NCBI GenBank assembly: GCA_038046765.1 | Contig: JBBSVN010000004.1 | Span: forward strand, 1 to 64,000 | Direction: 5' to 3' | DNA: 64,000 nucleotides | DNA from: Candidatus Micrarchaeota archaeon | Lineage (GTDB): Archaea > Micrarchaeota > Micrarchaeia > Anstonellales > Bilamarchaeaceae | In this document: one piece after another, positions 1-64,000 of the stretch | How the letters are laid out: every line of letters starts with the position of its first letter | Numbering within the stretch: the first letter of the stretch is position 1 | Made by a program: the position numbers and the translations under genes | The notes under the pieces: model-generated | Told to the model about the DNA's origin: nothing | The model's input: only the letters and a program-made list of their open reading frames with translations | The model's database searches: none

Positions 1-1690
1 TAGTTGCACTGCTATTTACTGAATTATTTGCTAAATCTGAACAACCAATTACATAAGTATGATTTGCTTCCCCAAGACTAGTTAGACTGATGTTTGTTAC
101 CGTATTATTTTGAGTTGAAGTGTTGCTAAATCTTAAAGTTCCATCAACAGTTAATGAACAATTTAATGCACCATTTGTATTATCAGTTGGAGTAAAACTA
201 AAGTTCATTGTACTTACATTGGAAATGTTGTTTGCAACAGGAAGATCTAATGTAACTGCAGGAACAGTAGTATCTACTGTGAAATTTCTTGAACCAGTCG
301 TTATAGAATTGTTAGCCATATCCAAACATACCGAATACCACGTGTGATTGCCCTGTCCTATTCCGGTTAAACTTAGGTTAGTTGCAGAGTTGTTAAGAGT
401 TGAAGTGTTACTTAGGTTTAATCCCCCGTCAACGAATATTGAACAGTTCATTGCTAGGTCTAAATTATCTGTTGCAGTGATGTTGAAATTTACTGTTGAA
501 CTACTAAACGCAGTATGATTTACTGGAGAGTTTAGAGTTACTGTTGGAGCAACGTTATCAACTGAAAAGTTCTGTGCAGATGCATTTGCTGAATTATTAG
601 CCAGGTCTGAACATGCAGTAAACCATGTATGGTTTCCTTGACCTAAACTGGTTAAACTTAGATTAGTTAAAGTATTATTTATTGTGCTAGCATTACTTGC
701 CCTAATTATACCATCTACAAATAAAGAACAATTCATAGCTCCAATTGTGTTATCTGATGGGGTAAAAGCAAAATTAACAGTAGTTATATTTGATATATTA
801 TGTGCAACCGGAGTACTTAGTGTAACCGTAGGTACAGTTGTATCTACAGTGAAATTTCTAGCTGAACTTGTTATCGAATTATTTGCAGTATCCAGACATA
901 CTGAATACCAAGTGTGATTACCTTGTGCGATGTTTGTTAAACTTAAGTTACTTGCTGTGTTGTTTATGATACTTGTATTACTTAAGTTAAGTGCTCCATC
1001 AACAAAGATTGAACAGTTCATTGCTAGTGCTAAATTATCTGTTGCAGTTATATTGAAGTTTACTGTTGAACTGCTAAAAACAGTATGTGCAACTGGAGAG
1101 TTTAATGTAACTGCCGGAGCAACAGTGTCGATTGTGAAATTAGTTGCACTACTATTTACGGAATTATTTGCTAGATCTGAACAACTTGAAAACCAAGTGT
1201 GGTTACCCTGACTTAAGCTGCTTACAGAAATATTTGTAAGAGTATTATTTATCGTAGAGGTATTACTTGCCACAAGTGTTCCATCAACTGATACTGAACA
1301 GTTAAATATCGATGCAACATTGTCAGTTGGCGTAAAGAAGAAATTACCCGTTGTTGTTGTATTTGTAATATTATTTGCCACGGGAGTACTTAATGCAATT
1401 GAAGGCGCGGTTGTATCAACAGTAAAATTCCTAGCAGTTGCGTTGGCAAAGTTTATTCCATCATCACATTGAACGAACCAAGTATGATTACCTTGAGGTA
1501 TACTCGTTACAGTAATGTTAGTGGCAGAATTATTAAAGGTAGAAGAATTTGATTCATTCATTACGGCATCTACATAAATACTGCAATTTATTGAAGTGTC
1601 TACATCATCAGTAACAGTAAAGTTGAAATTTATTGTACTTGTACTAAATGCAGTATGCGCAACAGGAGAGTTTAGTGTAACTACTGGAGG
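1..1690 (-). repeat. Intragenic tandem repeats with 285-nt (95-aa) period and A/B alternation (570 nt)
   Basis: GAATT anchor at 21, 306, 591, 876, 1161; 1-45 matches 1141-1185; 271-350 matches 841-920; 441-553 matches 1011-1123. Confidence 0.85.
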
Positions 1691-4087
1691 AGCACTATCA
1701 TTTAATTGCAATAGCGCGAATAAGCTGAAACTATTGATATTACTAACACTTATAGAATTTCCAGCCGTATCTAGTGTAGTTGTAAGCTGATTCCATACTC
1801 CCGTGTGATTGTATTTCCATACTTGGAATAAATTTTCTACATACCCCGAGGTTACTTCACTTTGTTGCCAGTGCCATGCAACATTAGTAAAAGTAATGTT
1901 ACTAGTAACGTTTGTTATGTTTAGGAATTTATTTGCAAATGTTACATAATTGCTATTTGGAAGATTAACTAAGTTTGTAAGGTTAGACCAGTTAATTATA
2001 AACGCACTGTTACCATATAGGGTCATGTTAATAGAAATATTAGAATAATTTGTATAATCCCCTCTTGGACTGTCAATTATAACTCTTGAAAGATTAACAA
2101 GACGATTACTATTAACAGTGTCTTCAATTCGAATATCAAAACTATTATTGTAATAGTGGTCTCCATCTATTCTTGTGTCATTTGTGTTTAATATGTATAA
2201 TCCAATAAAGTTTCGATAAGCCGTATTATTAGTAAGGTTACTGAAGTTTGAACCTCTAGCAAATGCAATACCAGCATAACTATTATTGAATGCAGTATTA
2301 TTTGTAAAATTAATTCCAAAAGAGTAAGAAGTAAAGTTAAAACCGCTGCCGTTACTTCTTGCAGCAGTATTGTTTATGAAAGCACTATCATTTATGTCTG
2401 AATAAAATCCATTTTGGGAGCTATTAAATGCGGTATTATTAACTGCAATTACCCCGCTTCCATTTGCAAAGTAGAACCCAACAAGACCATTTGTAGCATT
2501 ATTTCCAGTTAAATTGATCTTAGTTACATTCAAAAAATAGTAACAATAGCTAACACAATTTATTACCGTGTTATTTTCAAAGAAGTTATTCGAACTGCCC
2601 CCATTTACTTGAAATCCTTGAGTGACTGGCTTTTTAACAGTATTATTATAGATTGCATTGTATTTAGCAGTTGGTCCGATGTGAAATCCAAGAACAAGAG
2701 GTGCATAGAATATATTATCTTTTACAGTATTATTTTCGCTGTTTGTGGATATACCAACAGCAGTATTTATACCAGTAAAAATTGTATTATTTGAGATGGT
2801 GTTGTTTCCAGCTCCAGCAGTTAAATTGATAGCAACACCTACTGAACCCCCGGAAATATTAGTAAAATTACTATCACGAAGCGTATTATTATAACTCGCA
2901 GAAATAACTACACCGTTTGTACCATAGCCAGACTGAAAAGCTGAACCATTAAGTCCCTGAATAGTATTGTTATTTGAGCCAGTAATCAACCGTAGATTAG
3001 AGAGTTCGGTTTGAGATGCCGTAGCGTTAATTATTTGATTGTTTGAGCTTGTTTCAAAAGAAAACCCAGCAAGATTTGCAGAATATGAACTACCCGGATT
3101 ATTACTAAGGACGGCATTACCAAATAAGGTATTATTATCAGAACTTACAAAACGATATCCATATTGACGGTTACTATCCATATAAACGCGATTGTTAGTA
3201 TAATTATTGTTGCTTGCATCAGAATAAATCCCCGAACCACCATGATTTCGAACAGTATTATTAACAAGCACATTGTAAGAAGAATTAATATGTATACCAG
3301 ACGTACTACCCAAAGTAGTCATAACGTTCGAAGTAAGATTATTTCTTGGAGAGTCTGATTTTAACCATATTGCGCCAGTACCCACTCCACTAGAAATATT
3401 GTTACCAGTGATAAGATTGTCAGTTGAATTAACTAACTTTATAGAAGCATCACCTACACTACTACCATCAGAAGTATACCTGCTATTATTCGTAATATTA
3501 TTCATACTACTGGAATTTAAGTAAATAGATATTTGAGATGCTGAGCCATGTTGTTTTGCGTCTATACTATTATTTTCAACCGTCACGTTATTTGAATTGT
3601 ACAAATATATATTATAGTAATTTTTAGTAAAACTGTTGTTGTAGATTTTACTATAGTTTGAGCTACTTAAAAGAATTCCTGATGCAAACGCGCTTGAAGT
3701 TCCATCACCACCATTAAATGACAAATTGGTTATGTTTACCCAGTTGCTAGTTACATTAAACAAAATCGTTGTAGTAGTTGGTATAGATAAATTTACATCC
3801 CTACTCTGATTACCATAAATGTTTACAGAAACGTTTACTTTAACTTGTTCACCATAAGCATACGTACTATTTTTACAGATATAAATAGTGTATCCAGTAC
3901 TCGCATTATTTACTGCTGCCTGGATTGTTGAAAAGTTCCACATTGGCCAGGTAGTAGCAAAACTACTTACACAATCTGGGCCAGAACTTCCATTAACTGC
4001 GATTAAAAGCGGGTCGAAGTCCGCATGAGTATTGCTTATTAATGCAAGCAAGGCTAACAATACGGTGAAAAGTGAAAAAGATTTCAT
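1..4087 (-). CDS. Giant secreted/surface protein (beta-helix NosD/pectin-lyase-like N-terminal half plus tandem Ig-like repeats); runs off the left window edge
   Basis: ATG at 4087 gives MKSFSLFTVLLALLALISNTHADF (signal peptide), then FSTIQAAVNNA and Asn/Thr-rich beta-helix-type repeats. Absent from the ORF track, consistent with no stop inside the window; frame not checked codon by codon. Confidence 0.8.
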   Translation of the reverse strand, partial: MKSFSLFTVLLALLALISNTHADFDPLLIAVNGSSGPDCVSSFATTWPMWNFSTIQAAVNNASTGYTIYICKNSTYAYGEQVKVNVSVNIYGNQSRDVNLSIPTTTTILFNVTSNWVNITNLSFNGGDGTSSAFASGILLSSSNYSKIYNNSFTKNYYNIYLYNSNNVTVENNSIDAKQHGSASQISIYLNSSSMNNITNNSRYTSDGSSVGDASIKLVNSTDNLITGNNISSGVGTGAIWLKSDSPRNNLTSNVMTTLGSTSGIHINSSYNVLVNNTVRNHGGSGIYSDASNNNYTNNRVYMDSNRQYGYRFVSSDNNTLFGNAVLSNNPGSSYSANLAGFSFETSSNNQIINATASQTELSNLRLITGSNNNTIQGLNGSAFQSGYGTNGVVISASYNNTLRDSNFTNISGGSVGVAINLTAGAGNNTISNNTIFTGINTAVGISTNSENNTVKDNIFYAPLVLGFHIGPTAKYNAIYNNTVKKPVTQGFQVNGGSSNNFFENNTVINCVSYCYYFLNVTKINLTGNNATNGLVGFYFANGSGVIAVNNTAFNSSQNGFYSDINDSAFINNTAARSNGSGFNFTSYSFGINFTNNTAFNNSYAGIAFARGSNFSNLTNNTAYRNFIGLYILNTNDTRIDGDHYYNNSFDIRIEDTVNSNRLVNLSRVIIDSPRGDYTNYSNISINMTLYGNSAFIINWSNLTNLVNLPNSNYVTFANKFLNITNVTSNITFTNVAWHWQQSEVTSGYVENLFQVWKYNHTGVWNQLTTTLDTAGNSISVSNINSFSLFALLQLNDSAPPVVTLNSPVAHTAFSTSTINFNFTVTDDVDTSINCSIYVDAVMNESNSSTFNNSATNITVTSIPQGNHTWFVQCDDGINFANATARNFTVDTTAPSIALSTPVANNITNTTTTGNFFFTPTDNVASIFNCSVSVDGTLVASNTSTINNTLTNISVSSLSQGNHTWFSSCSDLANNSVNSSATNFTIDTVAPAVTLNSPVAHTVFSSSTVNFNITATDNLALAMNCSIFVDGALNLSNTSIINNTASNLSLTNIAQGNHTWYSVCLDTANNSITSSARNFTVDTTVPTVTLSTPVAHNISNITTVNFAFTPSDNTIGAMNCSLFVDGIIRASNASTINNTLTNLSLTSLGQGNHTWFTACSDLANNSANASAQNFSVDNVAPTVTLNSPVNHTAFSSSTVNFNITATDNLDLAMNCSIFVDGGLNLSNTSTLNNSATNLSLTGIGQGNHTWYSVCLDMANNSITTGSRNFTVDTTVPAVTLDLPVANNISNVSTMNFSFTPTDNTNGALNCSLTVDGTLRFSNTSTQNNTVTNISLTSLGEANHTYVIGCSDLANNSVNSSAT

Positions 4088-4139
4088 TGATAATAAATCA
4101 AGGATAATATTTATAAATACCTTCTCTGATTTTTTTGTT

Positions 4140-7100
4140 TTATCCTCCAACTAGTTTAATATGCCCGTGCTCTTTTTCATAGATTTCGCCTTTTTTAAGT
4201 AATTCATTTAATACTTTTCTGGCATCAGGCTCTTCGATTCCAGCATTGACACACTCCGTAATTACCTTTTCGATTTCAGCACTATCCTCTTTCTTAAGTA
4301 TTAGTTTGATAACTTCGATTACAGTATCGACTTTCTGCATCTTGTCCCGATCAGTTTTTGATCTGCCAGTCGCAATTACATCAACATCAAAAGCGCCAGT
4401 AACCTTGTCAGTCATTACCTGCCTCATAACATAGTTCATAAGGGAAATAGAAATTTCGGCATCTTTTGCTTCAACAACATGACTTAATCGCATCTTAGAA
4501 TTTGCCTCAGCTAACCTGACTAAACCTTCTAAATAACGGGGAGTAATCGCAACACTTCCAGAATCTTTGCTTCGCTTTCTTAAATCAACATAAAATTCTT
4601 TTATCTTGTCACTGGCTGCACTAGTCATTTTAGGCAGGACATTTCTTCTAGCATATGCAATATATTTTCTTAATAAATCCCGGTCTAAAAGACGCTCTTC
4701 TTTATTTACTTCTTTACCCATGTGCGTATCTAGAATATGCTGAGCTAACTTGGAGTCTTTTTCTTCATCTAAGACGTCAACAATAGGAAAAATAAGGTCG
4801 AACCGTGACATAAGTGAGGGGGGGATATTAAACTGCTCTGCTAAATTTTTAGACTGGTCGAACCGCCCATATTTCGGATTAGCTGCTGCTAAAATTGCAG
4901 TTTTAGCTTTAAACCTTGCAACCATACCCGCCTTGGCTACGCTAATCATTCCGGCTTCCATAGCTTCGTGCAGCGATGCGCGGTCTTCATCATCAATTTT
5001 ATCAAATTCATCGATTTGTGCAGTTCCGCCACTTGCTAAAACTAAGGCACCAGCTTTAAGCGTCCACCCGCCTTCGCCTAAATCGTCCTTTTCTGCACTG
5101 ACAGTAAGTCCAGCTCCACTTACTGATTTACCACTTACGTAAATACCCTTAGGTGCAATTTCATTAACGCTTTGCAGGATTCTGCTGTTGTGAACAAATA
5201 AACCATTGGCTACAAAATTATGCGTTTCTTCTACCTGTAAATCGTAAACCCATTTTAGATCTGATTTGATTTTTTCTATTTTTATTATTTTATCCCAAAA
5301 GATATTCGCCTCGCTCATCTTTTGAAGCAAGGAAATATTTCGTATTGCAATATCATTTTGGCTATCTTTTTTGGAAGCGTGATCTAATAGCGCTCGAACA
5401 ACTTTTGTAAGTGTAGAATAAGATGGATTTCTGTCCCCTCTTTCAAAGTGCTGATAGGTAGATCTTGGAATTCCCATATCGAACTGAGTAACCCCCAAAA
5501 GTTTTCTTGTTTCTTTTAGAACGGCTTTTAAGTTCGGAACGATATCTATATTTGTATTGCAAGTTTTTGGGAGTAGCGATGCTTTTTTATTTTTAATAGA
5601 GGCAGTAAAACCAATTTGATCCATGAAAATTTTTGCATTTATACCGCATGAGATTAGTCTCCAATATTTGGTTTTTTTATGATTTTTAGCATTAGTTGCC
5701 CGAGAATATGTCTCATGCAATTGAGAAATTATTCCAAACCTCAAAAGAAGTATTTGTACTTGTTCTAGTAAATTAAAACTGGCAGATACAACAGTAATTC
5801 CTTCCTTGCTTACATGAGCTTCGCAATCATAGTAAGCCTTTAGAAATTCTTTTACAATTTCATTTGGACTTCTTAAAATTTCATTTGGAACAGATTTATG
5901 AAATGAAGTTTTTATCATTCCCATATTTTCAAGAATTCTTCCTAAATCAACAGAATGTACGTTTATGGCAAATGAACCATGCCTTTTAACTTTTAGGTAT
6001 TGAAGGCCAAAAGAAGAGACAATATTTTCAAAATCAACCAATAGTTCCTGATCAGCATTGGTAAAACTAATTTCATAAGTGGAATCTGTTTTTCTTAGAT
6101 AACTATCACCGGTGCAATAACCGACAAAGCGAGCGAATTTTTCATCGATAAAATCTGGCAATTTAATATATTTTGCATTTGTTTTTCCATGAACAACTGC
6201 TGGAAGTTTTTGTAATGAACCTTTAATGGGCAATGTCTTGGCGCTAGCTATAAAGTCTCCGATTAATAACTGCTCTGCTGATTTAGCTTTTATAAGAGAC
6301 TCTTCTGAGGTAAAAAAAGGATGTGATGGACTTACAGTTATTTTTTTGCCAGTATATGTCTTTAGCGAGTATAAAAATTCAGGAGACTTTAGTTTCCAAA
6401 ATATATTTGCTTTACTAGATTGAACTTTTCCGTATAAACCAAGTGAAGGCAGGTCGTGATTTGAAACCCCATAATAACCCTCGCTATCTTCCCGTTTATC
6501 CTTTTGAAGAACTTGTTCGACCATTTCTTCTATTTTTTGTATTGAGCCATCAGCTAAAACAATTTTCGTATCCCCAGTTACACACTTAGCCAAACCTGGA
6601 TCACCAATAAGTAACACATGAATATCATCTCTTATAGGAAGACCCCCTTGCATTTTCTTTCCCCGTGTTCCTCCAAAAAGTTGCAGCGACATTGCATGCT
6701 TAACTTCCTTGTGACCATAGATTGCTGGCGCAACGGATTCGATAATAAGATGATCAATGTTCGTATCTCTTGAAAGCTCTAGGATTCGTCTTTCTTCTTC
6801 TTTTGAAATATCTATTTCTTCAAATTCCCTTTTCATGCTTTTTACATGATTTACTTCGATATACCTAGCATACACCATTTCTTGTTTTTGCTTGGATTTA
6901 ATTGGAGGTCTTATTCTAAGTATGCCAACAACTTCGACATTTTCACCAGGAGAAATTGAATTAACAAGGTCATCTTCCATCCATAATTCGATCCTTGCCC
7001 CAGGCGCCCCACCAGTAACCCGCTCTAAAAGTTCCTGTGTTTCTGCTCTTTGAATATCAGTAAATTTGCTTTCATCATCTACCTGACGAAGCGAGAATTT

Positions 7101-7595
7101 TTTACAGCTTTCACATCGCTTTGGTGGTTGCATATTTTTTGTTACAATTATTTTTATTTTGGTATCGCAAACGTCGCACAAAAATGCGGCGATCTTTACT
7201 CGATTCATTACTTCGGCTCTTTTTGTTACCACAGATTTGAAAGCAACCATCCCATTAATATTAACGGAACTTAGATTTTGGATGAGCATGTCGTCATCAG
7301 GCATATTCATAAACCGGACATTTGGATTAAACTCGTCAATTCCATCTGGAAGAACAAGTCGCATATCTTTTATGGCCTCCTGTGCCGAGGCAATAAGAAG
7401 ATCAGGTTCAATCTTTAATCGGTCAGCTAAACCATAGTCAAACTTTTCAAGTTCAAGATAGTCAACCATTAAACTTTTCTTTTTTGGATAAACTAAAAGT
7501 AGTTCTTGTATTTTTGGGAAATAAACTGACGTAAAGAAATCATGAAATGAAGAAATATATGCGGTTGTATCTATATCCTGTGTCATATTAATCAT
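4140..7595 (-). CDS. mcm: Replicative helicase MCM, intein-containing
   Basis: CDVC..CESC zinc finger, Walker A GDPGLAK|S, Walker B IDEFDK, AAANP, SRFD arginine finger; about 685 aa after intein removal. Confidence 0.97.
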   Translation of the reverse strand: MINMTQDIDTTAYISSFHDFFTSVYFPKIQELLLVYPKKKSLMVDYLELEKFDYGLADRLKIEPDLLIASAQEAIKDMRLVLPDGIDEFNPNVRFMNMPDDDMLIQNLSSVNINGMVAFKSVVTKRAEVMNRVKIAAFLCDVCDTKIKIIVTKNMQPPKRCESCKKFSLRQVDDESKFTDIQRAETQELLERVTGGAPGARIELWMEDDLVNSISPGENVEVVGILRIRPPIKSKQKQEMVYARYIEVNHVKSMKREFEEIDISKEEERRILELSRDTNIDHLIIESVAPAIYGHKEVKHAMSLQLFGGTRGKKMQGGLPIRDDIHVLLIGDPGLAKCVTGDTKIVLADGSIQKIEEMVEQVLQKDKREDSEGYYGVSNHDLPSLGLYGKVQSSKANIFWKLKSPEFLYSLKTYTGKKITVSPSHPFFTSEESLIKAKSAEQLLIGDFIASAKTLPIKGSLQKLPAVVHGKTNAKYIKLPDFIDEKFARFVGYCTGDSYLRKTDSTYEISFTNADQELLVDFENIVSSFGLQYLKVKRHGSFAINVHSVDLGRILENMGMIKTSFHKSVPNEILRSPNEIVKEFLKAYYDCEAHVSKEGITVVSASFNLLEQVQILLLRFGIISQLHETYSRATNAKNHKKTKYWRLISCGINAKIFMDQIGFTASIKNKKASLLPKTCNTNIDIVPNLKAVLKETRKLLGVTQFDMGIPRSTYQHFERGDRNPSYSTLTKVVRALLDHASKKDSQNDIAIRNISLLQKMSEANIFWDKIIKIEKIKSDLKWVYDLQVEETHNFVANGLFVHNSRILQSVNEIAPKGIYVSGKSVSGAGLTVSAEKDDLGEGGWTLKAGALVLASGGTAQIDEFDKIDDEDRASLHEAMEAGMISVAKAGMVARFKAKTAILAAANPKYGRFDQSKNLAEQFNIPPSLMSRFDLIFPIVDVLDEEKDSKLAQHILDTHMGKEVNKEERLLDRDLLRKYIAYARRNVLPKMTSAASDKIKEFYVDLRKRSKDSGSVAITPRYLEGLVRLAEANSKMRLSHVVEAKDAEISISLMNYVMRQVMTDKVTGAFDVDVIATGRSKTDRDKMQKVDTVIEVIKLILKKEDSAEIEKVITECVNAGIEEPDARKVLNELLKKGEIYEKEHGHIKLVGG
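5187..6584 (-). mobile_element. Intein (466 aa) with LAGLIDADG-type homing endonuclease and HTH-like insert, in the MCM Walker A motif
   Basis: GDPGLAK|CVTGDT ... VYDLQVEETHNFVANGLFVHN|S; FVGYCTGDS and FLKAYYDCEA blocks. Confidence 0.95.
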
Positions 7596-7711
7596 CTATG
7601 CGTTAGCAGGAGCAATGAGTTGTGGACAAATTGTTAGGTACTAAGAAAAACCAGCACATTCCGAAACAGATTGGATTAGCTTTTCTTTTTTTTAATCTGT
7701 TTCCGCAAGGC

Positions 7712-7763
7712 CGTCGGCAAGTACTTGCACTTGACGAGATAGTGAACCGCAGTTCACTAGATC
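7712..7763. repeat. Structured intergenic element, inverted copy of 61857-61909
   Basis: 7712-7737 equals the reverse complement of 61884-61909 at 24/26 positions; followed by hairpin TAGTGAAC-CGCA-GTTCACTA. Confidence 0.75.
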
Positions 7764-7869
7764 GCTTAGAAAAGCAGAAGACTAGGCCGGCTAACTTGAC
7801 TAATAATTATCAAAGGTCAAGTGGAAGTAAATATAATAACAAAACATTAATAAAATTGCGTGTTGGAAA

Positions 7870-10800
7870 TCATGCATCTTTTTCTTTCCCGCTTAAAAAG
7901 ATATGATTAAGCGCATAAAGTAAAACTATCGAAAAGATAAATATTGTGACAAGAATCATGAATATTTGAACAGAATCATATTCAGATTTAGAATCTAAAA
8001 ACTGAGCTGAATCCGGATTACTTTGATCTTTTTCGATTGCTAAACCCGTTTGATCTAGGGCGGTTTTTAGATTAGGATCATCACTGACCCTAGCCGTAGT
8101 ACCACTTGAACTTTTATCAGCACCGCTTATCTGATTTACGGATTTTTCAGATGAAGGAGCAACAACCTTATTTTGCGTAGATGTAGCTGTGTCTGTTCTT
8201 ACCGCAGGAGTATTTGAATTTGTATTCGAACTAATTGAAGGGGGTTCGCACCGGCTCGTATTAGCATTGCAAACATATTCATTGTAACCTTGGGCAGTGC
8301 AGTCATTGTTGGTCCGGCATCCCCCGTTAGTGCAGTAACCATAAGGCATTTTGCAGTATTGAACAGTGGAACATTGATTGTTTTGCCTGCATGGTAATTC
8401 CCAGCCGCTAGAAGAGGAATCAACACAAACTTCGCCGTTACAAAATAAGTCTGGCTTGCATTGATTTGCGTTACTACAAATTGAACCGACAGAACCTAGG
8501 GAAGAATTTTCAGTTTGAGAATTAGAAAAACTTTGATTATACTGGCAGATACTACTAGCATTGCAGAAATACCTTGGATAAGGAAGTTCCTGTGTTGTAC
8601 AATCGTTATTATTTCTACATCCACCACGAACGCAGTAACCATGTGCAGATAGACAATACTGTGTATTAGTACATTGATTATTCGATCGGCATGCATTACT
8701 TCCAACTGAACTTGGATCAACACATTTCTGATCAATGCATGAAAGATTTGTTTGGCAATTGTTTGCGATTGTACATGTTGCATTAACTGAACTTGGTGGC
8801 GAATTTTGCGAAGGAGATTGACCGTAAGCGCACGACCTTGTATTTGAAGAAACATTTAATGCACAATAAAAACCAAAATAACAGTCACCATCAACATTGC
8901 AATTCATTCCATTAGGATTTGGTGCTGATGAATTATATTCGCAGATGCTGCTTGCGTTGCAGAAGTATTGTGGATATGCAAACCCCGCGCCCAAAGTACA
9001 ATCATTGTTGGTTCTGCATCCCCCAGATTGACAAACTCCATCGTAGGTAAAACTCGTACCGATTCTGCAAAATTCAGTGTTTTGACATTGAGATATTGAC
9101 CTGCATACAACACGGCCATAAGTATTAGGATCAGAACATACCCTGCCTTGGTAAGATGTGATGCAGGCTAGATTTGCCTGACAGTCATTTGCATTAGAAC
9201 AACTCGCACCAATGATGCCAGGAACGACTAGAGGAGCAATCCCATTTATAGTTACAGCAAAACTCATCGATTGACCTAAATTAGAAATTCGGGAAATAGT
9301 AATACCAGAGTAACTGCCATCGCTATAATTTAGATCAAGTGTCCCGCCAAAATTTTCCCCTTTCCAAAGTGCATTGTAATCAGTCGCACTGGAACCGGTT
9401 ACATACCTGATTAATCGGATTCCTCTTCTACCCCATTCACCTTGTGTCTTCGCCCAATTACTCGCACTTACGCCAGTTGGCGCAGGTAAATTGTTGTAAA
9501 CGTTCGAATTAGTTATGATATGCCAAATTGCGATACCGCTATCAGGAAGCGTATTATCGTAAGCTGTGCCTCGTTGTATGTTTTCAATAATAAAGTATTC
9601 ACTACCACCATTACTATTTGATGGGTTTGTAATTACGTAGGGAATTGATCCAGAACCGCGCGAATTTAGAGAAAATGTCCCACTATTTGTAATTATATTA
9701 GGATTTATCCAACCTAAAATGTATCGTTCATAAGCATCAAGATAATTTAGATTGTAGGAGAAGTACATAAGCGAATATTCGCCAACAGCATAAGGATAGA
9801 AAAAAGTATAATACAGGTCTGGTAAATTCAAAAATAAATGAGATAATTCATGAGCTGCAGTTCCCGCACCAATGCTAACCGGGTTTCCAGCGTATAATTC
9901 AGCAATCGTTGTAAACCTAATTCCATTTATTATTAATGGTTGAACGCTCGGATATTCCCTACCAACAACTGGCCGATTAGTACCAAAATCCCCGTTTTGA
10001 GGTATGACCATCATTATGCCCAATTCGTTAGGTGTAAGAACGCCATCTCGATTATCATCGCATGACGCAAAATTAAAATCCCTTGATGCTTTTGTTATTG
10101 CTTCAGCATATTTTGCATTGTGACCGATTATCCAGCCGTCCCCATCAGCGTCATTAGTGTCAGGTTGGCTCCAATAATAAGACGCAGGTTTATCGGCAGT
10201 ATACCAATCAGTAGTCGCAACTTCGGAAATAGTAAAACGATTGTTTGAGACACTTGAAAAATAACCACTAACGCTATTACTTGAACCAAAGAAAATGTTT
10301 CGCACTGCTTGTTTAGTTGGAGCAGGATCAGTTGGCCTTTGTGGATCCCATAAAATTAATAGAACTCTGCCTGTTCCACTTACTTGTTGTCCGGAAGTTC
10401 TCACACTCGAAGTGCCCGAGCAACCAGAACTCCCGATTAAAAGATAGGAAATATTTTGTGTCGAATTTGTAATATTTGATAGATTAGCTAAAATAAAAAC
10501 TTCTTTATCTGTAATTTTTTCCTTTGTTTTTTCTGATGTTTTTTCTACAATTTTATCTTTGTCTTTACTATTCTTGCCATGAATAAAATCATCAATAATA
10601 GTTAATACATGTTCAATTATCGACTTTTCTTTTTTTGGAGTTTCTACAACGGCTTTCGTTTCTGTTGTTTCTTTTGCTGACATTTCTTTTTCAGTCGTTT
10701 CGTTTACAGATTTATTAGTCGAATTTACATTTATAGTTAAATCGTTATTGGCATTAAAATCATCGGAGATACTTGCATCTACATATTTTGTGCTTGAACT

Positions 10801-10884
10801 TATGATTTCTTTTGCAGTAATAGAAACGGCAATTACAGATATTACTAGAACTAAGCTAATTACTCCTAAAAGTATATGTTTCAC
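7870..10884 (-). CDS. Membrane-anchored M6-family (immune inhibitor A-like) metalloprotease with Cys-rich repeats
   Basis: N-terminal signal/TM; AAHELSHLFLNLPDLY and YSLM; three CxxxxxC/GGCRxNNDC repeat blocks; C-terminal TM helix. Confidence 0.85.
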   Translation of the reverse strand: MKHILLGVISLVLVISVIAVSITAKEIISSSTKYVDASISDDFNANNDLTINVNSTNKSVNETTEKEMSAKETTETKAVVETPKKEKSIIEHVLTIIDDFIHGKNSKDKDKIVEKTSEKTKEKITDKEVFILANLSNITNSTQNISYLLIGSSGCSGTSSVRTSGQQVSGTGRVLLILWDPQRPTDPAPTKQAVRNIFFGSSNSVSGYFSSVSNNRFTISEVATTDWYTADKPASYYWSQPDTNDADGDGWIIGHNAKYAEAITKASRDFNFASCDDNRDGVLTPNELGIMMVIPQNGDFGTNRPVVGREYPSVQPLIINGIRFTTIAELYAGNPVSIGAGTAAHELSHLFLNLPDLYYTFFYPYAVGEYSLMYFSYNLNYLDAYERYILGWINPNIITNSGTFSLNSRGSGSIPYVITNPSNSNGGSEYFIIENIQRGTAYDNTLPDSGIAIWHIITNSNVYNNLPAPTGVSASNWAKTQGEWGRRGIRLIRYVTGSSATDYNALWKGENFGGTLDLNYSDGSYSGITISRISNLGQSMSFAVTINGIAPLVVPGIIGASCSNANDCQANLACITSYQGRVCSDPNTYGRVVCRSISQCQNTEFCRIGTSFTYDGVCQSGGCRTNNDCTLGAGFAYPQYFCNASSICEYNSSAPNPNGMNCNVDGDCYFGFYCALNVSSNTRSCAYGQSPSQNSPPSSVNATCTIANNCQTNLSCIDQKCVDPSSVGSNACRSNNQCTNTQYCLSAHGYCVRGGCRNNNDCTTQELPYPRYFCNASSICQYNQSFSNSQTENSSLGSVGSICSNANQCKPDLFCNGEVCVDSSSSGWELPCRQNNQCSTVQYCKMPYGYCTNGGCRTNNDCTAQGYNEYVCNANTSRCEPPSISSNTNSNTPAVRTDTATSTQNKVVAPSSEKSVNQISGADKSSSGTTARVSDDPNLKTALDQTGLAIEKDQSNPDSAQFLDSKSEYDSVQIFMILVTIFIFSIVLLYALNHIFLSGKEKDA

Positions 10885-10981
10885 ATATTTTTTATAAATG
10901 AGAAAGTTTAAAAGAGAATAGAGAAAATGAAGAGAAGGAAAAACTGCAGTATTTTTAATCTTTTAACAGTTTATTCTTTTT

Positions 10982-12199
10982 ATGAAATCCGTAATCTTAT
11001 TTATTATTGATGGACTAGGAGATTTACCAACACCAAAGACACCGTTGCAGGTTGCTAAAAAACCCAACATAGATTATTTAGCTAAAAATGGCGCAACGGG
11101 ATTAATGTCTACAATCTCTTTAGGTGTTACTCCTGGAAGTGATGTTTCGCATTTACAGATATTTGGTTATGAACCAAAAAAATATTATCCGGGACGAGGT
11201 CCTTTAGAAGCGCTCGGAGTTGGACTACAACTAAATGACGGCGATGTTGCATTTCGGGCAAACTTTGCTACAGTAAAGGCAAACCAAGTAGTTGACCGGA
11301 GGGCGGGAAGAATAACAACTCAAGATGCAAGAAAATTAGAAAATATAATAAACATGCGCATCGATGATGTTCAAGTTATTTTCAAAAGCAGTGTTGAACA
11401 TCGCGGAGCATTAGTATTACGTGGGCCAGGTTTAAGTCCAAATATTAGTGATACTGACTCCCATAAAATAGGCGAACTTCCAAAATGCGTACCCACTGAT
11501 AGTTCAATGGAAGCAAAAAAAACTAGCGAAATAATTAACAAATTCACAGAACTAGTTTACCAAAAATTAAGTACTCACGAACTTAATAAAGATCGCGAAC
11601 TTCCTGCCAATATGATTGTACTTAGGAGCGCTGGAAGTTTTAGAAAAATTCCAAGTATAAGCGAAAAATTTGGAATAAAATCAGCTTGCGTAGCTGGCGG
11701 AGCTTTGTACAAAGGCGTTTCAAAGTATATTGGAATGAATGTAATTGAAGTAAGTGGAGCAAGCGGAGATGCAAATACGAATCTTAAAGCAAAGGCATTG
11801 GCGGCCATCGAGGCTAGTAAAGCAAATGAATTTGTATTTTTACATGTCAAGGCAGTTGATAGTTTTGGACACGATGGCGACTTTAAGAAGAAAACAAAAA
11901 TGCTTGAACGGATCGATCGTGAACTAGTTAGCGAATTAGTTAAGCATGTTAAAAAGAATAATAAAGACGACCAATGTTTTGTAATAATTACAGGAGATCA
12001 CTCAACACCTTGCATAAGAAAGGCCCACTCAGGCCATGAAGTACCTATACTTATTTTTGGGCAAAGCGAGAGAAAAGACGAAGTTAAGAAGTTTGATGAA
12101 ATAAGTTGCGCAAAAGGAATTTTAGGCCATATAAAAGGAAGCGATGTAATGAATATTGTTCTTAACCTTACGGAAAAGGGGAAGATGTATGGAAGTTAA
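10982..12199 (+). CDS. apgM: 2,3-bisphosphoglycerate-independent phosphoglycerate mutase, archaeal type
   Basis: IIDGLGD, PGSDVSHL, GRGPLEALG, HVKAVDSFGHDG, TGDHSTP. Confidence 0.95.
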   Translation: MKSVILFIIDGLGDLPTPKTPLQVAKKPNIDYLAKNGATGLMSTISLGVTPGSDVSHLQIFGYEPKKYYPGRGPLEALGVGLQLNDGDVAFRANFATVKANQVVDRRAGRITTQDARKLENIINMRIDDVQVIFKSSVEHRGALVLRGPGLSPNISDTDSHKIGELPKCVPTDSSMEAKKTSEIINKFTELVYQKLSTHELNKDRELPANMIVLRSAGSFRKIPSISEKFGIKSACVAGGALYKGVSKYIGMNVIEVSGASGDANTNLKAKALAAIEASKANEFVFLHVKAVDSFGHDGDFKKKTKMLERIDRELVSELVKHVKKNNKDDQCFVIITGDHSTPCIRKAHSGHEVPILIFGQSERKDEVKKFDEISCAKGILGHIKGSDVMNIVLNLTEKGKMYGS

Positions 12200-12213
12200 T
12201 GCGGACGCTTTGC

Positions 12214-13286
12214 TTAAGGGGGAAATAACTTGTTAAACTTTGCAACAACTTTTTTTCTAAATTGATATGTATTGGCAAATTTTGCATATGCTAGCCAACC
12301 GTCTAAACTTTGCAAAACAGCCACTTTTGTTATTTCTCCTTTCTCGTACTTTTGCTTGAATCTTACAAGGCGTTTCCAGATTCTTCTTGCATTGCTCTTT
12401 TTTAGTAAACGATACTTTGGAAAAATCCTAAAACCAAGAAAATTTATTCCTCTTTTTATTTGAATTATTCGGGATTTTTCTGGATGTAATTTTATCTTAA
12501 GTTTTTTCTCAAAAAACTCTTCTATTTTAGTTTTCCATTTTACCAGAACTTTTTGACTTATGTGCAAAATTACAAAATCATCAACGTAGCGTAAATAATA
12601 TTTTGCTTTTAGCTGTTGTTTTACAAAATGATCAAATTCATCAAGATAAATATTAGCAAAAAATTGAGACGTAAGATTGCCAAGTGGCATACCTCTTTGA
12701 GGATTTTCTGTTTTGTGGTTTTTCAATATTATCTCAATTAACCAAATTATTTTTTCATCCTTTATTTTGACCCTGATTTTTTCAAGCAAAATGTTGTGAT
12801 CAACGCTCTGAAAATAATGTTTTATGTCTGCTTTTAGTACGTAACCAATAACTGCGTTTTTAGAGCTCTCTCTCTCTCTTCAAAAATTTGATGGTTAAAC
12901 GTGGTTTCTCTCAAGAACTGTTCAAAACGATTAATGGCGTTGTGCGTACCTTTTCCTTTTCTATTTGCAAATGAGTCATGGATAAACCCTTTCTCAAAAA
13001 TAGGAGTTATGAGATTACATAACGCATGATGAACGACTCTGTCACGAAAATGGGAGGCACTTATTTTTCTTGTTTTTGGATCTCTTACAACAAATGTTTT
13101 TATTGGACTTGGTTGATAAGTGAAGGTTTGAAGTTCAAACTGAAGTTTTAACAAGTTTTCTTTTAAATTTGCTTCAAATTCAATAACATACTTTTTGAAA
13201 GTTTTTCTTTTTCTAGCTTTCTTGAAGGCAAATACGAGATTTTCATAAGAACAAAGCTGAGCATAGAAATTTTTGTAAGATTTCAT
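12214..13286 (-). pseudogene. DGR reverse transcriptase, split by a frameshift in an (AG)7 tract; 356 aa if one AG is removed
   Basis: ORF1 has FRDRVVHHAL and DSFANRKGKG; the second frame has YVLKADIKHYFQSVDH, GMPLGNLTSQFFANIYL, YLRYVDDF and INFLGF. Confidence 0.9.
12866..12879. repeat. (CT)7/(AG)7 microsatellite at the RT frameshift
   Basis: Plus strand reads gagCTCTCTCTCTCTCTtc; encodes EERERA in ORF1. Confidence 0.95.
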
Positions 13287-13332
13287 AAATAAATATAAAG
13301 AAAAAAATTAAAAATAGAATGCAACCCATAGT

Positions 13333-13424
13333 CATTTCGTAACCATTGGACGGCCTATTGTCAAGGTTGACATTCTGCCTGTTGATGTCGTTGACGTTGT
13401 TGTAGCCGAGCCTAACCGGACCAA
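13333..13424 (-). repeat. DGR template repeat (TR)
   Basis: Non-coding and AAC-rich (reads GPVRLGYNNVNDINRQNVNLDNRPSNGYEM); 74/92 identical to VR. Confidence 0.95.
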
Positions 13425-13571
13425 AGGTAACCCGCTTATTATAAATAATATGCTAAAAAACATATTTCACTGCAGTTTCAATTTTCGCAAAAAAACAAAA
13501 CTACTAATTGTCACTGCTGTATTTCACAGCCAACAATCAAATGATTATCGGCACTATAAGCGAGTGTGTGG

Positions 13572-13589
13572 CTAGAGTTTGCACTCTAG
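13572..13589 (-). terminator. Hairpin with GCAA loop between the target stop and TR (terminator or DGR-RNA element)
   Basis: Plus strand CTAGAGT-TTGC-ACTCTAG, a perfect 7-bp stem. Confidence 0.4.
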
Positions 13590-13619
13590 AATTAAGAAAA
13601 AGAATAAAAGAATTTAAAA

Positions 13620-14492
13620 TTAATCCTGTCGCAAGGTTTCTAGAAGTCTTACAATTGCTTCAATCTTTGCATCGCTTCCTCTAATGATTAATTCAGAGTC
13701 TCCTTCATTTAATTGAATAACTTTAGATTGTCTACTAGTTTTAATTTCTTCTTTTGTAGCCGGCGTGCCAGCTTCGCTGGCCTCTGTTACCACCCCGTAA
13801 CCATCGGACGGCCAATCGCCAAGGTAGACACCCTGCCCGTCGACGTCGCCGACGTAGTCGCAGCCGAGCCTAACCGGACCAACTCTTTTATCAACTCTCC
13901 ACAAATGTCTAGCTTTAATTGAATAATCTACTTGACTTGCTTGTGGTATGCCATGAATCGCATCTGGTAAATACCAACCATTTAGAACTGGAAAACCTTC
14001 AACTAAATCAACTCTTTCAACCGATACTGGTAAAACTAATCTGATTGTTCCTTCTTGGTATATACCATAATCAGGATGCTCTGTTACTAAAATTCCGTTT
14101 TTTGTCCTAAGATATTTTTCTGGAATAGGATGTATCCAATTGTACCCTGTATTTGAATCTACATCTACGACTGCATATTGATATCGATTTTTATCTAATT
14201 TAGGAAAATCTCCCAAATCTTTAAGTTTTTGTGCAGCTGCTCCTAATTCTACGTTTGGTTCTACGTAAGCAGTCATTGTTCCAGCCCAGCAAGCAAATGC
14301 ACCTCTAACTTGTTGCCACTCATCGCTTTCAACTAATGCGTTACTTACTCTTTTAACTGAAGCAATAACTCTGCTTTTGTTATCTGCTTTTGCTATTCCT
14401 TCATCAAAAGGAAGTCCTTGTGATCTTGGTATAAATACTTCTAATTTTGGTCCTCTTATTCTTTGAGTTGGTTGTTGGGTTGTTGCATTCAT
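13620..14492 (-). CDS. DGR target protein (variable protein), function unknown
   Basis: Contains the VR (GPVRLGCDYVGDVDGQGVYLGDWPSDGYGV); no signal peptide or TM segment seen. Confidence 0.9.
   Translation of the reverse strand: MNATTQQPTQRIRGPKLEVFIPRSQGLPFDEGIAKADNKSRVIASVKRVSNALVESDEWQQVRGAFACWAGTMTAYVEPNVELGAAAQKLKDLGDFPKLDKNRYQYAVVDVDSNTGYNWIHPIPEKYLRTKNGILVTEHPDYGIYQEGTIRLVLPVSVERVDLVEGFPVLNGWYLPDAIHGIPQASQVDYSIKARHLWRVDKRVGPVRLGCDYVGDVDGQGVYLGDWPSDGYGVVTEASEAGTPATKEEIKTSRQSKVIQLNEGDSELIIRGSDAKIEAIVRLLETLRQD
13767..13781 (-). promoter_or_regulatory. GC-rich hairpin with GAA loop 9 nt downstream of VR (DGR homing stem-loop candidate)
   Basis: GCCAGC-GAA-GCTGGC on the minus strand. Confidence 0.75.
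13791..13882 (-). repeat. DGR variable repeat (VR)
   Basis: 18 mismatches to TR, all at TR adenines (15 A>G, 3 A>T), changing 15 codons. Confidence 0.95.
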
Positions 14493-14622
14493 AAACTTAA
14501 CACCTCTAAATGTTGTAATTATTAGTAAATATACAGTGCATCAAAGTATTTATAAACCATTCTTTTACATTAAAGTTAACTAAACTAGCAAAGTTTTTAA
14601 GACTAGAAGAACATAAGTTTTA

Positions 14623-14850
14623 TTGGTGTTATATTTGCAAGAAACTAAATTTACAAACATTGGTAAAGACTCTGTTTCCAGATTTAATTTAATATATTCA
14701 AACTTACCAATGAATGAAAGAGTGCAGGCAATTGCAGTAATAAATGATGAACCAATAAGCTGGGAAATGGCTCACCGAGAAATAAATAATAAAACATCAT
14801 TAGGAAAAAAAATAATTGATGAACTAACGAAACTAAAGATACTAATATAA
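14623..14850 (+). CDS. Small hypothetical protein (cassette gene 1)
   Basis: 75-aa ORF, co-oriented with and closely spaced to the next two genes; start may be TTG 14635. Confidence 0.7.
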   Translation: MVLYLQETKFTNIGKDSVSRFNLIYSNLPMNERVQAIAVINDEPISWEMAHREINNKTSLGKKIIDELTKLKILI

Positions 14851-14867
14851 TTACAAGGTGCATAAAA

Positions 14868-15068
14868 TTGGTTTCTACTGATGAGAAAAAACTCGTTCTT
14901 GCAAGGCTTGCTACAATGCCCTTAGATATGGAACTTTCTTTAGGAAATGCGGGTTCTTTCGACAAGGAAAAATTAATTAAAGAAGTAAATGCAGGTAGTG
15001 ATATGGGAGACCTTGTAGTGGAGGTATACATGAACTACCTTCGTTCATTTAGCAAGAGGGTTCCTTAA
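14868..15068 (+). CDS. Small hypothetical protein (cassette gene 2), possible paralog of gene 1
   Basis: AGGTG SD upstream; abuts the next gene; shares an E-x4-E[IV]N-x5-G-x2-[IV][IV][DE] pattern with gene 1. Confidence 0.7.
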   Translation: MVSTDEKKLVLARLATMPLDMELSLGNAGSFDKEKLIKEVNAGSDMGDLVVEVYMNYLRSFSKRVP

Positions 15069-15719
15069 ATGCCAACATTTTTGATTACCCTTCCTGAGCA
15101 TGATGACATCACGAATTATTGCTCTAAGTGGAGCGGTGAAATTTTAAAAACTTCGGAAGAAATGAACCACAATACAGTAAAATTAAAAGGCTCGGAAGTA
15201 AATAAGGAGAATTTTATTGTAAGAATTTCTGTGAATAACCCTAATTTCGTTATGCTTAATGGACATGGAACTAATGATTCAATAAATGGACATGCAAACG
15301 AAATTCTTTTAAGTTCTAAAGATAGTATCAACAATCAAAAACTAACTAAAAATAAAATAATTTATATTCGTTCATGCAGTTCTGGAGCCATTCTTGGACC
15401 AGCTTGTATTAAAGCAGAATGTAATGTATTTATTGGATACGTAAAAGAATTTGCAATAATTAGAAGTAAAAGTAAGGTTTCACGACCATTAGAAGATGAG
15501 CGAGCTAAGCCTTTTTTTGACGTATCAAATCAGATACCTCTTGCAATCCTTAGAGGAAGTACCATTGAAGAAGCAACTTATAAGGCAGATATGAGATTAG
15601 AAAAGGAAATTGAGAAATTGATGACTACGGATAATTTTATTGCTTCCCATATTATCCCATGGCTTTTATGGAATCAAAAAATAAGAGTAGTTTTAGGAAA
15701 CGCTACTGCGAAAATGTGA
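15069..15719 (+). CDS. Hypothetical protein with clan CD (caspase/gingipain/CHAT-like) His-Cys dyad motifs
   Basis: FVMLNGHG ... IIYIRSCSSG ... VFIGY ... VVLG. Confidence 0.6.
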   Translation: MPTFLITLPEHDDITNYCSKWSGEILKTSEEMNHNTVKLKGSEVNKENFIVRISVNNPNFVMLNGHGTNDSINGHANEILLSSKDSINNQKLTKNKIIYIRSCSSGAILGPACIKAECNVFIGYVKEFAIIRSKSKVSRPLEDERAKPFFDVSNQIPLAILRGSTIEEATYKADMRLEKEIEKLMTTDNFIASHIIPWLLWNQKIRVVLGNATAKM

Positions 15720-15827
15720 AAATCAAACTAATAATAGAATAATTGAAACCCAACTTTCAATAAACAGGCAAAAATTGAAGTTACGATTTCAATTATTGGT
15801 TTTATTTACTAGTTTAGAATTATAGAT

Positions 15828-15879
15828 CGTTACAAAAATGTTACCGTAGACCCATGTTTTCGTTACAAGAATGTAACGA
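15828..15879. promoter_or_regulatory. Two copies of a palindromic operator-like site upstream of a TA locus
   Basis: CGTTACAaaaaTGTTACC (15828) and TCGTTACAagaaTGTAACGA (15860). Confidence 0.45.
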
Positions 15880-15955
15880 CCAAAGAAAGTTTATTTATTC
15901 AAGTTAGACACATAAATATTTAAATTCCCTTATTTATAATAAATATGGTGATTAT

Positions 15956-16177
15956 GTGACGAATATTACGCTTTCGATACCAGTCGAAGTTAAGAAAATG
16001 ATGGATGAATATTCCGAAGTAAAGTGGAGCGAAGTAGCAAGAAAAGCAATCATAGAGAAACTCGCAATACTTAGGAGACTTGACCAGTTAAGCGTGAGCA
16101 GCAAAATAACTGATGAAGATATTATGAAAATGGAAAAAGAATTAAAAGGCAGAATTGCAAGTAAACACGGGATGTAA
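15956..16177 (+). CDS. Ribbon-helix-helix-like antitoxin
   Basis: TNITLSIP...VKWSEVARKAI; upstream of a PIN remnant. Confidence 0.75.
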   Translation: MTNITLSIPVEVKKMMDEYSEVKWSEVARKAIIEKLAILRRLDQLSVSSKITDEDIMKMEKELKGRIASKHGM

Positions 16178-16474
16178 ATGGAACTAAAACAATACATTCC
16201 TGAGGTTGCAGACAGATATAACTTGAATGAAGAATTTGTAAAAGAAACCATATATTTTATAGAGAATAATATGGAGATAATTCCAAAAGAAGATTACGGA
16301 AATATAGTTGAACAAATAAAAAATGAAATTTCTGATAAGGATGATTTACCTTTGCTAGCTTTGGCAACTATAAAAAATATTTCAATATGATCAAATGACC
16401 CACATTTTATTGAACAAAAAAAGATTGACACTTATACTACGGCAAAATTATTGAAGCAGATTACTATTTTGTAA
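16178..16474 (+). pseudogene. Decayed PIN-domain toxin
   Basis: DKDDLPLLALA..ISI*SNDPHF: TGA at 16388 replaces the W of IWSND, and the N-terminal DTN motif is absent. Confidence 0.75.
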
Positions 16475-17108
16475 GTATACGAATAGGAAACCTCCTCAAA
16501 CTTCCAACCACCGCATCGCATTTCTCATAATTAGTACAAGCAGCAGTCCTTAAACAAACTAATTTCATTCCCGCAGCTTTAACCGAGACCATCCCGCTTT
16601 TAGAGTCTTCAATGCAGACGCACTCGCTTACTTGCAGATTTAATCTTTTTGCAGCTAGCAAATATCCATCTGGCGCTGGTTTTTTGTTTTTTACATCTTC
16701 ACCGCAAATCATCAAATCGATTGAATCAGTTAAACCAAAATTTTCAAGAACAGGTTGAATACTTGGACTATGGCTATTGCTTACGATTGCAACAAGTATA
16801 TCTTGTTTTCTAAGTTTTTTTACAAGTTCAACCGCTCCAGCTTTAGGTTTAACAAGACCTTTTTTAACGTAAGATAGATAAAGTTTTTTTCTTTTGTCTA
16901 ACCAGATTTGAACATCTTGATTTATTTTGTATTCGTTAAAAAGTTTTTCCACTACGTAGCGGGACCCTGTTCCAGTGAATTCAGTAAACCATCTTTTTAT
17001 AGATATTTTTATCCCTAAGGGAGCAAGCAGTTCTTGAAAGCTTCTCATATGAATAATCTCGCTATTTGCAATAACCCCATCAAAATCAAAAAGTACAGCT
17101 TTTATCAT
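16464..17108 (-). CDS. HAD-superfamily phosphatase (beta-PGM-like)
   Basis: FDFDGVI, VSNS, KKPAPDGY, IEDS. Confidence 0.92.
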   Translation of the reverse strand: MIKAVLFDFDGVIANSEIIHMRSFQELLAPLGIKISIKRWFTEFTGTGSRYVVEKLFNEYKINQDVQIWLDKRKKLYLSYVKKGLVKPKAGAVELVKKLRKQDILVAIVSNSHSPSIQPVLENFGLTDSIDLMICGEDVKNKKPAPDGYLLAAKRLNLQVSECVCIEDSKSGMVSVKAAGMKLVCLRTAACTNYEKCDAVVGSLRRFPIRILTK

Positions 17109-17160
17109 AAACTAACTCTTACCTAGGTAATTTTTAAGCATATCTTTTCATAATAAACTT

Positions 17161-18201
17161 ATGAAAATTGTAGCAGTTTTACTTGTAGCAATGTTATTAT
17201 TTGGTTGTACTTTTTTGGATAATAAATCCAATAACGATAAAGTACCTGTTTCAGATAACAAAGTCAATGACACTTCTGAAAAAATAAACGTAAAGATACA
17301 AAACCAGAGCGGGCAAAGTAGCGGATCGAATAATCCGCCAGCACAAAATACAAATATAAGTGGACAAACGAATACAGAACCAATACAAAAAACAAAACTA
17401 GAGTATACATACGATGCTAAAACTCCGTTTTCAATCTACTTTATTAGTGTAGGCGGTGCAGACAACCAGGGAGATTCTATATTAATTAAAAAAGGAGACT
17501 TAACGGTTTTAATTGACGGCGGACCCGCAATTAATGCAGGAAACACAATAAATTTCTTAAAATCCAAAGGAGTTGGAACAATAAATATACTTATTTCTAC
17601 GACCGCAGACCCAGATCATTATGGCGCCCTTTCACAGATAATTGATAATTTTGATGTCCAAGAATTTTGGTACAGCGGAGTAATCGCTGAAGATTTAACA
17701 TATCAAAAACTAATTGATAAGATCGATCAAAAAGGAGTAACTAAAAGAGTAATCGAGAGGGGAGAAAACTACGATTTAAATGGTCTTAATGCATTTATAC
17801 TAAACCCCGAGCAGGGTAAATTTACTGATGCAAGCAACAACGCAATCGCAATCAAATTAACCCAAAATAATTTCTGTGCATTGTTAACTTCAGATATATT
17901 ATTTGGCGCACAAGCGGAAATAGTAAATAAATTTGACACAAAATGTAGTATATTGCAAATACCATACCACGGACTTGGAAAAGGTACGGTTCAGATTGAC
18001 TTCTTATTATTAAGAGTAATGCCAAAAGATGCAATTATAAGCGGGGGAATTAACGACCCGACACCTGGCGGAGTAGGTTCCAGATATTCTGTACTTGAAA
18101 AATTAAAGGCAAAGGCAATAAAAGTTTATGAAAATTACAAAGGAGGAACAATAAAAATTACAAGCGATGGAGTAAGTTACGTAATTAGTTATAATAATTA
18201 G
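17161..18201 (+). CDS. Lipoprotein with ComEC/Rec2-type metallo-beta-lactamase fold, degenerate metal motifs
   Basis: LLFGC lipobox; VG..QGDSILI, LIDGG, TTADPDH, LLTSD, PYHG, ITSDG. Confidence 0.8.
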   Translation: MKIVAVLLVAMLLFGCTFLDNKSNNDKVPVSDNKVNDTSEKINVKIQNQSGQSSGSNNPPAQNTNISGQTNTEPIQKTKLEYTYDAKTPFSIYFISVGGADNQGDSILIKKGDLTVLIDGGPAINAGNTINFLKSKGVGTINILISTTADPDHYGALSQIIDNFDVQEFWYSGVIAEDLTYQKLIDKIDQKGVTKRVIERGENYDLNGLNAFILNPEQGKFTDASNNAIAIKLTQNNFCALLTSDILFGAQAEIVNKFDTKCSILQIPYHGLGKGTVQIDFLLLRVMPKDAIISGGINDPTPGGVGSRYSVLEKLKAKAIKVYENYKGGTIKITSDGVSYVISYNN

Positions 18202-18254
18202 CCATGAGCAATGCGTTAGTGAGCTACGAGTTTTGTTTGCTCACTGCTCAAGGC
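18201..18254. repeat. TGAGC/GCTCA inverted-repeat element
   Basis: GCCaTGAGCA..AGTGAGC..GCTCACTGCTCAaGGC. Confidence 0.65.
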
Positions 18255-18323
18255 AAAATAATAGCATAAAACTTTTTGACAGGATTTTTAGAAACTGCCA
18301 AAAGGTATGTAGGTGTATACCAA

Positions 18324-19499
18324 ATGATAAGGATAGAAATAAACAGAAAGAATAAAGAATTATTTGTTAAAGAACCATCCGAAGTATCTTCGCTTTCAAA
18401 CGGATACTATGGATATATGGAAAAGGGAATTATCCGATTGACAATAGAAGAAGCACTTTATATCATGGATATAAGAAATGGAAAATGCTTTGATACGTTT
18501 GGAAATACATTTACATTTAACGACCTTATTCTAGAATTTATTGAAAAACCAAAACTTTTAGCACGTTACTTAACTTACAAAGACTGGAGAGATAAAGGGC
18601 TAATTTTAAGAGACATGACAGAAGCGCAAGGGAATTACGGAAGACATGCTAAGAAAAAGTATAAAACACAAAAATTGAAGATGGATGGGTATTCAATGGT
18701 TGCTGTTTTTTTTCCAGATGATTTACTTTCTCTTATAGATGATGCAATTACCGGAAAAGAATTATACGAAAGATATTGGATTGGACAATTTGGAACTTAT
18801 AAGGCAGCACACAGGGGCGCAATAAGCAAACTCGATGTATACGAAACATTATTTTTGATAAAACATGCCGGTCTTAAACTTAAAAATTCAACATTTGAAG
18901 AAGTTTGGAAAGCAGCAGATGAAAGAATAAAATATTTTGAAGATATGTACGCAGTTTATGAAGATTGGAGACTTCGGGGGTACGTACTTAAAACAGGTTT
19001 TAAATTCGGAACACATTTTAGAATTTATTTACCTGGAGCATCCCCAGTTCGCGAAGGCGATGAATGGATGCACTCAAAACACGTAGTACATATTTTTTCA
19101 AGAAAAAGTAAGATGATTATTAGTGAATGGGCTAGGGCTATTCGTGTTGCGCATAGCGTAAAAAAAACATTTATTTTAGGAATTCCAGGAAAGAAAACTG
19201 AAATAAAAGTTGATCCTAAAAAACCAAGATTAGATTTTCTGTTGTACCACCGACTAAAAGGCGGAATTGAAAATCCAAAGGAAGGAAAACCAAGGTTTTT
19301 GATGTACTCTTTAACAGAAGATGAAAATATTGGCGGTGAAGAATTAGCTAAGGCATTAGCTGAATGTAAACATTTTGGTTTAGAGATGGTTATGGCAATT
19401 AGCGACCGGGAAAGTAGCGTAACGTATTATGCGATAAAGGCAATTGAACTACCCGGAACAGAATACGAATACTTTGAAATTGAATGGGTACAACCATAA
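18324..19499 (+). CDS. endA: tRNA-intron endonuclease, three-unit (epsilon2-like) architecture
   Basis: Catalytic unit (KTGFKFGTHFRIY, HS, RVAHSVKK) lies mid-protein, followed by an extra unit ending EIEWVQP; GTYK loop; ATG 18324 preferred. Confidence 0.9.
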   Translation: MIRIEINRKNKELFVKEPSEVSSLSNGYYGYMEKGIIRLTIEEALYIMDIRNGKCFDTFGNTFTFNDLILEFIEKPKLLARYLTYKDWRDKGLILRDMTEAQGNYGRHAKKKYKTQKLKMDGYSMVAVFFPDDLLSLIDDAITGKELYERYWIGQFGTYKAAHRGAISKLDVYETLFLIKHAGLKLKNSTFEEVWKAADERIKYFEDMYAVYEDWRLRGYVLKTGFKFGTHFRIYLPGASPVREGDEWMHSKHVVHIFSRKSKMIISEWARAIRVAHSVKKTFILGIPGKKTEIKVDPKKPRLDFLLYHRLKGGIENPKEGKPRFLMYSLTEDENIGGEELAKALAECKHFGLEMVMAISDRESSVTYYAIKAIELPGTEYEYFEIEWVQP

Positions 19500-19553
19500 T
19501 TGTTTTCGATAAATATTTAAATATGCTTATACATATATACATATGGTGAATTT

Positions 19554-19814
19554 ATGAGTAATGTTTACATAACCTTAGATGATAAACATGAAAAAATGCT
19601 AAGACAACTTGCACAGGAGAAATATCAATCCAAAAAAGGCGCAATATCAGAAGTAGTTCAGGAAGCGATAGAAAATCTAAAGGAAATTGAATTTTCAAAA
19701 AAGGAAAAAAATCGGGCAAAAGCAAGATTACTTGAAAAACTAGACAAAGGATTCGATTTTGGATTAAAGGGAAGAAAAGCATATAATAAGAGAAATGATC
19801 TTTATGACAGATAA
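19554..19814 (+). CDS. RHH-like antitoxin
   Basis: NVYITLDD..KGAISEVVQEAI; overlaps the PIN gene. Confidence 0.75.
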   Translation: MSNVYITLDDKHEKMLRQLAQEKYQSKKGAISEVVQEAIENLKEIEFSKKEKNRAKARLLEKLDKGFDFGLKGRKAYNKRNDLYDR

Positions 19815-20226
19815 AGTCCTTATAGATTCAAATATACTGGTTTATGCATTTGATATATCAGATGGCAAAAAAAGAGACCATGCAAATGAAGTAATAAGAA
19901 AGTACCTTGAAAATGAATGCGCAGTTATTAGTGTTCAAAATATAGGTGAATTTTGCAAAAATGTTTGTGAAAAGATACCAAATAAATTAAGTTATCAACA
20001 AGCTAAGGAAATTTCACAAGACATTATCTATTCATTTCAAGTAGTTTTATACACCCCCGAAACATTTCTTAGGGCACTTGATTTATCCAGCTCTTTTGGC
20101 ATCCACTTTTGGGATGCATTAATCGCTGCGACTATGCAAGAAAATAATATAAAAGAAATAATAACAGAAAACGTTAGTGATTTTGAAAAAGTACCATGGA
20201 TAAAAGCAATTAATCCATTTAAATGA
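19804..20226 (+). CDS. PIN-domain (VapC-like) toxin
   Basis: LIDSNILVYA, QNIGEF, FWDALIAAT, TENVSDF. Confidence 0.92.
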   Translation: MTDKVLIDSNILVYAFDISDGKKRDHANEVIRKYLENECAVISVQNIGEFCKNVCEKIPNKLSYQQAKEISQDIIYSFQVVLYTPETFLRALDLSSSFGIHFWDALIAATMQENNIKEIITENVSDFEKVPWIKAINPFK

Positions 20227-20227
20227 A

Positions 20228-20306
20228 GCTAAAGGCTAAAAACCACCAGCTTATTAGCTCAAGACACAATGCCCAAGGCTCAAAGCTCATGGTTCAGGGC
20301 TAGAAT
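20228..20306. repeat. Degenerate GCTCANN heptamer array
   Basis: gctcaag acacaat gcccaag gctcaaa gctcatg gttcagg gctagaa. Confidence 0.7.
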
Positions 20307-20307
20307 T

Positions 20308-21699
20308 TTAGATTAATTTAATTAATCCCCTTCCAACTTCTGGGATCTGCCCACCAAATAATGAGGTAGTTGAAAGAACAAAACTTAATGTAAGCGTAAG
20401 CGAAATAAGCGGCAGGAAACAAATTACAATAGACATACTTTTAACAAGAGGACCAGAAACATAGCTAAAGAAGCTATCCAGATTTTCTCTTTGCGCGCCA
20501 AACCAATTAAGCATTTTTTGAGAATTGCTTACGCTAACTCCATTAAATTTCACATTCTGAGGTATAGATGGTAAACTACAAAGATAATTTTTAGTATCTT
20601 TTATATCACAACCTGCAATTGGATTGCCTTGTGAATTTATACACGCTGAAACAGTATCCCGGTCAAAAGTATAACTTGTAGAAATTGCACTTGAGAGGAC
20701 ATATGTCGCGGGAAATATTAAATAAAGACCAAGCGAAAGAGCAATCATATAAGCTCCTGCACCACGTGTTAATGGGAATGCTCTTAAAATAACTCCAAAT
20801 GAGATAAAAAATGTACCATAACTTTGTATGAAATTTAAAGTATGAATCATAACAAACGATGCCCAGCGATAGAAAATCATAATCTGCGAAAGGTTATTGA
20901 TACGCTCGGTTATGAATTTAAATGCAAAACCACTTGCTACTTCGCTCATAAATATTTCCAGGTAGATACTTGTTAAAGGTTCAACAACAAAACTTACAAT
21001 ACGAAGAGAACGCATTGCAGTAAGTATACAAGAATTAGCCGGATTAAGATAAAGTTTAGCCATATCAATAAGATTATAGTTGCTCGGAGGTCCAAGTGCG
21101 CCGATGTAATTTCTTGCGTAAGTAGCTGTAAACATTTTCCAGGCAGTCTGGGTAAAAAACTCCCCAGCTACCCGCACAAAAAAGATAATAAAAACAACCA
21201 ACAGCACAGTTGATACTGCAAAAACAAGTTCAGACTTTGCAGCTTGTTCAAGTTGACGCATATCTAATACCTTTGATAGGATAAACGCCATACCCGCAAG
21301 TATTACTGAAAGAAATGCGATACCGATTGCATAAAGCTCCCATTCCAGCGGACCAGATAACTGGCTTGTAATATTACCAGTAAGTAAATCAAAAATAGCG
21401 GGAGTTAGAGCATAAAGTAAAACTGCAACGAATATTGCAAAAATTATATTTGATAAATATACGCTAGCTCTTGCCCGTGTTTCAGCACCAAGCAGTTGCC
21501 CTGCTGCATAAAATAGTGCTGCAAAAATTATCAAAAATACAATAAGTAACCCAAGAATTTGCTGCGCTGCAATTATTGCACTTTGGATTTGTTGACCAAT
21601 CGGGTCAGCACCAAGCCCAGATAGATCAAAAGCATTAGCTAAGAGTATTGTCGCAACGAGCATGAAAAAGAATGTGAATTTTTTATTTAGAATATCCAT
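20308..21699 (-). CDS. Polytopic membrane protein, paralog 6, with pilin-like GAETRARA module
   Basis: GQLLGAETRARASVY; GVILRAFPLTRGAGAYMIA; C-terminal GLIKLI. Confidence 0.85.
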   Translation of the reverse strand: MDILNKKFTFFFMLVATILLANAFDLSGLGADPIGQQIQSAIIAAQQILGLLIVFLIIFAALFYAAGQLLGAETRARASVYLSNIIFAIFVAVLLYALTPAIFDLLTGNITSQLSGPLEWELYAIGIAFLSVILAGMAFILSKVLDMRQLEQAAKSELVFAVSTVLLVVFIIFFVRVAGEFFTQTAWKMFTATYARNYIGALGPPSNYNLIDMAKLYLNPANSCILTAMRSLRIVSFVVEPLTSIYLEIFMSEVASGFAFKFITERINNLSQIMIFYRWASFVMIHTLNFIQSYGTFFISFGVILRAFPLTRGAGAYMIALSLGLYLIFPATYVLSSAISTSYTFDRDTVSACINSQGNPIAGCDIKDTKNYLCSLPSIPQNVKFNGVSVSNSQKMLNWFGAQRENLDSFFSYVSGPLVKSMSIVICFLPLISLTLTLSFVLSTTSLFGGQIPEVGRGLIKLI

Positions 21700-21702
21700 A
21701 AA

Positions 21703-22812
21703 TTAAATCAACCTTGTTAACGAACTAATATCTACTTCTTCACCAATTATAGCGCTTGTAGATTTAACAAACTCAACTAATAATAGTGTATTTAATGCTG
21801 GGAAAAGGAATCCTAAGGCAAACACTAAACCAACCTGCGCAATAGGAATTAAAAATAAACTTGATAGGGCGTAACCGGGAATAACCTGAAGTGCATTTCC
21901 TACGTAATCAAACATATTTCCAGCCTTGTCTTTTAGAACCCCGCCAAAGGTCAGACTATTAAAATTGTCGCGAGATTCGCAAGGAAGCGGCTGGCCATTA
22001 TTATCAGTACAAACATCAGTATTTCCGATTTTTATGAACCCTTGTTGCCAGGCAAGGTTAAGCTGCTGACCAAAGGTAGTAAATAAAGCACCGGGCGCGG
22101 TTGCGATTTCGTTTGCCATTAAAATCAGAAATGGAAAGAAAAATAAGAATGCACAACCGATAGCAATTATCGTACCCCCCAGTCTACGGGTTGGTAAGAA
22201 ACACCTTAAGAAAATTCCGATTGGAAGAAAATATTTTAAAAATCCATAAACCGCAAACTGAAAAACATAAAGTTGTGCTTGGTTAACTAAGTAACCAATT
22301 GCCAGGGAAGTTAAAACATTGTAAAGTAATTGCTTTATTGGGGAAGCTAAACCGGCAAAAGGAGTAGCTACTAAACCAACTCCCATTGGACGAGCATATG
22401 GAGTCGTACTAGCTGCATGGTCGACAATTACATTTGCTGCATAATTTGTATCCATAATTCCACTAATTATCCTTGACGCACCTTTAAAATAAAGTTCAGT
22501 AGCCTCGTACATAAGAGTGGGCTGACCAGAGTAAGATGGAAATATAGTACCTGCCTGGAACGTTGCCATCGCATTAATTAGTGCACCAAGAACAAGCACA
22601 AGAAATATCGTAACTGCAATTTCATATATTTCAAATTTAACGTAGTTACTTAATCCGGGATTTTTGAAGAAATTTCCTAAAATATAGATAAACGCCAAGA
22701 TTGTTATCGATGTAGCTAAGGCTAAACCTGCTGCAGCTAACCAGCTTTGAGTAAGTGGGTCAAGCCCAAAACCCCCGCTTAAGGAAGTTACTAAATCCTG
22801 TAAATTTACCAT
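21703..22812 (-). CDS. Polytopic membrane protein, paralog 5
   Basis: GIFLRCFLPTRRLGGTIIA; C-terminal SLTRLI. Confidence 0.85.
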   Translation of the reverse strand: MVNLQDLVTSLSGGFGLDPLTQSWLAAAGLALATSITILAFIYILGNFFKNPGLSNYVKFEIYEIAVTIFLVLVLGALINAMATFQAGTIFPSYSGQPTLMYEATELYFKGASRIISGIMDTNYAANVIVDHAASTTPYARPMGVGLVATPFAGLASPIKQLLYNVLTSLAIGYLVNQAQLYVFQFAVYGFLKYFLPIGIFLRCFLPTRRLGGTIIAIGCAFLFFFPFLILMANEIATAPGALFTTFGQQLNLAWQQGFIKIGNTDVCTDNNGQPLPCESRDNFNSLTFGGVLKDKAGNMFDYVGNALQVIPGYALSSLFLIPIAQVGLVFALGFLFPALNTLLLVEFVKSTSAIIGEEVDISSLTRLI

Positions 22813-22822
22813 TTTGTTTCCT

Positions 22823-24115
22823 TTAAATTAATTTTACAAATCCAAAGAAATTAATTTCAATACTAAAGAACTTGGATAATTCCTTAGCACTTGTTAATGT
22901 TAAAAATATATTAATAAATGGAAGTAACAAACTTACGATTACGACATAATAAACGCTGCTTCGCATAAGTTCTAATCCCACCGTAAGCGCGGAATTTAGT
23001 ACGATTGGGAAAAATACTCCTGCAAATAAAATTGCAAGACCAAATATAAGGGCGCCAATACTAACTAGGCCGCTGCTGTTTATGAAATTAGCAACAACTG
23101 AACCGCTACTTGGAATCGTACTAACTAGCATGTTATGAATTTCATTATTCATTATGAAAGTAGCTGGGTACACAACTGCCAAACTAAAAGTTAAAGCGAA
23201 TAATGCTTCACCGGCTTTTCTTGTTGCTGGAAATGCACGAAGTAAAATTGCAGATGGAATAAACAAACTCCATGACCACTTTTTAATTAAGCATAATGCT
23301 ACAAGATGGAACATCCATTCGCCAATCGCAACCCCTAAAAATTGTGTTGAAAAACCAATCATATCGATTATGGGCCTAAACACAGGTCCCAAGTTGAAAG
23401 TAAACATTGCACGCCATACAAAACCGAACATAAGCGTTGCTGAGTATATAGTATGAATGATTGTATTGAAAATTAAAAGCATTGAATAGTTTTGTGTCAT
23501 TTCAAAAAGGATTCGTCTTGAATAGCTCATTGCAGCATCGATCATTGTATCTCCTGCCTGGAAAATAGGCGGACTTCCAACTAGCACGCTTCCTTGGTCA
23601 GTATAATTTAGGGTAAACCATACATTTACCGAAGCAATCACTGAGACTACAAACGCGAGTCTTACAAATGTAACACCCATTTCGTAAAATGCATCTTTTG
23701 CTTTTGCAATTAATGATGGAGATTGCATAAATTGCCCAAATAAATAGAGAAGTATTGCACCAAAACAGACTACTAAAGTTGCAAGTACTGCCGGGCCTAG
23801 CCAGTCTTGTATTGGGTCGCGCGTCCAGTTTCCATCGCATGTTCCTCTTTGCCATATCCAGCCAAATGGACCATTAACTGCGGCCGTACCTGTTTGAATA
23901 AAGTCACCTTTGGCTTGACATAACTTCGTCTGAACATCTTCTGAGAATGTTCGAAAAGCACTAACAGGAGTATTAGGTGGCACTGGTTTTGGATTACAAT
24001 CCTTATCATTTGGATTTTGCGTTGGATCATATGCATGAATTAAATTAACAAATAGTAGTAGTAAAAGCGCAACGCAAACGAATTTTAGTTTTTTATTTGA
24101 ATTTTGATTTTTCAT
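22823..24115 (-). CDS. Polytopic membrane protein, paralog 4
   Basis: AILLRAFPATRKAGEALFA; C-terminal GFVKLI. Confidence 0.85.
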   Translation of the reverse strand: MKNQNSNKKLKFVCVALLLLLFVNLIHAYDPTQNPNDKDCNPKPVPPNTPVSAFRTFSEDVQTKLCQAKGDFIQTGTAAVNGPFGWIWQRGTCDGNWTRDPIQDWLGPAVLATLVVCFGAILLYLFGQFMQSPSLIAKAKDAFYEMGVTFVRLAFVVSVIASVNVWFTLNYTDQGSVLVGSPPIFQAGDTMIDAAMSYSRRILFEMTQNYSMLLIFNTIIHTIYSATLMFGFVWRAMFTFNLGPVFRPIIDMIGFSTQFLGVAIGEWMFHLVALCLIKKWSWSLFIPSAILLRAFPATRKAGEALFALTFSLAVVYPATFIMNNEIHNMLVSTIPSSGSVVANFINSSGLVSIGALIFGLAILFAGVFFPIVLNSALTVGLELMRSSVYYVVIVSLLLPFINIFLTLTSAKELSKFFSIEINFFGFVKLI

Positions 24116-24136
24116 ATTATCAACTAAATTATGACA

Positions 24137-25522
24137 TTAAATTAAGTGTGTTAATCCTGCGATTTCTAAGTCACCACCTAAAGTTATTGAAAGGCTTCTT
24201 ATTGAAGCGATTGTAGTAAATATTGCAAGTATAAAGAAGAATCCGGAGAAAAATGAAAGCCTCGCAATTGCATCCATTAGCCCCCCATCTTCAAGGCCAT
24301 CATCAACAGCAATATCGCAACTTATTGTACTTGTAAGTTTTTTTACAAATGTATACATGTAATCCCCAAATGTTTCTACTTGTGAATTTGAAGGAGCTAA
24401 AGAACGGTCAAAAGGCCTTGGGTTCGGCATTCCACCTTGTTGATTAGCAGGATCATAAGGACTTCCTGCATCCCTAAATATTTCGAATGGTTGTTTTGGC
24501 GGGGCAGTAGTATAATCTGTAACAGCTTGTTGCAAATCGACATCAGGTAAATTAGGATTTAAGGAGGGAACTTTACCTTTAAAATATAGATAATCTGCGA
24601 TTGGTGGATTTTGCCATAGAGCACTGCCTTGCTGTCCATTAAGAGCTAGATACTGCCGTGCATCAATTTTTATCGCATTCATAACAAACGCACCAAATAC
24701 GTAAAACATAGGATAAATAAAGAATAGCGAGATCGCAATCGCCATGAGTAATCCACCCAATTTACGAGTATATGGAAACGACCGAAGTACAATACCTAAA
24801 GAGAGTAAAACCGGAAACAGAGCTTTTCCGATAAAAGTTACAAACACTTCCTGCAATTTTGTAATTGTCATAAGCTTTGTAATAAATTCGAACCCCATAG
24901 TTTTAATTTGATTGCCAATTACAAAACAGCCCCTCCACGGGTTAAAAATAAAGTTACCGCTTTTTTCAGTTAAAAGTTCGAAATTAACAGACATGTCTGC
25001 AATTGTAGAAGTGATTGTGTAGCTTTGGTATGTTTTAAATGCCATTGTGGAAAGTTCATTAAACAGGCTACCTAAAAAGTACATTGAAAGTTTAATATGA
25101 CAAAATGGAATCTGCTGGTAATTTGTACCCTGAAGATTTAGTGAACCGCCATTACATACAGCTGCTGCAAAAGTATCTGTTCCAAGCTGCTGGAAAACAA
25201 GATAATTTACAACAGTATCAAATGAAACGATTGCAAAAACGATTACCCCAAATAAAATTGCAGAGTAAAGAACCTCAAAAATTTCTGATTTTGCCCATGC
25301 TTTTAATTTATCATTGGAAATTGCGTTTGATATTACATAAACAATACTGATTAGGATTACAGATATGAGCATTAGTAAAAATGCTAACGCTATAACTTCC
25401 TGAGTTAAGTATTCTTCAAGTTGGACATAATTTGAGCCATAGCTTGATGGAAAAGATATCGCAAAGGCTAGTGATATTAGAATGATAAATGCAATCATCA
25501 CGAATTGTTTTTTTAATTTCAT
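24137..25522 (-). CDS. Polytopic membrane protein, paralog 3
   Basis: GIVLRSFPYTRKLGGLLMA; C-terminal GLTHLI; start moved to MKLKKQ to avoid overlap. Confidence 0.85.
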   Translation of the reverse strand: MKLKKQFVMIAFIILISLAFAISFPSSYGSNYVQLEEYLTQEVIALAFLLMLISVILISIVYVISNAISNDKLKAWAKSEIFEVLYSAILFGVIVFAIVSFDTVVNYLVFQQLGTDTFAAAVCNGGSLNLQGTNYQQIPFCHIKLSMYFLGSLFNELSTMAFKTYQSYTITSTIADMSVNFELLTEKSGNFIFNPWRGCFVIGNQIKTMGFEFITKLMTITKLQEVFVTFIGKALFPVLLSLGIVLRSFPYTRKLGGLLMAIAISLFFIYPMFYVFGAFVMNAIKIDARQYLALNGQQGSALWQNPPIADYLYFKGKVPSLNPNLPDVDLQQAVTDYTTAPPKQPFEIFRDAGSPYDPANQQGGMPNPRPFDRSLAPSNSQVETFGDYMYTFVKKLTSTISCDIAVDDGLEDGGLMDAIARLSFFSGFFFILAIFTTIASIRSLSITLGGDLEIAGLTHLI

Positions 25523-25550
25523 AAGTATCATACAAATTAATCGATATTTG

Positions 25551-26588
25551 TCACATACGGGCAAGTAAAAATTTAATAAATGCATTAACAAAGGCAAAGG
25601 TTATGCTTATTGCAAAAGCGGGCAGGAAGAAAGCAGGCAAAGACAAATAAGCCATTGAATTTAGTATAGGCACCAACCACAGTTCAATTTGAAATACGTT
25701 TATCCTGTATTCGGAAAACACATTTCTTAGTCCTTGACCAATTGCAGTTGTACCTAAACCACCAAATGAAGTTGGAACACCGGGACTTGCAATAAAACCA
25801 TAAACAAAATACTGTAATCCACAAAACATACTTATCAGGAATTTTGGGCTTTGATAACCTTTAAAAACAGCAAAAGAATTATTATCGGCTGCATAAAGAT
25901 CCTGCGTCACTCGTTCATTTATCACGTATACTAAGGGGAATATTACTTGAAAACCAATTGCAAGCGCGATTAGGAATACACCGGCTTCACGCGTAGGCGG
26001 AAAAAACCGGAGAATAATTCCGGCGGGAAGAAAGAATGCACCCATCGTCCCATTTACAAAATCCATTAGGATTAACTGTGCTTTTAATGAGGTTAAAACG
26101 GTAACAAGCCCATAACCGACGATATTCATTATAGATACGATTGAATCGATCGCGGGAAATAATTTATAAGTAATTGTAAGTACCTGCTCACCAAGCCTAC
26201 GCTGTAAGGTATTTAATATAGATAAACAAACCTGTATGGTAAAAACATCCTCCATACCATTTTGAACATCTATTGCATTTTTCTGGATAATTATAGATGC
26301 TACATCAGTAGCCCTAAGACCAGCCGTGTTTTGATTTAAGATTGTCTGACCTGGCAAATAATCTGCAACAAGACCTATCGCTATTGCGTCCGCACTGATA
26401 AAGAATGCGATTGCAAAAATCATAATCAAAAAGGAATTTATAAGTTCATTTAATTCCAGATTCAAATAAGCATCAAGTTCAGTGACTTTGAAGACCTTGG
26501 ATATGAAAAAGGTTATGATTACAAATAGCATGATAACGAAACTGATCAGAAATATTAACGGATAATATATTGAGATATCTATTGCCAT
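25551..26588 (-). CDS. Polytopic membrane protein, paralog 2
   Basis: GIILRFFPPTREAGVFLIA. Confidence 0.85.
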   Translation of the reverse strand: MAIDISIYYPLIFLISFVIMLFVIITFFISKVFKVTELDAYLNLELNELINSFLIMIFAIAFFISADAIAIGLVADYLPGQTILNQNTAGLRATDVASIIIQKNAIDVQNGMEDVFTIQVCLSILNTLQRRLGEQVLTITYKLFPAIDSIVSIMNIVGYGLVTVLTSLKAQLILMDFVNGTMGAFFLPAGIILRFFPPTREAGVFLIALAIGFQVIFPLVYVINERVTQDLYAADNNSFAVFKGYQSPKFLISMFCGLQYFVYGFIASPGVPTSFGGLGTTAIGQGLRNVFSEYRINVFQIELWLVPILNSMAYLSLPAFFLPAFAISITFAFVNAFIKFLLARM

Positions 26589-26593
26589 ATTAA

Positions 26594-26628
26594 TCAGCTT
26601 TGAGCATTGGGCAGTGAGCTTTGAGCCA
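26594..26628. repeat. TGAGCNN heptamer array (5 units) overlapping the 3' end of the four-helix-bundle gene
   Basis: tcagctt tgagcat tgggcag tgagctt tgagcca. Confidence 0.8.
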
Positions 26629-26995
26629 CCCCTACTTTAATATCTTTTGATATATCCCCAATGAAGGTATTTAACATCTTACTTAAGAGATCGATATCAT
26701 TAATAGTATTAGTATATAGATTATGATCGATGTAATCTAAGTCTTTAGATAAGAGGATAAAATGTTCGGATTCCTTAACTGAGCCGTATGAATTATAGAG
26801 AAATCTTAGAAAGTCTTTCTTAGATGCGCGTCCACAACCTTCAGCAATATTTGCACCGATTGAACTAGATGCACGCCTAAGTTGATTAGTTAAAGAAAAT
26901 TTTTTTGAGTCCGGAAAAGATTTTGTAATTTTGTATATTTTAAGAGTTAGTGCATAGCTTTTTTGCCATATATCTAGTTTTTTAAAATCACGCAT
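26594..26995 (-). CDS. Four-helix-bundle protein (23S rRNA IVS-protein / Avd-like fold)
   Basis: FKKLDIWQKS..FP..LTNQLRRASSSIGANIAEGCGR..FLRFL..GS..E. Confidence 0.92.
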   Translation of the reverse strand: MRDFKKLDIWQKSYALTLKIYKITKSFPDSKKFSLTNQLRRASSSIGANIAEGCGRASKKDFLRFLYNSYGSVKESEHFILLSKDLDYIDHNLYTNTINDIDLLSKMLNTFIGDISKDIKVGVAQSSLPNAQS

Positions 26996-27014
26996 ATTTA
27001 TCACTTGTTAATTA

Positions 27015-27156
27015 TCAGCAATGAGCAGTGTGTGGGCATTGGAACATGAACGAAACGAATCGTACGTTGCTCATTGCACCCACAACAGAGAAACTGTTGG
27101 GGGACAGTAAACAGTTATCCTGTTTACTGGACAAGGCTCACAGGCACATGGCTAAA
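27015..27156. repeat. Heptamer-bounded multi-hairpin element upstream of the four-helix-bundle gene
   Basis: GCAATGAGCA/TGCTCATTGC, CAACAG/CTGTTG and CAGTAAACAG/CTGTTTACTG stems. Confidence 0.7.
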
Positions 27157-28710
27157 TTATACTAACTTTGATAATCCAATTAATTCAACTTCTCCACCGA
27201 TTAACATTGCAATATTTCTATACATTGTTATTGAGATTATTAATTCTAGCACTGAAGTAAAAGTAACTAAACCTACGAAAGTACCAATAATCGTAACTTC
27301 TTGTACAACAAATTTAAAAAGTGCAGCACCAGACTGAGTTGGAAGGAACATCTGTCCAGTAAATATTACTGAAAGTGCATCACCATTTAGACCCCACATA
27401 AATTCTAGTATTGTCCAGATGGTTTTCGCACCAGATACGAATACACTTCCGATGTTTTTTGCCATATCACCGCCAGTTGCGATAAAACCAGCGTTTCCGT
27501 AGACTTTAGTTACTTCGTTTGATACAACATTAGGACGTTCGAACAACTTTTCTAATTCTTCAATTTTTTGATTGATCACGGATTGTTCACTAGCAAGATC
27601 AAAGTTTTCTGCATTTGGGAAAAACGATCCGAATTTTGGCACAAACGTAATGTCTCCGGGTTTATACACATCAAAAATCATGTAGCTGCTTAGCATAATA
27701 GATAGAGGATAAACAAAGTAGAGAATAATGCATATTGCAATTAAACTTGAACCAGTTGTACGAAAAAACGGAATCGCCCGAAGTGCAATTCCTAGTGGCA
27801 AAAGTAAAATTGGGATAGAATACTTGGCAAAATCCAGAATAAACTGTTTTGCCCATATAGCCATCATAAGATAACCAATTGCCTCTACTACAACCGTGTG
27901 TGCGTTACTTAAAAGTACAAGACCATCGTAAGGCGCGAATGAAACAGTAATAAGGTTTGCCCCAGGCAGAAAAGTACCTATGGGAAATGACAGTGTAGAA
28001 AGAAAACCAACTAAAACTTCAAATAGGTAAAGCTGAGTGTAAAATCCCTTAAGCTTAGTAAAAAGAATATCAAGTGTTCCTCGGGCGAGGTCAATCTGGA
28101 ATCCAGGGTTATTTAGGTTAGCCCCGAGGCTACTACACGCACTTTGCGAGCCCATGCAAATTAAGCCTCGCGTAAGATTATTAAAAAATCCATCGAAGAA
28201 TACCCAGAGAAAAATTATCAGGACAGATAGGATCAGAGCAGCAACCTCATCTTTAGCCATTGCGTTTAATTGAGGCGATTGGAAAAAATAGCTTGCAAAA
28301 AAATACATTGCAGAAATTAGTGCACCAAGAACTAGGGACATCATAATAAATTGAATAAATACCTGCGAAGCTCTAGGAGCAAAAAAGAATAATGGAATTC
28401 CATTTGAAGAATCGAGCATTGCAATTATTGCGTTTATGATTACATAAAAGAGCAGACCGATAATGGCGCCCGTAAATAAACTGGTTGCCCAGACATTCGC
28501 CCTTGCACGCGTTTCAGCTCCAAATAATTGACCAATTACATAAGCTACCGCAGAGAGTACGATAAGTAAAGTAGCAACGATTGGGACAACGGAATTAAGA
28601 AGGTCGCGAATATCACTTAACGAAGATGCGAAATCAGTTACTTGTGCGAAATTAAGTGATAAAAGTAGGACTAAGAAGAACGCAAATCGTATTGAACCTC
28701 CAAATCGCAT
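27157..28710 (-). CDS. Polytopic membrane protein, paralog 1, with pilin-like GAETRARA module
   Basis: GQLFGAETRARANVW; GIALRAIPFFRTTGSSLIA; C-terminal GLSKLV; start ATG 28710 avoids overlap with leuS. Confidence 0.85.
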   Translation of the reverse strand: MRFGGSIRFAFFLVLLLSLNFAQVTDFASSLSDIRDLLNSVVPIVATLLIVLSAVAYVIGQLFGAETRARANVWATSLFTGAIIGLLFYVIINAIIAMLDSSNGIPLFFFAPRASQVFIQFIMMSLVLGALISAMYFFASYFFQSPQLNAMAKDEVAALILSVLIIFLWVFFDGFFNNLTRGLICMGSQSACSSLGANLNNPGFQIDLARGTLDILFTKLKGFYTQLYLFEVLVGFLSTLSFPIGTFLPGANLITVSFAPYDGLVLLSNAHTVVVEAIGYLMMAIWAKQFILDFAKYSIPILLLPLGIALRAIPFFRTTGSSLIAICIILYFVYPLSIMLSSYMIFDVYKPGDITFVPKFGSFFPNAENFDLASEQSVINQKIEELEKLFERPNVVSNEVTKVYGNAGFIATGGDMAKNIGSVFVSGAKTIWTILEFMWGLNGDALSVIFTGQMFLPTQSGAALFKFVVQEVTIIGTFVGLVTFTSVLELIISITMYRNIAMLIGGEVELIGLSKLV

Positions 28711-28787
28711 ATAACTATATGCAAAGTGGTTATTTAAATGGTTTTTCCCGTATAAACTAATTAAGAAATTACACGATAGTTGATAAT

Positions 28788-31568
28788 ATGGACCTTGATT
28801 TTTCAAAAATAGAACAAAAATGGCAGAATAAATGGAGAAAGGATAAAATATTTGAGTCAAACATAGACCCAAAACGAGAGAAAAAGTATATTACCGCGGC
28901 TTTCCCATACCCAAATTCACCACAGCATATTGGACATGCTAGAACTTATACGACCGCAGATATTTACGCGCGTTATCTTCGTCTTCGCGGCTACAACGTC
29001 CTATATCCAATGGCATTTCACGTAACAGGAACACCAATTTTAGCGATGGCAAAGCGGATTGCAAATAAAGAAAAGGATGTTCTTGAAGTTTTTGACAAGA
29101 TTTATGGAATAAACGAAAGCGAAGCGGCAAAACTTAATGAACCAAAAACCCTTGTCGCTTACTTTTCTAAAGAAATAGAACAGGGAATGCATGAAATCGG
29201 TTTCTCTATGGACTGGAGAAGAAAATTTTATTCTTATGATGAAAAATTTAATAAATTTATACAATGGCAGTTTAGAAAATTAAAAGAAAAGGAATATTTG
29301 ATTAAAGGAGAATACCCGATTGCATGGTGCAGATCGGATAACAATGCAGTAAGTGCGCATGATACTAAAGGAGATGTTGATCCAGAGTTAGAAGAAGTTA
29401 CAGCAATAAAATTTGAAGTTTCAAAAGATACATATCTGATTGTTAGTACTTATAGACCAGAAACGATTTATGGAGTAACAAATATATGGATTAACCCTAA
29501 ATTTGAGTACGTAAAAGCGAGAATTAAAACAAACCACAACAAAAAAGAAGAAGTATTGATATTGTCAGCTAAAGCAGCAGAAGCGCTTAATTTACAACTA
29601 CAATTAGAAATAATCGCCAGCGTTTCTGCAGAAGAACTGCTGAAGATGTCTGCTAAAAATCCGATTGATGATCGAAGCGTTCCAGTTTATGCAGCTAGTT
29701 TTGTAAAAGAAGATGTAGGAACAGGAATTGTAATGAGTGTACCCGCTCACGCGCCGCTTGATTATTTAGCTCTTAGAGATGCAGGTAAAGCAGATCACTT
29801 AATCCAAGTCGTATCCGTAAATGGTTACAGTTCTGCACCAGCTAAAGATGCTGTTGAAAAGTTAAAAGTTAAAGACCAGCTCGACCCTTTTTCGGAACAA
29901 GCAACTAAAGAAATTTACACTAAGGAAGCTTACGAAGGCGTAATGATTGTTGGAAAATATATTGGAGAAAAAGCAAGTTTAGCTAAAGATAAAGTTTCAA
30001 AAGAATTATTAGATTCGAAGCACGCACTAATGATCCATGTAATACTAAATCCACCAGTTCATTGCAGATGCGGTGCAAATGTAGTAGTAAATATAATCAA
30101 GGACCAGTGGTTTATCGATTACGGAAAACCAGAATGGAAAAAACTAGCTAAAGAAGCACTTGATGATGCGAACGTGATTCCGCAAAAAACAAGAAGCGAA
30201 TATGAGTACACGATAAACTGGTTAAAGACAAGACCTTGTACGCGTGCTGCGGGTTTAGGAACTAAGTTCCCATTTGATGAAACAAAGATGATCGAAGCAC
30301 TTTCTGATTCCACAATTTACATGGCATATTATACAATTGCCCATCTTCTTGAGGAGATTAGAGCAGAAGAAATGAACGATGAGTTTTTCGATTATGTGTT
30401 TTTAGGCAAAGAATCTGCAAAACACAAAACAGAAAACACAAAACTCAAAAAGCTTCGTGAAAGCTTTTTGTACTGGTACCCAGTTGATTCAAGGCATAGC
30501 GCAGGAGATTTAATTCGGAATCATTTAACACTTTATTTATTTATTCATACTGCGATTTTTGAAAAGAAACTTTGGCCAAAACAATTAGTTACAAACGGAT
30601 TTGTATTAATGGATGGCAAAAAGATGAGTAAAAGCATGGGGAACATTACTCCATTAAGAAAAGCGATCAAAGATTATTCAGCAGATATAATTCGGTTTGC
30701 AGTTGTAAGCGGAGCGGATTTAGCAACAGATAGCGATTTTTCAAGAACAGTAGCTGATGGCGTACGTTCAAGACTAGAATTTATTTACAAACTTGCAATT
30801 GAATCTAAGGAAAGTAAGAAAGTACATAAAATTGACCAATGGATACTTTCTAGAATTAATAAAAAGATAAAAAATGCAGAAAAACTTTACGAAGAACTTG
30901 CAATACGCGAACTTTCCTTAGAAATTTTCTATGATGTTGTTAGCGACCTGCAATGGTACACTAAACGAACAGATAAACCAAACTTAAAATCATTTTTAGC
31001 TAAATGGTGCGTATTAATTTCTCCATTTATGCCTCACTTTGCCGAAGAATTGAATGAAATTTTAGGCGGCAAGGAACTTGTTACTACATCGAATTATCCA
31101 AAGTTTAAGGATAAGATTGATGAAAAAATCGAAATGGAAGAAGAATTTGTTAAAAGTACACGAACAGATATAGAAAAAATAAGTTCGTTACTTGTAAAAG
31201 ACCCGACTACCCAAAAAGTAAAACAAATAGAAATCGTAGTAGCTAGTCCCTGGAAGAAAAAACTTTACGACATTGTTAAGAAAGAACAAAAGTTTGAACT
31301 AGTTATGAAAGCTTGCAGCCAAGACAGTGAACTTAAATCGCTTATGGCAGATGTTCAAAGAGTTGTTAAACAATTAGTTAAGAATGCGTATTCACTTCCA
31401 GAAACGTTGAACCAAAAAGAAGAAATCGAAGCATTAAACGATGCTAAAGGTTTCTTTGAAAAAGAGTTCGGATGCAGTGTTCACATAACAACAGATAGCG
31501 AATCAAAAAGCGATAGGGCAAAACTTGCATTACCTGGAAAGCCTGCGATAAGCTTGGAGATTGGATAA
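28788..31568 (+). CDS. leuS: Leucyl-tRNA synthetase, archaeal type
   Basis: AFPYPN..HIGH, TYRPET, GTGIVMSVPAHAP, KMSKS, ALPGKPAI. Confidence 0.97.
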   Translation: MDLDFSKIEQKWQNKWRKDKIFESNIDPKREKKYITAAFPYPNSPQHIGHARTYTTADIYARYLRLRGYNVLYPMAFHVTGTPILAMAKRIANKEKDVLEVFDKIYGINESEAAKLNEPKTLVAYFSKEIEQGMHEIGFSMDWRRKFYSYDEKFNKFIQWQFRKLKEKEYLIKGEYPIAWCRSDNNAVSAHDTKGDVDPELEEVTAIKFEVSKDTYLIVSTYRPETIYGVTNIWINPKFEYVKARIKTNHNKKEEVLILSAKAAEALNLQLQLEIIASVSAEELLKMSAKNPIDDRSVPVYAASFVKEDVGTGIVMSVPAHAPLDYLALRDAGKADHLIQVVSVNGYSSAPAKDAVEKLKVKDQLDPFSEQATKEIYTKEAYEGVMIVGKYIGEKASLAKDKVSKELLDSKHALMIHVILNPPVHCRCGANVVVNIIKDQWFIDYGKPEWKKLAKEALDDANVIPQKTRSEYEYTINWLKTRPCTRAAGLGTKFPFDETKMIEALSDSTIYMAYYTIAHLLEEIRAEEMNDEFFDYVFLGKESAKHKTENTKLKKLRESFLYWYPVDSRHSAGDLIRNHLTLYLFIHTAIFEKKLWPKQLVTNGFVLMDGKKMSKSMGNITPLRKAIKDYSADIIRFAVVSGADLATDSDFSRTVADGVRSRLEFIYKLAIESKESKKVHKIDQWILSRINKKIKNAEKLYEELAIRELSLEIFYDVVSDLQWYTKRTDKPNLKSFLAKWCVLISPFMPHFAEELNEILGGKELVTTSNYPKFKDKIDEKIEMEEEFVKSTRTDIEKISSLLVKDPTTQKVKQIEIVVASPWKKKLYDIVKKEQKFELVMKACSQDSELKSLMADVQRVVKQLVKNAYSLPETLNQKEEIEALNDAKGFFEKEFGCSVHITTDSESKSDRAKLALPGKPAISLEIG

Positions 31569-31580
31569 AGAAAGAAAAAA

Positions 31581-32519
31581 TTACCATTTAGCAATAACAT
31601 CCAAACCATTTGAGGAATGTGTTGCAACTAACTTTGGAATGTCTGCATATTCTTCTAAGGCCTGAGCCCAAGCTTTTTGCAGAATTTTTTCATAAGTTCC
31701 AACATATGCGTCAAAACCAGATTCGACTTCTTTAGATGCGACTCCTTCTTTTCTTTGAGCTTGTATTTCTTTAAGACCTTGAATATATTGTTCTGTTTGT
31801 CTAATATTTTCCGGATGTGTGGACTCCTCAATTTGGTGAATGCTTCTAACTAACAAATTTGCCTTTTCCCTTATTTCTTCAAGCAAAATTTGAGCATCCT
31901 CAACTTGGAATAATGAATAGCATTCATAATTTGCACCAGAACTGGTCTTCAAACCCTTGATGGAATCTAGATTTAGAAGAATCGTAGCATCAGAAGGTAG
32001 AGAAGCAGGCATATGAATGCGCGAACTAGTTTGATTGGCTCGATCTACAAGACGACGAACAAAACCGTGATTAAGTCTAGTTCTAAGTTCTACAGAAACA
32101 CCAGTTACAGGAGGGGTTTCTCTTAAATTATAATAATAAGCTGGAGGTAAAGTTGGGAATGTGGAATCATTTATTATTTTTACACTTAGGTGAAGCGCAG
32201 TTCTTATTACAAGCCTTACATAAGAATCATGATCTAAAGAGCTTAGAAATGCCGTTCTAGGCAGTGTTACAAATTTAGGAAGTTCTGAAACTAGAACGCT
32301 GGATTTAATTAATTCATCATGAGCGTGACTAAGTACTACAAAATCTTCTCTTGAATTTCTTCCTCTACCTTTATTAACATCCGATTTTAAAACAGGATTA
32401 ACATATGTATAAGAAAGTCTATCAAAGCCCCTTACACATGCTCGCTCGAATTTTGCAAGAGATTCTCCTCTTATCAACCCTAAATCATTTCTTCTTAAAA
32501 TTTTTGTAGTAGTTACCAT
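31581..32519 (-). CDS. Hypothetical protein
   Basis: 312-aa ORF with upstream GTGAT SD and TATA-like box; no recognisable motif. Confidence 0.7.
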   Translation of the reverse strand: MVTTTKILRRNDLGLIRGESLAKFERACVRGFDRLSYTYVNPVLKSDVNKGRGRNSREDFVVLSHAHDELIKSSVLVSELPKFVTLPRTAFLSSLDHDSYVRLVIRTALHLSVKIINDSTFPTLPPAYYYNLRETPPVTGVSVELRTRLNHGFVRRLVDRANQTSSRIHMPASLPSDATILLNLDSIKGLKTSSGANYECYSLFQVEDAQILLEEIREKANLLVRSIHQIEESTHPENIRQTEQYIQGLKEIQAQRKEGVASKEVESGFDAYVGTYEKILQKAWAQALEEYADIPKLVATHSSNGLDVIAKW

Positions 32520-32767
32520 AAAATCACAATCAGATATTAAATAGAACTATTTATAAATGTCAATTTTTTACAGATTTTATAACTTATGATACAAGAAAGG
32601 CGAACATATAAACATTATGCAGCTCAACATAATATTTTATTCAGACGTAAAATTATAATAAAAAAGATTATGCGGGCAAGCATTATGTTCTACAACATAA
32701 TCTTTGTAAGTGCCTTAAGCGCATACTTTTAATACTTTGCATACATTTAATACTTTAGGTGAATAAA

Positions 32768-33013
32768 ATGGCAAATGTTACTCTAAGAAATTTTGATGAT
32801 AGATTATATAAGGAATTAAAAAAAGAAGCAGTACTAGATGAGATTACAATTGTTGAAGCGCTTAAACAAGCCGTAGAGTTTTGGCTAACTAACCATAAGC
32901 ATCAGAAAAAGAAAAAAAGTATTTTAGATTACAAACCAATGGATTTTGGCCCTGGAAGCGAAAAAAGTAGCATAGAAATTGACGAAGTACTTTATGGTAG
33001 AGATGAAATCTGA
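32768..33013 (+). CDS. Antitoxin (RHH-like)
   Basis: ANVTLRNFDD; ends SIEIDEVLYG; TGATG-coupled to the PIN gene. Confidence 0.8.
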   Translation: MANVTLRNFDDRLYKELKKEAVLDEITIVEALKQAVEFWLTNHKHQKKKKSILDYKPMDFGPGSEKSSIEIDEVLYGRDEI

Positions 33014-33426
33014 TGGCAATTTTGATTGATACTGGAGTATGGATAGGTTATTCTAATCAGAGAGATCAGTATTATCAAACCGCATTAAATATAATGAAGG
33101 ATATTAATTCGGGTAAATATGGATCTATTTTTTCAACCGATTACATTATTGCTGAAGCAGTAAACTATTCTTTAGTAAAATATTCTACAGAAAAAAGTTT
33201 ACATATCGGAGAAACCATGATTAATACTACTGAACTAATCCATTCAAATCAGGATATTTTCGACAGATCATGGTTACTTTACAAGCAAGATAAGCAAGGT
33301 AACCCAGAAAAACCGCTTAGTTTTACGGATAGTACGATAATTGTAACCGCTAAAATGCTCGGGATAAGGTATATTGCTAGTTTTGATGCGAGGTTTAAGA
33401 AATATGTAGAAGTTGTAGATTACTGA
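33013..33426 (+). CDS. PIN-domain (VapC-like) toxin
   Basis: ILIDTG, IIAE, LSFTDST, IASFDARF. Confidence 0.92.
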   Translation: MAILIDTGVWIGYSNQRDQYYQTALNIMKDINSGKYGSIFSTDYIIAEAVNYSLVKYSTEKSLHIGETMINTTELIHSNQDIFDRSWLLYKQDKQGNPEKPLSFTDSTIIVTAKMLGIRYIASFDARFKKYVEVVDY

Positions 33427-33430
33427 TTTT

Positions 33431-34267
33431 ATGTCCTCCACCAACATCAAACAAATTCTTTCTAAAAAAATTCCAAAATCCAAGTTAGAACTAGTTGGGC
33501 GAAGTTTTGATATTGTTGGGAGTATCGCGATTGTAGATGTAAAACCAGAACTTAAAAAATATCAGAAAGATATAGCTCGTGCAATAATGCAAATGCATAA
33601 AACAGTAACAACAGTTTTAGCAAAAGCAAGTGCGGTAAATGAAAAGTTTCGAACTCGCAAGCTACGCTTTATTTTAGGGGAGAGGACTAAGGAAACGATT
33701 TACAAAGAAAATAATTGCATTATGAAAGTCGATGTTGAAAAAGTTTACTTCTCGCCTCGTTTTGTAAATGAACGAAAAAGCCTTGCAGAATTAGTAAAAC
33801 CAAATGAAAACGTGCTAGTTTACTTTGCAGGAGTTGGTCCTTACGCGTTAGTTATTGCCAAAAAAGAAAAAACTGCAAAGGTTGTTGGAATTGAACTAAA
33901 CCCCATTGGTGTAAAATATTTTGAAGAGAACATTAGGCTAAACAAGCTTACAAATGTTATTGCAATTAAAGGAGATGTAAAACGGCAAGCTAAAAAATAT
34001 GCAAACTGGGCTGATCGAATTATCATGCCACACCCAAGCGCTAGCGAAAAGTTTTTAGACAGCGCTTTTATTGCTGCAAAGAACGAATGCGTTGTTCATT
34101 TCTATACTTTCATAAAGGATGAGGACTACTCGCAAATAGAAAAGAAAATCGAATCATCTGCAAAGAAGAACAACTGCAAAGCAGAAATAATTAATCGAAT
34201 CGTAGCAAGGCCTTATGCCAAAGATACTTTTCAGGCATGCGTGGAGTTTCAGATTAGCAAAAAATAA
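33431..34267 (+). CDS. Trm5/Taw2-family SAM-dependent tRNA methyltransferase
   Basis: FDIVGSIAI, KENNC..VYFSPR, FAGVGPY, ELNP, DRIIM. Confidence 0.88.
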   Translation: MSSTNIKQILSKKIPKSKLELVGRSFDIVGSIAIVDVKPELKKYQKDIARAIMQMHKTVTTVLAKASAVNEKFRTRKLRFILGERTKETIYKENNCIMKVDVEKVYFSPRFVNERKSLAELVKPNENVLVYFAGVGPYALVIAKKEKTAKVVGIELNPIGVKYFEENIRLNKLTNVIAIKGDVKRQAKKYANWADRIIMPHPSASEKFLDSAFIAAKNECVVHFYTFIKDEDYSQIEKKIESSAKKNNCKAEIINRIVARPYAKDTFQACVEFQISKK

Positions 34268-34341
34268 TCAGCACTAATCTTTAAAAATTGTTATAGACAA
34301 TGTAATACTATTTATATATAAAAAATTAATTAGTGATAACC

Positions 34342-35061
34342 ATGCGTGCATTTACAAGAAGAGAATTAAGCCCGTCAGCAAAATCATTTCTAATTCCATT
34401 ACATAGCAGAGGAATGGCTTGTTATAGCGAGCAAACTAGCGGATGGTACTTTAAAGGCCTTGAAATATTCCGAAGAATAAAAGAAACCGCAGATAACGCA
34501 CCACATAGCGCACAAGATAGAGCAAATTTAAGAGGAATTAAAACGAACCTCGCAGACATCCTTGGAGAAAGAGAACTTGAAACAACAGGATTAGTTGGTA
34601 TTCGGGCATGTAAAGTAGGGGATATCAAGCGAGTAAAATTCGATCTGGTTACTCGCAGGGAAAAGTTAGTACTAACCGTAGATCACGCACCCAGATTAGG
34701 TATAGACGCTTATGTAGGAAGTTTCGAAAAAGAGGAACCAGATTATACTAGCCCAAATAAAATAGAAAGAAAAGAAGAAGATAATCGATCAAGAACCAGA
34801 TCGTCAACAACAAAAACAGACGCAAATAAACCGCCAGCAGTAAAAACAATAATCGCAGTAATGCCAGAACGAGCGGAAAATCCAAAGCTGGATTTGGATA
34901 AGGCACTTGGAATTAGAAAATCGAATACACAGCTAATCGCAGCGATCCTTGTATTAGTTGGAATTGCAGGAGCAGCAATTGCAGATGTAGTTTTAAACAA
35001 AAATAACAAAAAAACAAGCAACTCTTCGCTAGTACAACCTAAGCAAGAACCCCAAAGATAA
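34342..35061 (+). CDS. Hypothetical protein with C-terminal TM helix
   Basis: ORF with hydrophobic LIAAILVLVGIAGAAIA near the C terminus. Confidence 0.7.
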   Translation: MRAFTRRELSPSAKSFLIPLHSRGMACYSEQTSGWYFKGLEIFRRIKETADNAPHSAQDRANLRGIKTNLADILGERELETTGLVGIRACKVGDIKRVKFDLVTRREKLVLTVDHAPRLGIDAYVGSFEKEEPDYTSPNKIERKEEDNRSRTRSSTTKTDANKPPAVKTIIAVMPERAENPKLDLDKALGIRKSNTQLIAAILVLVGIAGAAIADVVLNKNNKKTSNSSLVQPKQEPQR

Positions 35062-35898
35062 AAACAAGAACATTCCAAGAACGATAGGCGGAAGCGCAGG
35101 ATAAACATTTTTCTCTTTATATAAAATGAAAATAAACGCGCTAAAAGAAATGATTGCTCCGATAAAAACCATAGCGCTAGCGATTGGACTAAATGACAAT
35201 AAACTAACTTCCAATAGAACGGGCGCAAGTAAATCCCCACCACCTAAGTCAACTCTTTTTTCTTCAGATTTACCGTACTCAGTTTTACTTGGAACATTTA
35301 CGCGTGAAGTAACTGTAAACGCCAAATCTTGTTTCACCATAAATGTAGCAAGTTCAACCATATGCTTCGTAATAAAAACAGCAAAAAAATCGTATACAGA
35401 GAGAAGTAAGAGGAATATTACGGCTGGCTGCACACCGAGTGAAACTCCAAAAACTACGCCAACGCCCGCAGTTGAAAGAATTGTTGCAGTATTTTTAAGT
35501 TGACCATAAAAGAATTTTAGACCGCCTAGTACAAGCCCTGCAATTATCGCTAATCCCATGCTTTGGTCAAAACCAAAATAGAAAAGTAAACGAAAGACTG
35601 CATAAAAAATAATCGAGGAAGAAGTTGAGATAAGGAAAACTTCTAGAAACTTAAAAATAATCGGATTTTTAACAAATTTTATAAAGCTAAGAAGCACCAG
35701 AGTACCAAACAGCATGTAGATAAAAAAGAAAATCGCGTTTGCAGTATCTTCTGAAGACACACTCACAGAAAAGGCTTCTTTTACATATGGATTAGTATTA
35801 ATGTCATTTACAATAACTACCCCTGTAACTAACCCAAGTAATTGAACTAAAATAAAAAATCCGAGTAATTTTAACAAGAGCTTTGCTGAATAATTCAT
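35029..35898 (-). CDS. Presenilin-like (A22) intramembrane aspartyl protease
   Basis: Multi-TM; VYD, LGGGD and PALPP motifs. Confidence 0.9.
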   Translation of the reverse strand: MNYSAKLLLKLLGFFILVQLLGLVTGVVIVNDINTNPYVKEAFSVSVSSEDTANAIFFFIYMLFGTLVLLSFIKFVKNPIIFKFLEVFLISTSSSIIFYAVFRLLFYFGFDQSMGLAIIAGLVLGGLKFFYGQLKNTATILSTAGVGVVFGVSLGVQPAVIFLLLLSVYDFFAVFITKHMVELATFMVKQDLAFTVTSRVNVPSKTEYGKSEEKRVDLGGGDLLAPVLLEVSLLSFSPIASAMVFIGAIISFSAFIFILYKEKNVYPALPPIVLGMFLFLSLGFLLRLY

Positions 35899-35943
35899 AT
35901 ATTTCTTTAGTGTCAAGATTTTTTAATATATCATGTTTATTAG

Positions 35944-37653
35944 ATGGATATGGCTGAGTTTGATGAACTTCTAATAACAACAGGAGTAGATGCACTAGTA
36001 AGACTAGTTAAGGAAAAGGAAAAAATAGAACTTGCAATTGCAGCAAAAACATTAGGTATACCTCAAAGTACGATTGAGGACTGGGCACATATACTTGAAG
36101 AAGAAGGGATAATATCCATAGATTATAGTTTAACAAAAATTTACTTAAGCTGGGTTGTACCCAAAGAAGACGAGATATTGGAAAGAGAAGGAAAAATAAG
36201 CGAAAGTAAAAAAGACATAAGTGAGGACATAACCAATCTTAGAAACAGGATGCGACCAGAACTTGAAAATTTTGAAGACTTTAAAAAGACATTTGAAGTA
36301 TTTTACCAAAAGATTTCTCCGAGATTAAAAGACATTGAATCAACACCAGTAAAAGCACCCAAAGAAGCTCAAGATGAATTAAACAAACAACTAGAAGAAA
36401 TAACGAAAAAAATAGCCGAAACCGAACAAGAAATAGAAACGGCAACAGAAGAATTTTCTGCTTTCAAGTCCAAAATTTTTAGTGAAAAAAAATCAGAGTT
36501 ACCTGATTCAGAACTGATAAAGAAAAAACTAGAGGAATTTTACGAGAAACTAGAACAGATGCAAAAAAAAGTTGAAAAATCCTCAAAATCAGTACCATTG
36601 GAAATGCCAAAATCGGCAGATATGAAAAGAGCTCTTGAAAACTTAAGGAAAGAATTTAGCGAGATTAAAAGAGCGTGCGGACTAGTCCGGGACGATATGC
36701 TTAGCCTAAAGGAGACTGGAGATGTAATAGGCGAGATGGGAAAGGAAATTAAAATCCACGAGCAAGAGATCACCGGAATGGGAAAGGAATTGAAGGATTT
36801 GATGGATGCAGCAGAACAGGTAAGCCAGAGAAGTGAGGCATTATTTGAAAAGTTAAAGAAGAATGAGGATATTGTTTCAAGATTTAATGACAGTTTAGAT
36901 ATTGCAAAGGGAGTATTCACAAGATTCCCAACACAGGAAAAACTAGAAAACGAGATAGAGAAGATTAATGAAAAAGAAGCTAAGGCAGAAGAAAAACTAG
37001 ATGCATTTGAAAAGATTTCATTAAGTTTGCCAAAAGATTTAAGTGCCGAATTTGGTTCGCTTAAAGAAGATATTGACGCAGAAATTGAAAAGTTAAAAAC
37101 TGAAGGAGAAACGCTGGCAAAGAGCATATCCGACCAGGGAGTACTGTATAATACATTCCAAAGAATAAGAGAAAAAAGTGCAGTTTCATTGCAGGCATAT
37201 AGTACGAGATTTAGCAGCTTAACGAATGATTTAATCGTTCTAAAAAAGCAGGCAACTGAAATCGGTAAAACTATTGATAGTTCACTCGATGCGTATTCCA
37301 AGAAACTTAAAGATAAGGACCTTAAGGAAACTGTTAGCGCACTTGAAGGAATAAAAGATAAAAAACAGACTTTAGATCAAATTAACCAAATGATAATAGA
37401 ACTATCAGATAGTGCTGAGGACGTAAGAAAGAAACTGGATCTTCTTAGTAAGGAATCTAAATTTTTAGATATGCGTGCAGAAGGAATAAGTACGACATCA
37501 GGCACGGCCCCAACAAAAGCAACAGTAACTAAAGAAAAGGAAGCCGAGATAGCTAAACAAGTGAAACTAACAAAAGACGAAGAAGATGAGTTTAGGAAGA
37601 AAAGAGAGGAGCTAAGAGACTTGATAAAGAAACTCTGGGAAGAGGGCAGCTAA
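35944..37653 (+). CDS. Long coiled-coil protein with N-terminal HTH-like domain
   Basis: ITTGVDAL..AAKTLG..IEDWAHILEEEG, followed by about 480 aa of E/K-rich heptads. Confidence 0.8.
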   Translation: MDMAEFDELLITTGVDALVRLVKEKEKIELAIAAKTLGIPQSTIEDWAHILEEEGIISIDYSLTKIYLSWVVPKEDEILEREGKISESKKDISEDITNLRNRMRPELENFEDFKKTFEVFYQKISPRLKDIESTPVKAPKEAQDELNKQLEEITKKIAETEQEIETATEEFSAFKSKIFSEKKSELPDSELIKKKLEEFYEKLEQMQKKVEKSSKSVPLEMPKSADMKRALENLRKEFSEIKRACGLVRDDMLSLKETGDVIGEMGKEIKIHEQEITGMGKELKDLMDAAEQVSQRSEALFEKLKKNEDIVSRFNDSLDIAKGVFTRFPTQEKLENEIEKINEKEAKAEEKLDAFEKISLSLPKDLSAEFGSLKEDIDAEIEKLKTEGETLAKSISDQGVLYNTFQRIREKSAVSLQAYSTRFSSLTNDLIVLKKQATEIGKTIDSSLDAYSKKLKDKDLKETVSALEGIKDKKQTLDQINQMIIELSDSAEDVRKKLDLLSKESKFLDMRAEGISTTSGTAPTKATVTKEKEAEIAKQVKLTKDEEDEFRKKREELRDLIKKLWEEGS

Positions 37654-37671
37654 TAAAAGGGCGAAAAATAA

Positions 37672-38031
37672 ATGGAAGAAGTCGATGAATTACTAGATAA
37701 GCTAAAAGAGTGCCCTGCGGAACAATTAGAACTTGTAGTATATGCAGCAGTTATAGAAAAACTAAAAATAACTGCAGAAAAAATATTTGACAGTTACTCT
37801 ACAGAAGAAGAGAATCCACTTGAAGTAAAATTTTTAACTAGAGACGCACTAATTAACGAACTAGAAACAGAGTATGGACTTGTAATAAGAAATCTACAGC
37901 AGGATATTGCAAAATTAATAAGAGAAGCAAAACAGGAAAAATTTTCTAAAAGTTTTACAGAAAAAGTATTTAAGAGCATAGAAAGAGAAACTTGGAATTA
38001 CATATATTCTAAATTTATCAAGGTTAAGTAA
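37672..38031 (+). CDS. Hypothetical protein
   Basis: 119-aa ORF in operon-like spacing. Confidence 0.7.
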   Translation: MEEVDELLDKLKECPAEQLELVVYAAVIEKLKITAEKIFDSYSTEEENPLEVKFLTRDALINELETEYGLVIRNLQQDIAKLIREAKQEKFSKSFTEKVFKSIERETWNYIYSKFIKVK

Positions 38032-38067
38032 GAGAATTATTCTTTATTATAAGTTTAAAGTGAAAAT

Positions 38068-39213
38068 ATGCTTAATTTAAACACTAAAAATCTGGCAAAT
38101 AAACTAAGAGATCCTTTTGCAAAACTCATAATAATTTATGTATTTTGGATGCTCGCTTGGATTTTAGCAGGTTCACTTTTTGAAGTTTATTTTCTTAGCT
38201 TAGGAATGAGTATCCATGAAATCATCTCAACAAGCATTTTCTGGTTTTGTGCGTCTTTGATACTTATTCCAATAATAAAGAGAATTGAATCCAAAAAATT
38301 CATGCTGTTTGGAATTTTTATTGCAATTGTGGCAATAGCACTCTTAATATTAGTTAAGGATAAAGAGATTGCATTTGTTTATCGTTTTCTTTTAAGTTTA
38401 ACTCAGGTATTTTTCTGGGTTCCATTTAACATTATTTTTTATGAGTTTAGAAAAAATAATAATGCGACTTTAGGAGCGATGTATTATTCCACAGGATCGA
38501 TACTGATGTTATTATTGCCAGGGCTTGGGGGCTACCTGGCACAAAATTTCGGATATCAATCACTTTATCTATCTGCACTCTTTTGTGCGGTTTTGACATT
38601 TGTCCTTGCATTTTTATTTTTAGAAAACAAAATTTATACGTATGATGCAATAGCAAGTCTAAAATCGATCAAAGGGTTAAAAACTCTGCTTTTTTTGGAA
38701 GGATTTGGAGCAGCAGTAATATTGTCAGTTATTTTAGAGGCATTACTTCTAAAATATCTTAATCAACCATTGGAAGTTGGTACATTTATTTCGATAGGTA
38801 CGGCAGTATCAATAATTGCGAGCTTTTTAATTGCAAAAGTTTCAGATTTAAGAAAAAGAAGAAGAGAATTTCTTATTGCATCTGCATTTGCACTTGGAAT
38901 TTCGAGCATTTATACCGGTTTAACCAGCGATTTAACTGGATTTTTTATTGGTTTTACGCTAATTAGCATTTTCAAAACAGTTTTCTTCCCACTCCCGCTT
39001 GCTTTAACAGTAGACAATTCTAAAAATTTAGTTCAGTCAATGCTTGGTCGCGAATTTATGCTAAATGTCGGAAGAATAAGCGGAACTATTTTTGTTTATG
39101 TAATGTTATTTGTTTATGACTTAAACTTTGTCCTTATAATGGTTAGCATCAGCATGTTTGCTTTTTACCCCGTTGTCTTTGAAATGAAGAAAAAGGAATT
39201 GAAAAGAATTTAA
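38068..39213 (+). CDS. MFS transporter
   Basis: About 12 hydrophobic segments; AKVSDLRKRRR motif-A-like loop. Confidence 0.85.
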   Translation: MLNLNTKNLANKLRDPFAKLIIIYVFWMLAWILAGSLFEVYFLSLGMSIHEIISTSIFWFCASLILIPIIKRIESKKFMLFGIFIAIVAIALLILVKDKEIAFVYRFLLSLTQVFFWVPFNIIFYEFRKNNNATLGAMYYSTGSILMLLLPGLGGYLAQNFGYQSLYLSALFCAVLTFVLAFLFLENKIYTYDAIASLKSIKGLKTLLFLEGFGAAVILSVILEALLLKYLNQPLEVGTFISIGTAVSIIASFLIAKVSDLRKRRREFLIASAFALGISSIYTGLTSDLTGFFIGFTLISIFKTVFFPLPLALTVDNSKNLVQSMLGREFMLNVGRISGTIFVYVMLFVYDLNFVLIMVSISMFAFYPVVFEMKKKELKRI

Positions 39214-39244
39214 TATATTTAAACTTATTCTGCATTATAAAGTT

Positions 39245-40468
39245 ATGAAAAAAGTAATTGGCAATTTATTCCTGGTTTTGTTTGTAGTGTTTTTTTTATT
39301 TGGATGTTCTGGAAATACACAACTACAAGATAAAGTTGTGAAAGACGAAATTGCTAAAACAACCCAAAGTGAATTAAATCAAACAAATCAATCGGATCAG
39401 ACCCAGATTATAAATTCTAAAGAAAACTCAGTTAATGTGCAAACGAATAATACAAATGAAAATACGGTTTCAAATTCTAATTCGCAAACGCTTCCGCTTT
39501 TATCACTAGGTGATGGTAAATATTCTACATCTCTTAAAGCAGGGTATGTTTATACCTGTAACGCTAATTTTAATGGAGGAGGTGCGTTTAAAGCAGGAGA
39601 ATGGATTAATGGAAGCTTTTGGAATGCATCTAAAAAAGTAACTGTTGATGGAAGTGTAAGCTGGCCAAAGAATTACATTAGTATCGAACTATCCGGCGAC
39701 ACAAGAACAATAAAAACAAACGGCTTACCAAGTCACAAAACCGGAAACTACCCAATTGCAACTAACGATGACGCATATAATTATGACCGAAATCCAAACT
39801 CGATTAAAGAGCAAAGTTTTACGCTTAGTGTTCCTAAAGATCCAATAGTAGTTAACGCACCTTATTGTACCAGTTTGGGAATAATCGCAATTTCTACAAC
39901 AGGAGTTCCGATATTTAACGGTTTTGACGCTGGAGGAAGGGATGCAGTAGCAAATGAAATTCAAGATGTTTGTGATGGCCACCCAGATATAAGTGGGACA
40001 TATCATTATCACTCTGGAAGTAGCTGTATACTAGATTCTTCAAAAGGCGAAACTCATTCTGATTTAGTTGCGTATGCGATTGATGGGTTTGGCTTGTATG
40101 GTAAGTATGGTGAAAATGGCAAACTTTTATTTACAAAAGACCTTGATGAATGTCATGGACACACACATATAATTTTATGGGATGGTAAAACTAAAGAAAT
40201 GTATCACTACCACAGTAGCCCAGATTTCCCATATACGATTTCTTGTTTTAGAGGTACAAAAAGTACAGTTAGCGGAGAAACAGTTGTTTCTGGGTCAACA
40301 AATTCTGCGAGTAATGGTCAAACTCCACAGGCACCTTCTGCGCCTAAAGAAGCAATAGATGCTTGCGTTTACAAAAAAGAAGGTAATTCGTGTAGCTTTA
40401 ATGGAGCACGCGGAATGGTTTCTGGTACGTGTAAAACAACTTCAGATGGATTTGCATGTGTGCCTTAA
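39245..40468 (+). CDS. YHYH-domain lipoprotein
   Basis: LFGC lipobox; DVCDGHP..GTYHYH, LDECHGH..YHYH. Confidence 0.88.
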   Translation: MKKVIGNLFLVLFVVFFLFGCSGNTQLQDKVVKDEIAKTTQSELNQTNQSDQTQIINSKENSVNVQTNNTNENTVSNSNSQTLPLLSLGDGKYSTSLKAGYVYTCNANFNGGGAFKAGEWINGSFWNASKKVTVDGSVSWPKNYISIELSGDTRTIKTNGLPSHKTGNYPIATNDDAYNYDRNPNSIKEQSFTLSVPKDPIVVNAPYCTSLGIIAISTTGVPIFNGFDAGGRDAVANEIQDVCDGHPDISGTYHYHSGSSCILDSSKGETHSDLVAYAIDGFGLYGKYGENGKLLFTKDLDECHGHTHIILWDGKTKEMYHYHSSPDFPYTISCFRGTKSTVSGETVVSGSTNSASNGQTPQAPSAPKEAIDACVYKKEGNSCSFNGARGMVSGTCKTTSDGFACVP

Positions 40469-41511
40469 ATCTTCATTTTTTCTATCGCTTCGTTAAGTAA
40501 ATCTTCGTTTTGGTTAACACAAATCCTTATGAATTTTTTATAATTCCCAAACCCACCCCCTGGCGATACGGCAACTCCTTTTTCTAAACAGGAAAGCGCA
40601 AACTCCCCGGAATCAGTTATGTCCGCTCTGGTTGCGAATACATATATTCCAGATTGTGGTTTTGCAAATTTAAACCCATTTTTTGTCAGAGCTTTTTCTG
40701 CAACTTCGAGCCTTGCTTTCCATAGATTTCGATTTTGTCTAATTATTTCTTCTTCGTTTTCTAAACAGGATAATCCAGCCATTTGGACAAATGGTGCAAC
40801 GCAGGTTGTCGTGATCTGATTAAATTTCACAATTTTCTTAACAATATCTTTTGGCGCGATTGCATAACCTAGCCTCCAACCTTCCATATTAAACTCTTTA
40901 GAAAATGAACGAACTCTTATCGCACCCTCATATCTTGAAATTTTTGTAAAAGACAATTCCTTATATGCTTCATCAAGTATTACATGATTTCCTTTTTTAT
41001 TTGCGTTTTCAATAACGTTTTTTATTGATTGATCAGTATAAACTGTACTTGTGGGATTAAGCGGATTGCAAATAACGGTTATTTTTGAATCAGGCATCTT
41101 GTGCGAATCAAACTGCCAATTACCCTCAAGCCCAGTTTCGATACCATGGAATTTCAAACCAAGCTGTTCGCAAGCTAACTGATAAGCAGGCCAGTATGGG
41201 CCAGGTGTAGTTACGCTTTCGTCTTTTTTTGCCAAAATATTTAATAATGCAAATATCAAATGTTTTGAACCAGGACCGACTACAACTTCATCAATATCGC
41301 AATTTTCCCGCTCGGCAATTTTTTGTCGGAATTCATTTATTCCAGCTCCTGAAACGTAACCGGATTTCGTTTCTTTAATTGATTTAATTGCTGCATCAAT
41401 TGCGGGTTTTGGTGTCGGCAAATTAGTGTCTCCGATGTTTAGTTTTATTATCTTCCTGCCAATTCTCTCAAGCTCAAAAACTTTTTCAGCTAATTCGTAG
41501 AAAGTTACCAT
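40465..41511 (-). CDS. Class I/II PLP aminotransferase (likely aromatic aminotransferase)
   Basis: CNPLNPT, DEAY, SFSKEFNMEGWRLG; last gene of the aro/phe/tyr operon. Confidence 0.9.
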   Translation of the reverse strand: MVTFYELAEKVFELERIGRKIIKLNIGDTNLPTPKPAIDAAIKSIKETKSGYVSGAGINEFRQKIAERENCDIDEVVVGPGSKHLIFALLNILAKKDESVTTPGPYWPAYQLACEQLGLKFHGIETGLEGNWQFDSHKMPDSKITVICNPLNPTSTVYTDQSIKNVIENANKKGNHVILDEAYKELSFTKISRYEGAIRVRSFSKEFNMEGWRLGYAIAPKDIVKKIVKFNQITTTCVAPFVQMAGLSCLENEEEIIRQNRNLWKARLEVAEKALTKNGFKFAKPQSGIYVFATRADITDSGEFALSCLEKGVAVSPGGGFGNYKKFIRICVNQNEDLLNEAIEKMKI

Positions 41512-41516
41512 AGAAT

Positions 41517-42311
41517 TTACCCAATATTTTTCCTTAATTTATCAAAAAATCTTTTAGCTTCTTCATAATCTTTTGCTTTGATTACGTGTTTTAAAAACTC
41601 CAACCGATTGGTTATCTTTTCAAGTTGAGCTAGCGAATAGCTATTAAAAAGGATTTCGGCTAGTAAGTGATCATCTTCTGATAAAAGCCCCTTTGCAATT
41701 GTTTTATGTCTTTTAAATGTCGTACCAGGAACTGCAGTTTTATCCATGCATGAAGCAAAAACTAACGATGAAGCAAACGGAGTAGTTAGTGAATAAGCCA
41801 TCATCTGATCATGCTCTGCAAATGTATACTCAAATATTTTTACCCCCAACCTAGTAAAGAGATTTCTAAAAAATTCTTTAGTTTCTGGATCGCTTTCTTT
41901 TATTAGTACAGCATTTTCCTCTTTTAATGAATCCATCGTAGCAAAAGTTGGTCCGAACATCGGATGGACGGAACAGAACTTAAAACCAGATTTATTATAG
42001 AATTCTTCCAACCCGCGCTTAACCGAAGCAACATCGCCAATTACACAAGATTTTGGTAAATATCTGACTACTTCTTCAAATGCCTTAATTGTATTTTGCA
42101 AACTTACTGCATTTATTAGTAAATCAGGTGCAAATGATGAAATTTCTTCGATCGTATGCAAAGCGTTTGTATTAGTTTCTTTGGCAACTAATTCCGCTCT
42201 TTTTGAGTCATTATCATATACAGCGATATTAGTCCCATTTTCTTTAGCTAGTTCTTTAGCAAGAAAAGAACCCATCTTCCCGCAACCGATTATTGCGACT
42301 TTAGTTATCAT
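41517..42311 (-). CDS. tyrA: Prephenate dehydrogenase
   Basis: GCGKMG, DVASVK, VHPMFGP, EHDQMMA. Confidence 0.92.
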   Translation of the reverse strand: MITKVAIIGCGKMGSFLAKELAKENGTNIAVYDNDSKRAELVAKETNTNALHTIEEISSFAPDLLINAVSLQNTIKAFEEVVRYLPKSCVIGDVASVKRGLEEFYNKSGFKFCSVHPMFGPTFATMDSLKEENAVLIKESDPETKEFFRNLFTRLGVKIFEYTFAEHDQMMAYSLTTPFASSLVFASCMDKTAVPGTTFKRHKTIAKGLLSEDDHLLAEILFNSYSLAQLEKITNRLEFLKHVIKAKDYEEAKRFFDKLRKNIG

Positions 42312-43366
42312 TATATCGCCTCTTTGTAACATCCTAAAAACTTAAATGTCGGACTTTCTTTTTTGATTCTTTCTAATAATTCTGCAATTTTTTTATCCTT
42401 GTCACTTCCTTGGAAATCAACTAAAAACACAAACTTACCCGGGTCGTTTGGTACTGGCCTTGATTCGATTCGTGTTAAGTTTGTCTTACTTTCGTAAAAC
42501 AGCTTAATTATTTCAAAAAGTGCTCCTGGCTTATGCGCTGTAGAAAATATTATCGAGCATTTATTACCTACTTCTTTACTGTAATCTTTGGATAATACAA
42601 CAAAACGAGTAGTGTTTGAAGTATGATCTTCGACATTCTCCTTTAAAACTTCTAGATCGTATAATTCGGCGCATAATTTACTTGCAATTGCAGCAGCCCC
42701 GTTTGGTTTATCCTTTGCAACCATCATCGCAGCACCAGCAGTATCATAATACGGCCTTGCTTCTAGTTTATTTCGCTCTGTAAACCCGCGGCATTGTGCT
42801 AATGCTTGGGGATGAGAATACACCATTTTTATTTCACGATAATCTGTTTCAGGAGGTGCAAGTAAACAATGATGAACTGGAACCCGCACTTCGCCAACGA
42901 TTTTCAAGTCATATTGTATTAGTAAATCATTTACATCATTTATCTGCCCAGCTAAAGAGTTTTCTATAGGTACAATACCTAGATCTAACTGACCATTTTT
43001 AACGCTTTGAAAAACTTCTGTAAAATCACTACATGGAATTGCTACGGAATTAGGGTCATGGGTTTTTACTGCCATCTCACTATACGCTCCATGTTCGCCT
43101 TGAAATCCGATTAACTTTAGATTTTCTTTTTGTAATCTTTTGGATTCAGACATTATTTCTTGGAATAACTTTTGTGAAAACGCATTTGAAATTAACCCCT
43201 TTGACTTTGATGAAATTTTGGTCATCACATCTTTTTCTCTTTGTTCGTCACTAACTTCATTTTTAAGTTTTTTTGTTCGTACAGCAATTTCCATCCTATC
43301 GCTTAGTAATTCCAGTATATCGCCATCAATTTTGTCTATTTTTTTCCTTAGTGTGTTTAATTCCAT
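42311..43366 (-). CDS. pheA: Chorismate mutase/prephenate dehydratase (P-protein)
   Basis: LRKKIDKID; FQGEHGAYSE, PIENS, SHPQALAQC, NTTRF, LTRIESRP. Confidence 0.95.
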   Translation of the reverse strand: MELNTLRKKIDKIDGDILELLSDRMEIAVRTKKLKNEVSDEQREKDVMTKISSKSKGLISNAFSQKLFQEIMSESKRLQKENLKLIGFQGEHGAYSEMAVKTHDPNSVAIPCSDFTEVFQSVKNGQLDLGIVPIENSLAGQINDVNDLLIQYDLKIVGEVRVPVHHCLLAPPETDYREIKMVYSHPQALAQCRGFTERNKLEARPYYDTAGAAMMVAKDKPNGAAAIASKLCAELYDLEVLKENVEDHTSNTTRFVVLSKDYSKEVGNKCSIIFSTAHKPGALFEIIKLFYESKTNLTRIESRPVPNDPGKFVFLVDFQGSDKDKKIAELLERIKKESPTFKFLGCYKEAI

Positions 43367-43405
43367 ATTTATCACCTAAACGTAATTTTTTTCTTATTTT
43401 ATTAT

Positions 43406-45787
43406 TTATTTTATTGAGCATATAGATCGCAAATACAAATCTAGTATTGCAATAGCAACAGTATTTTCAACAATTATTGGTGCTCTTATTGCAACGCATG
43501 GGTCATGACGACCAAGTACACTTAATTTAGCATTTTTATTTGTTCGCACATCTATCGTGTCCTGTTCTTTTGAGATTGATGAGGTTGGCTTTATCGCAAC
43601 CCTGCAAACTAATGGCATGCCATTTGTAATACCACCTTGTATGCCTCCAGAATTATTTGTCGTTGTAATAACCGACCTACCTTCGATCGTAAATGCATCA
43701 TTATTTTGACTTCCCCTAGTTGCTGCACCGGCAAAACCCGAACCAAATTCAACTCCCTTAACCGCTGGAATGCTAAATAAGTATTTTGAAAGAACAGCGT
43801 CTACTGCGTTAAAAATAGGCTCGCCAATTCCAACAGAAAGTCCATGAACTTGCAGTTCGATTACACCGCCAAGCGAGTCGCCTTCTGATTTTATTTTCTC
43901 TATTTCTTGTTGCATTTTTGCGCTTAATTCTAAACTAGGACACCTAACGGGGCTTTTATATGTATTAACTAAAGCTTGTTCAAAGCTAGGCATTTTTTCC
44001 ATTTTTATTTCTCCGATTTGTTTGACATATGCTGCAAATCTTACTCCTTTTTCTTCAAGAATTTGTTTTGCAATCGATCCTGCAATTACTGTAAGTGTAG
44101 TAATTCTTGCAGAAAGGAACCCACCACCACGAAAATCAAAAACGCCATTGTATTTGATTAGAGTAGTGTAATCTCCATGGTTTGGCCTTGGAGTAAATCT
44201 AGTTATTTCGTATGGTTTTGAATTTACGTCCTTGTTTTCTATTTCAAATACAATCTGCTCGCTGGTAACGACTCCGTTTTCGATACCTTGCACCAAACTA
44301 AATTCATCTCGCTCCCTCCTAGAAGTCGTAAGGTTTCCAAATGGTCTTCTTTTGTCTAAATCGACACGTATTTTTTCCATGGAAACTTTTGTTCCGATTG
44401 GAATTCCGGTCATTTTTATTCCGATTAGTTTTTCATGCGAACCTCCGTAAAGACGCACTTTGAACTCTTGACCAATTGGTGCAGTCTGGCTAAGCATTGT
44501 CGCACCCAATTTTCGCATATCACAAAAGAAATCAGGGTAAGATTTTGCAATAACTTCGGGATTTTCTATAATTGTTTGTCCATCCGCAATCATGCCAGCA
44601 ATTGCACACGACATTGCGATCCTATGGTCATTATGTGGATCTATTTTCGCACCATGCAGACGAGTAACTCCAATTATTTCTAAAGAATCGGGTTTTTCAG
44701 TGATTTTAGCTCCCATTTTAGTTAATTCGGTGGCTATGGAACTTAATCGATCGCTTTCTTTTATTCTAAGCCTTCCTGCATTTTTAATTTTTGTTATTCC
44801 TTTTGCTTGCGTAGCAATTGTAGCTAATATCGGAACTAAGTCTGGAATATTACTTGCATCGATTTCTGTTGCAATTAATTCTGACCTTTTGACTACTAAG
44901 GAATCTTGTTTTTCTTCGATCTTAGCACCCATTCTTTTAAGAATCGAAATAATTTCACGATCGCCTTGAATAGACTGCACATTCAATCCTTTAATTTCAA
45001 TTTCTGGACCAACAATAACTCCTGCAGCAATTAAAAATGCAGCTCCGGACCAATCGCCTTCAACAATATAGATGCCAGGTGATTTGTAGAATTGATTGCC
45101 TTTGATCGTGAATTTTCTAGGATTTGTTGGGTCGTCCATTTTAACATTTATTCCAAAATCATTTAGAGTTACAATCGTCATTTTAACATAAGAAAATGAC
45201 TCTAAATTTCCTAAAATTTCAATTTCGCTATCTTTTTTGGCTAAAGGTAATGCTAAAAGAAGGCCGCTTATGAATTGAGAGGACACATCCCCACGAATTT
45301 GTATCTTTCCTCCGATTAATCCCCCCGCTATTTTTACAGGGGACAAATTAGAACGATCATCTATTTTTGCACCTACTTTCTTTATTGAATTAGTTAAGTC
45401 ACTAATTGGTCGTTTTAGTAGTCCTGCTTTACCAGTTAAATTTATTTGATTATTGATAAGTGCGCAAATTGGAATCAAAAATCTTAAAGTTGTACCAGAT
45501 TCATTGCAATCGATAGTTAAAATATCATTGATTTTTTTGAACATGATATTGTTGGATCCGTCAACTTCAATGCTATTTTCAGTATAATCAATTTTAGCCC
45601 CAAGAGCTCTTAGTGCACTAATTGTGGCAGATATATCACTGGAAAACAGTGGATTTTGTATTAAGGTTTTTCCCTTTGTTAAGCCGGCTGCAAAAAGAGC
45701 ACGATGAGTATAACTTTTAGATGGTGGTGCAGCAATTGGACTGTTTTGAAGTTTTGAGTTTCGTACTAATATCTCCAGTTCACTCAT
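43406..45787 (-). CDS. aroA: Fused EPSP synthase (AroA) and chorismate synthase (AroC)
   Basis: PPSKSYTHR, SSQFISG, RIKESDR, DHRIAM, KSYPDF; then GGSH, IPAVKGVEFG, GGIQGGITNG, KPTSS, GRHDPC. Confidence 0.93.
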   Translation of the reverse strand: MSELEILVRNSKLQNSPIAAPPSKSYTHRALFAAGLTKGKTLIQNPLFSSDISATISALRALGAKIDYTENSIEVDGSNNIMFKKINDILTIDCNESGTTLRFLIPICALINNQINLTGKAGLLKRPISDLTNSIKKVGAKIDDRSNLSPVKIAGGLIGGKIQIRGDVSSQFISGLLLALPLAKKDSEIEILGNLESFSYVKMTIVTLNDFGINVKMDDPTNPRKFTIKGNQFYKSPGIYIVEGDWSGAAFLIAAGVIVGPEIEIKGLNVQSIQGDREIISILKRMGAKIEEKQDSLVVKRSELIATEIDASNIPDLVPILATIATQAKGITKIKNAGRLRIKESDRLSSIATELTKMGAKITEKPDSLEIIGVTRLHGAKIDPHNDHRIAMSCAIAGMIADGQTIIENPEVIAKSYPDFFCDMRKLGATMLSQTAPIGQEFKVRLYGGSHEKLIGIKMTGIPIGTKVSMEKIRVDLDKRRPFGNLTTSRRERDEFSLVQGIENGVVTSEQIVFEIENKDVNSKPYEITRFTPRPNHGDYTTLIKYNGVFDFRGGGFLSARITTLTVIAGSIAKQILEEKGVRFAAYVKQIGEIKMEKMPSFEQALVNTYKSPVRCPSLELSAKMQQEIEKIKSEGDSLGGVIELQVHGLSVGIGEPIFNAVDAVLSKYLFSIPAVKGVEFGSGFAGAATRGSQNNDAFTIEGRSVITTTNNSGGIQGGITNGMPLVCRVAIKPTSSISKEQDTIDVRTNKNAKLSVLGRHDPCVAIRAPIIVENTVAIAILDLYLRSICSIK

Positions 45788-47120
45788 TTTTTACACCTTT
45801 TATTAATCCTAAATTTATGGCTTCGCAAATTATTTGAGTTGTAACCTCTTGAGGCAATTTGTCTTGGGTTGAAATTATTACATCACAAGCTTCTGCATAT
45901 AATCCTAATCTATTTTTCATTACTTTTCTTAAAATTCCTAACTTATCGGGAAAATTTACCAAGGGTCTGCTTTGATCCCCGATGGTCCTATTAACGATTG
46001 TTTCGGGTTTTGTATAAAGCCAAAAAACCAAACAATGTTTTTTTAGTTTTTCTACATTTTCTATGTCCAAAATTGCACCGCCCCCGCAGGAAATAACTGA
46101 ATTCTGGGCGTGAGCAATCTTACTCATTTCTTCCTTTTCTAATTCCCTAAATTTTGTTTCACCATGAATTTCAAATATATCTTTTATTTTCGTTCCATTT
46201 ATAGTTTCAATATTCTGGTCAACATCGATCAGTTTTAGGTTAGTTTCTTTGGCAATTAGCTTTGCTACTGTAGATTTACCAGAACCCATTAGACCAACTA
46301 AAGCAATATTTTGCGGTTTTGCATGTGCCTTAGCTAATACTTTTCGCATAATTTCTATAGGAGCAGTCTTACCAGTAAAAATCTCAAATGCTTTTACACC
46401 TTGGTAAAGCAACCATTCGCTTCCGTTGATAATTTTGCAACCTAGTTCGATAGAATCTGTTAAGAGTGCTGTCTTTTTGGAATAATTTGCATCTAAAACT
46501 ACTAATTCTTTTGAGAGGAGTTCTTTTGGAATTAACTGGTCGAGCGTATTTGCTGTGCTAACAATTGCAACTGCATTTACTAAAGCTTGCGTTAAATCTG
46601 AACTAGATAAAGAACAATAATCGCAACCTAGCCTATTCGCAATATCTTTAGCTTTTTCAATTGTTCGATTCGCAATTACAACCTGTGCCCCCTCTGAAAG
46701 TAAACCTAACGCAGCAGCTTTTGCAGCGCCTCCAGCTCCAATTACAACGAATTTATTTCCGTTAATTTTTACCCCATTTGCTTCAAGTGCTTTGGTAACT
46801 CCTAGGACATCGGTGTTAAATCCATGGAGTTTACCATTTTCTATTTTTATTGTGTTTACTGCACCAAGTAATTTAGCTTCTTGATTTAGTGTATCGCATT
46901 TTTGTGCCATTTCTTCTTTGAACGGCGCAGTAATATTTAATCCTAAGATTCCTAAGTCTTTTGCAAGCGCAATAGCTTCATCCGCATTATTTGCAGCAAT
47001 TCGTACGTATTTGGCATCTATACCTAATTCTTCAAGTCCAGCATTATGCATGTTAGGGCTAAGGCTATGTGAAATAGGATTACCCACAACTGCGTAAAGT
47101 TTCATGCTTTCTTGTTTCAT
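45780..47120 (-). CDS. aroE: Fused shikimate dehydrogenase (AroE) and AroK-type shikimate kinase
   Basis: HSLSP, NITAPFK, NTD, GAGGAA; then GLMGSGKST, FRELE, SCGGG, RPL. Confidence 0.93.
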   Translation of the reverse strand: MKQESMKLYAVVGNPISHSLSPNMHNAGLEELGIDAKYVRIAANNADEAIALAKDLGILGLNITAPFKEEMAQKCDTLNQEAKLLGAVNTIKIENGKLHGFNTDVLGVTKALEANGVKINGNKFVVIGAGGAAKAAALGLLSEGAQVVIANRTIEKAKDIANRLGCDYCSLSSSDLTQALVNAVAIVSTANTLDQLIPKELLSKELVVLDANYSKKTALLTDSIELGCKIINGSEWLLYQGVKAFEIFTGKTAPIEIMRKVLAKAHAKPQNIALVGLMGSGKSTVAKLIAKETNLKLIDVDQNIETINGTKIKDIFEIHGETKFRELEKEEMSKIAHAQNSVISCGGGAILDIENVEKLKKHCLVFWLYTKPETIVNRTIGDQSRPLVNFPDKLGILRKVMKNRLGLYAEACDVIISTQDKLPQEVTTQIICEAINLGLIKGVKNE

Positions 47121-47121
47121 G

Positions 47122-47787
47122 TCAATTACCTAAATTTTTTCTTAAGTTTTTAATCGCTTCTTCAAGTGTTTTTTTGTCGATTTGCCCATCGGCAGTTTCT
47201 TTACCCGAGGATAACGAAACGTAAGTACAAAAACTCCCTAAAAGAGGAGCAATTATTCTTGTAATTTTTCCCTTTTCACCCATACCAATTACAATTAATT
47301 TTCTATCCAAGTCGCTTTGATCAAGTAGCCCAATTAGCCTCGCATTATCCCTCTCGTCATTGACTTTACAAGCTATTTTTGCAATATCTGCTCCGTCTGT
47401 AAAGCACCAATTTATTGTTTGCTTTAATTCTTCTCTTGAAGGCGTTTTTTCATAGTTATGGTATGAAAGAATAACTTTGCATCGCCTCGCTTTAGCAGCT
47501 GCAATAATTTCTTGTTTTATTTTATCTTCAGATTCAATTTCAACATCGACAAAATCTGCTCCTTGTTCTATTGCTTTAAGTAGGATTTCTTTTCTTTGTT
47601 GCTCATTCATCTGATTGTTAGGCCGGCATGTCGCGATCATCTTAGTTTTTCCTTTACTTGAAAGCAGATTAGATAAGTCAGTTAGCGAAAGTTTATTCTG
47701 ATCGAGCCTAAGTTCTGCTAAATCTAAACCTAAAAGTGCTGATTTACATTTTTCTAGTCCAACTTCAGCTATGCTAACACAGATCAT
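47122..47787 (-). CDS. aroD: Type I 3-dehydroquinate dehydratase
   Basis: ELRLD, SYHNY..TP, IAKIA, MGEKGKITR, TADGQ. Confidence 0.92.
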   Translation of the reverse strand: MICVSIAEVGLEKCKSALLGLDLAELRLDQNKLSLTDLSNLLSSKGKTKMIATCRPNNQMNEQQRKEILLKAIEQGADFVDVEIESEDKIKQEIIAAAKARRCKVILSYHNYEKTPSREELKQTINWCFTDGADIAKIACKVNDERDNARLIGLLDQSDLDRKLIVIGMGEKGKITRIIAPLLGSFCTYVSLSSGKETADGQIDKKTLEEAIKNLRKNLGN

Positions 47788-48812
47788 AGAATTTCACCAA
47801 TTTCTTCAATCGGAACTTCTTTCACAACTGATTTTCCAATCCCTTCTAAAAGCGCCATCTTAACATCAGTTCCTTTTTTCTTTTTGTCTTTGCTTATTGC
47901 ACCAATTATTGCATCTTTTTTAATATAATCTAACTGCGTTGGAAGTCCCAATTTTTTCAAAAGATTTTCGATTCTATCCTTATCCTCTTCTTTTAATGTG
48001 CCTTTTTTAACGCAAAGCTTTGCATCATAAACTGACCCTATCGCAACCGCTTCTCCATGAGGTAATTTATGTACTTTTTCTAGTGCATGAGCGATCGTGT
48101 GCCCAAAATTTAATTTAACCCGTTCATTTTGTTCTAATTCATCTTTTTGAACAATGTTTACTTTAACCGAAATTGCATCGCCAATTACTTTTTCAAGTGC
48201 AATACGTTTCATGCAAATAATATCCTCCAAGTTCGACTCTAAGTATGAAAATAAATTAGCATCAGCAATTACTGCGTGTTTTACAATTTCCGCAAATCCG
48301 CATTTTAGGTCTTCTTTTGGAAGCGTTTTTAGAAGTTCTAAATCGCATAAAACGAAATTTGGTTGTCTAATAGTACCAATTAAGTTTTTGTATCCATTTA
48401 AGTTTACCCCATTTTTACCCCCTATACTTGCATCTACTTGAGCTAGAAGTGTTGTTGGAACAAAACCAAATTTTAAACCACGTAAATAGGTACTAGCAAC
48501 AAACCCAGTTATATCGCAAACTACGCCCCCTCCAACTCCAACTATAAAAGTTGAACGCTCAACACCTAATTCTAGAAACTGCTCGTAAATATTCTCAACT
48601 GTCCTAAGGGTTTTTACATTTTCACCAGTTTCGATTTCAATTATTTGAAATCCGAATTCTTCGAGCTTGACGCGATGGTAATTTAACACATTTTTATCAC
48701 TAATAATTACTACTTGTGCACTTGCATCTAGGTAGTCTTTAAGGTTAGATACGTCTTCGCCAATCGCGATTTGCGTACTACCCGTATTTGTAGTTAATTG
48801 TATTTTTTTCAT
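47784..48812 (-). CDS. aroB: 3-dehydroquinate synthase
   Basis: [35 protein letters not shown]. Confidence 0.95.
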
Positions 48813-49630
48813 AAAGAACTCCTCATAAAATTATCAAGCGCCCGAATCTTTTTAGTCATTTTTGTAAAATACGCTGGCGTGAGTGCCTGATCTTTATCGC
48901 AAAGTGCTTCTGGGGGATTTCTATGAACATCTACAATTAATCCATCTGTCCCGCATGCTACTGCCGCTAAACTCATCGGCTCGATTAAAGTTATTTTTCC
49001 AGTAGCATGGCTCGGGTCAACAATGATTGGAAGATGAGTTAATTCTTTAACTGCAGGTACTGCACTTAGATCAAGGGTATTTCTAGTGTAAGTTTCATGA
49101 GACCGTATTCCTCTTTCACATAGAATTACATTTGGGTTTCCTTCGTTTAAAATGTACTCTGCGCAGTATAACCATTCTTCGATTGTTGAATACATTCCTC
49201 GTTTAAGTAATACTGGTTTGTTTGCTTTACCTACTTCCCTAAGTAATGAGAAATTCTGCATGTTTCTTGTTCCAATCTGAAGTACATCTGCGTATTCACA
49301 TACCCAATTTACATCTCTGGTATCTACTACTTCAGTTACGATTGGTAAACCAGTTACATCCCTTGCTTTTTCTAAGATTTTTAAGCCCTTTAATCCTAAA
49401 CCCTGGAAAGCGTATGGCGAAGTTCTTGGTTTAAACGCGCCTCCGCGAAGCATATCCGCTCCTGCTGCTTTTACCGCGATTGCAGTTTCTACAGTTTGTT
49501 CTTCACTTTCAACAGCGCATGGGCCAGCGATTATCGTTAACCCTTCACCTATTTTTACATTGCCAACTTTTACGATTGTTCTGCCGCTTCCGTTTAAACC
49601 GGCAAGTTTTATTTTTTTAATATCAACCAT
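48809..49630 (-). CDS. aroF: DAHP synthase (class I-beta)
   Basis: [31 protein letters not shown]. Confidence 0.95.
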
Positions 49631-49738
49631 TTTTTACACCTTGAATAAATTTTAGTTTTTCATTCCAATTTTTGTTTTCTCTTCAAATATAAAATATCAA
49701 AAAGCTAAAAAAATAAAGTTAACACTAAGGATTTTTTT

Positions 49739-49800
49739 AAAAACGCAACCAACACAAAAATTATTTTTTAAAATTTTTATTAAAAATTGTTAGTTGCACT
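49739..49800 (-). terminator. Hairpin plus U-run immediately after the aro leader peptide (attenuator candidate)
   Basis: AGUGCAACUAACA (49800-49788) pairs with UGUUGGUUGCGUU (49754-49742): 13 bp with 3 G-U pairs, ending in U5. Confidence 0.6.
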
Positions 49801-49901
49801 CAATAGTTAAAACTAAATCTAAAATTAAAGCTGAAGCTATAGAACCAGTTTGCATTTCTTGCAATTTTATTTAATGACATTTTGTCTTCAGCGTTTATCA
49901 T
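49800..49901 (-). CDS. Putative aromatic-amino-acid leader peptide MINAEDKMSLNKIARNANWFYSFSFNFRFSFNY
   Basis: 33 codons (26 from the second ATG at 49880); 9 of the last 15 are W/F/Y; ends 169 nt upstream of aroF. Confidence 0.75.
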   Translation of the reverse strand: MINAEDKMSLNKIARNANWFYSFSFNFRFSFNY

Positions 49902-50132
49902 TGTACTCAACCAACTAAGTTTCTCCAATCTAATACCTTAGAACTATCCTTTTGGATTGAGGACAGATCGAGATCGGCATATTTCCTGATCTCGAGATAT
50001 TAACACATTTTTACACTATTTATACAATATTATCCATAAAAGTATTTTTAAATGTTCCTGATTTAGAAACTAATTCTAGCTTCGCTTCGGGTAAAGCTAT
50101 ATTTTAAAACATTAAAGAGGTAAAATATTTTT

Positions 50133-50519
50133 ATGAAGTCCAAAATTATAATTGAAAAATATTTCAAAGCACTCGAAACGGGAAATTATGAACAGATGAT
50201 AAAATTATTCACACCAGATGCAGTAGTTCATTCTCCAGTATATGGTAATGTAAAAGCAAACGAATTTTATAAGAAATTATTTTCTGATACGTCTGAATCA
50301 AAAATTATATTATTAAATATTTTTGAAGGCAAAGACAACTTTACAGGCGCATGCCATTTTATGTATGATTGGAAACTTGCCAATGGAAAAGATATTTCTT
50401 TTGAATGTGTTGATGTATTCAAATTTTCTGATAGTGGACTTATCAAGGAACTTACAATTATTTATGATGCATCAGCGACTAGGCCAGCGCTCAAAAGGAT
50501 AAATAAAAATACAGGTTAG
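50133..50519 (+). CDS. NTF2/SnoaL-like protein
   Basis: YFKAL..LFTPDAVVHSP..VDVFKF..IKELTIIYD. Confidence 0.85.
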   Translation: MKSKIIIEKYFKALETGNYEQMIKLFTPDAVVHSPVYGNVKANEFYKKLFSDTSESKIILLNIFEGKDNFTGACHFMYDWKLANGKDISFECVDVFKFSDSGLIKELTIIYDASATRPALKRINKNTG

Positions 50520-50524
50520 TAATT

Positions 50525-51061
50525 ATGAATAAATTTATTTGCCTAATTCGAGGAATAAACGTCAGCGGTCAGAAATTAGTAAACATGAAAGAATTAACTA
50601 AACTACTAGAAACGCTGGAACTTAGGAATGTAAAAACGTATATTCAAAGTGGCAATATAATTTTTGAAAGCGAACCCAGCGATTGCAAAGAACTTGAGAA
50701 AAAGATAGCTAGCATAATAGAACAAAGATTTGGTTTTTCTGTTAACGCATTAGTTAAAAGTAAAGATGGCTTTTTAGAAATTGCAAAAAATAATCCATTT
50801 TTAGGTAAGCCAAATATCGATTTGACAAAGTTGCATATTACTTTTTTGTCTAAATTACCAGCAAAAATACCGAAAGAAGAAATCGAAAAAGTTAAATCTA
50901 GCTCTGAAGAATTTCTAATTACTAAAGATGTCATTTATCTGTATTTGCCAGATGGTTATGGAAGAACAAAAATATCAAACAATTTCTTTGAAAAAAAGCT
51001 TGTGGTTAATGCAACAACTAGAAACTGGAAGACGATGATGGCATTAACTCAAATGATTTGA
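50525..51061 (+). CDS. DUF1697 family protein
   Basis: LIRGINVSG, VKTYIQSGN, TTRNWKT. Confidence 0.9.
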   Translation: MNKFICLIRGINVSGQKLVNMKELTKLLETLELRNVKTYIQSGNIIFESEPSDCKELEKKIASIIEQRFGFSVNALVKSKDGFLEIAKNNPFLGKPNIDLTKLHITFLSKLPAKIPKEEIEKVKSSSEEFLITKDVIYLYLPDGYGRTKISNNFFEKKLVVNATTRNWKTMMALTQMI

Positions 51062-51063
51062 AT

Positions 51064-51804
51064 TCATTTCTTTATTATCCAAATCATTTCTTGTTTTTCA
51101 TCCTTTAATTTTTCTCCCTTAAATCCACCGTAAACAGTCCAAATCTTGAAACCCGCCATTTTAAGAAGTAATTCGAACTCTTTTTTATAAATGTAACAAA
51201 GCTGTATCTGAAGTTTTTTGTAAACTTGGCCTTTAGTATCAGTTAAAAAAGAAGTCGCATGGATTAACTGATTGATAGGTTCATAATGCGTTTGTTCTTG
51301 GTTTAGATACTTTATTCCCTTTATCCATACGACCTGTTTTTTTGTTTTTATTCCTAAGTTTCTTTTTGCCATTACAGTAAAATTTGGATAAAAGAAGTTA
51401 ATTATTAGTTTTCCACCTTTCTTGAGATGCTCCTTAAAGTTCTTGAGAGTTTTAATCTGATCTTCGCTAGATTCAACATGATTAAATGCACGATAAGGGA
51501 CAATAATTAGATTGTATTTCTTATGTGCATTGAAATTTTGCATATCTGCTTTCCACACCGTAGGTGCAAGACCCATGACTTGTGCTTTTCGATTAAGAAC
51601 ATCAAGCATCTTTGGAGAAATGTCTATTCCTTCAATGTCTACACCATTTTTAAGCAAACAGAGAAGAACCCTTCCAGTTCCACAAGCAATCTCTAATACC
51701 TTGCCTTTAGTTTTCTTTGCTTGTTTAAGATAGAACTCTAAGTCTCCCTGTGTACCAACATAAACGGAATCGTAAAATTCTGCAAATTTATTGTAATTTT
51801 TCAT
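51064..51804 (-). CDS. Class I SAM-dependent methyltransferase
   Basis: VLEIACGTGR, GIDISPKML, HLKKGG. Confidence 0.9.
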   Translation of the reverse strand: MKNYNKFAEFYDSVYVGTQGDLEFYLKQAKKTKGKVLEIACGTGRVLLCLLKNGVDIEGIDISPKMLDVLNRKAQVMGLAPTVWKADMQNFNAHKKYNLIIVPYRAFNHVESSEDQIKTLKNFKEHLKKGGKLIINFFYPNFTVMAKRNLGIKTKKQVVWIKGIKYLNQEQTHYEPINQLIHATSFLTDTKGQVYKKLQIQLCYIYKKEFELLLKMAGFKIWTVYGGFKGEKLKDEKQEMIWIIKK

Positions 51805-51840
51805 ATAATTTAATCGAACATCAAAATTATTAACCGATGC

Positions 51841-52626
51841 TTAAATTATATTTTTCACAAACCCTTTGACATCACTTAATGCTTTTTCTTCTTCATTTAA
51901 TTTTCCGTTTTTATCAATGTATTTTGTGTAAATATTAATTATTTTACTTCCAACAATTACGCCATCTGCACCGGCTCGAATAAATTCCAGTGATTGCTCT
52001 TTATTTGAAATACCAAAACCAACAAAAAGATTATTTTTTCTGTTATTTATTTTGGCCAAATTTTGTGCAAATTCTTTTACTGATTTGACAAATTTTAAAC
52101 TTTCAATACTCGTACTAGTTCTTGCTCCTGTAGTTCCGGCAACTGAAACCAAGTATGTAAACAGCTTTTCTTTTTGAAGAATTTTTCTAGAGCGATCTAT
52201 TTGGGTGTTAGAAGAAATCAAATTAACTATCGAAATATTGTATTTTTCCGTCAGATTTTCAAATGTTTTATCTTCTTCAAACGGCAGATCTGGAATAATA
52301 ATTCCTTGAACTCCTACTTTGGCCATCCTCTGCAAGAAATTTTCCCTTCCATACGCATAAACAATGTTATAATAAGTCATGAAAACAAATGGAGTTTTGA
52401 TGTGTTCTTTCCTTAGAGTTTCTACCATCGAAAAGATTTTATCTGTGTTTGCTCCGCTTTTAAGAGCACGTTCGCTTGCTCCTTGAATCGTTTTTCCATC
52501 TGCAATCGGATCTGAAAAAGGAATCCCTAATTCTATTAAATAAGAATAAGGCGCGAGAGTTTTAACTAACTTGTAAGTAAAATCCAAATTCGGATCGCCA
52601 CAACAAACATAAGGAATAAATTTCAT
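51841..52626 (-). CDS. trpA: Tryptophan synthase alpha chain
   Basis: [33 protein letters not shown]. Confidence 0.96.
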
Positions 52627-53807
52627 AGATTTTCAGCCTCGTTTTGCTCTAACTTTGAAATTCGATCAACATCCTTGTCTCCTCTTCCGGAAAGGTTGAC
52701 AATAACTACAGAATCCTTCTGTGCAATCTTTGCAAGTTTTGGTAAGTATGCAATTGCATGAGCACTTTCAAGAGCAGGAATAATTCCCTCATCTTTAGAT
52801 AGAGAATAGAATGCGGCAAGTGCTTCGTTATCATCTATCGAAACATACTTAGCACGTTTACTATCGTGCAAATTTGCATGTTCTGGCCCAATAGCAGGAT
52901 AATCTAAACCAGCCGATATAGAATGTGTTTCTCTTACTTGCCCAAAATTATCTTGTAGTAAATAAGTAAGCGTCCCATGCAGTACTCCTTTCTTACCATC
53001 ACCGCTTATTCTTGCTGCATGTTTTTTAGTACTAAGACCTAACCCTCCAGCTTCAACTCCGATCATTTTAACATTTTTATGTTTTAAAAAAGCGGAAAAT
53101 AATCCTATTGCATTGCTTCCCCCACCAACGCAAGCAAGTAGATAATCGGGTAGCTTCCCTTCTTTTTCAAGAATTTGTTTTTCTGCCTCAACTCCAATAA
53201 CTGATTGGAAATGTTTTACTATACTAGGATACGGGTATGGACCAAGCGCCGAACCTAAAATGTAATGCGTATCTTTGAAATTTGTCGCATAATCCCGAAG
53301 CGCTTCATTTACGGCATCTTTTAATGTTTGTGAGCCAGATTCGACAATCTTAACCTCTGATCCAAGCAATTTCATCCTATAAACATTAAGCGCTTGACGC
53401 TCGGCATCTACTTTGCCCATGTAAACAACGCATTCTAAACCAAATAACGCTGCTGCAGTTGCGCTAGCTACACCATGTTGACCAGCTCCAGTTTCTGCGA
53501 TGATTCTTTTTTTATTCATGTATTTTGCTAAAAGTGCTTGACCAATTGTATTATTTATTTTATGAGCACCAGTATGTAGAAGGTCTTCTCGTTTAAGGTA
53601 AATTCTAAGACCAAATCTTTTACTTAGGTTTTCTGCAAAATAAAGCGGAGTAGGCCGCCCCGCATAATCTTTTAAGTAGTCCTCAAGTTTTTTATTAAAT
53701 TCTTTATCTGCAATTGCTCTTGCAAAACTTTCTTCAAGCTCTTGTAGTACCGGAACTAGTAATTCTGAAACGTATTGTCCGCCAAATTCTCCGAAGTTTT
53801 TTTGCAT
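52623..53807 (-). CDS. trpB: Tryptophan synthase beta chain (TrpB1)
   Basis: [36 protein letters not shown]. Confidence 0.97.
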
Positions 53808-53808
53808 T

Positions 53809-54585
53809 TTACAGAACACCTTTTAATTCGCGTATCTTTGCTTCTTGATTATCAGCTTTCCAAAGCGCAGATCCAACAAGTATCCCATTTGCTCCTGCAA
53901 CCTTGACAAACTTTGCATCCGCATAAGATTTGATTCCGCTTTCGCTTATAACAGGTTTATTTATCGTTCCACTAGCAGCAAGTATATCTTTAGTTCGATT
54001 CAGGTCAACTTTTAATGTTTGTAAATCTCGATTATTTATCCCTAGAACATCTGCCTTTGTTTTAGCTGCTCTTTTCATTTCATTTGCATTATAACACTCG
54101 AGCAAAACATCAAGACCGTTCTCATGAGCTAAATCTATAAAACTGTTAACATCCAGATTTAATCTGTCCATAACTTTCATTATTAAAAGAATACAATCTG
54201 CCCCATAATGTTTTGCAGCTTTAATCTGGACTGGGTCAATTACAAAATCCTTAAATAAAACCGGGAGTCCCGTTTCTTTAGCAATAGCTAAATTGTTCAA
54301 ATTTCCCTTGAATATTTTTGGTTCAACCACAACTGAAATCGCATCTGATCCACATTCCTTAAACCGCTTTGCTGTTTTTTCCACATCGATATTTTCAAAG
54401 GAGTATTCCCCAGCCGGTGAAGCATGTTTTATTTCAGAAATTAATATGAAACCACAATCACGTATTTTCTTTAGTAAGCTAACATGTTCAAAACTATTTT
54501 TAGTAATTTTTGCATCGTTTATATCGTAATAACCCGTCCGTACACTTTCTTTTGCGCATTCGATAAATTTATCTAGTATATCCAT
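53809..54585 (-). CDS. trpC: Indole-3-glycerol phosphate synthase
   Basis: EIKHASP, KDF, GINNRDL, SESGI; no fused TrpF domain. Confidence 0.95.
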
Positions 54586-55550
54586 TAGTATCGCCTCAAC
54601 ATTTCTAATTTTTCAAGTGATTTGCCTGAATCAATTGATTTTTCTGCAAGAGTTACCCCATATCTTATACTACCTGCGATTCCACTAACGTAAATTGCAG
54701 CACCTGCATTAAGAAGAACGATTTCACGAGCTGGTCCTTCTTTGCAATTTAACACTTCTAGAATTATGTTTGCACTTTCTTTTCGATCATTTGCACATAT
54801 TTTATCTAAACTTGAACGCTTAAACCCAAAATCTTCTGGCGAAATGGAATATAAATTAATTTTATAATTAGAGATTTCGCTTATGTTCGTATCCGCACTT
54901 ATACTGATTTCGTCAGTATCACTAGAAACAATCAAGGTTTTTTCTGTACCAATTTCACGAACGGATTTTGATAATTTCTCCAGAAGCGAAGCATCGTAAA
55001 CTCCAATGACCTGTCTTTTAGCATTTGCTGGGTTAGTTAATGGGCCAAGGACATTGAAAATAGTCTTAAAACCAAGCTCGCGTCTAGCTTCTGCAACGTT
55101 TTTCATTGCAGGATGATAAATGCGTGCAAAAAGGAACCCGATTCCGATCTCTTCGATTTGTTTTTCTACAGCTTTAGGTTCCAAATCAATCTTTACTCCA
55201 AGAGCTTCTAAGACATCAGAACTTCCGCATTTACTAGAAGCGGATCTATTACCATGTTTTGCAATGTTTACCCCTGCTCCTGCTGCAACAATTGCACTAG
55301 CTGTTGAAATGTTGAATGTATGATTGCCATCGCCTCCAGTTCCAGCAGTATCAACTAAATTTTTAACTTTTGAAGAAATCTTAACCATTTTTTCTTTCAT
55401 TAAATTTGCAAATGCAGCAATTTCTTCGCAAGTAACATTTTCGATTTTTAATTCTGTAAGAAAGGTTGCAATCTGAGAAGGATTATATCGATTTTCAAGA
55501 ATTTCTCTGAAGATTCTTATTTCTTCTTGTAATTGCAACTTGTCAACCAT
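54585..55550 (-). CDS. trpD: Anthranilate phosphoribosyltransferase
   Basis: GTGGDG..NIST, KHGNR, GPLTNP. Confidence 0.96.
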   Translation of the reverse strand: MVDKLQLQEEIRIFREILENRYNPSQIATFLTELKIENVTCEEIAAFANLMKEKMVKISSKVKNLVDTAGTGGDGNHTFNISTASAIVAAGAGVNIAKHGNRSASSKCGSSDVLEALGVKIDLEPKAVEKQIEEIGIGFLFARIYHPAMKNVAEARRELGFKTIFNVLGPLTNPANAKRQVIGVYDASLLEKLSKSVREIGTEKTLIVSSDTDEISISADTNISEISNYKINLYSISPEDFGFKRSSLDKICANDRKESANIILEVLNCKEGPAREIVLLNAGAAIYVSGIAGSIRYGVTLAEKSIDSGKSLEKLEMLRRY

Positions 55551-56133
55551 CTTTAGCACCATCTAAAAAGTTCTTAAGTATTTGTTTTCCTTCTTCGCTC
55601 ATTATAGATTCTGGATGAAATTGAATTCCAAATATTGGAAATTGTTTATGTCTTAGTGCCATTATTACATTGTCATCTGTACTTCTTGCAATAATTTCTA
55701 AACAACTAGGTAATGAAAATTCATCAGCAATTAATGAGTGATAGCGCATAATACTTAGAGGATTTTTTATATTCTTGAAAAGCCCATTTCCATTGTGGTT
55801 TATCTGACTAGTCTTTCCGTGCATTGGTTTTTGTGCTTTTATTACCCTGCCACCAAATGCGTTAGCTATGCCCTGATGCCCTAAACAAATACCTAAAACG
55901 GGAATAGACTTTCCAAGTTCTAGAATAACTTCCTTGCATTTACCAAAATCACGTTCATTTTCAGGATTGCCTGGCCCTGGTGAAATGACAATTTTAGAAT
56001 AATTCTTTTTCTTGATTTCTTCCAAATTAATTTGATTATTTCTGATTATATCTACCTTGCAACCTAATTCTCCTAGGTATTGATATAGGTTATATACGAA
56101 TGAATCAAAATTATCAATTAACAGAACGTTCAT
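55543..56133 (-). CDS. trpG: Anthranilate synthase glutamine amidotransferase subunit
   Basis: IDNFDSF, SPGPG, GICLGHQ, RYHSL, QFHPES. Confidence 0.96.
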   Translation of the reverse strand: MNVLLIDNFDSFVYNLYQYLGELGCKVDIIRNNQINLEEIKKKNYSKIVISPGPGNPENERDFGKCKEVILELGKSIPVLGICLGHQGIANAFGGRVIKAQKPMHGKTSQINHNGNGLFKNIKNPLSIMRYHSLIADEFSLPSCLEIIARSTDDNVIMALRHKQFPIFGIQFHPESIMSEEGKQILKNFLDGAKDG

Positions 56134-57463
56134 ATTTTTCTTCACCTATGGCTAAGAGTAATGGTTTTGCTTTTTGCTCGGTTTCTTCATACTCTTTTTG
56201 AGGAACGCTATCATAAACTATTCCCGCTCCCGATTGTATATATGCTTTATTTTTGTTTGAAAATAAAGTACGAATTCCTATTGCAAAATCCGCATTGTCA
56301 TTTGAAGAGAAGTACCCAACTGCCCCGGAGTATGGGCCGCGATTAGTTTTTTCTAATTCTTTTATAATTTCAATTGCACGTATTTTTGGAGCACCGGAAA
56401 CAGTTCCAGCAGGAAATATCGCTTCAAAAACATCTCCAGAATTTTTTCCTTCTTTTAGTTTGCCTTTTACAATTGAAGAGATGTGCTGGACATGCGAATA
56501 CTTACTAACTTTCATAAATTCTGGAACCGATACCGAACCGATTGCTGCGACTTTGCCAATGTCATTTCTTGTTAAATCAACAAGCATAAGATGTTCTGCT
56601 CTTTCTTTTGGATCATTAAGAAGTTCTGTTTCAAGTCGTTTATCTTCTTCAACAGTTTCCCCCCGTTTTCTTGTTCCAGCTAAAGTAGCATAGCTCGTAA
56701 TTTCTTGCCCTTCTAATCGAACTAGGTTTTCAGGACTAGAGCCAATAATTTGCCTCTCATCAAATTTCAGATAAAACATGTAGGGTGAGGGATTTATTGC
56801 CCTTAATTTTTTATAAAAAGAAATTAAGTTCCCAGAGTATTTTACTTCATATCGCTTTGAGAGTACAGATTGGAAAATGTCTCCGTTTCTTATGTGATCT
56901 TGTGCAATTTCTACATTTTCACAAAATTGTTCTTTAGTCAAATTACATTTTTTATTATACATTTCTAAAGGAGATGTGGAAAAAGAAGAATCTTTAACAG
57001 AATTTAGAATTTCATTTACTCGGTTTTCTTTTTGATAGACATATCTTAGAGTATTATTTAGATGATCGTAGATAATTACATCTTCATATATTCCGAATTC
57101 AAAATCAGGAAACCTCAGATCATTTTGAGTTTGTGCAGTAAACTTTTCTATATAATTTACATATTCAAAAGAGAAATAACCTACTGCTCCTCCAAAAAAT
57201 CCCTTTTCTTCTAGAGATGTTCTTGGAATGCATGATTTTAGGTCTTTTATCGGACTAATTGTATCTAGTTCTTGCCCATCGACCGTGATTACTCCACGAT
57301 TTAACTTTACTGTTTTTGTTGGAGAAAATCCTAAGAATGAGAATCTTGCCCTTTTTTGGTCTCCTTCGCTACTTTCAAGTAAGAAAGATGCACAAAAATG
57401 TTCATTTAGTATTGAGTATAAATCAGTTGGACTAACGTGCAAATCTAGATCTACTTTATGCAA
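56114..57463 (-). CDS. trpE: Anthranilate synthase component I (start uncertain: TTG 57463, or +1 frameshift from the uORF)
   Basis: LLES, NPSPYM, EHLMLVDL, PAGTVSGAPK, GAGIV. Confidence 0.96.
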   Translation of the reverse strand: MHKVDLDLHVSPTDLYSILNEHFCASFLLESSEGDQKRARFSFLGFSPTKTVKLNRGVITVDGQELDTISPIKDLKSCIPRTSLEEKGFFGGAVGYFSFEYVNYIEKFTAQTQNDLRFPDFEFGIYEDVIIYDHLNNTLRYVYQKENRVNEILNSVKDSSFSTSPLEMYNKKCNLTKEQFCENVEIAQDHIRNGDIFQSVLSKRYEVKYSGNLISFYKKLRAINPSPYMFYLKFDERQIIGSSPENLVRLEGQEITSYATLAGTRKRGETVEEDKRLETELLNDPKERAEHLMLVDLTRNDIGKVAAIGSVSVPEFMKVSKYSHVQHISSIVKGKLKEGKNSGDVFEAIFPAGTVSGAPKIRAIEIIKELEKTNRGPYSGAVGYFSSNDNADFAIGIRTLFSNKNKAYIQSGAGIVYDSVPQKEYEETEQKAKPLLLAIGEEKYERSVN

Positions 57464-57497
57464 GCCAAAGTAAATCCCTTTTTCCTGTATTCTGCAA
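57456..57497 (-). CDS. Trp-codon uORF MQNTGKRDLLWLA overlapping the trpE start
   Basis: GAGGTG SD (57509-57504) 6 nt before TTG 57497; AGG GAT TTA CTT TGG CTT GCA TAA. Confidence 0.6.
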   Translation of the reverse strand: MQNTGKRDLLWLA

Positions 57498-57556
57498 ATC
57501 TAGCACCTCAATAAAATTATTTTGATTAATAATCGAATTGCTGTCTAGCATATATT

Positions 57557-57582
57557 TAAACATTTGTGTACAAAAATATACA
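57557..57582. promoter_or_regulatory. TRP-box-like operator between trpE and the regulator
   Basis: TAAACA-N4-TGTACA-N4-TATACA overlapping the TATA-like TTTAAA. Confidence 0.7.
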
Positions 57583-57583
57583 T

Positions 57584-58084
57584 ATGCTCGATATTCTTGA
57601 AAAATTCTTTGAAAATGCACGAGGAAGGAAACTTGTTGCTATTGAATTTTTACGTTTAGGATTAAAGGTAGATGGAACAGGTAAGATATATGTTGGTGAA
57701 ATAGAAATAGCTCCCACTAAGATTGGTAGAGCACTTGGAGTTGACCGGAGAGTAGTAATAGAAACAGCAAAAGAAATAGCGAATGATGAGAAACTACTAC
57801 AAATATTTTACAAACTTGAATCAAGGTCATTTATTGCGAATGCAGCAAAAGAATTTGGTTTTGATGTGGTTGAACTTAGAGCTAATCCAAAAGCAAAAGG
57901 AATTGTAGCAGAAGTTACTAAGATTTTAGCTGATTGCGGAATTGTTATTCGTCAAATTATAACTGATGATCCAGAATTATTTCCTGATCCTGTTTTGACA
58001 ATCATAATTAATGGAAAACTTAATGCAAAAGTAGTAAAAAAACTGAAGGAATTAAGTTTTATGGAGTCATTGAAGATCAGATAA
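57584..58084 (+). CDS. trpY: ACT-domain amino-acid regulator (COG2150/TrpY-like), divergent from the trp operon
   Basis: IEIAPTKIGRALGVDRRVV, GIVAEV..GIVIRQ..DDPEL; gene context. Confidence 0.8.
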   Translation: MLDILEKFFENARGRKLVAIEFLRLGLKVDGTGKIYVGEIEIAPTKIGRALGVDRRVVIETAKEIANDEKLLQIFYKLESRSFIANAAKEFGFDVVELRANPKAKGIVAEVTKILADCGIVIRQIITDDPELFPDPVLTIIINGKLNAKVVKKLKELSFMESLKIR

Positions 58085-58101
58085 AAACGCAAACTAAAAA
58101 T

Positions 58102-59090
58102 TTAGTCTAATTTATAGCATCCTCTGAATTCATGCGAAAGAAAATCAAGGCAAACACTTATCAATTTACCTTCCAAAACTTCCTGCAAAGATAATACCTG
58201 TAAAGCATTACTAACTATGGTTTCAATGTGGTGGCGAACAAGTATTTCTTTATTTATTGTTTGAGAACCGTTCCATCGCGCTGTAAGAATTTCTTTTAGT
58301 TTATCAACATCCAACTTAAGTAAATTTTCTAGATTATGAACTATAGATAATCCAAGGATATCAGGTAACAAAATACCTTGCATATGTAAACTAACCATAA
58401 AGTTAGGTTGATAAGAACCTAATTCAATAAAACTTCCACTGTGAAATGAAGATGCAACATCTTCAAGCAATATTGCGCCACTAAGATTTAATAAAAATTC
58501 TGGATCAGGATGAGACAGACTAACAGGTCGTTTCCATGCTAATTGATCAGAAAGCACATCCATGCTGCCATTAATTAAATTTCTATTAGGATAATGGTAC
58601 ACGCTACTTTGATAACCTATAAGAAAGCGTAAATGAGGCAAACCATCAAGAACATCTGCTTGTTCAACAATGATTAAACCAGCTAGTGCACGATTAGAAT
58701 AAGTTAAACATAAATCATTATCACCAATGATTTTCATACCTTTATGGTCGGAAAATAAAAAGTGGAAATCATCTGATTCAATTCGATAGTGTAAAGCTAA
58801 AAACGGAGAAATCCGCCTTGTGATTGAATTTATTCGATATTCATAAGAGAATAATTCTTTAAATTCTTTAGCAAGTGCTTGAGGTGCTTCCCCTCTGAAT
58901 TCGGCAGATTTTTCTGCATCGGCAAAGGGTTTAAGAACACGCGTTCTTCTAGAAGATTCATTAATTGCAATTTTTCTAAAAGCAGATATTCTTTGAGCTA
59001 ATGGTAGTGCATAAAAAGCCTTGGCTTCTTGTATTTTTTGAAGACCTTTGTCCCGTCGATAATCATAAGCAGTTTTCGTAGCATTTTTCA
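58102..59090 (-). CDS. Hypothetical protein
   Basis: Long ORF, probable start MKNATK; no motif recognised. Confidence 0.65.
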
Positions 59091-59148
59091 TAGTATTTAT
59101 TATAGGTAGAAGTGTATATAAATATATCCTTTTTACCACAATATCAAA

Positions 59149-61176
59149 TTAACCAACTTCTCCTTCCTTCACTTTTTCTGTTCTAATTTCTTGGTTTCCA
59201 GCCACGAGTTTCTTACCTTGCGCAAAAACAAAATTATCTTTTACCGTAATAGATACTTTGAAAAAATCGTCAATTGTAATCGAAGGTTTTGGCGTTTGTT
59301 TTGTTCCTTCCAAAGTAACTTTAGTCCCAACTTCTGCTTCTGTAAAAACTACTTCGACAGATGATTTATCCTCTGCAGCTAACACCATTCCTTGACTTTC
59401 AACGCCCCTTAAAAGCGCACTTGGAATATTTCGAAGTATCAAAACTTTCTTGTTAAGCAGTTGCTCCGGAGTATAATACTTAGCAATCCCTGAAACAATC
59501 TGAACAATTTTATCTGCGCCAAGTTGTACTTTTTCCACATAGAGTTTATCTGCGTTAGGATGTTTTTCAACGCTTAGTATTTGACCTACTTCTATGTCAA
59601 GATCTGAGAAATGGATAGATATGATAGGCGCAACTGTTTTGTTTAGATCCGCTTTAGCAACCAACTCCAATTTCTTAAAAATAACTTTCGGTTCGCCAAT
59701 CTTATGACCTTTTTCAACAGATAATTTACCTAGACTCTTTATTCCCTGCTCTGGCAAACTAAGTTGTACGAATATTTCTTTAGAAGAATCAGGAACAAAT
59801 GACGAAAATAAAATAGCCATATCTTTAACTTGATTAACTAGAACGTGAAGTACAGTATCTGCCCTTGCTTTATTAGTTTTAACTAACTCCCAAGGTTTAT
59901 TGTCCTGGAAATATTTATTTGCGTTTTTAGAAGCGGACATTGCAACAGATACGCCATCTTTAAGTTTAAACTGATCCATCGAACTAGTGAACTTTTCGTA
60001 AAAGCCCTGTTGTTCTTCTAAGAATTTTTTATCAGCTTCGCTAATTTCGCCTTGAGGAACAATTCCATTAAAATTATTTTTAAGGAAGACCAAAGTACGA
60101 TTTACAAGATTACCCAAGTTAGCGAGTAGTTCACTATTGTTCTTTTCAATTAGTACTTTTTCTGAAAAATCCCCGTCTTCAAAAGTTGAAACTTCGCTAA
60201 GTAATGTGTAACGAATCGTATCAAGACTATATTTCTCAATCAACTTAAATGGATCGACAATATTTCCTAGGCTTTTACTCATTTTCTGCCCTTCAACAGT
60301 TATATAACCATGGACAAAAAGTGTTTTTGGTATTTCTAAACCTGCTGAAAGTAAAATCGCTGGCCAATAAACCGCATGAAAACGAATGATACCTTTACCA
60401 ATTACATGAACATCTGCTGGCCAGTATTTATTGAATTTTTCTTCGTCTTTACTGTATCCAATTCCTGTAATATATGTGCCAAGGGCATCGAACCACACAT
60501 ACATAATCTGATTACTATCGCCAGGAACTTCTACCCCCCAACCCTTAGCTCGTTTAACAGAACGAGAGATACTAAAGTCTTTAAGCCCTCCACGAATAAA
60601 TGATAAAACTTCATTCTTTCGCGTTTCGGGTAAGATTTTAAGTTCGTCCGATTCAACAAGTTTTTCAAGTTTTTCCTGGTATTTTGAAAGCTTAAAAAAG
60701 TAATTTTCTTCTTCGATTGTTTCGAGTTTTGTTCGATGTTCGGGGCAAACTCCTTCAGGCAAATCATCTAATTCATAGAAGGCTTCACAGCCCACGCAGT
60801 ATAAACCAGAGTATGTTTTTTTGTAGATATCGCCGTTTTTATCACATAGTTTCCAGAGTTTTTGAACCCCAGTAAAATGAGGCTCTTTTATCGAAGTTCT
60901 AAGAAAGGAATTGAATGATAATTTAGTTTTTTCTGCCATTTTTCTAAAAAGTTCTGCATTCTCCAAACAAAGCTGCGCTGTTGTAATACCCTTAGCTTCT
61001 GCAGCTTGGACATTTTTTAAGCTGTTCTCATCTGCACCAGTTACTAGAAAAACATCATTTCCAATTAGTTTCTGATAACGCGCAATCGCATCTGTTTGTA
61101 TAAATTCTAATGCATGACCTAAATGAGGCGCAGCATTAACGTATGGAATTGCTGTTGTAATGTAAAATTTTTTCAT
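59149..61176 (-). CDS. metG: Methionyl-tRNA synthetase with C-terminal tRNA-binding (OB) domain
   Basis: TTAIPYVN..HLGH, YVWFDAL, KMSKSLGN, HPNADKL..ESQGMVL. Confidence 0.96.
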   Translation of the reverse strand: MKKFYITTAIPYVNAAPHLGHALEFIQTDAIARYQKLIGNDVFLVTGADENSLKNVQAAEAKGITTAQLCLENAELFRKMAEKTKLSFNSFLRTSIKEPHFTGVQKLWKLCDKNGDIYKKTYSGLYCVGCEAFYELDDLPEGVCPEHRTKLETIEEENYFFKLSKYQEKLEKLVESDELKILPETRKNEVLSFIRGGLKDFSISRSVKRAKGWGVEVPGDSNQIMYVWFDALGTYITGIGYSKDEEKFNKYWPADVHVIGKGIIRFHAVYWPAILLSAGLEIPKTLFVHGYITVEGQKMSKSLGNIVDPFKLIEKYSLDTIRYTLLSEVSTFEDGDFSEKVLIEKNNSELLANLGNLVNRTLVFLKNNFNGIVPQGEISEADKKFLEEQQGFYEKFTSSMDQFKLKDGVSVAMSASKNANKYFQDNKPWELVKTNKARADTVLHVLVNQVKDMAILFSSFVPDSSKEIFVQLSLPEQGIKSLGKLSVEKGHKIGEPKVIFKKLELVAKADLNKTVAPIISIHFSDLDIEVGQILSVEKHPNADKLYVEKVQLGADKIVQIVSGIAKYYTPEQLLNKKVLILRNIPSALLRGVESQGMVLAAEDKSSVEVVFTEAEVGTKVTLEGTKQTPKPSITIDDFFKVSITVKDNFVFAQGKKLVAGNQEIRTEKVKEGEVG

Positions 61177-61200
61177 AGGAACCACTTTCAAAAAATACAC

Positions 61201-61776
61201 TTAATTTCGTATCATTTTTATTAAATCACTTTTAGTAATTATTCCACTTATATTGCCATCTTTTTTTATAAGTACCGCACCATAGTGGTGAAGCAAATTT
61301 GCAACAACTTCAACCTCGCTAGTTTCGGGTACAATTGGAAAACTTTCTTTCATTACTTCTGCAACTTTTTTTATTGCGACATTATCCTTTCTTTCCGCAA
61401 AATCTACAAACAAATCCTCGCTTAGACTTCCAATGATATTTTGTCCATATTTTACAGGTACTTGAGATATTGCCTTGGTTCGCATGATTTTAATTACTTT
61501 TTCAACTAGATCAGAGGAAGTCACAAATATTACATTTTTAGTTGCGATGTCTTTTGCTAATTTTCTTTTTTGGTCTTTGTTGATCTGATTATCCAAAGCC
61601 TCAAAAATTGCCTTTACTTTAGAATATGCGGGGTCGATATGACCTGATTCTAGTTTTGCGATTAGAGATTGACTTACCCCCGCTAGCTTTGATAATTCTG
61701 TTTGCGTAAGGTTAAGTTTTTTTCTTATTTCTTGAATTTTTTCAATGTCTTGAATGGTGATCACCTGTTTTAGCAT
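61201..61776 (-). CDS. XRE-HTH plus CBS-domain transcriptional regulator
   Basis: LTQTELSKLAGVSQSLIAKLESG; ISQVPV; GIITKSDL. Confidence 0.92.
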   Translation of the reverse strand: MLKQVITIQDIEKIQEIRKKLNLTQTELSKLAGVSQSLIAKLESGHIDPAYSKVKAIFEALDNQINKDQKRKLAKDIATKNVIFVTSSDLVEKVIKIMRTKAISQVPVKYGQNIIGSLSEDLFVDFAERKDNVAIKKVAEVMKESFPIVPETSEVEVVANLLHHYGAVLIKKDGNISGIITKSDLIKMIRN

Positions 61777-61971
61777 TGAGCAGTGAGCTATGAGCATTGC
61801 CCAGTAAAGAGTAAACGCCTTTACTAGCTCCGATTAAACGCCAACAGTTCAATGAACCATAAAACGTTGCGACGTTTTATCGGTCGTCAAGTGCAAGCAC
61901 TTGCCGATGCAGTGAGCCCAAACGTACGAATTCGTAGCTCCTTGCCCAAGGCCCAAAACTCATGGCTGAAA
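61770..61971. repeat. Heptamer-bounded multi-hairpin element
   Basis: Left TGAGCNN x5 (61770-61804), right GCTCANN-like x5 (61937-61971); inner hairpins ATAAAACGT/ACGTTTTAT and CAAGTGC/GCACTTG. Confidence 0.8.
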
Positions 61972-62033
61972 TATTCTTAAAAGAATATTTATTTCAATAA
62001 TATATTTAAATAAGAATATTTTTAAGTATTGCT

Positions 62034-62897
62034 ATGGCAGCACAAACTAGAAGGATTGGAGTACTTACCGATTTTGGAAAAGATGAAGCACCGTATTTGT
62101 TAAGGTCAGCTATAAGAAGAACTAATAGAGATGCATTAATTGAAGATATTACACACGCAATACCTAAGTTCAATATTCTTTGTGGAGCCTGGAGACTTAG
62201 AAGAGTGGTTAGCGATCATACGCAAGAGCAAGGTTCAATCTATGTTGCAGTAGTTGACCCGGGAGTGGGTGGAAGAAGAAAGAATATAATCGTAGAGACA
62301 AAAACAGGCAAACTTTTAGTTGGACCAGATAATGGCTTACTCTCTCTTGCGTTTTTAGAAGAAGGTGTAGAAAGAGCAATTGAAATAAGAAATAATGAAT
62401 TTACTTTTGTTCGTCAGGCGGCATCAAAAACATTTGCTGGTAGAGATGTGTTCGCTCCTGTAGCTGGTTTTTTGGCAAACGGAATTCGAATACAAGATTT
62501 TGGACCAGAACTAAAAGAAGATGAATTAACAAAAATAAAACTAAGTTGCGAATTCGCAGATAATAAAAGAAGCGGATGCCTGGTTGATATTGATGATTTT
62601 GGAACACTAAGAACGAATATGCCAAATCATTTAGCACATGAACAATTAGAAAGACCTGTCCAACTTAAGTTTTCCGATAGTGTTAGTCAAAATGTGTTTT
62701 ATGAAACTCGGGTTCGCTTAGTTCTTGCATTCTCTGAACTACCAATTGGAGAATTGGGCATTTTACTCTCTTCTACGGGTTGTCTGGATATCGCAGTAAA
62801 TCAGGGTAGTGCAGTAGAAAAACTAGGAATTGGTTTTGATAGAGTTGGACTAGATACTGGTCTAGTTCCGATAACTAGCGTTGGATTAAGTTTTTAA
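62034..62897 (+). CDS. SAM hydrolase / SAM-dependent halogenase family (DUF62)
   Basis: LTDFG, DITH, VVDPGVG, GPDNG, TFAGRDVFAP, IDDFG, AVNQG. Confidence 0.92.
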   Translation: MAAQTRRIGVLTDFGKDEAPYLLRSAIRRTNRDALIEDITHAIPKFNILCGAWRLRRVVSDHTQEQGSIYVAVVDPGVGGRRKNIIVETKTGKLLVGPDNGLLSLAFLEEGVERAIEIRNNEFTFVRQAASKTFAGRDVFAPVAGFLANGIRIQDFGPELKEDELTKIKLSCEFADNKRSGCLVDIDDFGTLRTNMPNHLAHEQLERPVQLKFSDSVSQNVFYETRVRLVLAFSELPIGELGILLSSTGCLDIAVNQGSAVEKLGIGFDRVGLDTGLVPITSVGLSF

Positions 62898-64000
62898 TCA
62901 CGGACGCTTGCATCTAAGGGGCAAGCTTCAGAAAATGAGATATTTGCTACACCATTAGAGTTATTTGGCCCAAAGGATATATTTTGCACTATAAGAAACA
63001 GAGAAGAATAATTCATGGAGTAGTATGTTGACCCACCATTTTCGATTAATCTCCTTTCTAAAATGCCACAAAGTGAATTTTTACGAGAAAATGCAGCTAT
63101 TGCGGGATTAAATTGAGATGGAGGAATAAGGTAATCTAAAGTAAATCGCAAATCTCCTGCCTGAAATCTTATCGGGAATTCTTGTCCGACAGATAACTGA
63201 GTATTCTGGGATGAGCATATAGCTAAATATGGATTAAACGGTTGACAAACAAAAGCATCAGAATTAACATCAACTGCTACTCTAGAATCTACTGACGTTA
63301 CTGCATCAGCTATCGCTGCATCCGGAATTCGCGCGTCCAAAATTCTTGCATCCACTATAACAGGAGCGTCTCTTTGAACAGCTGCATCCGGTATATTCGC
63401 ATCAGGTAAAACTCCTGCATCTTGTCCGCAGGTTCTATTTATATTTACTGATGCATACCACGTTCCTGCGGGTTGCCAGTATCTATTTGAGCTTAACGTA
63501 AATGTATACGAAGATCCTAGATTCGGAGGTGTAATCGTTACCTGACCGTTTTCAAGCAAATCTGTTGATTCAAAAATATAACAACTAGAAGTTCGCAAAA
63601 AAGATATTCTAGCGATTCTTGTTATCGGATTAACATTTTCAAGTAATATTCCAAATACGTTTCTTGAACTAAAATCAACAGTGTAGATTTGGTTTTGAGT
63701 TAGAGTTGCCCTATTTAGGCTCGATCCGCAAGATAGTATTGAACCAGTTCGAGCAAATGTAGTACACATTGCATCAGCTAATTGGCTTGAATCGCGTAGA
63801 GTTGAATCTTGAATTTGCGCATCCATACTTACAATGTTTGCGTCCGGGTTTGCATCGGCACTCGCATCAATTACACCTGAATCAGGTAAGGGTGACCCGC
63901 ATGTTTTTTTAAGTGAAAGTAACACACGTTCGTTAGCTCCTTCCTGAATTAAACCAGATAAACCATATTCTAGATTATATGGGCCAATTACTTCCTGGGC
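62894..64000 (-). CDS. Modular Cys-containing surface-type protein with Asp-Ala-rich linkers; 5' end beyond the window
   Basis: Frame stays open from 63925 to 64000; DAGVLPDANIPDAAV linkers between two similar roughly 115-aa domains. Confidence 0.7.
   Translation of the reverse strand, partial: AQEVIGPYNLEYGLSGLIQEGANERVLLSLKKTCGSPLPDSGVIDASADANPDANIVSMDAQIQDSTLRDSSQLADAMCTTFARTGSILSCGSSLNRATLTQNQIYTVDFSSRNVFGILLENVNPITRIARISFLRTSSCYIFESTDLLENGQVTITPPNLGSSYTFTLSSNRYWQPAGTWYASVNINRTCGQDAGVLPDANIPDAAVQRDAPVIVDARILDARIPDAAIADAVTSVDSRVAVDVNSDAFVCQPFNPYLAICSSQNTQLSVGQEFPIRFQAGDLRFTLDYLIPPSQFNPAIAAFSRKNSLCGILERRLIENGGSTYYSMNYSSLFLIVQNISFGPNNSNGVANISFSEACPLDASVRD

Follow-up and report, generated by a model that had tools for sequence, protein, structure and literature searches.

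The DGR cassette and its setting

The window (the whole 64,000-nucleotide stretch of DNA that was analysed, from a tiny groundwater archaeon) contains a DGR whose parts are arranged on the minus strand in the order of target gene (14492-13620), a non-coding stretch, template repeat (TR; 13424-13338) and RT gene (13286-12214, designated RT1 here). The features of the cassette, all on the minus strand, are the following, with the DUSEL4-type motifs as the main text of Paul et al. 2015 (PMC4372165) gives them:

13620..14492, minus: target gene 1, 290 aa, with no Pfam match and with paralogues on contigs C1 and C16
13796..13882, minus: variable repeat VR1, with 15 of 15 mismatches to TR1 at TR adenines
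13792..13797, minus: IMH-like motif CGGGGT, read from the sequence (TGGGGT in the DUSEL4-type DGR)
13767..13781, minus: 6-bp hairpin with a GAA loop (GRA-triloop type), inside the target gene, 14 nt past the VR
13422..13589, minus: Rfam RT-16 structured RNA directly 5' of the TR (88.2 bits against a gathering score of 50, full model 1-158)
13338..13424, minus: template repeat TR1, AAC-rich, 87 nt
13334..13339, minus: IMH*-like motif CGAAAT, at the 3' end of the TR, read from the sequence (TGGAAT in the DUSEL4-type DGR)
12214-13286, minus: RT gene overall, in two frames
12834..13286, minus: RT N-half ORF, 150 aa, the product of the 7-unit allele, reaching the GKGTH motif-2a region
12866..12879, minus: simple repeat (AG)7, located between motifs 2a and 3 in the linker of the RT, seen in the sequence, in run contigs and in relatives
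12214..12879, minus: RT C-half open frame (DIKHYF, GMPLGNLTSQ, YVDD, thumb), with a match to RVT_1

The element is a genuine DGR. The C-half of its RT matches the Pfam family RVT_1 (E 5e-18) and bears the marks of the DGR class, namely motif 4 GxxxSQ (GMPLGNLTSQ) together with YVDD, and the adenine-specific TR/VR pair, the IMH/IMH* pattern and the hairpin are all present. Avd is a frequent accessory gene of DGRs, though not a universal one; there is no avd gene in the cassette and no match to bAvd (PF22296) in the genome; the cassettes of the related loci L129 and L133 likewise have no ORF of at least 70 aa between target and RT. Genes for PF05635 four-helix-bundle proteins occur at window positions 26669-26983 (minus strand) and at G000:C16:22506-22820 (G000 being the genome to which the window belongs), and they might be stand-ins for Avd; a similar-looking ORF lies just downstream of the RT of L133.

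The relevant sections of PMC5737381 describe RT motifs as RNAs located close to RT genes, with a possible role in DGRs; the RT-16 RNA found here is probably the 5' part of the DGR RNA. Its presence in a cassette without avd connects the RT-16 motif to a DGR, and short common blocks are visible upstream of the template repeat of the second DGR described below. Elsewhere in the window, two large minus-strand genes were labelled by eye or by weak matches: an MCM-like helicase of 1151 aa (4140-7595) that contains an insertion resembling an intein, with C...HN|S ends, and a 1004-aa secreted protein with a HELxH metalloprotease-like motif, many Cys-rich repeats and only a weak Pfam match (7870-10884).

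A dinucleotide tract sets the frame of the RT gene

The tract between the two halves of the RT gene reads (CT)7 on the plus strand at 12866-12879. With its seven units the gene is out of frame, in the +2 phase; the N-half ends with ...FEERERALKTQLLVTY*, without the motif-3 Asp and YVDD, and the C-half frame reads RERESSKNAVIGYVLKADIKHYFQSVDH...GMPLGNLTSQ...YVDD and continues to 12214. When the number of units was changed in silico to 5, 6, 7, 8 and 9, products of 140, 356, 150, 142 and 358 aa were predicted, 6 or 9 units putting the two halves in frame. The first-pass annotation had predicted a stop after 150 residues with seven units, an uninterrupted RT of 356 aa with one AG fewer, the retention of motifs by both halves and the placement of the tract in a linker ahead of DIxxYF, and each of these predictions is borne out: the GKGTH region is in the N-half, DIKHYF, GMPLGNLTSQ and YVDD are in the C-half, and the tract lies between motif 2a and motif 3 with DIKHYF downstream of it. 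Its placement of the break exactly in (AG)7 has to be qualified. The tract and the break are both real, but the open frame of the C-half follows a TGA at 12882-12880 and that of the N-half ends at 12836, and from the sequence of RT1 alone the change of frame might sit anywhere in 12879-12837; it is comparison with the sequences of relatives that locates the break in the tract.

No ATG, GTG or TTG was found in this gene between the tract and the motif-3 Asp, and the C-half therefore cannot start alone with a full active site. Split expression by re-initiation was considered and set aside for this reason; among out-of-frame genes of relatives an ATG precedes the motif-3 Asp in 0 of 29 and a GTG or TTG in about half. 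The tract has one of the defining properties of a contingency locus, in that it is a pure simple repeat inside coding sequence whose length sets the frame.

The tract in sequencing runs

Logan contigs of the runs X1 and X3 (both of study P1) match the window over 11900-13779, with no difference and no gap. For X4, from study P2, a contig of 151 nt and depth 2.2 agrees with the window throughout 12818-12968. X1 is a possible source of this DNA and X3 comes from the same study, and X4 is independent of both. The tract is spanned in three of four runs from two studies, X5 having no listed piece across it, and no length variant of the 12866-12879 tract occurs among the listed spanning contigs of either study, all of which have (AG)7. 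Since contigs lose rare alleles, this is evidence for a consensus of (AG)7, beside which minor (AG)6 molecules could go unseen. The first-pass annotation had allowed for an assembly error, in which case the reads should be essentially all (AG)6; with the contigs of three runs and two studies giving (AG)7, such an error at the RT1 tract is unlikely.

An X4 contig over 13473-13890 carries a VR1 sequence identical to that of the window (0 differences), which fits an OFF state of the RT and proves little. The short contigs over VR1 are shallower (depth 6.6 in X1 and 5.2 in X3, against about 10.5), but we do not take this dip as VR diversity, because a paralogue has the same flanks and short pieces vary equally elsewhere. 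A search of viral contigs for the tract plus its flanks found it absent.

A second RT and a third gene with the same tract

AG-alternating runs of at least 11 nt occur only three times in this 1.5-Mb genome, and all three are (AG)7; an order-4 Markov model predicts 0.001 such 14-mers. Two of the three are at the same linker site of two DGR RTs. The second DGR (G000:C4:70753-73197, locus L209) lies outside the window and consists of RT2, TR2 and a 330-aa target. RT2 (C4:71825-70753) is likewise put out of frame by an (AG)7, at C4:71405; site and phase match those of RT1, and the two RTs have 77%/67% amino acid identity with synonymous sites near saturation. When gene conversion between them was sought, the synonymous differences were found to dip (9 of 31 codons, nt 300-405), with similar dips elsewhere. 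A further X4 contig, over 12853-13004, has 21 differences from the window and no gap, matching the 21 differences between RT1 and RT2 there, so that the tract of RT2 probably has the same length in study P2.

The VRs of TR2 are at C4:72423, C4:137372 and C1:24793, and their mismatches are confined to adenines (13 of 13, 16 of 16 and 15 of 15, respectively). Together the two TRs have at least five VRs, four of five differing from their own TR only at adenines; the other, a remote VR of TR1 in a paralogue of target 1 (G000:C1:53856-53951), has 8 of 11 mismatches at A, 3 non-adenine mismatches and a 9-nt in-frame insertion. Two remote targets, at G000:C4:137400 (minus strand) and C1:24830 (plus strand), are 600 and 642 aa long; they carry their VR at the C-terminus and have hydrophobic segments in the middle, and from motifs recognized by eye their N-termini look like Ser/Thr kinases.

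The third (AG)7 is in a gene unrelated to the RTs, at G000:C4:124903-125822 (L208:1404-2323), which begins with GGTGA, an ATG and eight codons, followed by (AG)7 and a frame of 295 codons. The tract separates the start from this frame in the same phase as in the RTs, which by analogy would be the classical layout of a 5' phase-variable gene. It shares 24 nt with the RT2 tract, 10 of them outside the repeat on its upstream side, and this prefix does not occur in the other AG-tract RTs. No homologue was found in 98 family genomes, the start pattern occurs in 0 of 98 relatives, a search of the protein database at 162-517 aa returned none but the gene itself, and the Atlas gave weak HEAT-like leads only.

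No match to MutS_V or NucS was found in this 89.7%-complete genome; their absence, if real, would raise slippage rates. Mononucleotide runs were also seen. Runs of C9 and C10 at G000:C3:85430 and C8:19798 have near-identical flanks, belong to two different genes and lie between a TATA-like TTATAAAC and a GGTGAT-ATG start, which makes them candidates for promoter-spacer phase variation; another run, G11 at C1:11169, is likewise intergenic.

Repeats at the same site in related RTs

Related RTs were collected with the C-half, excluding the tract, as the query, from 61 and then 176 related genomes and two public collections. The 207 loci found include 185 that have both halves and the anchors, and these gave 162 distinct linkers; the other 22 loci, which are missing one half or an anchor, were left out, although the site carries a repeat in at least 5 of these. 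A repeat is present in 35 of the 162 distinct linkers: G8-22 in 18, C9-12 in 6, AG runs of 11-24 nt in 9 and AC in 2, tract sizes to be read with the caveats that L004 spans NN and that the G22 of L002 and the tract of L131 may be inflated. An in-frame A9 linker (L204) was counted as having no repeat. The first-pass annotation had been open to the outcome that homologous RTs have no repeat at this site; those relatives that have a repeat there have G, C, AG or AC runs of differing length, in three phases.

The frame is broken in 29 of the 35 genes with a repeat (18 in the +1 and 11 in the +2 phase, the remaining 6 being in frame) versus 4 of 127 without one. The association of repeat with broken frame gives a Fisher p of 3e-21, a value that overstates its strength because the repeat-bearing genes are largely of one clade. 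Against the two thirds expected to be out of frame at random, 29 of 35 is a modest excess (p=0.027), calculated over kin that are not independent. Among the 35 closest RTs (at least 58.8% identity), 28 have a repeat in the linker, which totals 3,915 nt, and 0 have one elsewhere in the gene (33,099 nt). Five genomes were selected because they have an AG tract in the RT, and 7 of their 8 AG runs of at least 12 nt are at RT linkers; in five selected for a G/C tract the same is true of 5 of 13 G/C runs of at least 9. Rarity in the genome is thus combined with retention at one site across relatives, as is observed for contingency loci.

On a quick tree built from 65 rows the repeat units are intermingled, with a G10 tract within the poly-C clade and RT1 (AG) as sister to a poly-G clade, which suggests that the linker site has switched its repeat unit several times. 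The closest comparison is between L021, which has an AC run of 13 nt and is out of frame, and L129, which has 11 nt and a full ORF in frame; over 1,820 aligned nt, one AC unit is all that distinguishes them, although the two assemblies may represent the same population and one of them may have slipped at this unit. The organism of the window is a Micrarchaeote: L031, from a genome of its family (G120), has the same linker as L048, a record named Candidatus Micrarchaeota.

Several other loci deserve mention. The contigs of L038, L130, L131 and L137 start at the RT repeat or just ahead of it, as if assemblies break there. Two out-of-frame linkers of 116 nt (L132 and L135) have short G runs only and are perhaps contracted tracts. 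Nine RTs (L085, L093, L101, L108, L118, L159, L176, L194 and L200) have runs of G8-11 or AG at another place, a second loop immediately ahead of GMPLG; these are from more distant DPANN, several being Woesearchaeota/Pacearchaeota-type records, and their phases were left uncounted because the query favoured intact C-halves. L094 and L097 have G runs further downstream in the RT.

The linker, and the upkeep of out-of-frame genes

The best match in the PDB for the in-frame relative L133 is 8UB7 (E 1e-44), which we take to be the Bordetella phage bRT, far ahead of group II intron RTs. The linker constitutes an insertion relative to 8UB7, about 19 aa long, and in-frame changes of its length should accordingly be tolerated; the span from anchor to anchor ranges from 75 to 192 nt among the in-frame genes listed.

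For the downstream halves of the 22 closest pairs, pN is 0-0.14 and pS is 0.31-0.87 (an identical pair aside). In both halves pN is far below pS, which indicates purifying selection. A further stop occurs in 1 of 29 out-of-frame genes, versus 3 of the 123 repeat-free genes that are in frame. Of the 29 out-of-frame loci, 17 yielded a TR/VR pair, with at most one non-A mismatch in 15 of the 17 and totals of 251 A and 13 non-A mismatches; only 4 in-frame repeat loci have such a pair. Recent pseudogenisation, which had been named as an alternative at the outset, fits poorly with purifying selection on both halves and a second lesion in only one gene of 29.

A proposed length-dependent switch, and its alternatives

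We consider it likely that (AG)7 is a contingency locus of the replication-slippage kind in the RT gene, gating the mutator and resting OFF. That the frame-breaking (AG)7 is real, and that relatives have four kinds of repeat at the same spot, make a heritable on/off switch of hypermutation the most likely reading. The tract would sit immediately ahead of catalytic motif 3, in an insertion loop that varies in length and is dispensable, where slipped-strand mispairing during replication might gain or lose AG units. Alleles with 6 or 9 units would yield a full RT (356 or 358 aa) capable of TR-guided A-to-N rewriting of the target VRs; alleles with 5, 7 or 8 units would yield only a catalytically dead N-terminal piece, and the cell and its progeny would keep their VRs. 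With the consensus usually OFF, hypermutation might come in bursts from rare ON sublineages, whose cells would rewrite their VRs, slip back to OFF and retain the result. A subpopulation might in this way diversify while the rest keeps a selected VR. We infer replication slippage as the cause, and likewise reversibility in this population, the rates of switching and the benefit.

A mechanism acting on DNA and blind to the strand predicts that the coding strand of some genes will have G runs and that of others C runs, as was found. The interchangeable G, C, AG and AC units and the occurrence of both off phases also point to a process at the level of DNA and not to a ribosomal signal. A point on the other side is that all three AG tracts of this genome share their length and phase, which independent random switches need not produce.

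The best of the alternatives is transcript slippage, in which realignment of RNA polymerase would make some in-frame mRNA from out-of-frame DNA, as a constitutive dimmer that may also act beside slippage at the DNA level. It would account for a DNA consensus that is mostly out of frame in genes that are under selection and have clean TR/VR pairs, and the third tract shares its 10 upstream bases with that of RT2. The uniform length and phase of the three (AG)7 tracts, together with the lack of a length variant among the run contigs, keep it alive as a rival or a partner. It sits poorly with the two off phases and many lengths seen in relatives, with a near-identical pair that differs in DNA, and with the limitation of the 10-base prefix, which is not common to the other AG-tract RTs. 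Furthermore, pure runs of G, C, AG and AC are typical substrates of replication slippage, whereas slippage by RNA polymerase is best known on A/T runs. On balance we consider transcript slippage unlikely, at something like one chance in six.

It is improbable that the linker is a mutational trap, that is, an accidental low-complexity site of frameshift loss at which the out-of-frame genes are recent pseudogenes and no switch is selected. The DiGReF survey (PMC3521204) does describe DGR RTs that lost their function recently and still have clean TR/VR pairs, and among the relatives L041 is a broken copy and L022 has a second frame break. Such a trap leaves unexplained why four repeat units occur at one site, why glycine runs are coded by pure G in genomes nearly free of such runs, why two deeply diverged paralogues are broken at the same site, and why 28 of 29 out-of-frame genes have no second stop.

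Programmed ribosomal frameshifting to yield a full RT, as proposed for the three-ORF RT of the Quimbyvirus DGR, is more improbable still. That case, in the account given in the sections of PMC8008677 on this RT, sets a precedent of a frameshifted and apparently active DGR RT, and both halves are conserved here; but a programmed shift is expected to go in one direction while the relatives need both (18 in +1, 11 in +2), no slippery motif is common to the G, C, AG and AC tracts, and no stable structure lies downstream (z=+1.03, 170 of 200 shuffles folding as well). Least probable, and largely refuted at the RT1 locus, is a sequencing or assembly error with a true allele of (AG)6 and repeat errors in the relatives, for although repeats are error-prone and the contigs of four relatives start at the tract or immediately ahead of it, an ungapped (AG)7 is found in three runs from two studies, single 31-letter words span the 14-nt tract, and the same error would be needed in RT1, RT2 and the third gene.

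For the slippage switch we lean, by a small degree only, towards a broader reading in which a single type of repeat in this genome would control both DGRs, whose targets number at least five and include two kinase-like ones, and also a third, unrelated gene. This would be a two-tier mutator that has arisen repeatedly in Micrarchaeota and, with a second RT loop used, in other DPANN lineages, in which slippage licenses rare bursts of hypermutation, as part of a small archaeal phase-variable set in a genome where no mismatch-repair gene was found.

Implications

To our knowledge, how DGRs turn on and off is an open question; a DGR that was always active would go on overwriting variants already selected. 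A repeat-length switch offers a concrete mechanism of DGR control that is testable from metagenomic reads alone and, if true, an instance of repeat-driven phase variation in archaea. Because gene callers split such RTs into two ORFs, many DGRs of this clade are probably overlooked, or called dead, in surveys that require the RT to be full-length; 29 of the 35 repeat-bearing RT genes here are split. An engineered tract could tune mutagenesis tools based on DGRs.

Comparison with known systems

Paul et al. 2017 may mention purine/G tracts in DPANN RT genes, so that a repeat-gated DGR RT may not be new in print. We found no report of one in the literature consulted, which included PMC8867640, PMC5758913, PMC8632793, PMC8144416 and PMC5737381. 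In the cassette itself there is much that is known. The DUSEL4-type DGRs of DPANN Nanoarchaeota (Paul et al. 2015, PMC4372165, main text) are alike in their RT, in the adenine-specific TR/VR pair, in the IMH/IMH* pattern, in a GRA-triloop hairpin inside the target gene and in having several cassettes per genome. They differ from the present DGR, which has the RT-16 RNA in place of an avd-like ORF between target and RT and an RT split at a repeat; the main text of PMC4372165 makes no mention of a homopolymer, frameshift, tract or slippage.

Other DGR RTs with broken frames have been described. The Quimbyvirus DGR RT (Benler et al. 2021, PMC8008677) also occupies more than one frame while its TR/VR indicates activity; for this RT two programmed frameshifts were proposed, with no repeat tract mentioned in the sections that deal with it, and the present RTs have instead a length-variable repeat with both off phases in relatives. 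Some of the inactivated RTs treated in the DiGReF survey (PMC3521204) similarly lie broken beside a clean adenine-only TR/VR, but the lesions given there are scattered ones of several kinds (nonsense, IS insertion, frameshift), whereas the genes of the present clade are broken again and again at a single repeat site.

The closest analogues of the tract are in bacteria. Dinucleotide CT/GA contingency tracts are found in Helicobacter, and the poly-G/C contingency genes of Campylobacter and Neisseria, in the descriptions that were consulted, have like the present RT genes a pure coding run that is rare elsewhere in the genome and whose length sets the frame. Compared with the bacterial loci so described, the present tracts are in an archaeon, lie in an insertion loop in mid-gene and not near the 5' end, and change their unit between lineages at a fixed site. 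What is known can thus be stated as a DPANN-type DGR cassette joined to a tract that would, by analogy, work like a bacterial contingency repeat, with the difference from the bacterial genes considered here that the gated product is itself a mutator enzyme, one mechanism of localized hypermutation controlling another.

Follow-up and report, generated by a model that had tools for sequence, protein, structure and literature searches.

A conserved aromatic-codon leader ahead of the aromatic amino-acid operon of Micrarchaeota, a candidate ribosome-sensed regulatory device

The aromatic operon and its leader reading frame

We analyzed a 64,000-nucleotide stretch of a Candidatus Micrarchaeota contig, termed here the window, whose minus strand carries an operon for the synthesis of aromatic amino acids. 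All eight genes of the operon, aroF-aroB-aroD-aroE/K-aroA/C-pheA-tyrA-aminotransferase, have open frames, and this gene content identifies Phe, Tyr and Trp as the cognate products; aroE-aroK (45780-47120) and aroA-aroC (43406-45787) are gene fusions. The first gene encodes a short form of DAHP synthase, for which the first 78 positions of the PRK08673 profile are missing, suggesting that the pathway's first enzyme lacks the N-terminal regulatory part. The assignment of the host to the Archaea, made initially from the letters alone, is borne out by the gene for the nuclease aCPSF1 (FttA) on the same contig (C4; TIGR03675, above cut-off) and by the nearest named aroF relatives, which come from Ca. 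Micrarchaeota, followed by Desulfobacterales, Bacteroidota and Thermoplasmata. The aroF tree (midpoint root, low supports) did not settle the direction of any transfer between archaea and bacteria.

The features of the locus, listed in the direction of transcription, are the following:

50045..50052, minus strand: TATA-like box TTTAAAAA, putative promoter
50019-50024, minus strand: second candidate promoter word, TATAAA
50002..50006, minus strand: word GTGTT, which in close relatives is the ribosome-binding word directly 5' of the leader ATG; here ATC comes next
49968..49995, minus strand: palindromic repeat with an 8-bp stem and a 12-nt loop, inside an insert of ~100 nt and outside the conserved leader
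49908..49915, minus strand: ribosome-binding region of the leader, GTTGGTTG, complementary to the stem 5' arm (protector pairing, from the fold of 49780-49920 and the covariation in relatives)
49901-49800, minus strand: leader reading frame of 33 codons, ATG at 49901, TGA at 49802-49800
49886..49892, minus strand: GCTGAAG, codons 4-6, pairing with the sensor word CTTCAGC at 49830-49836 (protector helix)
49803..49847, minus strand: sensor codons W19-Y33, WFYSFSFNFRFSFNY, with the family core F-S-F-S/G-Y
49788..49801, minus strand: 5' arm of the stem, in the zone covered by a ribosome that has reached the stop codon
49741..49787, minus strand: U-rich loop (49755-49787) and 3' arm (49741-49754), proposed termination signal
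49718..49728, minus strand: conserved downstream motif TTAGTGTTAAC, family consensus about YTAGWGKTAWTRAT
49698..49717, minus strand: further U-tracts, specific to this genome; relatives are A-rich here
48809..49630, minus strand: aroF, DAHP synthase (TIGR01361, 396 bits, cut-off 268)
40465..48812, minus strand: rest of the operon, aroB, aroD, aroE-aroK, aroA-aroC, pheA, tyrA, aminotransferase

The leader is spaced 169 nt from the DAHP synthase gene, and an in-frame TTG lies at 49928, upstream of its ATG. Its peptide reads as first described, with one W, six F and two Y in the last 15 codons and no aromatic residue in the first 18. When the 502-nt intergenic region was dinucleotide-shuffled 5000 times, 8 shuffles produced a short reading frame with at least nine aromatic codons in 15; 5000 shuffles of the region named by the sequence-only reading produced none, and for the window alone the figure was 8 of 20000. 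As an equally aromatic short frame occurs in 8 of the 1395 actual upstream regions in the genome, the single-genome statistic is not decisive. No other cognate-codon leader was evident among the 1136 short intergenic frames of this genome, whose downstream genes were judged by eye, and the three leader peptides looked for in the protein collection were absent. Using a sequence model derived from 35 relatives, with the window excluded, we obtained 49711-49906 as the top match within the 64 kb (17.1 bits, E 1.7e-4, filters off; next-best match 9.9), whereas the default filters missed the leader, identifying the window copy as a divergent member of its family.

GTGTT, followed here by ATC, would represent the ancestral start context, and the insert of ~100 nt lies between this context and the present ATG, which is why the TATA-like box of the window stands ~100 nt further from the leader start than that of the relatives. 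The hairpin at 49995-49968, also pointed out in the sequence-only reading, is present (z −2.4), but could not be upheld as a part of the device, because it is a repeat with other copies in the genome and its pattern recurs in only 1 of 80 other family genomes. Its core TCGAGA..TCTCGA occurs in at least four REP-like, intergenic copies, one at C3:49400-49429 with a compensatory change and looser ones at C8:45655-45682 and on C11 near 47404; at the aroF locus L002, a different palindrome cluster separates leader and aroF. The insert also holds a 16-codon reading frame (49930-49980, minus strand), with its stop one base before the in-frame TTG of the leader; it could supply ribosomes to the leader or be there by chance.

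Elsewhere in the window, a TrpY-like regulator gene (57566-58084, plus strand; 149.7 bits, below the cut-off of 180) is divergent from a trpEGDCBA operon (51841-57463, minus strand), the layout described for M. thermautotrophicus, so that the trp and aro operons may differ in their control. No aromatic leader was seen before trpE in the window.

Occurrence of the leader across genomes and pathways

We identified aroF in 22 of 61 relatives, some of the matches being weak, and in 70 of 401 genomes of the phylum; the 102 loci were reduced to 81 distinct ones by de-duplication. Leaders were called by a script picking the best aromatic short reading frame and then kept by eye. A leader is found at 40 of 42 close Micrarchaeota-like loci (aroF identity ≥74%) and at 14 of 39 distant ones (<74%), counts that are not independent as the genomes are kin. 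The proposal that a conserved cognate-codon leader heads the aro-phe-tyr operon is supported. The two close loci without a leader are L008 and L116; in the latter a ribosome-binding word of the leader type immediately precedes the aroF start, which resembles the outcome of a leader deletion. Wherever the nucleotide core is present, it lies in the Phe-Ser frame of a reading frame with a start codon (38/38).

The sensor zones of 53 leaders contain 412 aromatic codons, compared to 137 ± 9 when the bases of these zones are shuffled, and T-rich Leu, Ile and Val codons are in frame in just 16 of 866 cases. A T-rich background, the explanation raised at the outset against the aromatic enrichment, therefore does not account for it. 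The aromatic codons amount to 73 of 665 in the amino-terminal halves and to 358 of 694 in the carboxy-terminal halves, with F in 53, Y in 52 and W in 42 of the 53 leaders. Since the leaders were chosen for aromatic content, these codon totals describe the set more than they test it, and the 40/42 and 38/38 counts are the firmer ones. The core serine is invariably encoded by AGC (46/46), and two codons further on AGC swaps with GGC; among leaders, F, Y and W replace one another, the amino terminus and the length vary freely, and three leaders carry in-frame spacer insertions. In 25 of 39 leaders, a TATA-like word, the putative promoter, begins 42-57 nt upstream of the start codon. The distance from leader stop to aroF ranges from 72 to 465 nt, while stem and downstream motif stay beside the leader. 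The aroF of L137 belongs to an operon that begins with transketolase and has a Phe/Tyr leader at its head.

The exact core pattern was matched in 42 of the 401 genomes. Away from aroF, five matches precede genes of the ADH route, the archaeal alternative entry to the shikimate pathway that is non-homologous to the aroF route. In G009, G010 and G401 the leader heads operons of the type aspartokinase-(asd)-ADH synthase-DHQ synthase II, in G034 it heads aspartokinase-asd-ADH synthase, with DHQ synthase II on another contig, and in G214 it stands directly before ADH synthase. These are five of the 17 genomes with DHQ synthase II. Most of the remaining stray matches turned out not to be leaders. 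Judged from this genomic company, it is the pathway and not the gene that the leader follows. Its decay likewise accompanies that of the pathway, with aromatic codons thinned before an aroF of 37% identity in G194 and a leader frameshifted before a lone aroA-like gene in G151. The diverged aroF of G194 (locus L159) has kept its frame, and may have lost or changed its function. A family-type leader frame was moreover observed before genes without Pfam match in G014 (L204, C1 near 250173), a genome in which aroF was not found, and we read it as an orphan or re-used leader.

Based on codon content, frame and genomic distribution, the leader is very probably a codon-sensing, ribosome-sensed amino-acid device of the aromatic operon.

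Alternative RNA folds and candidate regulatory output

The sequence-only reading had described a 13-bp stem ending in U5 as an attenuating hairpin. The stem itself is confirmed and comprises 14 contiguous pairs including G-U (49801-49788 with 49754-49741, 33-nt loop), beginning on the G of the leader stop codon, whereas its reading as an attenuating hairpin is unsupported. Three of the five U at 49743-49739 lie within the stem and A7 comes next, intrinsic terminator calling found none in the window, and the fold is only moderately better than shuffles (z −1.7). In 38 of 39 archaeal leaders, the strongest helix 3' of the core begins no later than stop+11, that is under a ribosome at the stop codon, corroborating the suspected departure from the classical layout, and a U-tail follows this helix in a single one of the 39. 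The loops mostly measure 14-46 nt. An alternative fold between UUAGUU and AACUAA, suggested for the window, is feasible on paper but has no counterpart in the relatives, and the duplex of sensor core and stem 5' arm (−4.1 kcal/mol) does not exceed that of shuffles (−4.6 kcal/mol).

A different partner emerged for the sensor. In 39 close leaders the first codons pair with the sensor core at −13.2 kcal/mol, compared to −11.3 for non-cognate and −7.2 for shuffled combinations, and this protector pairing is better than the median in 34 of 39. The word before the start codon pairs with the stem 5' arm at −7.7 against −6.3 kcal/mol, where a control pair was also positive (p 0.006). With classes that were defined after the data had been seen, 27 of 43 leaders combine a GTGGT-type word with an AACC-type arm and eight a GTGTT-type word with a CCAAC-type arm; two are mismatched and six unclassified. 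In an alignment of 34 leaders, both helices together show 28 two-sided changes compared to 8.0 in shuffles, counted on the named structure; in the stem, five of the rows are shifted out of register. RNAalifold on a MAFFT alignment recovered only three pairs, as the variable loops misalign. The covariation of protector and stem thus indicates two exclusive folds, protector versus stem at the stop.

We then placed a ribosome footprint on the leaders and refolded them. With the ribosome at early or middle aromatic codons the stem probability exceeds 0.5 in 31-32 of 39 leaders, and with the ribosome at the stop in 0 of 39, the latter being a consequence of the geometry and the assumed footprint; for the window stem the values are 0.75 and 0.0, respectively. 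Ribosome-masked folding, suggested at the outset as a check, hence argues against a layout in which the stem is the terminator, because stalling favors it. Mutual exclusion of the two helices by ribosome position is in this way found computationally, by covariation and masked folding.

The sequence around the 3' arm is U-rich. In the 39 leaders, the 36 nt ending at this arm contain 45% U; the stretch ahead of the aroF start has 25%, the promoter region 23%, and ordinary same-strand gaps of this AT-rich genome also have 41%. At least two U4 runs occur within this zone in 27 of 39 leaders versus 1 of 26 regions before the aroF start. The conserved motif follows ~20 nt past the U-rich 3' arm; our guess is a polymerase pause site. 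Pairing of this motif with the end of the reading frame looks good in single leaders and yields an overall permutation p of 0.44, in a test that included one row (L044) with a faulty arm coordinate. Other candidates were likewise rejected: a second reading frame starting just 5' of the motif, where a start-like codon is common and frame and length are not conserved; pairing of the sensor with the aroF start (no signal, p 0.70); and frameshift or read-through into the first gene, as 3 of 43 leaders have an open first-gene frame ahead of the leader stop and all three offsets occur. An Rfam search of 49500-50200 returned one chance match (E 6.2).

Archaeal terminators do not need a hairpin, and aCPSF1 is described to bind best to RNA with two U4 tracts (PMC8716108); FttA, the CPSF73-family nuclease aCPSF1, engages U-rich nascent RNA over about 36 nt, and a coupled ribosome may, in a published hypothesis, sterically exclude it (PMC11616081). 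Both sequence features expected for aCPSF1/FttA action are present, namely two U4 tracts in U-rich RNA (27/39) and the factor gene on C4. Stem position, masked folding, the U-rich zone and these published properties together favor a model with an antiterminator stem and archaeal U-tract or aCPSF1 termination as output, to which we give an even chance. In this model, scarcity of charged tRNA-Phe, -Tyr or -Trp would stall the ribosome on the first or middle aromatic codons, where it would keep the protector open and the 5' arm free, so that the stem could form, tie up the U-rich arm and let RNA polymerase continue into aroF. With plentiful aminoacyl-tRNA, the ribosome would reach the stop codon, cover the 5' arm and then be released, and the U-rich loop and arm would emerge unpaired and ribosome-free for U-tract termination and/or aCPSF1 (FttA). 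As stem formation on stalling would be followed by read-through, the stem would take the part of the antiterminator and a terminator hairpin is absent; conserved and covarying, the stem is probably not a terminator. The more specific reading as a cleavage-based attenuator, in which ribosome-gated access of aCPSF1/FttA to a U-rich tract hidden by the stall-induced stem would replace the terminator hairpin, we put forward tentatively, at somewhat below an even chance.

Several results sit less easily with the antiterminator model, among them the 41% U of ordinary gaps in this genome. The unpaired probability of the U-runs in equilibrium folding does not rise at the stop (0.37, compared to 0.40-0.41 when stalled), since the freed arm re-pairs elsewhere, and the U-runs of the loop are partly exposed in both ribosome states. 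Furthermore, the stem forms in 27 of 39 leaders folded without a ribosome, so that a default-off state requires co-transcriptional kinetics.

The same sensor could alternatively have a translational output, in which the ribosome melts the stem and the released arm, rich in pyrimidines, base-pairs with the first gene's purine-rich initiation region, blocking translation of that gene; polarity may follow, in parallel to mycobacterial polycysteine leaders. Opening the initiation region indeed costs 4.8 kcal/mol during a mid-leader stall and 6.3 kcal/mol once the ribosome is at the stop, where it is harder in 22 and easier in 6 of 43 leaders, and at L200 a small hairpin covers the Shine-Dalgarno sequence only in the stop state. 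However, the complementarity of arm and initiation region is unspecific (−11.9 kcal/mol for cognate combinations against −11.7 for both non-cognate and shuffled ones; permutation p 0.38), pairing is stronger in a coding control, and the difference in the window is small (8.1 against 8.8). Given also the variable distance to aroF, of up to 465 nt, we consider this output unlikely.

A classical attenuator, with stem and U5 as a terminator after the ribosome has finished and an alternative fold favored by a stalled one, we regard as distinctly unlikely. U residues do trail the stem in the window and at L003, hairpins are described as able to enhance archaeal termination (PMC13675443), and the stem in unmasked folds is what release of the ribosome would lead one to expect. 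Yet the near-absence of U-tails and the stalling-favored stem speak against it, as does the lack of a conserved alternative partner 3' of the stall site, with loops of mostly 14-46 nt.

Very unlikely in our view is a purely kinetic uncoupling, in which stem and motif merely pause the polymerase while a parked ribosome excludes aCPSF1 and a released one admits it, in a Rho-like manner. It would fit the unchanged U-run accessibility, the published exclusion hypothesis (PMC11616081) and the conserved motif past the U-rich arm, which is otherwise unexplained, but it leaves the covarying protector helix and a ribosome-binding word mirroring the stem arm without explanation.

That the window copy is a relic of a functional family, disabled by the insert between promoter and start, appears highly improbable: the ATC after the ancestral start context, the score of 17.1 bits and weak single folds (z −0.55 to −1.7) would suit a relic, but the frame is intact with its nine aromatic codons, the operon is open throughout, and the new word before the start is, as in relatives, an 8-bp complement of the stem arm. 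Scarcely probable, finally, is an action of the peptide itself, by nascent-chain arrest through a free aromatic amino acid or as a small protein, because the F-S-F-S/G-Y core kept in most leaders is offset by the invariant AGC and its GGC swap, which mark a nucleotide constraint, by the interchange of F, Y and W, and by the free amino terminus and length.

Should the cleavage-based reading be true, Micrarchaeota would possess an attenuator portable between two non-homologous entry routes to shikimate. The element spans ~200 nt, exists in natural variants and in decayed copies, and has a bacterial counterpart ahead of the same gene. Two questions become testable in Thermococcus or Methanococcus, the regulatory use of transcription-translation coupling and the exclusion of FttA by the ribosome. 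The locus further suggests how small-genome archaea may tune a costly pathway whose first enzyme is devoid of an N-terminal regulatory part.

Comparison with known leader systems

In Archaea, attenuators were without direct experimental support according to a 2014 transcriptome paper (PMC4247193), and we found no later case in the open literature. The term attenuation appears nowhere in a 2021 review of archaeal coupling or a 2026 review of termination, and archaeal Ribo-seq papers report uORFs with, in their accessible text, no cognate-codon leader among them. The archaeal regulators described for aromatic pathway operons, TrpY and Tar, are DNA-binding proteins acting at initiation (PMC6737238) and, unlike the device proposed here, need no leader translation.

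A possible archaeal forerunner is the leuA-Halobacteria motif, which reportedly has been proposed to contain a Leu-rich short reading frame and would be a computational precedent. The motif, an archaeal RNA whose name refers to a gene of amino-acid biosynthesis, is represented in Rfam by a 53-position model (RF03001); it had no match in this genome and differs in pathway and lineage.

The mycobacterial polycysteine leader frames achieve attenuation free of a terminator, by stalling on cognate codons (10.1101/834739), two traits which the archaeal leader, as far as we infer, shares. Their output, as described there, is translational via sequestration of the ribosome-binding site, a specific pairing of a kind not found here, and they are leaderless, whereas the archaeal aromatic leaders have a ribosome-binding word.

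Enterobacterial leader attenuators combine a short cognate-codon frame, a protector helix and a competing helix favored by stalling (summarized in PMC11802643). The archaeal leader resembles trpL, pheL and pheM in all three respects and in its place before a biosynthetic operon. In contrast to these, it is devoid of a G+C hairpin with U-tail, the sole stem downstream of it begins beneath the terminating ribosome, all three aromatic codon types are combined in one leader, and polymerase and TATA-like promoter are archaeal. Closer in target is aroR of C. glutamicum, a Phe/Tyr leader before aroF at which stalling raises transcription (Neshat et al. 2014, as described in PMC11802643); both place Phe/Tyr codons ahead of a DAHP synthase operon, aroR being bacterial with a short F-Y-F motif.

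Further counterparts, unannotated leaders, precede aroF genes of the same clade (70-74% identity) in Desulfobacterales and Bacteroidota/Chlorobiaceae MAGs (for example L055, L068 and L049). The Desulfobacterales leaders have a core, FFSFR, similar to the archaeal one and a stall-favored helix starting in the last codons. Unlike the archaeal leaders, the bacterial ones retain one or two canonical terminators. Twenty-two bacterial aroF leaders were chosen by eye out of the same search; their best helix starts at stop+12 or later throughout, and in 17 of them a U-tail follows it. Six bacterial loci were given to the archaeal sequence model, which recognized none.

Several side observations accompany this comparison. 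Classical-looking loci in bacteria comprise L055, L061, L063-L066, L068, L071, L075, L078, L082-L084, L087, L090-L092 and L096 as well as L048-L050; in Desulfobacterales MAGs, Phe-rich attenuators with two tandem terminators lie before aroF regions, the Bacteroidota/Chlorobiaceae attenuators are Tyr-rich, and the leaders of L099, L100 and L102 are Trp-rich. In the tree, the aroF of L016 (G056:C42) falls together with a Clostridia protein; this locus has a bacterial-style leader with terminator, probably lies on a contaminant contig, and was left out of the archaeal counts. In the order of G410, labelled Thermoplasmata, a different conserved leader accompanies the same aroF clade (L258, L260, L262-L265, L043, L058), ending in F-S-A-Y/F-S-Y or L-F-S/Y-S-Y-R-Y; a word resembling a Shine-Dalgarno sequence comes next, together with a second start, and at L276 a Phe/Tyr leader is followed by a U-run.

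In the stalled-state fold of the bacterial leader L068, the antiterminator starts in the last codons, which is the place of the archaeal stem, and we therefore read the latter as an antiterminator and not as a terminator. Together, this comparison suggests that the sensing step is of the bacterial kind, while the single U-tail among 39 leaders points to an output that is wired differently.

What the first reader, a model, noticed from the sequence alone, without database searches (positions are those of the whole stretch)
57456..57509. prfB-like +1 frameshift cassette with a Trp codon at the start of trpE: candidate Trp-sensing recoding switch
Seen (minus strand): GAGGUG-cuagau-UUG CAG AAU ACA GGA AAA AGG GAU UUA CUU UGG CUU GCA UAA. 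The strong SD serves a 13-codon uORF, not trpE, whose frame has no nearby AUG and only a UUG at 57463. A +1 slip from CUU (57470-68) to UUU reads on GGC UUG CAU AAA, exactly the TrpE frame. Established: bacterial prfB uses AGG GGG UAU CUU UGA C, an SD-like hexamer 3 nt before CUU with a slow A-site codon, and hungry codons promote frameshifts. Here the layout is AGG GAU UUA CUU UGG C. Inference: scarce Trp-tRNA stalls the ribosome and triggers the shift to make full TrpE (MQNTGKRDLL-GLHKVD...), while ample Trp ends translation after 13 aa. I know of no described case. The alternative is Trp-dependent coupling or occlusion of the UUG start.
Basis: partly seen in the sequence, partly recalled or inferred. 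Interest (0 to 1): 0.9.

Follow-up and report, generated by a model that had tools for sequence, protein, structure and literature searches.

The report
Tryptophan-sensing frameshift switch in archaeal trpE
The first tryptophan-synthesis gene of this archaeon sits one base out of frame behind a tiny start ORF, and the same layout in many other archaea suggests that ribosomes slip into the gene when they wait at a tryptophan codon, a built-in amino-acid sensor that has not yet been tested in the lab.

Summary
A strong SD starts a 13-codon leader...AGG GAU UUA CUU UGG C, and TrpE lies in the +1 frame. The layout (start, 3-12 codons, NUU UGG, TrpE in +1) recurs in 153 of 263 distinct archaeal trpE loci from six phylum-level samples; the control frame scores 0 of 263. 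An anti-SD-complementary hexamer 3 nt before NUU is conserved, the leader's stop is not, and no RNA structure is. In three genomes a stop closes the TrpE frame directly before UUU, and 11 of 159 cassettes have no AUG/GUG/UUG before the LLES motif. The same genome carries the cassette with His codons ahead of hisS and with a Cys codon; tandem His copies lie 16, 25 and 19 nt apart (all 1 mod 3) in three genomes. Best reading (0.8): a prfB/Ty1-like +1 ribosomal frameshift set off by scarce Trp-tRNA. Nothing is shown experimentally; 142 of 159 cassettes hold a possible internal start, and UUG 57463 is viable here. Ten literature searches found no report; earlier AI notes of this scan describe the same cassette.

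The parts
57584..58084 (+). trpY-family regulator, divergent from trpE (start ATG 57584 inferred; ORF listed from GTG 57566)
   Evidence: NCBIfam NF053754 TrpY_fam E 7e-44, 149.7 bits, under the cut-off of 180
57567..57582 (.). TRP-box-like palindromes TGTACA (57567-72) and TATACA (57577-82) between the two genes
   Evidence: the consensus TGTACA is recalled, not from a call
57553..57560 (-). TATA-box-like TTTAAATA of the trp operon (inferred)
57504..57510 (-). initiation SD TGAGGTG, complementary to this genome's 16S tail
57456..57497 (-). leader ORF (0 frame), TTG start, 13 codons, single Trp at codon 11
57474..57479 (-). internal SD-like hexamer AGGGAT, 3 nt before the P-site codon
   Evidence: G(-8) 156, G(-6) 148, A(-5) 130 of 159 cassettes, columns not used in the test
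57468..57470 (-). P-site slip codon CTT (re-pairs on TTT 57469-67); tRNA-Leu(GAG) is in the genome
57465..57467 (-). A-site sensor codon TGG (Trp); first +1 codon GGC 57466-64
56114..57469 (-). trpE, anthranilate synthase component I, in the +1 frame; predicted shifted product 460 aa; alternative in-frame TTG at 57463
51841..56145 (-). trpG, trpD, trpC, trpB, trpA, overlapping or abutting; one Trp codon in about 1,887 codons of trpEGDCBA

Best explanation
A programmed +1 ribosomal frameshift that senses charged tRNA-Trp. Ribosomes start at the strong SD on the leader UUG and read ten codons. With peptidyl-tRNA-Leu on CUU and UGG in the A site, ample Trp-tRNA lets them read on and stop three codons later, so little TrpE is made. 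When Trp-tRNA is scarce they wait, the P-site tRNA re-pairs from CUU to UUU, helped by pairing of AGGGAU with the 16S tail, the A site then shows GGC, and full TrpE is made; the coupled, nearly Trp-free downstream genes follow. It adds a translational layer under TrpY repression of transcription. Shown: the sequence, its frame relations, their conservation, codon swaps that match neighbouring genes. Inferred: the shift itself, its dependence on Trp, the role of the hexamer, the effect on downstream genes.
For: (1) Layout in 153 of 263 distinct archaeal trpE loci, 0 of 263 in the control frame; 17 of 20 loci fetched after the motif was known. (2) Among archaeal loci with a lead-frame TGG and a start, 153 of 156 have NTT before it; in the 159-set TTT 108, CTT 36, GTT 12, ATT 3, never a synonymous UUC/CUG/GUC: the rule expected from re-pairing on UUU. 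(3) L431, L440, L442 have TAG in the TrpE frame directly before TTT GGN; 88 of 159 have the TrpE frame closed after the leader start; 11 of 159 have no ATG/GTG/TTG before LLES. (4) Unselected hexamer columns match the anti-SD complement, and duplex energy with the 16S tail is lowest there in all four groups. (5) GGC follows in 90 of 102 Methanobacteria-type cassettes although GGC is 239 of 1,957 Gly codons in those genes, as in Ty1 CUU_AGG_C. (6) Leader stop not conserved, no conserved structure (mean z 0.03, n = 79). (7) Codon swaps: CUU CAY copies lead to operons with hisS or hisD in 3 of 3 genomes followed up; tandem copies lie 16, 25, 19 nt apart, all 1 mod 3. (8) 1 Trp in about 1,887 operon codons against 6.84 per 1,000 genome-wide.
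Against: No RNA, ribosome-profiling or peptide data. 142 of 159 cassettes hold a usable GTG at -8 or ATN at -5 in the TrpE frame; only 17 hold neither. In this window TTG 57463 would give a TrpE as long as the ordinary-start relatives. P-site codons that cannot re-pair occur: CAT (L012), CGT (L046), and CGG in the third His leader of this genome, each with ATT/ATG at -5. The hexamer's G sits 8 nt before the P codon, the commonest initiation spacing of the same leaders (34 at 8, 31 at 9, 8 at 10 of 101), so strain is not shown. 102 of 159 cassettes are one kin group; 43 of 54 loci of the window's own phylum do not pass the test, most with an ordinary start. The Cys copy precedes an HTH gene with no evident link to cysteine.
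Confidence: 0.8

Rival explanations
1. TrpE starts at its own weak codon (GUG at -8, AUU/AUG at -5, or UUG 57463 here), and the leader ribosome gates that start: stalling at UGG, peptide drop-off and restart nearby, or occlusion.
For: 142 of 159 cassettes hold such a codon; GTG is invariant in 102 of 102 Methanobacteria-type cassettes; the three non-re-pairing P codons all have ATT/ATG at -5; four Methanobacteria loci without the cassette seem to use ATT/ATC starts, so non-AUG starts are in use at this gene.
Against: The candidate start differs between lineages while NUU-UGG does not; 17 cassettes have neither codon and three have a stop right before UUU; it does not explain the invariant UU or the GGC bias; the first His cassette of G001 has no start at -5 yet feeds a second cassette in +1; simple occlusion by a stalled ribosome has the wrong sign (inference). 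It may still give a basal level beside the shift.
Confidence: 0.12
2. The shift is real but runs at a set low rate (UGG merely a slow codon), to keep TrpE scarce, without responding to Trp.
For: Ty1 shifts at a set rate on a slow sense codon (PMC5009743, passage); TrpY already gives Trp control.
Against: The codon matches the pathway: Trp at trpE (first of 64 codons), His before hisS/hisD.
Confidence: 0.05
3. Transcriptional slippage (loss of one U) or trpL-type attenuation by RNA structure.
For: Methanobacteria-type cassettes have a T5 run; the window's leader folds at z -1.67.
Against: The run is only T3 here and in CUU/GUU/AUU cassettes; mean z 0.03 and -0.13 over 79 cassettes; neither explains the missing in-frame starts with a cognate codon.
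Confidence: 0.02
4. Assembly indel or decaying pseudogene.
For: One deleted base would fuse leader and TrpE; MAG-derived sequence.
Against: Two contigs of a second study match without gaps; same frame offset in 159 loci; the cassette is the best-conserved 15-mer of 1,225 in 12 close trpE genes (set chosen for the cassette, so partly circular).
Confidence: 0.01

Closest known systems
Bacterial prfB (release factor 2) autoregulatory +1 frameshift, SD - 3 nt - CUU_UGA_C (PMC5009743, passages read)
   Same: Short zero-frame ORF, functional protein in +1; P-site CUU_U (UUU_U in some); SD-like hexamer 3 nt upstream; slow A-site codon as sensor; feedback on the scarce factor.
   Different: Archaeal; A-site is a sense codon (UGG), so the signal is aminoacyl-tRNA, not a release factor; GUU and AUU also used; hexamer fits the GGUGAU register at ordinary initiation spacing; leader only 4-12 codons to W; codon exchangeable and cassette can stand in tandem.
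Yeast Ty1 / ABP140 +1 site CUU_AGG_C (PMC5009743, passage)
   Same: CUU in P, slowly read sense codon in A, GGC as first +1 codon.
   Different: New P codon is UUU, not UUA; upstream SD-like element; cognate amino acid of the gene, so regulatory rather than set ratio (inferred).
Bacterial leader-peptide attenuation (trpL, hisL; recalled)
   Same: A short leader with cognate codons turns stalling into more biosynthetic enzyme.
   Different: One cognate codon, leader overlaps and fuses to the gene, no conserved hairpins; output is a change of frame.
TrpY regulon of Methanothermobacter thermautotrophicus (PMC6737238, passages)
   Same: Divergent trpY and trpE with TRP-box-like sites between them.
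   Different: Described as transcriptional repression only; the passages read name no translational step; TrpY here has no Trp at residue 2.
Archaeal programmed frameshifting: fucA1 of Saccharolobus solfataricus (PMC9855744 and PMC8211752, passages)
   Same: Cellular archaeal gene completed by a frameshift.
   Different: That case is -1 at A-AAA-AAT; the 2023 review calls it the only case reported; the 2021 review has 0 occurrences of 'trp' or 'anthranilate'.

Membership tests
prfB +1 frameshift | Short zero-frame ORF with the functional protein in +1 | tested here: met
prfB +1 frameshift | P-site CUU_U (or UUU_U) | tested here: met
   CTT here; CTT or TTT in 144 of 159
prfB +1 frameshift | A-site UGA stop read by RF2; gene is RF2 | tested here: not met
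   A site is UGG and the gene is trpE: works like prfB, is not a member
prfB +1 frameshift | Stimulatory SD 3 nt upstream, compressed against initiation spacing | tested here: inconclusive
   Position and anti-SD complementarity met; spacing equals the shortest common initiation spacing
prfB +1 frameshift | Shift shown by peptide or reporter | not testable with these tools
   no RNA holder listed
Ty1-type CUU_AGG_C site | CUU + slow sense codon + GGC in +1 | tested here: met
   CUU_UGG_C here; GGC in 117 of 159
Ty1-type CUU_AGG_C site | Rare-tRNA AGG/AGU codon and re-pairing on UUA | tested here: not met
   UGG and UUU
trpL-type attenuator | Tandem Trp codons in a separate leader | tested here: not met
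   single UGG, leader overlaps trpE
trpL-type attenuator | Conserved alternative hairpins | tested here: not met
   mean z 0.03, 3 of 79 below -2
TrpY regulon | Divergent TrpY-family gene | tested here: inconclusive
   E 7e-44 over the whole model but 149.7 bits against a cut-off of 180
TrpY regulon | TRP box in the shared promoter | tested here: met
   TGTACA at 57567-72; consensus recalled
TrpY regulon | Trp-dependent DNA binding | not testable with these tools
   needs an assay

The most novel reading that the evidence does not exclude
Archaea have an old, modular counterpart of attenuation: a 15-base cassette (anti-SD-pairing hexamer, spacer codon, NUU, sensor codon) that converts shortage of one aminoacyl-tRNA into a +1 frameshift. 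The sensor codon programs the amino acid (Trp, His, Cys seen here), tandem copies act as a two-step gate, and short +1/+2 ORFs relay the signal to operons by translational coupling. Many archaeal trpE genes would then have a wrongly annotated N-terminus.
Probability: 0.65. Interest if true: 0.95.

Novelty: new variant of a known kind. Interest (0 to 1): 0.87.

Why it matters
Little is known of how archaea sense amino-acid supply at the ribosome, and the reviews read here list a single cellular programmed frameshift in archaea, a -1 case. A conserved +1 site in a core biosynthetic gene of several phyla would be a natural, selected use of 'hungry codon' frameshifting, a use that PMC5009743 leaves open. 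It would show that elongating archaeal ribosomes scan for anti-SD pairing, correct many trpE start calls, and give a 15-base codon-programmable sensor. It is directly testable: 100 of 106 clade-A trpE loci in the class that holds a record titled Methanobacterium carry it, and that class has cultured members (own knowledge).

Tried and rejected
No RNA holder listed, so expression could not be looked at. Assembly indel: rejected. Conserved RNA structure: none. The TTG inside NTT-TGG as a start: it is in the third frame, with ORF lengths from 2 to 78 codons, so not TrpE. Termination-reinitiation at the leader's stop: stop position not conserved. prfB-like SD compression: not shown. Two genome scans that required a long +1 ORF and a start within 12 codons returned 4 hits among 1,669 ORFs and 21 of 6,392 motif matches, with trpE the only convincing one, and missed the His and Cys copies; an exact-motif listing found them. 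Copies at C6:107598 and C12:94585 were set aside as chance (no leader start, or inside a long ORF). Pattern search in 10 relatives gave 13 matches, of which 5 were the His/Cys leaders in G001, G003, G004, G013; L475 was examined and looks like chance, the other 7 were not examined. The genes after the third His leader of G000 and the extra His leader of G013 are not alike. The phylum of G445 (0 of 11) and the second Methanobacteria TrpE clade (0 of 29) lack the cassette; one search repeated the phylum and added nothing. The TrpE tree (178 sequences, about 170 residues, FastTree, midpoint root) mixes cassette and ordinary-start genes in both large archaeal branches but is too weak to order gains and losses. 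Literature: ten searches listed 6, 3, 1, 0, 22, 1, 4, 0, 0, 0 papers; none reports it by title or abstract start. The library lacks most subscription papers, among them the original TrpY work, and no supplements were read; gene lists in supplements of frameshift surveys could bear on novelty.

Full report
Setting. The window lies in a 1.5-Mb, about 34% GC assembly whose 16S gene ends GATCACCTCA. The closest named TrpE relatives are titled Micrarchaeota and Iainarchaeum. On the minus strand lie trpE, G, D, C, B, A; on the plus strand, divergent, a TrpY-family gene (under the curated cut-off), with TGTACA and a TATA-like box between them.

Observation. The SD serves a TTG at 57497 that opens a 13-codon leader with one Trp at codon 11. 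TrpE is in the +1 frame, closed upstream by TAG at 57502-57500, with TTG at 57463 and 57442 as its only early common starts. A slip from CTT to TTT gives a 460-residue product. Four runs were laid, all as contigs: X1 holds the stretch in one piece but may be the source; X4 and X5, from another study, bridge the site with no differences and no gaps; X6 does not reach it. In three of these runs a contig of another organism matches the 23 bases of the cassette exactly while its flanks diverge.

Conservation. I collected 466 loci; 461 could be anchored on the LLES motif of TrpE, and 397 were distinct. Sampling was partial: 110 of 122 matches in the class of G441 and 50 of 59 in the phylum of G815 were fetched. 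The test was a TGG in the frame one base ahead of TrpE, inside the open TrpE frame, preceded by NTT and by a start codon 3-12 codons upstream with no stop. It was written after I had seen the motif. Results: window's phylum 11 of 54; Methanobacteria-class clade A 100 of 106, clade B 0 of 29; phylum of G443 4 of 5; of G815 36 of 51; of G444 1 of 2; of G817 1 of 5; of G445 0 of 11; metagenome loci 6 of 75; named genome contigs, mostly bacterial, 1 of 59 (an archaeal record). The same test in the other off-frame gave 0 of 263 archaeal loci, 3 of 75 and 0 of 59. Of 20 loci fetched after the motif was known, 17 passed and one of the three misses is cut by its contig end. With each of the 64 codons in place of TGG, TGG scored 153 of 263 and the next 19. 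Two further clade-A loci carry the cassette but have a second break downstream (L301, L304). Kin are not independent: 102 of the cassettes are Methanobacteria-type, and most trpE genes of the window's own phylum have an ordinary start.

Anatomy of the cassette. Of the 160 passing loci I dropped one (L128, no SD-like hexamer) and tabulated 159. The P-site codon is TTT 108, CTT 36, GTT 12, ATT 3. Without selecting for TT, 153 of 156 archaeal loci with a lead-frame TGG and a start have NTT. TrpE genes with ordinary starts lack the Phe-Gly that this spells in the +1 frame, so the protein does not need it. Columns not used in the test match the complement of the 16S tail: G at -8 in 156, G at -6 in 148, A at -5 in 130, and the best duplex lies there in each of four groups. 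The hexamer ends 3 nt before the P codon, the spacing given for +1 stimulators in PMC5009743 (passage). But the same leaders place their initiation GTGA 8, 9 or 10 nt before the start (34, 31, 8 of 101), and the internal one is at 8, so it is not unusually tight. The first +1 codon is GGC in 117 of 159, and in 90 of 102 Methanobacteria-type cassettes against 239 of 1,957 Gly codons in those genes. The leader's stop lies 1-26 codons past W. No structure is conserved.

Shift or internal start. The serious rival is a weak start in the TrpE frame: 120 cassettes have a usable GTG at -8, 21 an ATN at -5, one both, 17 neither. The GTG and AT are also the bases that would pair with the 16S tail, so their conservation does not decide. 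Against the rival: the candidate codon changes with lineage; 11 of 159 have no ATG/GTG/TTG before LLES, though near-cognate codons remain; and L431, L440, L442 have TAG in the TrpE frame directly before TTT GGN, which leaves the TTT as the first point of entry. For the rival: CAT-TGG (L012) and CGT-TGG (L046) cannot re-pair and both have ATT/ATG at -5, and in this window TTG 57463 would yield a TrpE of ordinary length. A basal start beside a regulated shift is not excluded.

Codon swaps. Prompted by an earlier AI note, I listed exact copies in this genome. About 20 kb beyond the window on the same contig, a leader reads AGG GAT GTT CTT CAC and its +1 frame runs into AGG GAT TTT CTT CAT, whose +1 frame is a small ORF with a weak MazE/AbrB match; two more His leaders follow (CTT CAT; CGG CAC), and the operon ends in hisS. 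The tandem pair precedes the same small ORF in G001 and G013, 16, 25 and 19 nt apart, each 1 mod 3; it leads into hisD in G001 and, past another His leader, to hisS in G013. A Cys copy precedes an HTH gene in G000, G003 and G004, with no link to cysteine found. Ten relatives were searched; four showed such leaders. CUU-CAY would re-pair on UUC, which tRNA-Leu(GAG), present here, can read (established pairing rules).

Mechanism. Shown: sequence, frames, conservation, match of codon to pathway for Trp and His, near absence of Trp from the operon (1 in about 1,887 codons against 6.84 per 1,000). Inferred: that ribosomes pause at UGG when Trp-tRNA is short, slip +1 from NUU to UUU and make TrpE; that the hexamer helps; that downstream genes follow by coupling. 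The sign is right for a biosynthetic operon, whereas occlusion or reinitiation after the leader's stop would give the opposite sign (inference). I put 0.8 on this reading.

Comparison and novelty. It works like prfB and Ty1 but fails their defining A-site and gene features, and it fails the tests for trpL-type attenuation. What I saw of papers: PMC5009743, term-matched passages; PMC6737238, passages; PMC9855744, passages; PMC8211752, passages and zero counts for 'trp' and 'anthranilate'; all others as search listings only; no supplements. Ten searches found no report, within a library that lacks most subscription papers. Within this scan it is not new: nine earlier AI notes hold 'trpE frameshift' (eight shown), one marked as partly fallen on a later check, which part is not told. 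They are not independent support. This report adds the DPANN-type window, independent contigs, the three stop-pinned loci, the spacing caveat and the 1 mod 3 tandem spacing.

Verdict. Real, conserved, most likely an amino-acid-sensing +1 frameshift; a new variant of sensor frameshifting; interest 0.87; untested at the bench.

Noticed in passing
G000:C4:83415-87619 (L467): Three consecutive genes with His-codon leaders (tandem CTT CAC / CTT CAT; CTT CAT; CGG CAC) ahead of a small AbrB-like ORF, a D-Ala-D-Ala dipeptidase-like gene, an unknown 382-codon ORF, a racemase and hisS; the second and third leaders are near-duplicates.
   Followed up: partly
G000:C6:8585-8807 (L468), L471, L473: Cys-codon cassette ahead of a 70-codon HTH ORF in three genomes; no link to cysteine metabolism found.
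   Followed up: partly
L340, L359, L361, L364: Methanobacteria-class trpE loci without the cassette have a strong SD followed by ATT/ATC and no ATG/GTG/TTG, which suggests non-AUG starts.
   Followed up: no
L252-L281, L287-L366: The divergent TrpY begins Met-Trp in 95 cassette loci of this class; in the window and its close relatives it does not.
   Followed up: partly
L061: Cassette-like TGT TTT TGG is in frame with the TrpE N-terminal stretch and the +1 frame is closed at once; the frame changes later. Error, broken gene or variant.
   Followed up: no
L301, L304, L012: L301 and L304 carry the cassette plus a second frame break (L301 at NN); L012 has CAT-TGG and an internal TGA in trpE.
   Followed up: no
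L434, L436, L437, L439, L444, L445: Variant with ATG TGY CTT TGG, possibly a four-codon leader, whose hexamer fits less well.
   Followed up: no
window 51841-57469: No trpF ORF was seen in the operon; not searched elsewhere in the genome.
   Followed up: no
window 47784-49630: DAHP synthase and dehydroquinate synthase genes lie 2 kb downstream; the first has an ordinary SD and ATG, no cassette.
   Followed up: yes
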